A stretch of 64,000 nt of DNA from Paraphysomonas bandaiensis. Its lineage: Eukaryota > Protista > Chrysophyceae. Location: positions 1 through 64,000 of the forward strand of contig CBFFRP010000043.1 in NCBI GenBank assembly GCA_965644295.1, in the 5' to 3' direction. A program made the translations under genes and the position numbers. Shown here one piece after another: positions 1-64,000 of this stretch (position 1 is its first letter; every line of letters begins with the position of its first letter). Below the pieces are notes generated by a model. It had not been told where the DNA came from and did no database searches. It saw only the letters and a list, made by a program, of their open reading frames with translations.

Positions 1-2371
1 AAAACCATGATGGTATAATGGATGCATGGGAAAACAAAAGGGAAAGTATCCAATAATAGAATATATATACCATAACTATAAGATATAGTGTGTGCAGAGG
101 ACCAGATGGGGCATACCATCTACGAGTCATACACTCCCACTAATATAATATATAGGTAATGACATATGTATATATAATATATGTATATATATATATACTG
201 ATATTATGAACACAACGGTCATCGTATCGTAGAACCACTATAGTTCTGAAGAAGTCACAAACTTCAAAGCAAATCAATCCACGCTATGACAACATACGAG
301 GTTCATATGGAGTAGACGAAGAATTGAATCAACTATATATGCTTGTAATATTGCCTGACATGGTTAAACAAACAAAATATAGTATCATAATTTAATGTTC
401 ATATCATAAGTATGATACATCAGAATATAAGATAGATAATATGCATAACAAGTGAATCTTAATGATTATAATCAATATAGTATTATATACCTGTCACCTT
501 GAAATGCTTGAAAATCATGAACAGCTTAATATGGAAATGTTTTCTGTTGAATGTCTACATGACAACAATGAAAGAACAGATGAAACATATTAAATCACTG
601 GACTATATAGAGCCAGGTAAATACAAACGCTGAACTGATAATTGCATATATCGCATGAAAGTGCGCAATGCAGATTAAGATAATCAGTGCCTCTATAATA
701 GTAGGGCAGCAGAGTTAAAACTCTGATTGTGAGGCTGTTCTACCTGTGGAACAAAGCCAGCACTATTCCATACTAGTGAAATAAAAGAGATATATATGCC
801 TGCCTTTTATAATGATAAGGGGCTAAAATATGATATGCCTGCCATAAATAGGGGGCAATAAACTATACTCTTTCCTGGGGCTGTTGCGATGATGTTCCCG
901 TCGTATTGAAGGAACGACCTTCAGTCTGAGGGGTCATATCGAAAGCCGGCTGTAACGCGATTTCTGAGGTAGCTGGCTCGTTGGCTGCTCCAACAGATTT
1001 CTCGTCATGCACAATAACATCGGGTTCGGAACTAGGTTTAGAGGGGTCATTCCCGTCGGTATCATCCTCGTGGTTAAGTTCATCGTCGGATTTATCATAA
1101 ATCCGCTCCCGTGCTTGGAAAGGTAAAAGAATGCTGAATGAATTGAACATCCGTAGTATCTAGAACCATATAACTATACATGTCCTGAGATATCACAATA
1201 TTGGGAGGGGATACTGCTCTCAACCATAATATATACTGGACGGAAGAGATCAGCACTCAATAATTCATCAGATAGATAAATATAAAGACATAAGTCCTGA
1301 TTGAAGTGCTCTACTGTAAGCCGATATACATGATACGCCAAACAGAGCAACAACAAATGGTGTATAACCATTATATCTGATACATCACCAGAGAAAGAAG
1401 CAGACGAAGATAATAATCCATATATAATATATATATGCTGCTGATGAACAGAGCAACATCCTCTGGGAACACGTATTGGAGTACAAGCTGGTGTACAGTG
1501 AAACCCTTGTGGATAAGATAAAGCAATCACCATCGTCGAACTCTTGATAAATAACTACTCTCGTTGAATAAAGAGAAGAGAATCCATGCTCTCAAACACT
1601 ACTGCTGTGCGAGGCTAACATATAGCTCATAACAAGCGATCTCTTACTGCAGGGTTGACTCCCTGAGAAGGCGAATAGTAGTCATCGAAAGAATATTCAC
1701 AGCCATCAACATGAAGTCTAACCACTCCTGGTGTATCACCGGACAAAGCGTCTCAAGGTGTCAAAATCAGCACACATGGTGGAGACAAGTCATCAAAATC
1801 AGACTGGCTGGAATGGACATGTGCATTAGTGTATACACTGTCATCTCCTTAAAGTCATATAATACACACTGCAGGAACACAAACAAGGAACAGACAGACT
1901 GTCGATTTGTTTTCAGTGCCCAAAAAAAATGCATATTCTCCGGAAATATTCTCTTTAAAAAAACGATTTTCCGAGTTTGAACAAAAAGGTACATATTTTC
2001 CGGAAATTGATTCCAAAAACCCCCGGATTTTCGAGTTTTCGAGAAACAGCAGAGTTCAAAGGAAGCACATCGTGTATTTCGTCTGTGTACAGATGACAGG
2101 CTTGTTTCATATGTTGATGCCGTCATTCCACCAGTGATGTGGAGGCGAACAAACAAATAAATAAGGTTGGTTATCGTAACCATCTGCTACCAAGTTAAAG
2201 TATGAAGTACTTTAGAGGAGAAAAGGTATATTATATATTAAGGACAACTGATGTAAACATGTCAATGTGTGATGACAATGAATGGATATGCATGCATGTG
2301 ACATACTATCCATTCATTCATAATACGTAGTGCGTATGTGATAGGAAAACTACGGAAGCGAAGTTTACACT

Positions 2372-3184
2372 TCAACTATTCTCATTAGACAATGTGATTG
2401 TGTTATATAAACCCATTACTAATGATATGAATCTAACTATTGAACTTTTACCAACACCCATTGGCCCTTTCAAATAAATCATTGTTTTCATCTTATGTCC
2501 TTTTATAAGCTTTCTTATCCAGCTTTTGTCATACTTATAATTAACTTCATTCCCTGAATTCCACACTTCTTTAATGTGATTCCATATGAACTTCATTCCT
2601 TTTTTACCTCGCTCAATTTTCTTCATATCTTTCTTTGAGTTCTTATCGTATTTATATCCTGAAAACAAATTTAAGAAGTCGTCATCACCTTTAGAAAATA
2701 TCCTGGGTTTTGTGTTATCACATACTAAAGTATGTTTATCAGAGTATTTATTAAACCATGCTTTAATATGATCGGGAAAGTACTTTCCAAATGTGTTTAT
2801 AAAATTAGTTTGTGAATACTCATATGGTAGTATATGACCATCTGGGTTTTTTGTTAATACGTAAAACATACTATCGTAACCATGGAATATATTTTGTTTA
2901 ATGTAAGTTGTTGACTTAGGGAAAACTTTTTCATAATCTTCTGTTTCTAGTTTCTTAATTATATCTGTTCTTATTGTGTTTTCATTTATTCTTATCTTTG
3001 TATTTAACGTTCCTACAGTTTCAGAGACTTTCTTATTTATATATGTTTCATAATTATCAACTTCTTCTTTATATAATCTTTTAAGTTCTTTGTCTTTGTA
3101 AAGTTGTAAATATTTACCTATAAATTGCTCCTTCTCTTCTTTTGTAATCTTTTCACCATTGATCTCAGATTTTGTTTTTGTCAT
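2372..3184 (-). pseudogene. Truncated SF3/D5-like helicase of virophage / Polinton-like virus type
   Basis: Intronless, very AT-rich, Lys-rich ORF. Contains FLNLFSG...HIKEVWNSGNEVNYKY..SW and Walker A LKGPMGVGKS, the pattern of D5/SF3 helicases. Stops about 25 aa after Walker A (no Walker B), where composition returns to host-like. Confidence 0.75.
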
Positions 3185-3324
3185 AACTATATATATTATA
3201 TATATATAATTATTTTTTTAAATGATTTTATATATTAAAAAATGTTTTATATATTTTTATAAAATTGTGAAATTAAGGGTTTTTATATAAATCAAGGTTT
3301 TTATATAAAAATTGGGACGTTTTT

Positions 3325-3423
3325 GCTTTAAGCATATTCGCCATTATATCACTACAACTACATTCCAGAGCTTTAAGCATATTCGCCATTATATCACTAC
3401 AACTACATTCCAGAGCTTTAAGC
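3325..3423. repeat. 45-bp tandem repeat, 2 exact copies plus a partial third
   Basis: gctttaagcatattcgccattatatcactacaactacattccaga at 3325 and 3370; partial copy at 3415. Confidence 0.95.
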
Positions 3424-3454
3424 TTTGCCATTATACATTATTATAAAAAAGTCA

Positions 3455-3607
3455 TATAGATAACAAAGTAGATTTAATAAGTAGTTTTAATGGTAGAATC
3501 CCGGGGTTTTACAACCTTTACAAATTTAAATTATTTTTCATTTTAATTTTTCCCTCCCCCTATATCTACTATTAAATCTACTTATTAAATCTACTTTACT
3601 ATCTATA
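3455..3607. repeat. 30-bp inverted repeat with ~93-bp spacer
   Basis: tatagataacaaagtagatttaataagtag (3455-3484) vs ctacttattaaatctactttactatctata (3578-3607); 28/30 complementary. Confidence 0.9.
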
Positions 3608-4566
3608 TTACTTTTTATTATAAACATTATAAATAATATATAAAGTTATTAATTTTATTTAAGAATATAAATAATATATAAAGTAATTAAAAGTTATTAA
3701 TAATATATAAAGTAATTAAAAATATATAAAGTTAAATTAGCAAAGAGAAGGAATTACAACTGCAAGCTTGCAGTTGTAATTGGAAACACTCGAAGAGAAG
3801 AGCCCCTTGAGGGGTTGGGGTAGAAAAAGGCTTGTCCTTGTCCCGCCTCCCTCGTTTTTTCTATCGGATACGCAACCACCGAACCTCATAGGACACTGGT
3901 GGACGTATGACTCCGCTGGTATAGCTAGCTCCCACCATTCATTCACACCTCATCAGAGCTACCACTCGCTACCATGTTATAATTGGACAATATATATCAC
4001 ATCATATTGCAGAACTCAATATACACTAAACAAGTAACTTTGCTGTTTGCTATTAGCTTATATCATGTATTATCTTTGAAGAAGTTATGTATACGGTGTT
4101 GTTGCTGTATAAACAGCAGTCACTGACCTGATCAGACAACAAGCAAACTATTGGCTGCTACTCAGAGCCTTTGTTAAAAGGATAAATGTTCCCATCAATC
4201 ATTGACTATCTCTGAAATAACAAAACCATTTCAATTCAGTACAGTGGTTAACTTCACTAAAGCCATTTTACAATCTTAGACAGTAACTATAATTTCAACC
4301 AATCTAATTTATTTCATAATACTTCCTGAAACCCATATACGATGAAGTAATGATAACATACCCCACCATAAAAAACTATTTTCTAGTGCACCTTTCAATA
4401 TACATGCTAATGCAGAAAATCTCTATCCCAACAATATTTTCTTGTTTCAAGTTTTAGTCACTGGATTCTAGGAGATATGCACATACTGACCGTACCGTAT
4501 TCATGAGTTAACACTATTTATGAAAGATGAAACTTTGACCCTTTATATCAATCTATAGTCCGAACA

Positions 4567-6873
4567 CTACAACAGTACTTTGTCACATATACCAACCGCA
4601 TATGTCTTTCCCTTGGACCTCAGTGCAAATCGACCCAACGCTCTACATGAGGTAAATTCCTCTATGCACACATTGCACACCACTTCTATTTTCACACTGG
4701 CACTCCGGTCGCCAGGAACACATTTCGGTTTCTTGACCGTGCCCGACCGGGAAGTGAGGGAGAAAATTTTCCGTACGTGACATTGGACCTCCTCACCATG
4801 GAGATAGAGCTCGAACGAAGACCCAGGGATAATAGGTGGCACTAAAGGTGAAAGAGTCAGGATGGTGGCACGGAAGAGTCGACATGAGTGAGGGGAAGAT
4901 GGTCCCTTGTAGAGTACCATGCCTTCCTTCAATTTTATCTCCTCGTGAGACCGATTGGCCCTGTAAAAGCTGTCAGCACATGTTGAAGACGAAAATATTG
5001 TTATATCTCAAACCTGTCCAGAAGCAGCAGCGTTCCCGATTCTCCAGCGGGAAGTACATCCACGAAACTACCGTCATCTTTAGTAATTTTCTTAACATCA
5101 AATACCCCTTGAAGCAGAGCGATTCCAACCCCCCTACCCTTGCGCACCCGGCCCTGGAGTACTTTAACCCGTACCTATAGGGTACTATCACACCATTAGG
5201 TTGCCCTTCACATCTCCTTACCTCAAAACCTTTAGACCCTTCCGAAACAATAGTATTCAAAGCTGCACGCAAAGGTCGGTTAGATTCTCTCGGAGGCTCC
5301 TTAAAAGAATTGATCATCTCCAGCAGTGTCGGGCCAGTGTACCACTCTCTCAGTGCACTGTTACCGGGAGAAGAGCCCTTGCCTCCCATATCTCCAGGGA
5401 GAATGTTAACTCCTTCTAAACTACTGACGGGAACACACCGTACTGCTCGGGGACCAAACTGAAGCTCGCTGAGGAGCATCCGAATATCCGTCTACAATCA
5501 TTACCTTTAGGAATTGCAGCACAATCACATATATTACCTCTATTTGTTGGAACCGCTCCCGACACCATGGAGGGTTGGTCATGTCCATTTTATTAGCTAC
5601 CACAACCACTTGATTAACTCCCTGCAGTAGTTATTAAGTAACAAACCTAGCCATAATTGAATATACAATATCTCACCAGAGCTTTCAAGAGGACAGCATG
5701 CTCACGTGTTTGGGCGTTCTCTCCCATAGAGCTCTCGTACTCACCTGCGCTGGCGGGGACGACCAGCAGGGCTACATCAGCTTGTGTCGCCCCAGTGATT
5801 AGATTCGGTATAAAGTCCCTGTGTCCGGGGGCATCCAGGACGGTGAAATTGTAATTATCTGTACGCAGGTACCTTTCAGCAACTCCAATGGTGACCCCGT
5901 GGTCCCTTTCACTCTCGCTTTCGTCCATTACCCACGCCAGGTAGAAACTACTTTTCCCAGCTGCCTGGGCGCTTCGCTCATACTTGTGAATTGTGCGTGA
6001 AGAAACTGAACCCATCTGATACAACAGATTGCCAACTAAAGTACTCTTGCCTGCATCAACGTGACCGGCGACCACAAGTGCCAGATGAGGCAGCGTGCGC
6101 TCGGCTTCCTCTTCCTTGAGGTCACAATCTAACTCGTCGTCTGACAAAGCTGCCACACGGTTCAATTGACCACTAGAATTAGAAGTGGTCATTCCAGACC
6201 GCACCCCACTACCACTGCGGGAAAGAGGTGGAGCAGGAGAAGAGGACACAGACCGAGAGCCGCCTCCAGAACGAACGTTCGACACTTTTCTATGCAGCGG
6301 GGGTGTCGACGAACGCACAGCACCCACTGCAGAAGCTGGAGATGACTCCTGTGCGAGAGCGTTCTTGCGAGATTTGATGTGGTGCGATTTAGGGCTAGAC
6401 TTGTTGGACACAGGGGAGGAGACACCCAAGGGCGGTTTCTGTGTGGTATTCTGAGGCGATGGTAAAGCCGGAGGCTGTGAGAATCCAGGCGGTGCAGGTG
6501 CAGCAGATGCACCAGAGGTTAAAGCTAATCCTGGGGGGGCAGATTTACTTGGCGAAGGTTTGGCGTATTTATCACAAAGATACGTCATTGCGGCTGAAGT
6601 GTCCCCATTATGCATCATTAGCACACTGCACATATCCGCCTCAGACATCTCGTGTATGGACCCACCCATCACCTCTCTCACTAGATGAATAAACTCTTTC
6701 TCTGCATCAGTGGTTCGGAGTATAGATGAGCCAAGAAATTCCCCCATATTGATATGAGTCTGTCGTTTCTCAACAGAGTGAACTCTCTCATCGTAATCAT
6801 CATAATAGTCATCATCATCATAGTAGTCGTCATAGTCGTCATAGTCCTGAAGAGCAGTGCGATGTCGAGACAT
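4567..6873 (-). CDS. HBS1: HBS1-like translational GTPase (eRF3/EF1A family), about 5 exons
   Basis: N-terminus MSRHR...DYDD; G1 [29 protein letters not shown]; C-terminal [14 protein letters not shown]. ORFs 5647-6873, 5421-5609, 4973-5479 and 4567-4932 plus a short exon ([11 protein letters not shown]) join through GT-AG introns. Confidence 0.92.
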
Positions 6874-6954
6874 ACTTGCTGACAGAAGAATATGATTAAT
6901 AAGTTGCTACCTTCACATTCCTCCTCACAACATACACATATACATGTACCTATA

Positions 6955-7118
6955 TACATACATACATACATACATATATACATACATACATACATACATA
7001 CATACATACATACATACATACATACATACATACATACATACATACATACATACATACATACATACATACATACATACATACATACATACATACATACATA
7101 CATACATACATACATACA

Positions 7119-7152
<34 letters not shown>

Positions 7153-7153
7153 C

Positions 7154-7184
<31 letters not shown>

Positions 7185-7338
7185 CATACATACATACATA
7201 CATACATACATACATACATACATACATACATACATACATACATACATACATACATACATACATACATACATACATACATACATACATACATACATACATA
7301 CATACATACATACATACATACATACATACATACATACA
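6955..7338. repeat. (TACA)n microsatellite, ~385 bp
   Basis: Near-perfect tetranucleotide run just upstream of HBS1, possibly inside a 5'UTR intron (ctgtcag|caagtATG). It generates the spurious MYVC/YIHT ORFs. Confidence 0.98.
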
Positions 7339-7348
7339 TGTACCAGTA

Positions 7349-7449
7349 CAGTGCACTCTCGATATGATCATCGATGTATGGTCAACACTCTCGTTATGAG
7401 AAATAGTTTGCCTATGGTACAGACCCTTGATCATATCGAGAGTGCACTG
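7349..7449. mobile_element. 101-bp MITE of Tc1/mariner-pogo type
   Basis: Perfect 22-bp TIRs CAGTGCACTCTCGATATGATCA (7349-7370 and 7428-7449), flanked by TA on both sides. Confidence 0.85.
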
Positions 7450-7741
7450 TACAATGTCTGAATACAAAAAAGTAGTAAGGAAGTGATGCATTGAGAAGTA
7501 TGGTATGCTGATGTCAGGGATTGGCTGTGCCTGGGTGTTGATAAGGATTGAAAGCATTCTCGTTTGTAAGCAGGGTGGTTCAATCGCAACGCGTATATGC
7601 TAACTCATTGTTGTTTTACCATTGACGGCTCTAATACCACACTCATCTCTGTCCAAGTCAACAGTCTCTAGTTCAATGTGAAGTGAAACTAACACAATAC
7701 TATCACCCCCTCTATAAGGAACACTCGAAAGAACGAAGTGA

Positions 7742-9328
7742 TTGCTGTCGGAAGATATTAATGACATCAAAGCTGATCTCAGGGAAGCAATAGCTGGCAG
7801 TGATAACGAACACAGAGATATACTGAAAGCATTGCTTTTGGAACTCCTGAAGGAAGAAAACAGGCTGGCAAATATTTATTTCCAAATCCCTCACGTCACA
7901 TCTTCATTAAGTATCTCCAAAATAGTTGAGTTTTGCCAATAATCTGCTTCGACTTTTTATAACAGTGCGCCGATTGGTTTTGGCTTCCTGTCCACATCAG
8001 TCAGATTTGACCCCACATATTACAAGTTAGAGCATAGTCTACATTGTTGTCTGGTTCCAACCTATGAAGAAGTGTTGTAAGCCACTCGTCTAAGACTGTG
8101 TGGAGAGAAAATGGGACTGTAAACATGGTGTGAAACTGAACTCGGTAGAGTGCATCAGCAATTTGCAGCTGTGGAATGGATGTAGAAAGGCGTTGAGGAC
8201 AATGGACAACAACAGCTGGGTCACCGGGGGCTTGCTGTTGGTATAGCTTCCCACACCTCTTTCGAAGATTCTCATCACCGCTTTGGGCAATATATCTTGT
8301 CGGACATTGAACATAAAGGCGTAGAATCGTCAGAGATGCCCACAGTGGCGCAACTTGCAGTATCTGCAACTAACTTTGCAATGAAATTGTTAATCGATGG
8401 CGTTCCGAGTACTGAATGCATCATTCTAGCCATTGGCAATACTGGTTTGTCATTCGTTGCCGGAGTGACTATTGTGCTGGATGAGTCCTTCTCGACTTAT
8501 ATCCCCCTTTGCAAACACTTGGACCTCTCGGATCCTGTGGAAAGGCAGATTGCCTCCGCTTATATCGCGAAAGCTAGTGCACACTGCGAGAAACTCTACG
8601 ATTTTATTTGTACCACCCCACCTTCAAGTGATATGCCTGCTCCCCTTGGGCTTGTTGTTGATGACATACTATATTAAGATGTTGTCCCGTGATGTGTATC
8701 AACGTTGTTTGCTGTGCACAATGCAAATCATCTTGACATAGAGAATGGCATTCACCACATGATCGATGCTCTTAACATGGTGTACACAACTCCGAGTCTC
8801 GCCCCTTCGCGGAGCATCCGTTGTCTATTCGTACACCTGATAGCGAGTGATGGGTGCTATCAGCTAATATACAGAGACCTGACGAAGCTTGGTTACCGGA
8901 TTGGAGCCCCAAATCTAATCACAAACGAAGATGTTTATGATTTATATGTGAAAGCCTTGACTGCAGCGGTTGATAGCATTCACAGAGCTGGGGTGATTCA
9001 TGTGGATCTCTTCCTGTCCAATGTAAAGTGGCTAAATAGTGAAGACGCAGTGTGGTCGAGATTAAGATTATAGACTGGGATACATCTCATTGCCTTGATG
9101 AAGGAGAATTCGTGGAAAATGTTGTAAGGGCACTAATTGTTTATATTGGAAGTGAGCATTTACATTTTGGAGTTGAGCATGATCGCCTCTAACTTGTGGT
9201 ACTGTCCTTGGAGAAGGATAAATATTCAGAGAAATGGCAATGCTTGGCCAGTAACCAGAAAGATATAATCGACACTGCGTTTATAGAACTGTTTGGGGTT
9301 GTCGTTTTTGGCGAAAAGACAGTTTGAT
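7742..9328 (+). pseudogene. Disrupted Crinkler-like gene: helical header, possible REase-like domain, protein kinase
   Basis: Fragments in different frames with stops (7742-7942, 8297-8677, 8705-9073, then a shifted frame). Kinase motifs SIHRAGVIHVDLFLSNV and, after a frameshift, EIKIIDWD. Start position uncertain. Confidence 0.6.
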
Positions 9329-9520
9329 GTGACACATAGGTTCTATTTACAGTGAGTGTGTCATTTCTCGTGGAGTTTTGGCTTCGACAGATAGATAGAT
9401 AGATAGATAGTTAAATTCAGCATCGCGTAATCAACACAAGTCATATATGGTCTATCCAACTTATTTCCCATTAAACCATTTTCATTTACCACAAAGTAAT
9501 TGGGCTTAATCCTAATTACT

Positions 9521-9745
9521 AATACCCCGGATGCCTTTGAGCTAGGCCCAAGGACGTCTACACAAGTAACACTTGTATTAATGTTCCTTGTACCACACAA
9601 GCATTTGGCTATGAGTGGGCAGAACGTTATCTGCTGACTATTTAATAGGTGGCTCACGACAGTTTCCAGAAGAAATCTCTCCGATACTTATCACGAATCC
9701 CCTTGAACACTACAAAAAGGCAGGTGCAAGTCCGAGTTTGTTAAG
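9521..9745 (+). repeat. Dispersed repeat, diverged copy 1
   Basis: Aligns by eye to the reverse complement of 58148-58370 (shared blocks aataccccggatgcc, acacaagtaacacttgtatta, gagtgggcagaa, aggtgc(a/g)agtccga). Confidence 0.85.
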
Positions 9746-10048
9746 GGACACAATTTGTTTCTGTAATTACTACTGTTAAAATGCTGCTAAATATTTACCC
9801 CCTAAGGCTATTTGGTTGTCGCAGTTTCGAAGAAGCTGAAACCAATTCTACTTAGCCATCGCTGTCGGAACCCATTAGATTCATTATTTAGCGACAGTGA
9901 CTACGAATTTATAGATACCTCTCTGTACTTATTATTATCATCAATAAGTATCCTTACGCATTAGTGTGAACATATAGTTATATACATATGCTGGCACACA
10001 TCACCAAATAAACACACTTAACATATAAACTCTGCTCTGATAGGGCAG

Positions 10049-13000
10049 CTAGTCATCTAAATCATCGAAATAATAAACGCTCTGTTGAGTTGGATTCAGT
10101 GTTTGCCCCCATTGAACATCAAATGGGTCATCCCCAAATGAAGTTGGTAGCGATGTGGCACTATGAACGGACGCAATATCCCAGTCATCTACAGGGACAA
10201 TAGCAGATACATTGGATCTTGATCTCAAAGTTTGTTGCTTCTTCATACGCTTTGCTTTACGCAGCCTTTCCCTGTCAAGAGCTCTCTCCCGAACCATCTG
10301 TGTCCTGCACCTCTGGAACACCCCCTCTGGAAAATGATTTATACCTGGATTCTTGACCTCCTCGTGAGGGTAATCGGGGGTGACTTCAAGTCCACATAAA
10401 TCTACAATTTCAATATTAATTCACTACACTAAAATGTAAACACTGAGCACTACTCACAACAAAAGTCAGTGCGATCTCTAACGCAAGGTATGCCATCACT
10501 GCTCTTGTGGACCATATGATGGCAAGTATCAGGGTCATCCTTCTCTATTATTTTAGAGCACGATGGACATTTTTGAGCTCCAGCTATCTTCGTCCACTCT
10601 TCAAGCTGATCATCTACCGTTTCCGCTGAGCATCGCTGTCCATAGTGCCATGGTTTTTTACATCGAATACAGAAACGCTGAATACAATACGGACACTCGA
10701 CCATTGACACGCTACTGCTGGATGGGTAGTTAACAAAATTGTTGCAGAAAATGCATCTCATGCCTTCTCCGTACATAGAACGATCACAAAACTCGATAAA
10801 CTTATCATACTGCGTTTCAGTAAGCACTCTTTTGGCCACTTCCGCGTCAATGAGACCCACACAGTTTTCAAAATGTAGTGGACATTTCAGTGGAAACATA
10901 GACACATCTCCGAGTGCAGCAACGACATATCCCCTTAGATCATCGAGGCATATTTTGTGCTTGCACTTTAGTGACAAGACTTTCACCTCAGCGATATGAC
11001 ACACCATGCAATCACCGCGAAAAAGAAGTTTATTTTTAACTTCATCCATTTTGGGGGTATACTTAGGATACGGGCGCGGTGCTGCTCCCTCGTACTTCTT
11101 CTTCTTTTTACGCTTCATAGCTTCATTCAATATATTATGAATTAGGCATGTCAAACAACATAGCAAATACGTACATTTCTCGATTTTACTCATGGCCAGC
11201 GTGACGCACTTTGGCAGTCGGTTATACACAAACAACACAGTGAACATGACAATTGCAAATACTGTGATCACAGCCAGTGGTATAAAAAACTTCGTATAAA
11301 AGTCGTTGTCTTCTTTTTCGTCCTTTAAACTCTTAACTAAAATACAATTCACGATTAGAAGAACTTAAATTTAGACACATTTCACTCACTGTATTTTAAG
11401 CAGTCCTGTCCTTGGTCATCGCCATTCAACCAATACTGCATTTCTAAGCCAAAGTCTACATCATCGGGGATCATATTCTTTGTAGTGTTTGCATCTATAA
11501 TTATGGTTGCACGCCCACAAGGAATGTTTATTTTTATTTTTCTTGCCCTAACACGATTGATATCAAGAAGCACATGGTCGTAGCCATATAATCCCCCAAT
11601 CACACGAAGCCGGCCGGTGGTTTCCCCCTTGAACTCGAGAATCCGCAAAGTTATTGACTGCATAGTGTTTCCAGAATCAAGTGAGTACACACAAGTTTTT
11701 CCTGGCACGACAGGTTCTAAATTTTGGTTTGAGACGTCCGCGGAGTGTGATTTTCCCTCCCATTCTCCTCGAAGGCTTAATATACTACGTACGCTGTCGA
11801 GGGTGGTCAAAAAAGATGACGCAACCTGATTGCTCGCAATCGAAAATTTTGGGGAAACTAGAGTAGCTGGCACTGCTCCGTGCACAGTTCCACAAGTCAG
11901 GAGTTTATTCTCTGGTGGCCTTAGCGGTTGCTCCATTGATGCAACACGACCATCATTAGAAGCTACATCAGCCTCCACTGAATATGAGTACCAAGGATAA
12001 TAAGATAGAGCTGATATATCTGTTGATACACGCAGATTCCACGATGACGTGTTTCTGGCAGTATCGATGTCAGAACTAAAACTAAACGACGATGGGGATA
12101 GTAGCAGCATTGGATCGCTTGAGTCTCTCCAAAAAGGCTCAGTGATAGACCAGTAGCTAGCTTGAAACCCACTACCAATATGCTGGGAGTTTAGATCTAC
12201 TGGAGACTTGAATCGCACAAAAAGTGTGCTCGATGAGCTTACAATTCGATCTGGTAGCTCCGTGCAGTCTATACAGTACCACAAAAGAACAGCTGTGTCA
12301 TCTGAACCATCATAAATCCACATTTCTGCACCACCTCGTAAATCATTAGCTGTGAGTTCAAGAACCAACTTTCCTGGTGTAGTGGCATAGGCACTATAAA
12401 TGACCCATTCACAAGTATCTCCAATGTGCATCGGTTCCGCCGGCTCACTTCCATCAGAGAAATGCATTGAAGGGGCCGTGAGCTTTCCTGGATTTTTCGC
12501 AAGACCACAGTGATACGAATCACCTAAAGAGAAGTATGATACATCAATGAAACTATCGGTGTTCAAAATGGCAGTTTGGTTGGCTGGTTTTGTTGATATA
12601 AACTGCAAAACCGCTTCTCCAGAAGGAACCTCGACCCACTTTTCTAGAGCATACACATCACTAGTGTTATAAGCTTCTACACCAGTGCAGGTTATACTGG
12701 CAACCAGTGAGCTAGGCGACATGGACAGGCCCCCGCTGTATAGGTAAAGTGCATCAGAGCAGTCAACGATAGATACCATTGAAAATACGAAGTACAGCGC
12801 CCCATCGTGAATAGGATTTATATGCCACGTGTAGTTCGACACTACTGTAGTGCGAGTAGTAACACTTCGAGGAAGCTGAAGAGAATAATACGACGAGGAA
12901 TATAAGTTAATAACACCATCTCCAGGGCCAGTGTGAATGGAGGTGATAGCGTAGTACGCAACGGAGAAACCGTTTCCTACAGGTGCGCCGAATGGCGTGC

Positions 13001-14840
13001 GGTACACAACTCGCATACCTGTACTAGAACGGGAGTACACCGGCACCGGCACCGCAGTTGCGCTTGATATGTGCGTTAATTCAGGCGCAGAAGAACTGAC
13101 ACCGTCATACACAGTCACAGTACCACCACCATATATATCCAAGCGGTCAAAGTACAGAAATAAGCCTTCACTATTTGTCGGTTTTATAATCCATTCACAG
13201 TGTTGGTTCGAGTACATAGTCTCTGCACTGTAACTACCATCTGTAAACCTCATTGACGGGGCTGTGAGCTCGGCGGGATTTGTCGGAAATCCACAGTGAT
13301 AATTAGGGCCATCTGAATAGTAGGACAACTCAAAGCTTCCATTTCGGGAGGAGTCAGAATTTGATTGGAATTGAATTAACGCAACTCCAGATGTCGCAGT
13401 AACCCACTGCACTGGAACTGTAGTCCCACAAAACGTTCCAAGTAGAGGGGAAGTTTCCTTTTCACCGTCGTATATCCTCAATATATCACCGCAGTCTGTG
13501 ATGCTGAGCTTCGAGAAAAATATCACCAATGGACCCACAGCACTCATCGGCTTAAGCAGAAACGAGTACCTAAAGTTTTTTCGGTAACGGTGCACTGTTG
13601 AGGGAGATAGAGGAGAGCGATCAGGAAGGGTGATACCAATAGCTGACGACATAGAATAGAGCTCTTGGCTATCACCCATTCCACTGGTATCTTTGTGGCC
13701 TGAGAAGTAATCACCGCGAAATCCAAGAAAAGATGTGGCCAGTAAAGTGTTGGCAGTATAGGACACATAGAGACCCTTTCCAGAGGACACCAAAGGGGGA
13801 GGAACAATCGCAAAAGTACCCTCTGAATTCCATAACTGTACTCCATCAGGGCCATCAGAGTCATATACAATCACCTTTGCCCCAGGCTTGAGGCTAACCC
13901 AGCGCAACAAAAGGACCACCGGCCCTCCGCCGGTAGGAAGGATACGCCAGTTGCACGCCTCACCACGGCGCATAACGTTGCTAGACTTGCTTCCATCCAC
14001 AATAGACATAGAATTCGCAAGTAATACATCTGGGCTACTCTGCAATGAGCCACAGTGATACAAATCTTCATCGGCAATGTAATCAATCAAAAAATTCGCG
14101 TTTATTTCAACGCTACCAGTTACTAACACAATAAGAGCCCGTCCACTTGTAGAATATATCCACTTCTCAGGCTTCGATGCAGAGAAGCATCCCCCCCGAA
14201 ATAGGACAGGACTGCTCTCTGTAGGTCCATCATATATCGACAACGTTGCATTGCATCCTAACTCAAACTGAAATATAGCAAACACAAAACGAATCACATC
14301 AGCACTGACAGATATTGACCATTGCATCTTAGAATTTGCGGGCAAAGTCTTACCACCAATAAGTGGGGGTTGAATGTGACCGTAGCCCATGACATAATTA
14401 AGAAGAAAATTAGTGGAAGATGCATTGTACACTTGTCCTTGTGCTAAGTGTCCGACATACTGAAGATCAAAACTAGATGCAGAAAAGCTGGCCCCAACAA
14501 CACCATGTATTTGGATAGTTACTGATCCCGTGGATGAAGTAAACGCAGGAGGTATAAGACTACCACATGCCACACATGCGAAGATAGGGAGAGAGGTACC
14601 GGAGTCGTATATCTGTAACTGAGCTGTGCGGATATTTAAACTGCGGAATACAAAACTTACACGATCAAGCTGTAAAGGTGGCTGAATGATCCACTCCTCT
14701 TTATCAGACTGACTGTTGACTGCATAAGAAATACTTCCAACTACACTTTTCTTGATTTGTAGTGCATATGTCTGTATATTTATTAAGCTTATTATAGAGA
14801 GGTATAGCAGACTCATGAACAGCTGCATTATACTACACAT
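10049..14840 (-). CDS. Single-pass membrane protein: signal peptide, ~7-8 CUB domains, TM helix, RBR (RING1-IBR-RING2) E3 ubiquitin ligase; ~1560 aa
   Basis: Exons 14840-11390, 11336-10458 and 10401-10049; GT-AG introns of 53 and 56 nt both preserve frame. CUB motifs C.W.I.P, L.IYDG and GF...Y are repeated. TM FFIPLAVITVFAIVMFTVLFVY. IBR CPYCIQRFCIRCKKPWH. RING2 CPSC..IEK....TCHHM...FC|YLCG is completed by the last splice. Confidence 0.88.
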
Positions 14841-15380
14841 ATATCGTCATACAATAAGTACATATGATCGTACACGAATCATCCCACTGATCGAATCCGA
14901 ACAGTGATTATGGAATTCAATTACTCTCCATTGGACTCACTTTGTCTATGAAGTTGTTCTTCCTCACTTCGTCATAAGGAGACAGTACACTGAATATCTC
15001 ATCAAAGTTCCAACGTAATATTTCAATGACGACGACAAAAATCTGTCCATACCTCATGTTATGTGCTATATGTTGGGGCTTTTGTCAGACTAGAACACGA
15101 AATCCCGTTATTTTAGCCACTCTCGCTGCTGTGGTATACTGCTGTACACACTGCTGTGTACGTATTCCATATGGTTACAATATTTGGACAATCGTATCAT
15201 ACATATAGACATAGAATTCCTTTTGCTCTCGTAGTATCCGGGCGGATACTGCTGTATTATTGTACCACAGTTCTGGTGTACCCGACTGCTGCTGTGTGTG
15301 TTCATATCATGTGGCATCGCTACATAGATATGACTCAGAGTCACAGTACATAATGAACCGCTAAAACCACATAACGTTAA

Positions 15381-18300
15381 ATGAAATATTATATTCTTCT
15401 CCTAAGCCAATACGTTTCCTTGAGTGCTGGTGCCGGCTTTACGAGTCATAATGTGGCTGCCCGGAGAGCCTCACAGTTTGAGTATTTCGGACCCGAAACA
15501 AACGAGTTTAACCCTTCGTATTTTTATGGTCTAGCAGAGGATCGTTCCGATGCTATTCAAGGAGGTTCCCCATTTCCTGATTACTTGTATGCGTGTGGGA
15601 CAGAACATGATGCAGGTAACGATTAAGGCTGTGGAGACTGTATCTGAGGATGTCATCTGATAGGCGAAGAGGCTCATTGGACTCCTTTCCAAATTTATTC
15701 TGCTGAGTATATTCGCGATCAATATCCTACGTGGATGCTCGATGGCCGGGATAGTGACGGAGCTGGTCTTGTTGCCTTCATGATGGGGGTCACATCCCAT
15801 TACATAGCGGATATCAATTGGCATGGGCTTGAAGTCATACCGAGTGGCGAAGGCCTCATACGCACTATGGGATATGCTGACTTCAACTGTACAGATGGAG
15901 ACCTATGTTCAACTGCTCATTCCGCTGCCGATACTGGTGGCGAATTTGCTGCAGCCGCCTCACTGGACCTTTCTTGGTATCCACAGGTATTCTTAACGAT
16001 AAAAATGAGCAACCGTGTAAATATACGTCGGTCCGTTTTTAATTCAATGGCGGATAGTGTTGTATATTTATCAATAGTAATTGTACTCATACTATGCCAT
16101 TGCCTTTCAGAAAGATTGGTACTTGCCCACCGAAGATCTAGTTAATATATACGCCACGATGAATGCCTCTGGGGAGGGTCCATTAGTGGAGCCTGAATGG
16201 ATCAAAGCCTGTGGCGTAATATTTTATGCTGGTAAATGTTAATAATATATGTGTATATGTGTTGAGTGTATTTGTATCGATATATTTCTAACAATATATT
16301 TAATATGTTTTCAATTCACTGATGAATACCTTTCAGGCAGTTTCGGGGTATCTCGATTTGGTGACTTGATATACCCTCTCCTTGCACCCTTTCTTGGCGG
16401 GCTTCTTCTTGAGGATTACTTTGAGTTTCCTGTTGGAGGGGTGGACGATGATGCGGCGTGGACTAGTTTTATGTGGAATCGGTTTGCTGATTGGTTGATT
16501 TATGGACCACCTCCACCAGACCCTCCCCCTAATTATGTGGATGACACAAGCCGAGATACCCAGAAGAAAAGAATGAGGGAAGGAATACTTCTTGGAAAAC
16601 GTCAGTGGGTGAGTGCAATGAGGGATATTATAAAAGATGTGTACAACTCGGAGAACGAATTTCAATATAGCGGCGGCGGTTTGTTTGAAGTTTATAATAG
16701 TCGTGACCAAATGGGGCTCCACGGGACATCTAAGGGATCCTTCATTGGGTTACGACGAAACCACACCTTAGATGACTTGATGATAAAGAAAGATACCAAA
16801 CTTTTATATTTACTCGCGAACTCATTGATTGATAATTATCTTGCTGTTGTGTTTCCTGAGATTCTAACCCATTCAGCGTCTACACTGAATAACGTTCGGC
16901 ACAAATTGAAAGACAGAGCACATGAACTTGCCCAGTCTCTTCGATCGCCTTCTTTTGCTGATGGTATACGAGGCGACATGCACCATGGAAGTTTTACTAG
17001 TGATATCGATGGAATAGGCTTCGCTTCGGGGAGCAGCGAGCATGAGTATTTCGCACGGTCTTTATCAGCTTCATCTGATGGATCATTTATGGTTGGGTCT
17101 CCAGGTTCGGGTCGTATCGGTGGACCACAAGAAGGTACAGCTAAACTATTTTTTCATAACACGAACAGTACAGCACGAAAGAACTCGAATGATGTATTTT
17201 CTGATCCTATTATATTCTATGGTGGGCGCGGAGGTGGACGAACAGATGCTTTTCCGACTTACGAACGATTTGGGTGGTCTTCAGCTGCCTGTGATATGAA
17301 TGGCGACGAAATAGACGACTGGATCATATGTGCTCCATCCCATAATGGAGGGCGTGATACAGATGCTGCGCGGGGAAACTACACTGGGCGATGTGATATA
17401 TTTTATGCACCTTTTAGGGACGATCCGGTACCAGATGCGAGTGTGTACGGGGACAAGGAGTGGGGAAACTTTGGGTACAATGTATTATGTGGAGATGTGG
17501 ACGGTGATGGACACAAAGATGTAGTAATAGCCGCTCCTTTTGTCGGAAGGTATGTTATGTTAGTTTTTGTATGTGGAAGTGCTATATAGTAACCTGTCCC
17601 TTCGACATTATTCTAAATTTGGAATACTTATGTTTAGTTATCCGGGTATTTCTGCTAATGATCGTGGGGATTTGTCCTCTCAAGGTGCTGTGTACGTATA
17701 TATGGCTTCGAATTTCGAAAAGACATTCTTGTCACCCAGTAGTGTCATGGAAAAGTCATTAGCAGCCTCCTCTGCTGATGTTGTGATTCAGCCTGACGAA
17801 TCGTTTCAGTGGTTTGGGAAGAGTTTGGCGTCGTCCCCTCGTGATTCCATTCATAATCTGTTTGTCGTGGGGGCCCCATCCTACCATTCTGCAGTAAAGG
17901 GAGAGGAGAATAGTGCTGTGGGACGTGTCTACGTCTACCCTTCCCTCTCCTCTTCATCTACATCAGTAGATTACTTGTTTACTGTAACAGGTTGTGGACA
18001 CTCTGGTCGAACAGGGCATGCCGTAGCGCTGTCATCCACACACCTTGCCTTCTCTGAAACACACTGGAATGGTACTACTTCCGATGATACAGTCCGACCA
18101 CGGGATACACTTTTAAGGGCTGGACGCGTGTTTGTGGTACCGCTGAATTCTGTGGTAGTAAATAAATTGACACAGTCCCCAGTTGACTATCGGGCGTGTG
18201 ACTTAGCTACAGTTGACGGAGTCATTCAGGTGTCGGGCGATACCTATGAGGGTCGATTTGGGTCATCCATTTCGTTTGATTCTACCGGATCAACTCTCTT

Positions 18301-18514
18301 TGTAGGTGCCCCACTGGCAGATGATGGTGTGGGTCGCGTATATTCTGTTGATATAGCTACTGGAAAAGTCGATTTATTGCTGTCAGGTGCGAAATATATA
18401 AACTCCAAGGGGCGACTTGGACAGGCACTGATGTTTGCTGATACTCTATATGTGAGCGCCCCTTATGCGACCATAAACGGTGAGGAAGAGTGTGGAAGGT
18501 TGTTTCGTGTCTAA
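15381..18514 (+). CDS. GPLD1: GPI-specific phospholipase D-like protein (Zn-phospholipase domain plus FG-GAP propeller), multi-exon
   Basis: Signal peptide, then AGFTSH..AARRA, GSPFPD..Y, spliced EEAHW, SHYIADINWH, HSAADTGGEF and GGVDDDAAW, followed by FG-GAP repeats (FGWS...DMNGD, DVDGDG..DVVIAAP, FVGAP). Confidence 0.88.
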
Positions 18515-19385
18515 TATGCGCTAGTGCTACAAGTACTTCATTTTGTTGATGCACTATCATGTACTATGGCTTAGTCAAAATCACAAACAGATGTTATTTT
18601 GGCGCTATGTACGTTATGAAATTGTTGGCATGCTCTGACTATCGTTTTTTTGTTGTAAATGTGTGATACCTGACATTGAATATCAAAATACTCAAGAACT
18701 TATTTTGAGGGTGTAATGCTACAAGTTTTATCTAATTTCTATAATAGTACTAGAAGTTATTACGCCTGTGTGAAAATATACCACTTACTTTTCAGTCACT
18801 TATCTTGAAAGATACCCCACACCCCACACAGAGTCGGGTAGTGGTGAAATTCTTAAAATTTACAGATATCTTAGTTATTGAGAGTCAGCATGAAATTAAT
18901 TCTGGACCATGGAAAACTGAGCAGGGCAAGGTAAAAATATATTGGATTTCATTCCAGTCTAAACAGTCAATAAGAAAGATTCCAGTAATATGATCGCCAT
19001 CAGGCTTGCGTAACAATTTTGCAAACGTGGGAATTTTGGGAGAACTAGGGTTTTTACAGTATTCATGTTTTAAAAGCTATCTGTTTGTAGACTTAAGCAA
19101 AAAGTATTAAGTAAAAAATAGTTTGGTGTGGCGCATGCAATGTTTTCAACGAAGTATCTGTTTCCGCACAGCATTCCGAAGATAACGACATATAGTTTAA
19201 CTGAGAGTGGTTGATTGAAATAGTGCAAAATAAATTATTCCTTATGATACCACGAATCTACTATCTACTCATTATACAACTCATGCGCCGCCAATCAACA
19301 CTAACATGTCAATTCAAATTCACACTTCCCGACTCCCATTGCCCATCAAAGCTCTATTAGTAGTTAGACATACAAATAGCACCAT

Positions 19386-20120
19386 CTACCCTTGCATGCC
19401 ATCTCCCATACCCGCTGACCCAGGATTCGGCTGTTGCTGCTGCTGCTGCGTGATGGGTAAGAACAGTTTGAACTCTGGTGGAAGTTCCTCTTCGGAGTAC
19501 AATCTGTCGGAGAAATAAATTCGACGGATACGGCAATTTGCGTGGATTTGCACGCGAAGAGTCTCGATATAATTTGTTCCATATGCACGACGAGTAAAAT
19601 CTGACAAGTTGAATTGAATTTGATTCCACCCCTCATCCAATCTCATGGGCATTGTGCATATAAAGGGCTTCACTCTGGTCGTTGACTGATAATTGGAGGC
19701 TCGGAAACGTCTTCGCACATTTTTGTCATCTAACACCATCACTTCAAATGTGAAATACTTTCTCAACTACAATATCAGATAACGTAAGTATTTAAATTCA
19801 AAACAATGTCAATATCTTACATTTTTGATGATCATGACAAGAAAAGGTAACTTTATTCCAAGCGTTTTCTTGGGATCTGCAGGGCACTGGATGAATGTTG
19901 TGCTCACATTAGTACCCATAATTTCAAGAACAGATGACTGAATATCAGGATCAGTGATACGTTTGATGTGCCCATTTCGAACTTTCTTGTCCCATATTTG
20001 CAACGGTTTGCTCCTTTGAGAAAACAGTTATTAAGCAGTTCTTAAAATAACACGACCATTAACTTACCCTATAGAATAAAGAATAGAAAGAAAACCAGAC
20101 TGATAAGTGTTCCTGAACAT
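19386..20120 (-). CDS. CFAP20: Cilia- and flagella-associated protein 20 (BUG22/GTL3), 3 exons
   Basis: [18 protein letters not shown]|[21 protein letters not shown]...[34 protein letters not shown], a highly conserved sequence. Confidence 0.97.
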
Positions 20121-20624
20121 TGTGCTAACTGAACTCCTCTCTGGTTGATTATTTGTAGCAATATTACCCCTCTATATTGCAATAGAAGCCAATGGACTAT
20201 GTATCATATATGTTCCATTGAGATGCGATCCCATTCAGCTCGACCGCTTGAATCAAGTAAAACGGTTTTTCTTTTAAATCATATCTTTTACAGTCGTCAA
20301 AATATTTTCAGGCTTTGAACTTAGATCTTATATACAGCAGTATATGGTGCACTTCTACGTATTCTCTATATACAGAGTATGGTATCATTTTTTTGGCCAA
20401 AAAAATTCAGTTCAGCCAGGAGTGCGTCTTTAGTTTATACTGCAATATATACATACACACATACACACACAAATATATATATATATATATATATAAACGT
20501 AATCTTTAACCACTGCGATCGATCTCTTGTGTCACTATTGACTGTAGTAAGTATCTGCTAGTGGAGGAAACTAAAAGTAAACTCTCCCTAGGAGATCCCT
20601 ATTGAGTAAATCTCTATCTGTATT

Positions 20625-22402
20625 ATGGAGACACAAGCCCAGCCCCGTCGACCTAGCTTTAAGCCCCCTCCTCCTCCCACTGCAGGTGCAGGTGATTCAT
20701 ACATATAGACACATGTATACCCCTCGATAATTGTCTCATACGATACTCGTGTTGTTTTAGAGCGAACTATGAGCAGTGAAAATACATCAAGCACAAGAGA
20801 CTCTGAAAATGTGAGTATATGTTATGCTGTGTATATTTGAGAGCAGACATCACTCTTTTTATGTGTTAATGATAAACAGGACGTGAAAACATCGACTTCA
20901 GCATCACAAACATCCGCGAAAGGGTTCGGCCGTCGAGTGTCAGCTTTTTTTGCCAAATTGTTTTCAGAGGACGAGGAGCCCGCACCGATGGAAATAGGAA
21001 CTCCTTATAATTTTCAGCACATCCAACATGTTAAAGCTGACCCTCACACGTCCACAGGATTTGCTGTACGTAGATTTTGATTTGTATAATGTACGATCAT
21101 CACGCTTTAATGGTTTTAGGGGTTACCGGAGCCAATGCGTGTTGTACTGAAAGCCTCTGGGATATCGAAAGAGGAAAGCACTGCCCATCCTCAAGCCGTA
21201 CTCGACGTGCTCAACTTCCACATGGAGGGCGGACCCGCCGGTGATGTAAAAGCTGTCACGGCGGCACCATTACCCAAAACCGCGGAGGTTAATCGCGACA
21301 TTACGAAGGCTGCCATGATTAAACGGGAGAATTACACCCCACTTTTCACCGATCTCAAAAAATTGGGTCAAGGCGCTTCAGGAATTGTATATTCTGCTAC
21401 ACGAGTATCAAGCGGCGAGAAAGTTGCACTAAAGGTTGCGCCAATAAACGAACTCGCAGACCTTACCAATGAAATGGGCTTACAATCGATGTGTCGCCAT
21501 CAGAATATCGTCGAGTTCCAGGAAGCCTTTGTGCATGGTAGTGACGTTTGCATAGTGATGGAGTTGGTACCCGGCTCATCACTCACTAACTGCCTCGGGA
21601 CGCGAGTGGATTTCCCGGAGCCATGTATCGCGTACGTTTGTCGAGAGGTTCTTCGCGGGCTCCAGTTGATGCATTCTCTACACAGGCTTCATAGAGATAT
21701 CAAGAGTGATAATGTTCTGGTAAATTTCGTGCAACATCTTTACTCTATACCATATATAAGAATATCAAGTCCTGTTCTTTCGTTCGTCGATTTTATTTGA
21801 GTTATGTGTAGGTGGGGTATAATGGGGATGTGAAAATTGCTGATTTCGGGTTTGCTGCCAATTTAACGCGGGAGCAGTCCAAGAGGAGCTCTGTTGTGGG
21901 AACACCTTACTGGATGGCGCCAGAGTTGATCCGGGGTATGAGCTATGATGATAAGGTAACTTGCATGGTACTGATAGTTGATGTTCGCATTAGTTAGACA
22001 TTATTATCGTAAGGTCTGATTAAACCAATTCATACCTCGTTTCGTGGTGAATGCACAATTTTATAATGCGACCTTCCGTAGGTGGACATCTGGAGTCTGG
22101 GAATTACACTTATTGAAATGACTGATGGAGAACCACCACTCCTTCGTGAACCTCCTTTGCGTGCCTTGTTGTTGATTACAATTAATGATCCACCCACAGT
22201 GAAAGACCCGTCTAAGTGGTCGCGCGGTCTGCAACACTTCCTGTCCAACTGCCTTGTAGTGAACCCGACCGCTAGGGCATCCGCAGAGCAGTTACTCTCC
22301 CATCCGTTCATCGCATCAGCGTGTTCGCAGGAGGAGTTTGCGCTCTACGTCAATTCCAGGCTAAAGAAGAAGAAGAAGCCTGCAGCGACAGCGGGAAAAT
22401 GA
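20625..22402 (+). CDS. PAK/STE20-family Ser/Thr kinase with CRIB domain, multi-exon
   Basis: [18 protein letters not shown]; kinase [37 protein letters not shown]. The 5' exons and start are inferred. Confidence 0.9.
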
Positions 22403-23250
22403 AAGTAGAGTGAAAGTTCTGAAGTTGTTAGACGTAGCTTCAGAGTTGTTGAGAGCGTAGAGCAGTAGTATAGGGAGTGCTGTGGTGGTGTATTATGTAG
22501 CGAAATTTAGTGTCATTTCATATTTATACTGGTGAGATACCTAGGCTAGAATGAGTAAAGCTAATACTTCAGTATATAATGTGGAATGAATAGCAGTTTT
22601 ATCATCTAGTGATGGCAAGATTAGGTGATAAATAGATAAATAGGGAATCTTTTGCTTATTATTGCAGAAAATAAGATTTAGAGCTAGTCTTAGTAATTAG
22701 TGAAAGATGCACTTCGTATTATTAGAAGATAAAGATTGATCATAAAACTTCAAAACTTCACATGTGTTAGAAATAGACATTTTTAGTAATAAGACCTTTG
22801 TTAACACTTATATGGAATATTATATAATTATAAGAGATACCATACTTCATTTTTGCGACGAGTAATTTCGACTCCAAGTTAAAACATTATGAATAGCTCA
22901 ATACCGTTAATATATACTTGCAATTCAAAGGAATACAGTTCTAGCTTTTCACGTTCCAATAGAAATGAAAAAATATTATTCGGAGTTAATCCTATAGTTT
23001 GGTGTATGGCATATTGTCATCGACAAGCTTAGTATCTGCAATTGGCACATTAAAATACATGAAATATCTCAGTACTTAGGTTACAACACTATCGTACAAC
23101 TTTTCCACATATAGTTCAAACTAAAAAATTGCACGAACAAATAGTAATCCAATATCGGGATTCGATCTCACGGAGAACGGAGATACCTGTAGTCCTGGTT
23201 TGATCGAGCACAATGATACTAGTGAAAGCACTTAGCAGACAAAAATTCTT

Positions 23251-24093
23251 TTATATAGCAATATTTCTTGACGACCACGGCAACTCGCCCTTCATATCTT
23301 GCTGCCTCATATACTCGTACCCTGATTCCATCATCTCATATATTACTTGTCTCTCCATGATCTGAAAAGCAGGAGCCATTTTCCGCTTCCTTGTGCGCTC
23401 TCGGCATACTTCATCTTTCCTCCAGTCTACCCAATATACTTCTCTCTCATCCTGCACGTACTGCGGCAGAGGGAGTCTCTTGACTGATCGGGTAACGAAG
23501 TGCCAAAATGATCCATCAATCGCTACCTCACCTCTATATTCGGTCATTAGTCGACCGTCAAGAAAAAGAGGAATGTGTATAGATGCCATACACGCATTGA
23601 TAATGTCGTCTTTGTCTGAAAAGTTAGAAATCAATTTCGCTTGTGCGGAGTTTATAGGTGTTATAGTGAGATAAAGGTGAGATATTTCTTGAGGTGATAA
23701 CGTGTCAGGTATTTGTTTATGCAGCCAATCCCTAATCAATGGACCCCATATACCAGCAAGTCCAATCTTCCTCTCATACAAGTTTAGTTGTTCAGCGACG
23801 GCCAGTGATTCATCAGTTGAAGAGCGGAAATCGGCATTCAGTTTCAGCAGAGTGGCAGCAATGGAGCCTGCACTGGCTCCCACAATAGGAACGTTGTGTA
23901 GATCACAGTATTCTTTCAAGTAGAGAGCAGCCCCTGCAAACCAGTAGTAGTAGTTTCCCCCTCCAGTGAAGTATAGCGCAGTTGGCGTTGACGAGGAGTC
24001 TCTTCGGAGTAGAGTGGAAAGAGATCTCTCTCTGGTCCCACAGATAGCAGGCTTACATCTATTGCAGAGTGAGGGAGCTCTATTGGCTATCAT
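23251..24093 (-). CDS. Patatin-like phospholipase (PNPLA-like)
   Basis: Oxyanion FTGGG, nucleophile GASAG, MASIHIP and a DGS (DGx) motif. Confidence 0.88.
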   Translation of the reverse strand: MIANRAPSLCNRCKPAICGTRERSLSTLLRRDSSSTPTALYFTGGGNYYYWFAGAALYLKEYCDLHNVPIVGASAGSIAATLLKLNADFRSSTDESLAVAEQLNLYERKIGLAGIWGPLIRDWLHKQIPDTLSPQEISHLYLTITPINSAQAKLISNFSDKDDIINACMASIHIPLFLDGRLMTEYRGEVAIDGSFWHFVTRSVKRLPLPQYVQDEREVYWVDWRKDEVCRERTRKRKMAPAFQIMERQVIYEMMESGYEYMRQQDMKGELPWSSRNIAI

Positions 24094-24648
24094 TGCAGGT
24101 AGGTCTATCTACGCATTGTATATTAAACTCAATCTGCGATACCCCTCAATAGCCCAGATACACTCTACGTACTGTGCGTATAACCCCTGCAGATATACGC
24201 CTTTCCTGTATGGTGTATGCTGTAGATTAGCATTACACCATGCACTGTATATACAGTATACGGTATACCACCACCACTCCAACGGAGCAAACGATGGACT
24301 ATCGAACAAAATTCATTCTGGAATGCACAGTCATGTACTTATATACAATTCTCCATGTACTTCTGTACTTATATCCCAGTACCAACTGCTGTATTTCATG
24401 TATTCCAACGTATAAAGCCATGACATGATGATGCACAGGTGGGTCGCCAACAGCATCACATCCTTTAAACGACTGATCTGCCAATCATATTTAGCGGCTG
24501 GAAGGGCACCACATGCTACTACTACTATGCACAGTGCGTATACTCAGTACTGTTGTTATTAATAAAGCACTTTGTCGCAGTTGCTATTAAATAGCATACG
24601 TTGATCAGAATTACTAATCAGCACTGACCTATAGGATCATTGTGACAG

Positions 24649-25505
24649 ATGAGTGCAGCATTTCCTGAGATCCCTCTTACCCCAGCCTTCTACATATGGA
24701 TGGCTGCGGTGCCCATAATGTACTTTGGCCTTGTTATATTGTTCAGAGCTATGAACCTATGGGAAGCAAAAACTAGAAAGGGTAGCCGTGGATCAGATAT
24801 TATGGCGTTTCTTATTGTCGCTGGAATCTGTGTTACCTACCTTGGAATTGTAGGTGTAATTGCCTGGTTCGAACTGGAGCCTTCATGGGATTATGATACA
24901 CTGAAGAAAGACAATATCTATGGTCGTGCTCAGTTCGTTGAGGATCATTTGATTATGCCCATGATGTCTTATCAAGGATGGAATCTTTTGCTCTGCCTCT
25001 TCAACAATGATCTTCGTGATCCTGCAATGATTGGTATTTTGCTATACAGTTATTATATATATTATGGTTGACACTGTATTATATTGTAGGGCATCATCTT
25101 GTAACTGGATCGCTCGCCTATTTTGGGATCCACCCTTACGTGCATTACTATGGTCTCTTCTTCTTTGGTTTCGCTGAGTTAACGAATATTCCACTCACTC
25201 TGGTGGATATGTTTAAGTATTTCCCGGACCTAAAAGAGAAAATGCCCGTGCTAAACGAGTTCTGCAGAATTACTTTTGCAGTATCTTTTATTATTGTTCG
25301 ATTGATTATGTGGCCATATATTTCGTATGGCTTTTGGGTAGGAGCTCTGGATCTGTTGCGCACTGGCAGAGCCCACTCGACGTTTGTTGTAGCAGTTTTC
25401 TTTGGAGCCAACTTGTTCCTTACTGGTCTTCAGTTTTTATGGGGATCTAAAATTTTTGGCTTCTTATTCAAGAGCGGCAAAAAGAAGAGCAAGAAATCTG
25501 CTTAA
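24649..25505 (+). CDS. TLC (TRAM/LAG1/CLN8) domain membrane protein, 2 exons
   Basis: Multiple TM helices; spliced MIG|HH motif, ELTNIP, FAVSFIIVR and LQFLW; C-terminal lysine cluster. Confidence 0.85.
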
Positions 25506-26392
25506 GAGACTGGCAATATTGCTGTATAATTAGTCGCGTGTCATCTGTAATAATAAGCAATAAATTCATTATCATCTAATCTTGTCATCATTAGGCCCTT
25601 CAAACTTGATAATATACTTAGTGTTATATATAATATATTTGTACTAAGTGTTATATATATAATTTCCGTACTAAAGTTGGTAGTAGGTCAAGGAAGCAAG
25701 CATCTGCTTGTCAAGTTATGACACAATTGGATGATTTACTAAGTTAACTGGACGTGTATTTACTCATAAAACAAGTTAAGATTAGAGAAGATTATAATAA
25801 ATATAATAAACAATATATCACGTTATCTCTACTACCACTCATTTGTAGTACGATCTTATATCGTCACTATCTTCTTGTATGGTCAATATATTTTCAGTTC
25901 TCATTACTTCTCATACTAATACAGTTAACCACTACTGTATTCTCCAGTAACCGTCATAATTCCAATATCTTAGAATTACAGCTTTTAAATGCTTATACAG
26001 CAAAACTCAACACTGCTAATAGACCGAGAGTCCCTTAACCTGAGGCGATCTTCACCCTCATCAGCTTATTATTAGTTTAATAGAATCTGGATACAAATTA
26101 GTTGTCGATTGGTCATTCTTCTTTAATTCGTGTTAATAAAAACTATTTTTACAACATAAAAGTTGTATTTATCAACCACGATCTCGTGTTGGAACATCAT
26201 CTTACTTTAAAAGACTTATTATCAAGGTTGCACCCACATCGGCGCTGTGTATATGCATAACGAAATACTAGGCTAATTTTCATAGGGATACATGCTGTGC
26301 ATCAACGCAACTGAAATATTTTTACGATTCTACAGCCACAAGGTCTACGATGCTTGAATGGAGACTTCTACAAAATATAAACTAAGTATATT

Positions 26393-28997
26393 TTATGCAG
26401 TTGCGGTGAGCCTCAGTATTTGCTGAATACGGTTCTCATTCTTAGCAATGGATGCCTTTGTCACCGACACCTTCATTTTCTGCTCTTGAATCTGCAAAAC
26501 GTTAGACGAGGAAAGAATAATATTTCAATTCGCTATCACACCTGTTCCTCCAAATCGCTGAGCTCTCGTTGTAGTGGCACGAGGGCTTCTTGTGTTTGTC
26601 GCTTCTGGTTCTCGACTTCAATTTCATATCTACATATTATTGCAAAACGTTAACTAATTCCGACATCTTAAAGGCTGACAATAGCTGCTTGGATACAGCT
26701 ATGCCTATATACTTTAATCGAAAGTGTAAACATGAACTACATACTTTCTGCACTCCTCTTCCCATCGATGAAGCTCCATAGTCATGATTCCCACATCCTC
26801 CTGAATATAGTCCATGCATGTTCCAAGAGGTCCAGTATGTTGAACGAGTATCTGGACAGCCTTACGAAGCCGCTCGATATCTCCTGCACCGGAGGAAGTG
26901 GCGGCAGAGCCCTTCTTGTCACCCATTCCTACACACACCCATTAATATCAACTGATACGGTAATTTACTATCACACCTGTTTTTCTTAAACGACCAAGGC
27001 GAATTCCTCCAGCCTTGTCAGGTTTGTCGCCAGCTTTCTCCTCCTCCCCCTAGTAGACATCAAATTAAACGATGACACTTTCGCACTACGGAATCACTTG
27101 GACGCCAATACGAGAGTAAAACTGAAAAAGCATCATACTGCCCACCTTCATTTCCTTGGCGGCCGCCTCTTGCTCCGCCTGTCGAGAGAGAATGTCCTGA
27201 ACTAGCTTACTCTGTTGCTGATTTCGATCCGCATCACCCCCATCCTTATCGTCTGCCAGTCGTTCCTCCTCCACAATATCGTCATCGTCCTGTTTAGCAG
27301 TGTTAATTAGCAACATAAAGTCAATATCTATCGTGCTACAATGTGTCACTTTAAACTATCATTCACAAAATACAAAGTTCACTTCTTACGTCATCGTCAT
27401 TCTGCCCATCTCTCATGATTCCTTCAGCTTTCTTGGTAGATGGCGCAGTATCCTTTGCACTCACTTCACGAGTGGCATCACGTATCTTGGGAGGCCTTCT
27501 GCGAGCAGTGGTTGGTCTCATCGATCGCTTGGCTTCACCACTTTCTGCACCTTCTCCTAGCTTCTCCATGGCGTCGGATGCATCTTCCTGTGGAAAGGCC
27601 ACGTTAGCCATGTTCAATTATACAGTCATAGAATACACACCATTGGCTTATCGTCCATTGTATCTTTTCTGTTATCATCAAACCCACGGTTACCTAGATT
27701 TGCCATTGCATCATCTTTTGTTTCTGCTGCAACAGGTGCATTCATGGGCTGTGCTTGGGGTTTCGGTCTCGGCCGTTCTTCAATGCGAGGAGATGGCTCC
27801 TGAGATCCTTTAAAGTCATCCCCACCTCGTACCGGCGCGCTTCCTCCAGCAGGAGCAAGACCCATCTGCTCATGCACAGCTCGCACCGCACTAGAGGAGT
27901 CTGGCATCATCCGAGCGGCTAGGGCAAGCAGCTGTAGGAAACGATTTGTATCTTGAGCCTCGAGACCAGCAACGATCTTTTGAGGCTTCGCCCCTACTAA
28001 AGTATTCAGTTGTGCGCCCACTAGATTAATCATCTTTTCTAGGAAAATAATTTTTTGCTCTTTTTCTTTGACATTTGCACTATCCAGTTCTGCCGGTTCA
28101 TATAGATTTTCGGCGAATCCCGTAGCGCGAATGACTTCTGTGAATATATCGTGAAGAAAGCGAAACGGTGGCTTACCCAAGAGCTTGTCGGAGAGTTTCG
28201 GTTTGGTAATGAGTGGCTGGAGAAGTTCTTTCGTAATTTCAGGAGATCCGTCGCAGCGGTCAATTTCAGCGTCCATATTAGCCGGTCTGTCGCTGACACC
28301 ACCGAGCGCTGTGCTACTAGTGGCATGGGTTCGACTTCCAGCTCTAGTACCACCACGGCTCTTTCCTCGCTCATGTGCAATAGGAGGGTCTATAATTGCA
28401 TCAGCGGAATGTTTTGAGTCCATCCCTCCGTCCTTTTCGTCTGGCATGTCCATCTTATGACCCTTTGATGGAGCATCGTGTCGATCGGATGACTTTGCCT
28501 GAGAGGGACCGTCGCGGACTGGAGGTGCAGCACTTCCGGGCTGTTCTCCGTCGAGATACCGCCGAACTGCTGCCGCTGAATCACATGTCTCACTAGCAGC
28601 AAATTCGCCCAACAAGGCAAGAAATGTTGATGTGTTCTCTGGTTCTAGTCCGGCGACAACCTTAGAGCCTTTGACGTCAAGTGGCGCTCCCTGAATAGAA
28701 TACAATGACGTGAGAAGAGAAGATAGTCATTTCTCAACATACCTGACATATTCCAACTACTGCAAATATCTTTTCCAAGTATGCAATTTTCGAATTTTTA
28801 TCCGATATGTTCGATGAGTCCATTTCTTCGGGTGAGTACAGGCCCTCTGCAAACCCAGTCGTATTTATTATTGCCGTAATCGTATCATGCAAGAAACGGA
28901 AAGGAGGCTTCATCAACAATTTCTCCGACATTTTGGGTTTAGGTATGAGGGAGTTTATCCTGTCCTTAACGAGTGGTATCAACGTTTCCATGTCCAT
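26393..28997 (-). CDS. TRAF3IP1: IFT54 / TRAF3IP1 (MIP-T3) with two tandem N-terminal CH-like domains, multi-exon
   Basis: KLL.KPPFRFLHD occurs twice; central RPTTARRRPP; SKLVQDIL; C-terminal LVQHTGPLGTCMDYIQED and coiled coil ending IQQILRLTATA. Confidence 0.9.
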
Positions 28998-29633
28998 ATT
29001 TGGCAACAGAAATCCAACGAAACGCTATTCAATTTATACTATACAAGGTTCAATTTATATCCACCGCACTCAAACAATCTTGTTACCAACCTAGAAGATG
29101 AACAAAACTCACTATATAATAAGTAAAGGTGGTGGCCTGGTATATATAACGGCGTCGTTTAATAGTGATGGGAGTTTAAATATATGCACAATGACATCTA
29201 GCAGTCAACTGCTCGTACAGTCCTATACGATACGAGACATACTATACATCCTATACTCTCCATATACTCTACGTACATATAGAGTGAAACCAAACCATCT
29301 ACGTTTCAAAAACTGTACTAGAAATATGCTACACAGCAACTTATGAAACATAAAGTAACAATAATACTGTGTATACCGCGGGATACGTATCTGTCAAAAT
29401 TACGAAGAGGACAATATTGGACCAAACGGACAAGAACGTCATTTAACACCAATAAATCACGCTATGCAAATTCGCGCAATTCCAGAATTGTCCATGCCTG
29501 TACTATTTCATATAGCAGTGTGTGGAGTATATTTATGCGTATGCAATAACTAGCTTCAAATATAACTGACAGGTCATTGTCTGCGCCCCAAATTAACATT
29601 CACGTTGTCGTATAACATCATCTGATTGCATTC

Positions 29634-30716
29634 ATGGGTGGCGCTGTAAGTACTTTACCTGACACATTGGATAAAGATCAATGTATTGCGATTGTTGGCG
29701 ATTCATTCTCTGAGGAATTATGGGAATCCCACTCTAAAGATGGTTCAATTACTAAAGAAGAACTTTGTCGATTGGCTACAGTGAAAGCTGTGTCAAATAT
29801 TTCTTCTGAAGGTGAATCAGGAGTTACAGGAGTTGTGAATTTTGAACAAGTTTTCTCAACTGGACCATGCAAAATAACTTACAAAATTACTGGCTTAAAG
29901 CCAGGTCTCCATGCGTTAACAATGTCAGTTCATGCTTATGTGGTGTAATTTACACTAACTTATTTACACTAGTCATGAGCCTGCACATTTTGGTGAAGGT
30001 GATGCCTTGGGTGGTGAACACTACAACCCTCATAATAAAGCTCACGGTGGTCCGACTGACGAGGTTAGCAGCGCACTGACAATATTAAACCTGAACTAAT
30101 TATGTATACAGGAAAGACATGCCGGTGATCTTGGAAATATTGAAGCGAATGCTGATGGTACTGCAGAAGGAGAATTAACTTCCAATTTGGTTGCTCTGTA
30201 AGAGTGTGCATTTCAACCACATTGTTGTCATAATTATTTCCAGTTCTGGAGATTTTTCTGTTATCGGTCGCACTATAATAGTTCACGAAGATGCTGACGA
30301 CTTAGGTTTGTTGTATTTTACTTATACTGCTCTTACTAAGAGACCTTTTAACAGGAAAGGGTGAACATGAACTGTCATCCACCACTGGCAACTCAGGTGC
30401 CCCAATTGGTCACGGTGAAATATCAAAAACAGAAGCTGTAGAAGTTAAAAAGGGCTCTGCTATGAGACATAAGTTTGCTAAGCAATCTTCTAGCCGTGTA
30501 ATGAAAGCAAAGGCTGAATTTGAAGAAGAAGAAGACCCTTTCGCGCAGGAGCTGGATATTGTGTCAGAAGAAGTGCCCCAACAGACTCCATTTGATGCGG
30601 CAGATGCTACTCCTGAAGGCGACACAGCCGTTGCTGTGGAAGGCGATGCAACTGCTGCAACTGAAGGTGAATCCGCACCCGGAGCGGAAGATGCCGCTGC
30701 TCCAGCTGATTCTTGA
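29634..30716 (+). CDS. Cu/Zn superoxide dismutase-fold protein with N-terminal myristoylation-type extension and acidic tail; probably catalytically impaired
   Basis: Spliced product (about 4 short introns) reads GVVNFEQ...ITGLKPGLHALTIHE...EHYNPHNKAHGGP.DE|ERHAGDLGNI...SVIGRTIIVHEDADDLG|KG...STTGNSGAPIGHGEI. Starts MGGAVS. Confidence 0.85.
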
Positions 30717-32137
30717 TTGGGGTAATCAATAGCGACTGTGACTTATATCTGCATTTTTGTCCTACTGTAAAATCAATTCACTAATTGTATGGTTTTGTTA
30801 ATGTTTCACTATATTAGTTAGCAGTCTTTGCACGTATTAGCTTCGGTATTTTATATATTTGAGGCAGATACCGCTATATTTAGTCGATAATTATAGCTGT
30901 AGTGGTGCAGCAGTCGTTAATCTACGTCACAGATCACAGAGTAATAATGTGCTACATATTCTAGAAACGATAAGGACGTCGGCATAATCAAATTTAAAAA
31001 ATAAAGTGGCCCTTGATTCTTATGACTAAAATCGAAAGAAGCATTGATTTTTACTGTATCATACATTTTAAATTTGAACATATAACATATCATCTAGTTC
31101 ATCAGTTGGCTCCGAGCAAGATGGTGCGTACATGTGCCAGTCGTAAATAAAAGTCCTTAATCTGTGTTCCGTAGTTGTAGGCAAGTAAACGCAAGTGGTG
31201 ACACTAAATAATCTTACGTCCAACAGAATTATATACACAGCAATAGTCAAAGTCATTCGATTAGTATAGAGAGCTCTGTCACTATAATTCTTGTACATCT
31301 TTGGTGACCTATGAATAGTTCAAATATTCTACATTCTACATAAGTTAATAGTGATGCGGTTGCTAGATTAATAATTTAGATAAAGTAATAGTATGATAAG
31401 CTAGAAACTTGGCTGAGAAGCACGCCTTTTGTAATTTTATTATCTACGTCGAGAGGGTGTCGTTCGTCACATGAAATTCCAATAGAGTGTGAGTAATAGC
31501 TGCGGAGTAGAATCACTTGTTTTCAAAATTTCGGCAATCCATCAGGGTCTTGCCTTGATTAGTATGTCGTTTAATAGCAGTTAGTGTTGCAATCGAAACC
31601 TTTCAGGGCTGGTTAAATTACGTGTAGTATTTATTCGTTTCGCAACATTGCATTATTATTGTTGCAGTTAGAAGACTACATCTAATAGCTCAACAATTAA
31701 CAATCACGCTACTGTACCGATCATTCATATCCTTGGAATGATATAACTACTTGTACGAACTTGCAGTTCCCAGCTGCTGGAATTGATTGTTACAGCACTG
31801 GACAGAACTGTATACCGCAGTATACATGCAGTATATGACACCTGGTGCCGTATACCGGTATACAGCAGTTGGTAATGAAAATCGAAGTACAAAAAAAACT
31901 TCTTTGATGGGGAATCCCCCGAACACAAAATTCAGGCCAATGACATGCATGGACATGCTGTAGCTCTCTCGCTTGATGTCAACGTATGCACAGCCGCAGT
32001 ATGTGTATGTGTATGTATTTATTACATATGGATACCACTACACCGAGACGTTCCAATGGCACAGGCAGATGTCTATAGTTAAGGTGCTACATATATGAGA
32101 TCCCATTGAAATGAATGTACATATTTGTTGATTAATT

Positions 32138-35100
32138 ATGAAGAATAGGATGATAGCCCTTGTGTGTTACGCAGTACTACTGCCTCACATCTGTATAGCA
32201 GTCAGCACTATGAGAGACTATGTGAATAACGCAAAACAAATAGAAACAAATACACGCCACCACTTTGATCCGCTGTTGCTTACTTTGCCGCCTATAGGAT
32301 TTCCAGCTCCAACCCCTGCTCCGTCTTATAACCCTTCTAGTGTGCCCTCTATTATTCCAACTGGGGAACCGACAGGGGAACCGTCCTCTGTACCAAGTGT
32401 TATTCCAACTGGGCAACCCACTAGCATACCAAGTACAAGCATACCGACTTTTCACCCATCGTCCTATCCCAGTTTCGTGCCATCAACTCAACCGTCAAGT
32501 CCTCCATCTTGTTATCCGACAGGAGAACCTAGTGGGATACCAAGTGGTGAGCCCTCTGGTGTGCCTTCTGTATTGCCCACGGGTTTTCCGAGTGGTTTGC
32601 CGACTACGGAACCAACGGGCACTCCAAGCGTGGTTCCTAGTGGTCAACCGAGCACAGCCCCAACTGGCGCGCCATCAGGCATTCCAAGTGGGATACCAAG
32701 TGGTGAGCCCTCTGGTGTGCCTTCTGTATTGCCCACGGGTTTCCCGAGTGGTTTGCCGACTACGGAACCAACGGGCACTCCAAGCGTGGTTCCTAGTGGT
32801 CAACCGAGCACAGCCCCAACTGGCGCGCCATCAGGCATTCCAAGTGGGATACCAAGTGGTGAGCCCTCTGGTGTGCCTTCTGTATTGCCCACGGGTTTCC
32901 CGAGTGGTTTGCCGACTACGGAACCAACGGGCACTCCAAGCGTGGTTCCTAGTGGTCAACCGAGCACAGCCCCAACTGGCGCGCCATCAGGCATTCCAAG
33001 TGGGATACCAAGTGGTGAGCCGACCATGCTCTCACCGTTTCCTACATCCATACCATCTGGTGATCCCAGCGGTGCTCCTACTTGCCAGCCCTCTGGTTTG
33101 CCAACGTTGACACCTTCTGGGGAACCTTCTAGTTTGCCAACCTGTGTTCCATCTGGCGAACCATCTAACCAGCCCACCCATGAGCCATCAAGTGGTCCGA
33201 GTGTGGCACCTACAGGGGAACCATCTTCTCTTCCCACCAGTTTTCCGTCATACGAACCATCCGGACAACCTTCGTATTCCCCTACTATTGCTCCTACAGG
33301 ATTCCCATCAGAAATGCCAAGTAGTGCTCCATCTTTTCGTCCATCCAGTCAACCGTCTACGGTCCCCACATCACAGCCTACATCTCCTAGTCGCATGCCA
33401 ACATCTGAACCTAGTGTGACCCCTACTTCTCAACCTTCTAGTGAACCCTCTCCCGAACCATCTGGCCCACCCACAAGTTCGCCAAGTGGGTTTCCGAGTA
33501 CACTTCCTAGCAGTATCCCGTCGAGGCAGCCCTCCGCTGTACCAACGAATATTCCAAGCAATTGTCCAACTAGTTCTCCTACTGTTGTACCCAGTAAGAT
33601 TCCGAGTGGTATCCCGTCCTTCTTACCCACAGCATTACCATCTGGAGAGCCCTCTGGATTACCTTCAGGTTTTCCGACAATGTATCCCTCGTCCCTGCCC
33701 AGTGTGATTCCTTCTGCTGCACCTAGTTGCTGCCCCAGCAGCGAGCCGTCCAAGGGACCTAGTGCAGTACCAAGTAGTTATCCGACTGATAGCCCTGTGA
33801 GCGTTCCAACCTATATGCCTTCATCGGAGCCGACGGGGTGGCCTACTGCGTTACCTAGCTTCAGACCATCTAGTAGTGAACCGACTGGGGTACCCTCCGC
33901 ACTGCCATCATTATTGTCTCCGCCGCCTACATTTACTGTGATGCCCTCTTCGCACCCTAGTAGTGGCCCTTCGCAGGCCCCTCTAGCAGTACCTACAAGT
34001 AGGCCGACGGACATACCTACACTGTTACCCTCTTCTTTGCCGTCGTTATCTCCCTCAAACCTTCCGACTGCAGTACCAACAGTAATTCCGTCGTATACGC
34101 CCACATCTGTTCCATCTGTATACCCAAGTGCAGAGCCAACCATGTCTCCAACAAGTGTTCCAACCGGGTTACCGCACATACTGTCACAAAATGTCACAGC
34201 TGGAAAGACTAGCCTTACGGTGGGTATTTTGCTATCATTGGATGGGGAGGTATACTGTGCGGCGTATGTGCTCACAGAGCATCCGATAACAACGGACGCT
34301 GTAGTATACACGAATAGGATGGCAACATCCATAAATCAATATGCGTATATTCATATTACCGAACTTGTACCGGCAACTGAGTATGCGGTGTATTGTGTGT
34401 CTCTGAACTCAAATAGAGTTACTGTGACATCATACAGCGATATGATTACGAACAGAGTGATAGCGAAGACGCACTGCTGTCGTGAAATAGTTGTGCAGTT
34501 AGCAGCAACAACTGTGTCTTCCAATTTGTCAATGCTCGATATGGTGTTGCTCGAGTGGACCCGTGCGACGGATATTGAGCCATTAGATATTCAACTTTGG
34601 ACGAATTACACTCCGGCATTAGCTTCCGATTCCGTAACTATGAATCCATTCGTTCCCACTATGGTGAATATTTTGCCGAGTTCTCTTGCGACCTACGCTT
34701 CGGCCTCTCTGCCATCGGGATTAGCAGTTGGTGACTACGAGCTATTCTTTACCGTATCTGGAAGCAATTATTCCATTTATAAGTTGGTGTACACGCCATC
34801 CTTGCCAGTGTTTTCTGTAGTGGAGAGTGGGGGGGAGTATTTACCTGATGCCCCCATCGTTAACACTGCAGAGTTTTCTAATGATGGTTCATCTGTCATA
34901 GTGACATTTGATATGGCCACAGACAAGGCTGGCTTGGGTTCGACTTTTCAGTGCTCGAAATTGTTTACGTTTACACAAAGCAGCTTAGGAAGTTGTATTT
35001 GGTCTTCTTCCAGTAAAGTTCGCATATATGCTTCCAGCTATTACCCACTTGATGTGGGCAGATCTATTATTATCAACTCTGGAGTGTTGCGAGCAGAATG

Positions 35101-38100
35101 TATTTCTGGGTATACAACTTGTGAGTCCTATCCGACGTCTACCACCCATTCTGTCAATATAACTGCTCCTTTATTTCCTGTGCACCCTGTTGTGGTAGTG
35201 ACTGCTGCTACTGCTATTGGACCTTGCGATGACTTTGTTCTTGACCTGACAGCCTCAACAGGAAGTGCGAGTCGATCGTGGAGCAATATGACGATATATG
35301 CTTCATCCATAAGTGATAATACAACAGATATTAATAATTTTTTCAGAAATAGTTTTATGATTGATCCACCAACTGCAGTTCCGTCCAGAGCTATGCGCGC
35401 GGGAAGTACTTACAGGTTCTCCATCATTCTATGCAATTTTTTACAGGCGTGCAGCGCACAGATTAGTCACACACTCTCAGTGCAGGCAGAACCGTTGCCA
35501 GTGGTGAGCATACTTGGAAAGAAATCTAGAATCATTCGCAAGAGAGATACGCTCACTCTGTATTCTACTGTGTACACCCAGTCCTGTGAAACCACAAGCA
35601 GGACATCGGAAGGCATGTCTTTCACCTGGGAGATATTTGAAAATAGCATGCCGAAAAATCTTGTGTCCTTATCGAAGATTCCTGCCCAATATAAACTTCC
35701 TGGAAGCTTATTATCAATCGGGCTCGTGTATGAAGTAAAGCTGACTGCCCTCCATTCCTCCACAGGAAATTATGCGTCGACCAGTGTAGATGTACGTGTA
35801 GTACCCTCTGATATAGTGGCTGTAGTGAGTGGAGGGTCGCATCGCAGTTTGCGATACGGCAGCTCGATTACACTGGATGCATCTGGCAGCTACGATGAAG
35901 ATGTTGTTGGTCTGACCGGAGCAGATGCCGGATTATTGTTTTCCTGGCAATGCATAATGATCGATCCTCTAAATATCACTTCATGTGGCGTCTTGTTGCC
36001 CTCTGGATTTGAGAAAGTTGTAGTAACAGCAGATGATGCGGAATATATATCTACTACTTCGGAGGTCACTTGCCGTGTGTATGATTCATCCTCACGTTAC
36101 GATGAATTCAGTGTAGTTGTGGAGGTTTTGCCCCCTCAATCTCCTCAAGTATTCTTATCTTCGACAGTGCTTTCCACGACACGCAGAAAAAAACTGAAAC
36201 TTCTTTCAATTGTAAATTCGTATGTGGCTAGTTATGTGTCATGGTCAGTCGAAGGAGGTGTAATTGATTTAAATGCTGCCTCTCTCACCCCAGTGTCATC
36301 CACCCTTACTAGCGGCACTCATAATTTTAATCTTGGTCTGAAGTCGAATGTTTTACCGGAGTATACCTCTCTATCATTTCGATTGACCTCTGGAAATAGC
36401 TACGCATCTGTTACTGTTTTTGTCGCAGGCCCCCCGATCTCAGGTACTTTTCATGTTATGCCGTCCATTGGGGTGGAGTTGACTGATAGCTTCACGTTTT
36501 CTACTTCCAATTGGGTTGAGAGCGACGTGAACTTACCTTTGACCTATATATATACTTTTATATCAAATGTTGGGTCGTATATGGTTGTCCAGGGACGGTC
36601 AGAAAAAACATACACCTCCACTGTACTCTCACGTGGTCCATCAAGTGATAAAAATGTTTTACACTGCTCCGTGGAAGCATTTAACGTTCTGGATGCGTCA
36701 TCCAGCCTTACAGCTGATGTTACGGTGACACCTCTGACTATCGAACCTGCTGATTTTGATCAACTGGTGGAAGTGCAACTGTCATTTGGATCTCAGCAGG
36801 CTGAGTTATCTCACACGAAACAGGCTATATCATCTTCAGTGAGTAGTATGAATTCAGTTAATTGCTCACTTGCCCCCAATTGCACCGCTCTATTTCGTCG
36901 AGATTGTTCGTACCAACCTCAAACTTGTGGAGGGTGCATCGATGGTTACTTTGGTGATAATGGAGATGATAACACACTCTGTTACCCGGTGGAGTTGTCG
37001 TCTAGTGCTAGGGATGGCAAATTTTACTGCTCTTCTGACAGTGATTGTGGGCTCTACGAGCTTTGTGATATGAATGCTTCAGTTTGCTATCGCCCTTCGA
37101 AAGCATGTTCGAATAATTGTACCAGTCATGGGAAATGTTTATTCAGAATATTATCCTCTGGATCTATCACGGACTCATGCTTGAGTGGTGACTCAGAATG
37201 TGCTGCGGTGTGTGTATGCAATGAGCACTATTCGGGTGATGACTGTTCGGTTTCGCAGTCTGAGTTGGCTATCCGAGTGCGAACCCGTGAGCGGCTTGTT
37301 GCTGCATTAGTAAATATGACTCTCATCGAAGATTTGACTGTGCAGACGACCGAAGAAATTGTAACGATGGTCGGCGAGATAGCATCCAATCGGCAACAAA
37401 TGTCCGTCGCGGTGTGTAATGGACTACTTTTTGTCACTGAAATACTCCTGAATTCGGCTTTCGAAATAGGCTTGTCGTACGATACTGTCAATAAATTAGC
37501 ACCTGTTATCGATAATTGCATTGGGTTTTATAGCTCTCTTACTGACGAAACATTAAAGGCTGCCTCCTTAGATTTTTCTTTTGAGCTAATGGATCTTCAT
37601 TCTAATGTTGTCTTAAACGATATTGTCGTTGGTGAAGGAAGTGTTGAAATTATGGGGTCGACATCGCGCAAGAGTATCAATGAGCTAACATCTGAGAACC
37701 CTTCAACTACTGTATTTCTGCCTCAAACCGCTATAGAGCGGTGGAATGGCCGAATTCAATCTAGTGTGAATTTGACTTGGTCTACGAATAGCACCACAAC
37801 TAGCGTGGTAGTGTCAGAAACCCAAGCTGCGTTGTATACAAACGCTTCTATCTACGCTACGAATCCAATTAAGTTACAGATAACAGATACTTCAGTTCTG
37901 TCAGATGAAGTTTCGTTTCTTATCTCTACTCATTCTGGCACCACTTTTTCCAATGGCACCGTACAGCACGGAAACCTTACAACTATATGCCCCAAAGGAA
38001 TGCTTATGCATGAGGAATACGAATGCACCAATGGCGACAAGATTATTCATGAATGTGATGGGGAGGAAAGGACGTTGTTTACTGCATGTCCTAATGTGTC

Positions 38101-41100
38101 TAGTTTTCCGAAATGTGCACTTATCGTCGAAGGGGTTGCTCTGGAGAACACTGCATGCTTTGTGTCCAATTACACTAGTAACGGCGTTGAATGTACCTGC
38201 TCGTTGACTGCTGCTAACACGCAACGTAGATTGGATATTTCAATAGCTAATGAAGTCGACAAGACAGGATATCTGGAGGTGGCTGCCATTTCAGTGTATA
38301 TTGCGGACGAGTTTCTGACAACCATCAAGTCATCGGATGAAATTACGATTGAAAAACTTCAAGGCTCAGTTGCGGTTATATTGATGTTCGTTGTACTGTG
38401 GGCATCTGTTCTCTCTGTTATTGCATTCCTCTCGGTTACTGATATTACTCACCGTCAGAAGGTATACAATGAAAAATCGAAGAAACAAAGTCGGGTATCT
38501 CGCACGTCTCGTACCGCCCGTACCACTGCAACCACAGCTACACCGTCGACACAGGACCCGGCTGCAGTCCACTCCTACCTTACTATGTATATCGATAATA
38601 TCATACCGGTCATTTTCCGACCAACAGTTTCCGTATTTAAGAGTTTTTTTGGTGAGATTAGCAATCACCACAGGTATCTCAAGGTTCTTACGTATGATGG
38701 TCTCGACGCGGATGAGGTTCGTTTCAGAGTGGGACTGCAGGTGTGTATGTATATATTATAATAATAAATATTCATATACCAATGCAGTTGCTTACGGTGC
38801 AAAGCATGCTAATGTTTTTCATGGCCCTCTTCTACGAAATAGAGTATCCGAGAGATGATGGTACTTGTGAGACGTACGATACCAAGGACAATTGTCTTGA
38901 AGAAACGTCTATTTTCGACCCTGATGTTTCTCGGTGTAAATGGGTTGTGGATGGAGATGACGACTTAGCACCCGCCAATTGCCAGTACCGAGAAGTTAAT
39001 ATCACATTCCGGGTACGTTATATTGTGTTAGAAGTTTCCAAATTTGTTTAATATTTTTATATAGTTGATGTTTATTGTGGTGGTGTTTCTCTCAATCTGT
39101 GCTGCCCCTGTAAACTTTATGGTGGATTATATCTTTGAGTAAGTATTGCACCTACCCTTCACTTTATTGGTGATTATTGTTGCACAGCAATATCATCGCA
39201 GCACCTGTGGCAGATGACGTCAAAGTGATGCACGAAACTCCACAGATGGGAAGAAGATTTACCAATGCCTTGATTCGTGGAGTATCGAAGTTGAATGCTC
39301 AATTAACGAAGAAGTCACCACTAGATTATGTGAAGAATTCCGTTTTCCCTAAGCAGTCTCGAAAGGTGCCCAAGGATGTAGTAAACTCTCACAATGTGGC
39401 TATGCTAGCTCTGAACTTCGCACATGGTAAACGTGACGCTAACAATAATTCAAGTGAGGATGAATTTGCGACAAAGTTGAAACGGGCCATGTCCGTTACA
39501 TGCAATGATTTTCTTGATAAACTGTCAGAACAGCACTTTGCTCTAACAGGCGACGCAAGAAATTCCTTCGACAAAACTTGGGGGTAAGCGAATTGAGCAC
39601 AAAATTGTCAATGTCTAAAACGTGCTGCCAGCATTGACCCCTCCGGTAACATACCAGACGTAGAATCACGAAGGCTGTTATGTTGTAATCTATCCAGACC
39701 TGGAATGCCCGAACTTATTGACAAAGAAATTAATCATGTTGAGGATATTGCTTTAAAGAAAATTGCGAAGCTGAAATATGCCCCAGAGTAAGGCAGTGCT
39801 AATATATTACTGCTTGGCTGACTTAATTGTTCTGAAGTTTGCATATTGGAATCGAAGTAATACATTTATTTCTGTTGGATTTACTTGGACGCGACACGCC
39901 TGAAGGCCGCATATTCAGCTACAAGATGGACCAAGAGTATGTATAAATATTATTTTTGTCCATCTCAGTTCATATGTCTTTAGCTTTGGTCATAGCTTTC
40001 TCGTGTCATATTGGGCAAAAATTCTGGCGTGGGTATTTGTTGCTTTTTTGAACATCTTCTTCGTTTACTTTTCGATACTGCGTGCTATTGACCGCGACAT
40101 TCATTGGCAGATGGGTTATATTACCGCCTGTATATTACGTAAGTCAATTATGCTTTGCATTACATACTTGATGGTTTTTTTAGAAATGGTGATAGAAGTT
40201 TTGTTTTTTGAAACCACAGAATGTCTTTGGATTAATTGGCAAGGTTGTTTAACGATATACTATATATATGTGATAACATTGTCGCAGCACCTCGTTTGGT
40301 CCAGCCAGACGTTGAGGCAGCTGTTCGTGTCTTGTACAGATCGCTCGACTTCGCGCTTGCCAATACCGACACTAATAATGTTGTGCTTGATGTTCCACAG
40401 TTCCTTTTCGTTTCTACTAGAGTTGCTGAGGCGTTCCCGCGACTGTTCGAATGTAAACTCATCTTGAAATTCAAAACTTATTTAGGGGGAAAGATAGCAG
40501 AGAAAATTAGACAGGAGTCTATTTTGAGTCACGAGCGGCAGCCTCTGTGGTTAGTTTTGTGTCAATCTTTCCTCCGAATGATATCCGTTTTTTCGGTCGT
40601 ATCAATATTGAGATTTGTTGGGACTCTCGACGTTGCCGTTCAACGTGTGGTAATTCATGTGCTCCAGCGTGTTCTTTTCGTCCTAATTGTAATTTTCATC
40701 ACTGTGATTTCCTATTATCCCTGGTTGGGTTTCGTTCCCGCCCTCTTGTTATTGTACCAAATCAAAAGCTGTTTACATCATAGGCGTGTACAAGCGACTG
40801 ATGATGACGATTTCTTTTCCCCTATTCCTATTGCCGATACCCCATTTGCGAAATGTCCCAGTCCTTCAGTTGGAGTGGACAATAGTTCCCCAAATCATGG
40901 GTCTGTCCAACTCACTGACCCAGCAGACAGTGCCATTCTTCCTGGTCGCAGTGAACGTAGTCCCTATGCAACCAGTAACAATAAGTCGAATAGCATCATG
41001 TCAGCGCTTGGAGGGGATAGCATCCTGCTCGGCGACGAGGACGATGAGGCTGAAAAAGTGGATGATTCTGACCCGAAGCTTAATAAAAGTGTCGACCCGT

Positions 41101-64000: not shown

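What the first reader, a model, noticed from the sequence alone, without database searches (positions are those of the whole stretch)
10049..14840. Receptor-type RBR E3 ligase: multi-CUB ectodomain, TM helix and RING-IBR-RING in one polypeptide
Seen: three ORFs join through two canonical introns (11337-11389 and 10402-10457) without a frame change. The second splice rebuilds the RING2 FCYLCG motif, and the RING2 catalytic-position Cys (TCHHM, compare GCNHM) is intact. Established: animal RNF43/ZNRF3 are single-pass ligases with a simple RING, and the CUB proteins Attractin/MEGF8 recruit the separate RING ligase MGRN1. Membrane RBRs such as RNF19 and RNF144 have the TM after the RBR and no large ectodomain. 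Inference: this is a ligand- or substrate-sensing surface ubiquitin ligase, an architecture I do not recognise as described.
Basis: partly seen in the sequence, partly recalled or inferred. Interest (0 to 1): 0.85.

Follow-up and report, generated by a model that had tools for sequence, protein, structure and literature searches.

The report
Membrane RBR ubiquitin ligase with CUB ectodomain
A real, expressed four-exon gene of the chrysophyte flagellate Paraphysomonas joins a cubilin-like row of CUB domains, one membrane helix and a complete RING1-IBR-RING2 ubiquitin ligase in one protein; this layout is conserved across ochrophyte algae but has no described counterpart.

Summary
The gene lies on the minus strand at 14840-10049.

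RNA confirms the gene model. Contigs from two culture runs and one polyA marine metatranscriptome carry all three splices. One 4895-nt contig spans all four exons, and a DNA-like run is unspliced. An MMETSP Paraphysomonas transcript protein matches the spliced 1542-aa model except for one residue.

The protein has these parts:
- a signal peptide;
- seven sequence-related CUB domains plus two further beta domains (Pfam CUB 8e-24; Foldseek best match cubilin CUB5-8, 1.2e-24);
- one TM helix followed by a poly-Lys stretch;
- a confidently modelled RBR (pLDDT 92) whose top structural matches are all RBRs (Parkin, HOIL-1, HOIP, RNF216, HHARI). By profile it is closest to ARIH1 (2.3e-22), and the catalytic Cys1404 is intact.

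The architecture is single-copy in this genome. It recurs in at least 45 protein clusters from chrysophytes, a pelagophyte, a dictyochophyte and a raphidophyte, all labelled hypothetical. No paper in the searched library describes it.

Shown: architecture, transcription, conservation. Inferred: catalytic activity, cell-surface location and ligand sensing.

Verdict: a new variant of known kinds (transmembrane E3 ligases and RBRs), of moderately high interest.

The parts
10049..14840 (-). Whole coding region. It has four exons: 14840-11390, 11336-11175, 11120-10458 and 10401-10049 (stop codon included). The product is 1542 aa.
   Evidence: The spliced model was built and translated and matches transcript protein P0001 except at one residue. 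A single 4895-nt contig of run X1 covers all exons and runs past both ends of the stretch laid, 10000-14900.
14763..14840 (-). Signal peptide, about aa 1-26. It has a hydrophobic core and is followed by ..TYA|LQ.
   Evidence: Kyte-Doolittle peak of 2.0 at aa 2-22. An N-terminal hydrophobic segment is present in most full-length homologues scanned. The AF2 model has an N-terminal helix at 2-20.
12141..14759 (-). Seven tandem CUB-type beta-sandwich domains (aa 28-900). After domain 1 they alternate between two subtypes: d2/d4/d6 and d3/d5/d7.
   Evidence: Pfam CUB 8e-24. The AF2 model is all-beta with pLDDT 75.7. Foldseek finds cubilin CUB5-8 at 1.2e-24, then neuropilins, enteropeptidase, PCPE-1, MASP/C1r/C1s and the TSG-6 CUB. 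Internal BLAST gives d5-d7 8e-26, d3-d7 1e-15 and d2-d4 7e-9.
11427..12041 (-). Two membrane-proximal beta domains (aa 934-1026 and 1044-1138) with no sequence similarity to d1-d7.
   Evidence: AF2 strands in these ranges. No Pfam hit and no significant internal BLAST hit. The fold was not classified.
11337..11389 (-). Intron 1: 53 nt, GTGAGT..TAG, phase 1.
   Evidence: Sequence. The joint 11336>11390 is seen in X1, X4 and X6 and not in X18.
11224..11289 (-). Single transmembrane helix (aa 1167-1188).
   Evidence: Kyte-Doolittle peak of 2.79. A TM helix sits at the same relative position, 50-70 aa before RING1, in every full-length homologue scanned.
11121..11174 (-). Intron 2: 54 nt, GTACGT..AAG, in frame and without a stop codon.
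   Evidence: Transcript protein P0001 lacks these 18 codons. The joint 11120>11175 is seen in X1, X4 and X6 and not in X18.
11023..11115 (-). Cytosolic juxtamembrane segment: a poly-Lys stretch (aa 1207-1213) and the conserved PYPKYTPxxDxxxN element (aa 1221-1237).
   Evidence: The positive-inside charge is read directly from the sequence. Y, T, P, D and N are invariant in the three-sequence alignments A1/A2. The model has a helix at residues 14-22 with high pLDDT.
10861..11010 (-). RING1 (aa 1242-1291), the presumed E2-binding domain.
   Evidence: Profile A5 aligns it to ARIH1 RING1. C, C, C, H and C are invariant in A5. The sixth ligand position is Asp here and Cys or Asp in relatives.
10630..10755 (-). 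IBR / BRcat (aa 1327-1368), with the C6HC pattern.
   Evidence: Pfam IBR 3.4e-9, above its cut-off. It aligns to the HOIP and ARIH1 IBR domains.
10331..10569 (-). RING2 / Rcat (aa 1389-1449), interrupted by intron 3 at 10402-10457.
   Evidence: It aligns to ARIH1 RING2. The splice joint 10401>10458 is seen in X1, X4 and X6. The TDFCYxCG...HFPxGVFxxC tail is conserved.
10522..10524 (-). Codon of the predicted catalytic Cys1404 (..DPDT-C-HHM..).
   Evidence: It aligns with the Cys of ARIH1 ..GG-C-NHMV... It is invariant in A5 and present in 45 of 46 long family members.
10402..10457 (-). Intron 3: 56 nt, GTGAGT..TAG, phase 1.
   Evidence: Sequence and RNA joints. Metagenomic homologue P0015 carries an unspliced insertion at the same position.
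10226..10324 (-). Long basic helix after RING2 (aa 1452-1484).
   Evidence: The AF2 model has a helix at 245-270 with pLDDT above 90.
10109..10129 (-). Acidic-aromatic tail motif DPFDVQW (consensus DxFDxQW).
   Evidence: Found by regex in 26 of 46 long family members. Its function is unknown.

Best explanation
The gene encodes a type I membrane protein that is an RBR-class ubiquitin ligase.

Shown: a cleavable signal peptide and about 1140 residues of tandem CUB-type domains lie on the extracytosolic side. One TM helix followed by a poly-Lys stretch puts the C-terminal 350 residues in the cytosol. That part is a complete RING1-IBR-RING2 module with all features needed for catalysis.

Inferred mechanism: RING1 recruits a ubiquitin-charged E2. 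Ubiquitin passes as a thioester to Cys1404 of RING2, and from there to lysines of the ligase's own tail or of neighbouring membrane proteins. This marks them for endocytosis or sorting. The CUB array resembles the ligand-binding arrays of cubilin and neuropilin. It would select what is bound on the outside, so binding or clustering would be coupled directly to ubiquitination on the inside.

The family is an ochrophyte invention, built on a stramenopile RBR subtype that otherwise occurs as small soluble proteins.
For: - Gene model and transcription: all three splices appear in RNA contigs of three runs, one contig spans everything, and a DNA-like run is unspliced. The model is identical to an MMETSP transcript protein apart from one residue.
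- Ectodomain: Pfam CUB 8e-24. The AF2 model is all-beta. Foldseek finds cubilin at 1.2e-24 and other CUB receptors. Internal repeats are clear. There are 8 N-x-S/T sequons, and Cys positions are conserved across homologues.
- Topology: a signal peptide plus a single TM helix 50-70 aa before RING1 is seen in full-length homologues. Positive charge follows the TM helix.
- RBR: the AF2 model has pLDDT 92.3. All top PDB fold matches are RBRs with probability 1.0. The family profile matches ARIH1 across RING1-IBR-RING2 at 2.3e-22, then ARIH2, HOIL-1, RNF216, HOIP and CUL9. The catalytic Cys is invariant.
- Conservation: 45 clusters of full-length proteins, nearly all with both CUB and IBR Pfam hits, and 16 of 16 in a direct scan. 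Named members come from Chrysophyceae, Pelagophyceae, Dictyochophyceae and Raphidophyceae.
- The RBR mechanism itself (RING1 binds the E2, a thioester forms on the Rcat Cys) is established knowledge (PMC3940038).
Against: - No biochemical or localisation data exist.
- RING1 of this protein has Asp where the sixth zinc ligand is normally Cys. Relatives have Cys or Asp at this position.
- RING2 has His where ARIH1 has the Cys that follows the NHM motif.
- No known RBR regulatory module is present (Ariadne domain, RING0, UBL), so how activity would be gated is unknown.
- The ectodomain could face the lumen of an organelle rather than the outside of the cell.
- The ligand is unknown. The odd-numbered CUB domains, read by eye, lack the Asp motifs of calcium-binding CUBs.
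Confidence: 0.62

Rival explanations
1. Same protein and same chemistry, but it works inside the endomembrane system. The CUB array faces the lumen of the ER, Golgi, endosomes, food vacuoles or the silica-deposition pathway. The ligase would then serve cargo sorting or quality control, like the endosomal PA-TM-RING ligases, rather than sensing at the cell surface.
For: A signal peptide plus one TM helix fits any compartment of the secretory pathway equally well. PA-TM-RING ligases such as RNF13 are endosomal, and RNF133 is in the ER (PMC4021871). No plasma-membrane targeting signal was identified.
Against: Large tandem CUB arrays in solved structures are mostly extracellular ligand binders: cubilin, neuropilin, complement proteases. 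Nothing here tells the two locations apart.
Confidence: 0.28
2. The RBR is a non-catalytic remnant. It serves as a zinc-finger scaffold or an E2/ubiquitin-binding module on the tail of an adhesion or endocytic receptor.
For: There are non-canonical zinc ligands: Asp in RING1 and His in RING2. The single-sequence match to solved RBRs is weak.
Against: The catalytic Cys and its C-x-H-M context are kept in 45 of 46 members across four algal classes. The RBR is the most conserved part of the protein, at 45-65% identity against 35-57% for the ectodomain. Asp and His are both competent zinc ligands. The model is very confident.
Confidence: 0.07
3. This is a gene-model artefact: a secreted CUB protein ending at the stop at 11382 and a separate membrane RBR gene lie next to each other.
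For: The unspliced DNA has in-frame stops at 11382 and 10450. ORF callers on metagenomic contigs report exon 1 alone as proteins of 1100-1190 aa.
Against: Spliced contigs bridge both junctions in three runs, among them a polyA metatranscriptome. The MMETSP transcript protein is continuous. Forty-five full-length clusters carry both halves.
Confidence: 0.01

Closest known systems
Ariadne RBR ligases (ARIH1/HHARI, ARIH2/TRIAD1)
   Same: They are the closest solved relatives of the catalytic module. The family profile matches ARIH1 at 2.3e-22 across RING1, IBR and RING2, and ARIH2 at 2e-19. The EKxxGC-x-HM catalytic loop is the same.
   Different: There is no Ariadne domain, no acidic or UBA-like N-terminus and no link to cullins. 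The protein is membrane-anchored with a huge ectodomain. RING2 has His in place of one Cys ligand, plus an extra conserved HFPxGVFxxC tail.
Membrane-associated animal RBRs: RNF19A/B, RNF144A/B, RNF217
   Same: They have RBR chemistry tethered to a membrane (PMC4021871). RNF217 clusters are among the structural neighbours in the ESM Atlas.
   Different: Here the order is signal peptide, ectodomain, TM, RBR.
PA-TM-RING ligases (GRAIL/RNF128, RNF13, RNF130, RNF167) and RNF43/ZNRF3
   Same: They share the overall logic and topology: signal peptide, extracytosolic protein-binding domain, single TM helix, cytosolic E3 domain (PMC4021871). This is the best functional analogy.
   Different: Their ectodomain is a single PA-type domain of about 150 aa, not roughly nine beta domains. 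Their E3 domain is a simple RING-H2 that acts as an E2 adaptor, not an RBR with its own catalytic cysteine.
Cubilin and other multi-CUB receptors (neuropilins, complement C1r/C1s/MASP)
   Same: They have tandem CUB arrays. Cubilin CUB5-8 is the top structural match at 1.2e-24.
   Different: From general knowledge, cubilin has no TM helix or cytosolic domain and relies on amnionless. None of these proteins carries a ubiquitin ligase.
Small soluble stramenopile RBRs with the same RING2 tail (e.g. Mucochytrium quahogii A0A7S2S2E0)
   Same: They share the TDFCYxCG...HFPxGxFxxC RING2 variant, at 24-33% identity over the RBR.
   Different: They are 290-450 aa. Most have no hydrophobic segment, and a motif-based check found no CUB-family members among them. 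They look like the parent RBR type onto which the CUB-TM part was fused.

Membership tests
RBR (RING1-IBR-RING2) E3 ligases | N-terminal RING1 of the C3HC4 cross-brace type | tested here: met
   Profile A5 aligns to ARIH1 RING1. C-x2-C...C-x-H-x2-C is invariant. The fold matches RBR structures. Caveat: ligand 6 is Asp in this protein and Cys or Asp in relatives.
RBR (RING1-IBR-RING2) E3 ligases | Central IBR/BRcat with the C6HC pattern | tested here: met
   Pfam IBR scores 3.4e-9 (37.1 bits against a cut-off of 24.3). The pattern C-x2-C-x16-C-x2-C-x4-C-x2-C-x4-H-x4-C can be read in the sequence.
RBR (RING1-IBR-RING2) E3 ligases | RING2/Rcat with a conserved catalytic cysteine | tested here: met
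   Cys1404 aligns with the Cys of ARIH1 GGCNHMV. It is invariant in A5 and present in 45 of 46 members.
RBR (RING1-IBR-RING2) E3 ligases | Forms an E3~ubiquitin thioester and ubiquitinates substrates | not testable with these tools
   This needs biochemistry.
Ariadne subfamily | C-terminal Ariadne (autoinhibitory) domain after the RBR | tested here: not met
   Only about 90 residues follow RING2: one helix and an acidic tail. Pfam finds no further domain.
RNF19/RNF144/RNF217-type membrane RBRs | Hydrophobic anchor C-terminal to the RBR and no ectodomain | tested here: not met
   The only TM helix (aa 1167-1188) lies before RING1, and no hydrophobic segment follows the RBR.
PA-TM-RING / RNF43-ZNRF3 receptor-type RING ligases | Signal peptide, ectodomain, single TM helix, cytosolic E3 domain | tested here: met
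   Hydropathy and charge distribution fit, and they are conserved in homologues.
PA-TM-RING / RNF43-ZNRF3 receptor-type RING ligases | PA-type ectodomain and a single RING-H2 finger | tested here: not met
   The ectodomain is a CUB array and the E3 module is an RBR.
CUB domain superfamily | Match to the CUB profile and the jelly-roll beta-sandwich fold | tested here: met
   Pfam CUB scores 8e-24 (84.5 bits against a cut-off of 21.4). Foldseek matches cubilin, neuropilin, MASP and the TSG-6 CUB (TM by target 0.79).
CUB domain superfamily | Ca2+-binding Glu/Asp/Asp triad of ligand-binding CUBs | tested here: inconclusive
   Read by eye only. Domain 4 keeps C-G-D...Y-D-G and S-D-S-S-x-x-G-S-F, while the odd-numbered domains lack both Asp motifs. 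No structural superposition was done.

The most novel reading that the evidence does not exclude
A true 'receptor ubiquitin ligase'. Ligand binding or clustering of the CUB ectodomain, for example on prey or particle surfaces in these largely phagotrophic or mixotrophic flagellates, would directly switch on the cytosolic RBR across the membrane. This would be the ubiquitin counterpart of a receptor kinase. It would drive self- and neighbour-ubiquitination that triggers uptake. It would also be an RBR activation mechanism unlike any known one (phospho-ubiquitin, neddylated cullins, allosteric ubiquitin).
Probability: 0.15. Interest if true: 0.85.

Novelty: new variant of a known kind. Interest (0 to 1): 0.6.

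Why it matters
RBR ligases are known as soluble or tail-anchored enzymes that are kept off by intramolecular locks. Known receptor-type ligases use simple RING fingers.

A conserved family that wires a large extracellular-type ligand-binding array directly to an RBR would add a new way of passing information across a membrane into the ubiquitin system. It would also offer a natural test case for RBR activation by clustering.

Ecologically, the carriers are abundant marine and freshwater bacterivores and mixotrophs, and the gene is seen in polyA ocean metatranscriptomes. A role in recognising or internalising food or signals would bear on how these grazers work.

For annotation, ORF-based gene calls on metagenomes split this gene at its short introns and hide the architecture.

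Tried and rejected
- A single-sequence search of the cytosolic part against PDB sequences gave only marginal hits (HOIP IBR 0.01, HHARI RING2 0.4). A family profile was needed.
- The ESM Atlas feature search with the whole protein gave no usable hit. This says nothing about novelty.
- The own-genome search found no paralogue of either half. Two other long IBR-containing ORFs, on contigs C236 and C291, were checked as possible further receptor-type RBRs. They turned out to be helicase-RBR proteins (Helicase_C/OB/RRM/KH_DEAH11; Helicase_C/PARP/WWE).
- Neighbouring ORFs show no obvious functional link: an EF-Tu-like GTPase, an FG-GAP repeat protein, a kinase and a patatin.
- Literature searches for CUB with RBR or IBR, and for CUB domains in chrysophytes or stramenopiles, found nothing relevant. 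The one RBR mention in a diatom paper concerns a different gene. The Eisenhaber 2007 RBR classification paper is not held.
- No complex-prediction job was sent, because no specific binding partner is claimed.
Full report
**1. What is in the sequence**

On the minus strand, three long ORFs (14840-11382, 11352-10450 and 10321-10049) lie head to tail. Read on the minus strand, 11389-11337 is 53 nt and 10457-10402 is 56 nt. Both begin GTGAGT and end TAG. Joining across them keeps one reading frame. It produces ..CLKY-I-KSLKDE.. at the first junction and ..TDFC-Y-LCGLEV.. at the second.

**2. Transcript evidence**

A protein search with exon 1 found a 1519-aa protein from the MMETSP1103 transcriptome of Paraphysomonas (Chrysophyceae, taxid 36769) at 100% identity. 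It runs without a break from the CUB part into the RBR and shows both junctions.

This intron is in frame and free of stops. Where the ORF reading gives 19 residues, the transcript has one Ser.

With all three introns removed the CDS is 1542 aa. It differs from the transcript protein only by a Val/Ala change in the TM helix and by the transcript's incomplete ends.

Laying public runs on 10000-14900 gave independent support:
- All three joints (CT..AC on the plus strand) occur in two culture-derived runs and in a polyA marine metatranscriptome.
- One 4895-nt contig covers all four exons.
- A near-identical DNA-like run has the stretch unspliced in one piece.

An in-frame stop at 14849-14847 closes the frame just upstream of the first ATG.

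**3. Anatomy of the protein**

*N-terminus.* There is a hydrophobic signal sequence.

*Ectodomain.* Pfam finds CUB at 8e-24. An AF2 model built from 15 homologues (pLDDT 75.7) is all-beta, with about nine sandwich domains. Foldseek matches cubilin CUB5-8 (1.2e-24), neuropilins, enteropeptidase, PCPE-1, MASP/C1r/C1s and the TSG-6 CUB. Internal BLAST shows domains 1-7 are related and fall into two alternating subtypes, d3/d5/d7 and d2/d4/d6. The last two domains are unclassified. Eight N-glycosylation sequons and Cys positions conserved across homologues fit a secretory-pathway location.

*Membrane anchor.* A single strong TM helix (aa 1167-1188) is followed by a poly-Lys stretch. This places the C-terminus in the cytosol.

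*Cytosolic part.* A conserved juxtamembrane element comes first, then RING1, IBR and RING2, then a long basic helix and an acidic tail. Its AF2 model is very confident (pLDDT 92.3). Its top PDB neighbours are all RBR ligases: Parkin, HOIL-1, HOIP, RNF216, HHARI and ARIH2, all at probability 1.0. Atlas neighbours are RBR clusters too. A family profile matches ARIH1 across all three zinc domains at 2.3e-22. Cys1404 aligns with the Cys in ARIH1's GGCNHMV loop.

*Two departures from the canon.* The sixth RING1 ligand is Asp here and Cys or Asp in relatives. RING2 has His where ARIH1 has the next Cys, together with a family-specific TDFCYxCG...HFPxGVFxxC tail.

**4. Conservation and distribution**

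The gene is single-copy in its 62.6-Mb assembly, which holds some 15-18 other IBR loci.

A profile search of 1.84 billion representatives gave 67 hits below 1e-30. Among them were at least 14 full-length proteins of about 1475-1916 aa with the RBR at the same C-terminal position. A word-based search restricted to the RBR listed 45 clusters of long proteins, nearly all with both CUB and IBR. A direct Pfam scan gave 16 of 16.

Every full-length member scanned has the TM helix 50-70 residues before RING1, and most show the N-terminal signal. The catalytic Cys is present in 45 of 46.

Named members are:
- Ochromonadaceae sp. CCMP2298;
- 'Chrysophyte H1';
- Epipyxis sp.;
- Chlorochromonas (Ochromonas) danica;
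- Pelagophyceae sp. CCMP2097;
- Florenciella parvula;
- Heterosigma akashiwo.

This covers four ochrophyte classes. All copies are labelled hypothetical or unnamed.

The nearest RBRs without CUB are small, mostly soluble proteins. One is from the labyrinthulomycete Mucochytrium. This suggests a fusion of a CUB-TM module onto a stramenopile RBR subtype.

Intron positions are shared. Many metagenomic ORF calls stop at the end of exon 1, and one homologue carries an unspliced insert at the RING2 intron site.

**5. How it most likely works**

Shown: the architecture, its expression, its conservation and the intact catalytic signature.

Established for RBRs in general: RING1 binds E2~Ub, and ubiquitin passes to the Rcat cysteine and then to substrate (PMC3940038).

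Inferred for this protein:
- It is active.
- Its substrates are its own tail or nearby membrane proteins.
- The CUB array supplies extracytosolic binding specificity.
- The outcome is endocytosis or sorting.

Whether the ectodomain faces the outside or an organelle lumen cannot be told from sequence. How the RBR is gated is open, since no known inhibitory module is present.

**6. Comparison with what is known**

The catalytic core is closest to the Ariadne proteins, but the protein fails the Ariadne membership test because it has no Ariadne domain.

It is not of the RNF19/RNF144/RNF217 type, because the TM helix lies before the RBR rather than after it.

Its topology and logic match PA-TM-RING and RNF43/ZNRF3 ligases. 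A review singles these out as the only human TM RING proteins with an extracytosolic domain (PMC4021871). Both the ectodomain type and the E3 class differ here.

No paper in the searchable library joins CUB with IBR or RBR, or reports CUB proteins of this kind in chrysophytes.

I therefore rate it a new variant of known kinds. It is real, conserved and uncharacterised, but assembled from familiar parts in a lineage where new domain combinations are common.

**7. Operators' notes**

Reads were laid on 4901 letters, under the 6000-letter limit.

The two earlier notes returned for this window concern other places and did not bear on this report. One is a virophage-like remnant at 2372-3738. The other is a GTPase/TIR fusion at 52115-55306.

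Noticed in passing
window 14841-14882 (minus strand): Three short upstream ATGs sit in the 5' leader within 45 nt of the main start, at 14882, 14863 and 14850. Each opens a tiny uORF. The one at 14882 is in frame with the CDS and ends at the stop at 14849-14847. The transcript contig reaches at least 73 nt beyond 14900.
   Followed up: partly
window 11121-11174: The 54-nt intron is in frame and has no stop, so retaining it would insert 18 residues (Cys- and Leu-rich) just after the TM helix. Only the spliced form was seen in RNA contigs, but contigs drop rare variants. The DNA-like run X18 differs from the window by two adjacent bases inside this intron (11167-11168).
   Followed up: partly
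window 11249, 12444, 13491, 13815, 14490: The RNA runs and the DNA-like run share five single-base differences from the window. One of them (11249 A>G) gives the Val/Ala difference in the TM helix. This points to strain or allele variation rather than editing.
   Followed up: partly
window 10109-10129: An acidic-aromatic tail motif, DxFDxQW, recurs in 26 of 46 long family members at variable distance from the C-terminus. It loosely recalls DPF/FxDxF-type endocytic adaptor motifs, from memory and untested.
   Followed up: partly
window 10930-10945 (RING1): The sixth zinc-ligand position of RING1 alternates between Asp and Cys across the family, roughly 29 Asp to 16 Cys in 46 sequences. This is consistent with Asp acting as a ligand.
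   Followed up: partly
L004 4390-8907 (G000:C236) and L005 3706-8682 (G000:C291): Two other very long IBR-bearing ORFs of the same genome are helicase-RBR proteins. One has Helicase_C, OB_NTP_bind, RRM and DEAH11-type KH domains. The other has Helicase_C, a PARP catalytic domain and WWE domains.
   Followed up: partly
window 16249-17589 (+), 5647-6873 (-), 21135-21800 (+), 23251-24093 (-): The neighbouring ORFs carry FG-GAP repeat, EF-Tu-like GTPase, protein kinase and patatin domains respectively. No evident link to the ligase gene.
   Followed up: no
P0016-P0027: The ectodomain also hits bacterial (Bacteroidota-type) multi-domain proteins at 23-27% identity. These combine CUB with metallopeptidase domains and a T9SS sorting tail (PF18962). 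The origin of the ochrophyte CUB array was not examined.
   Followed up: no
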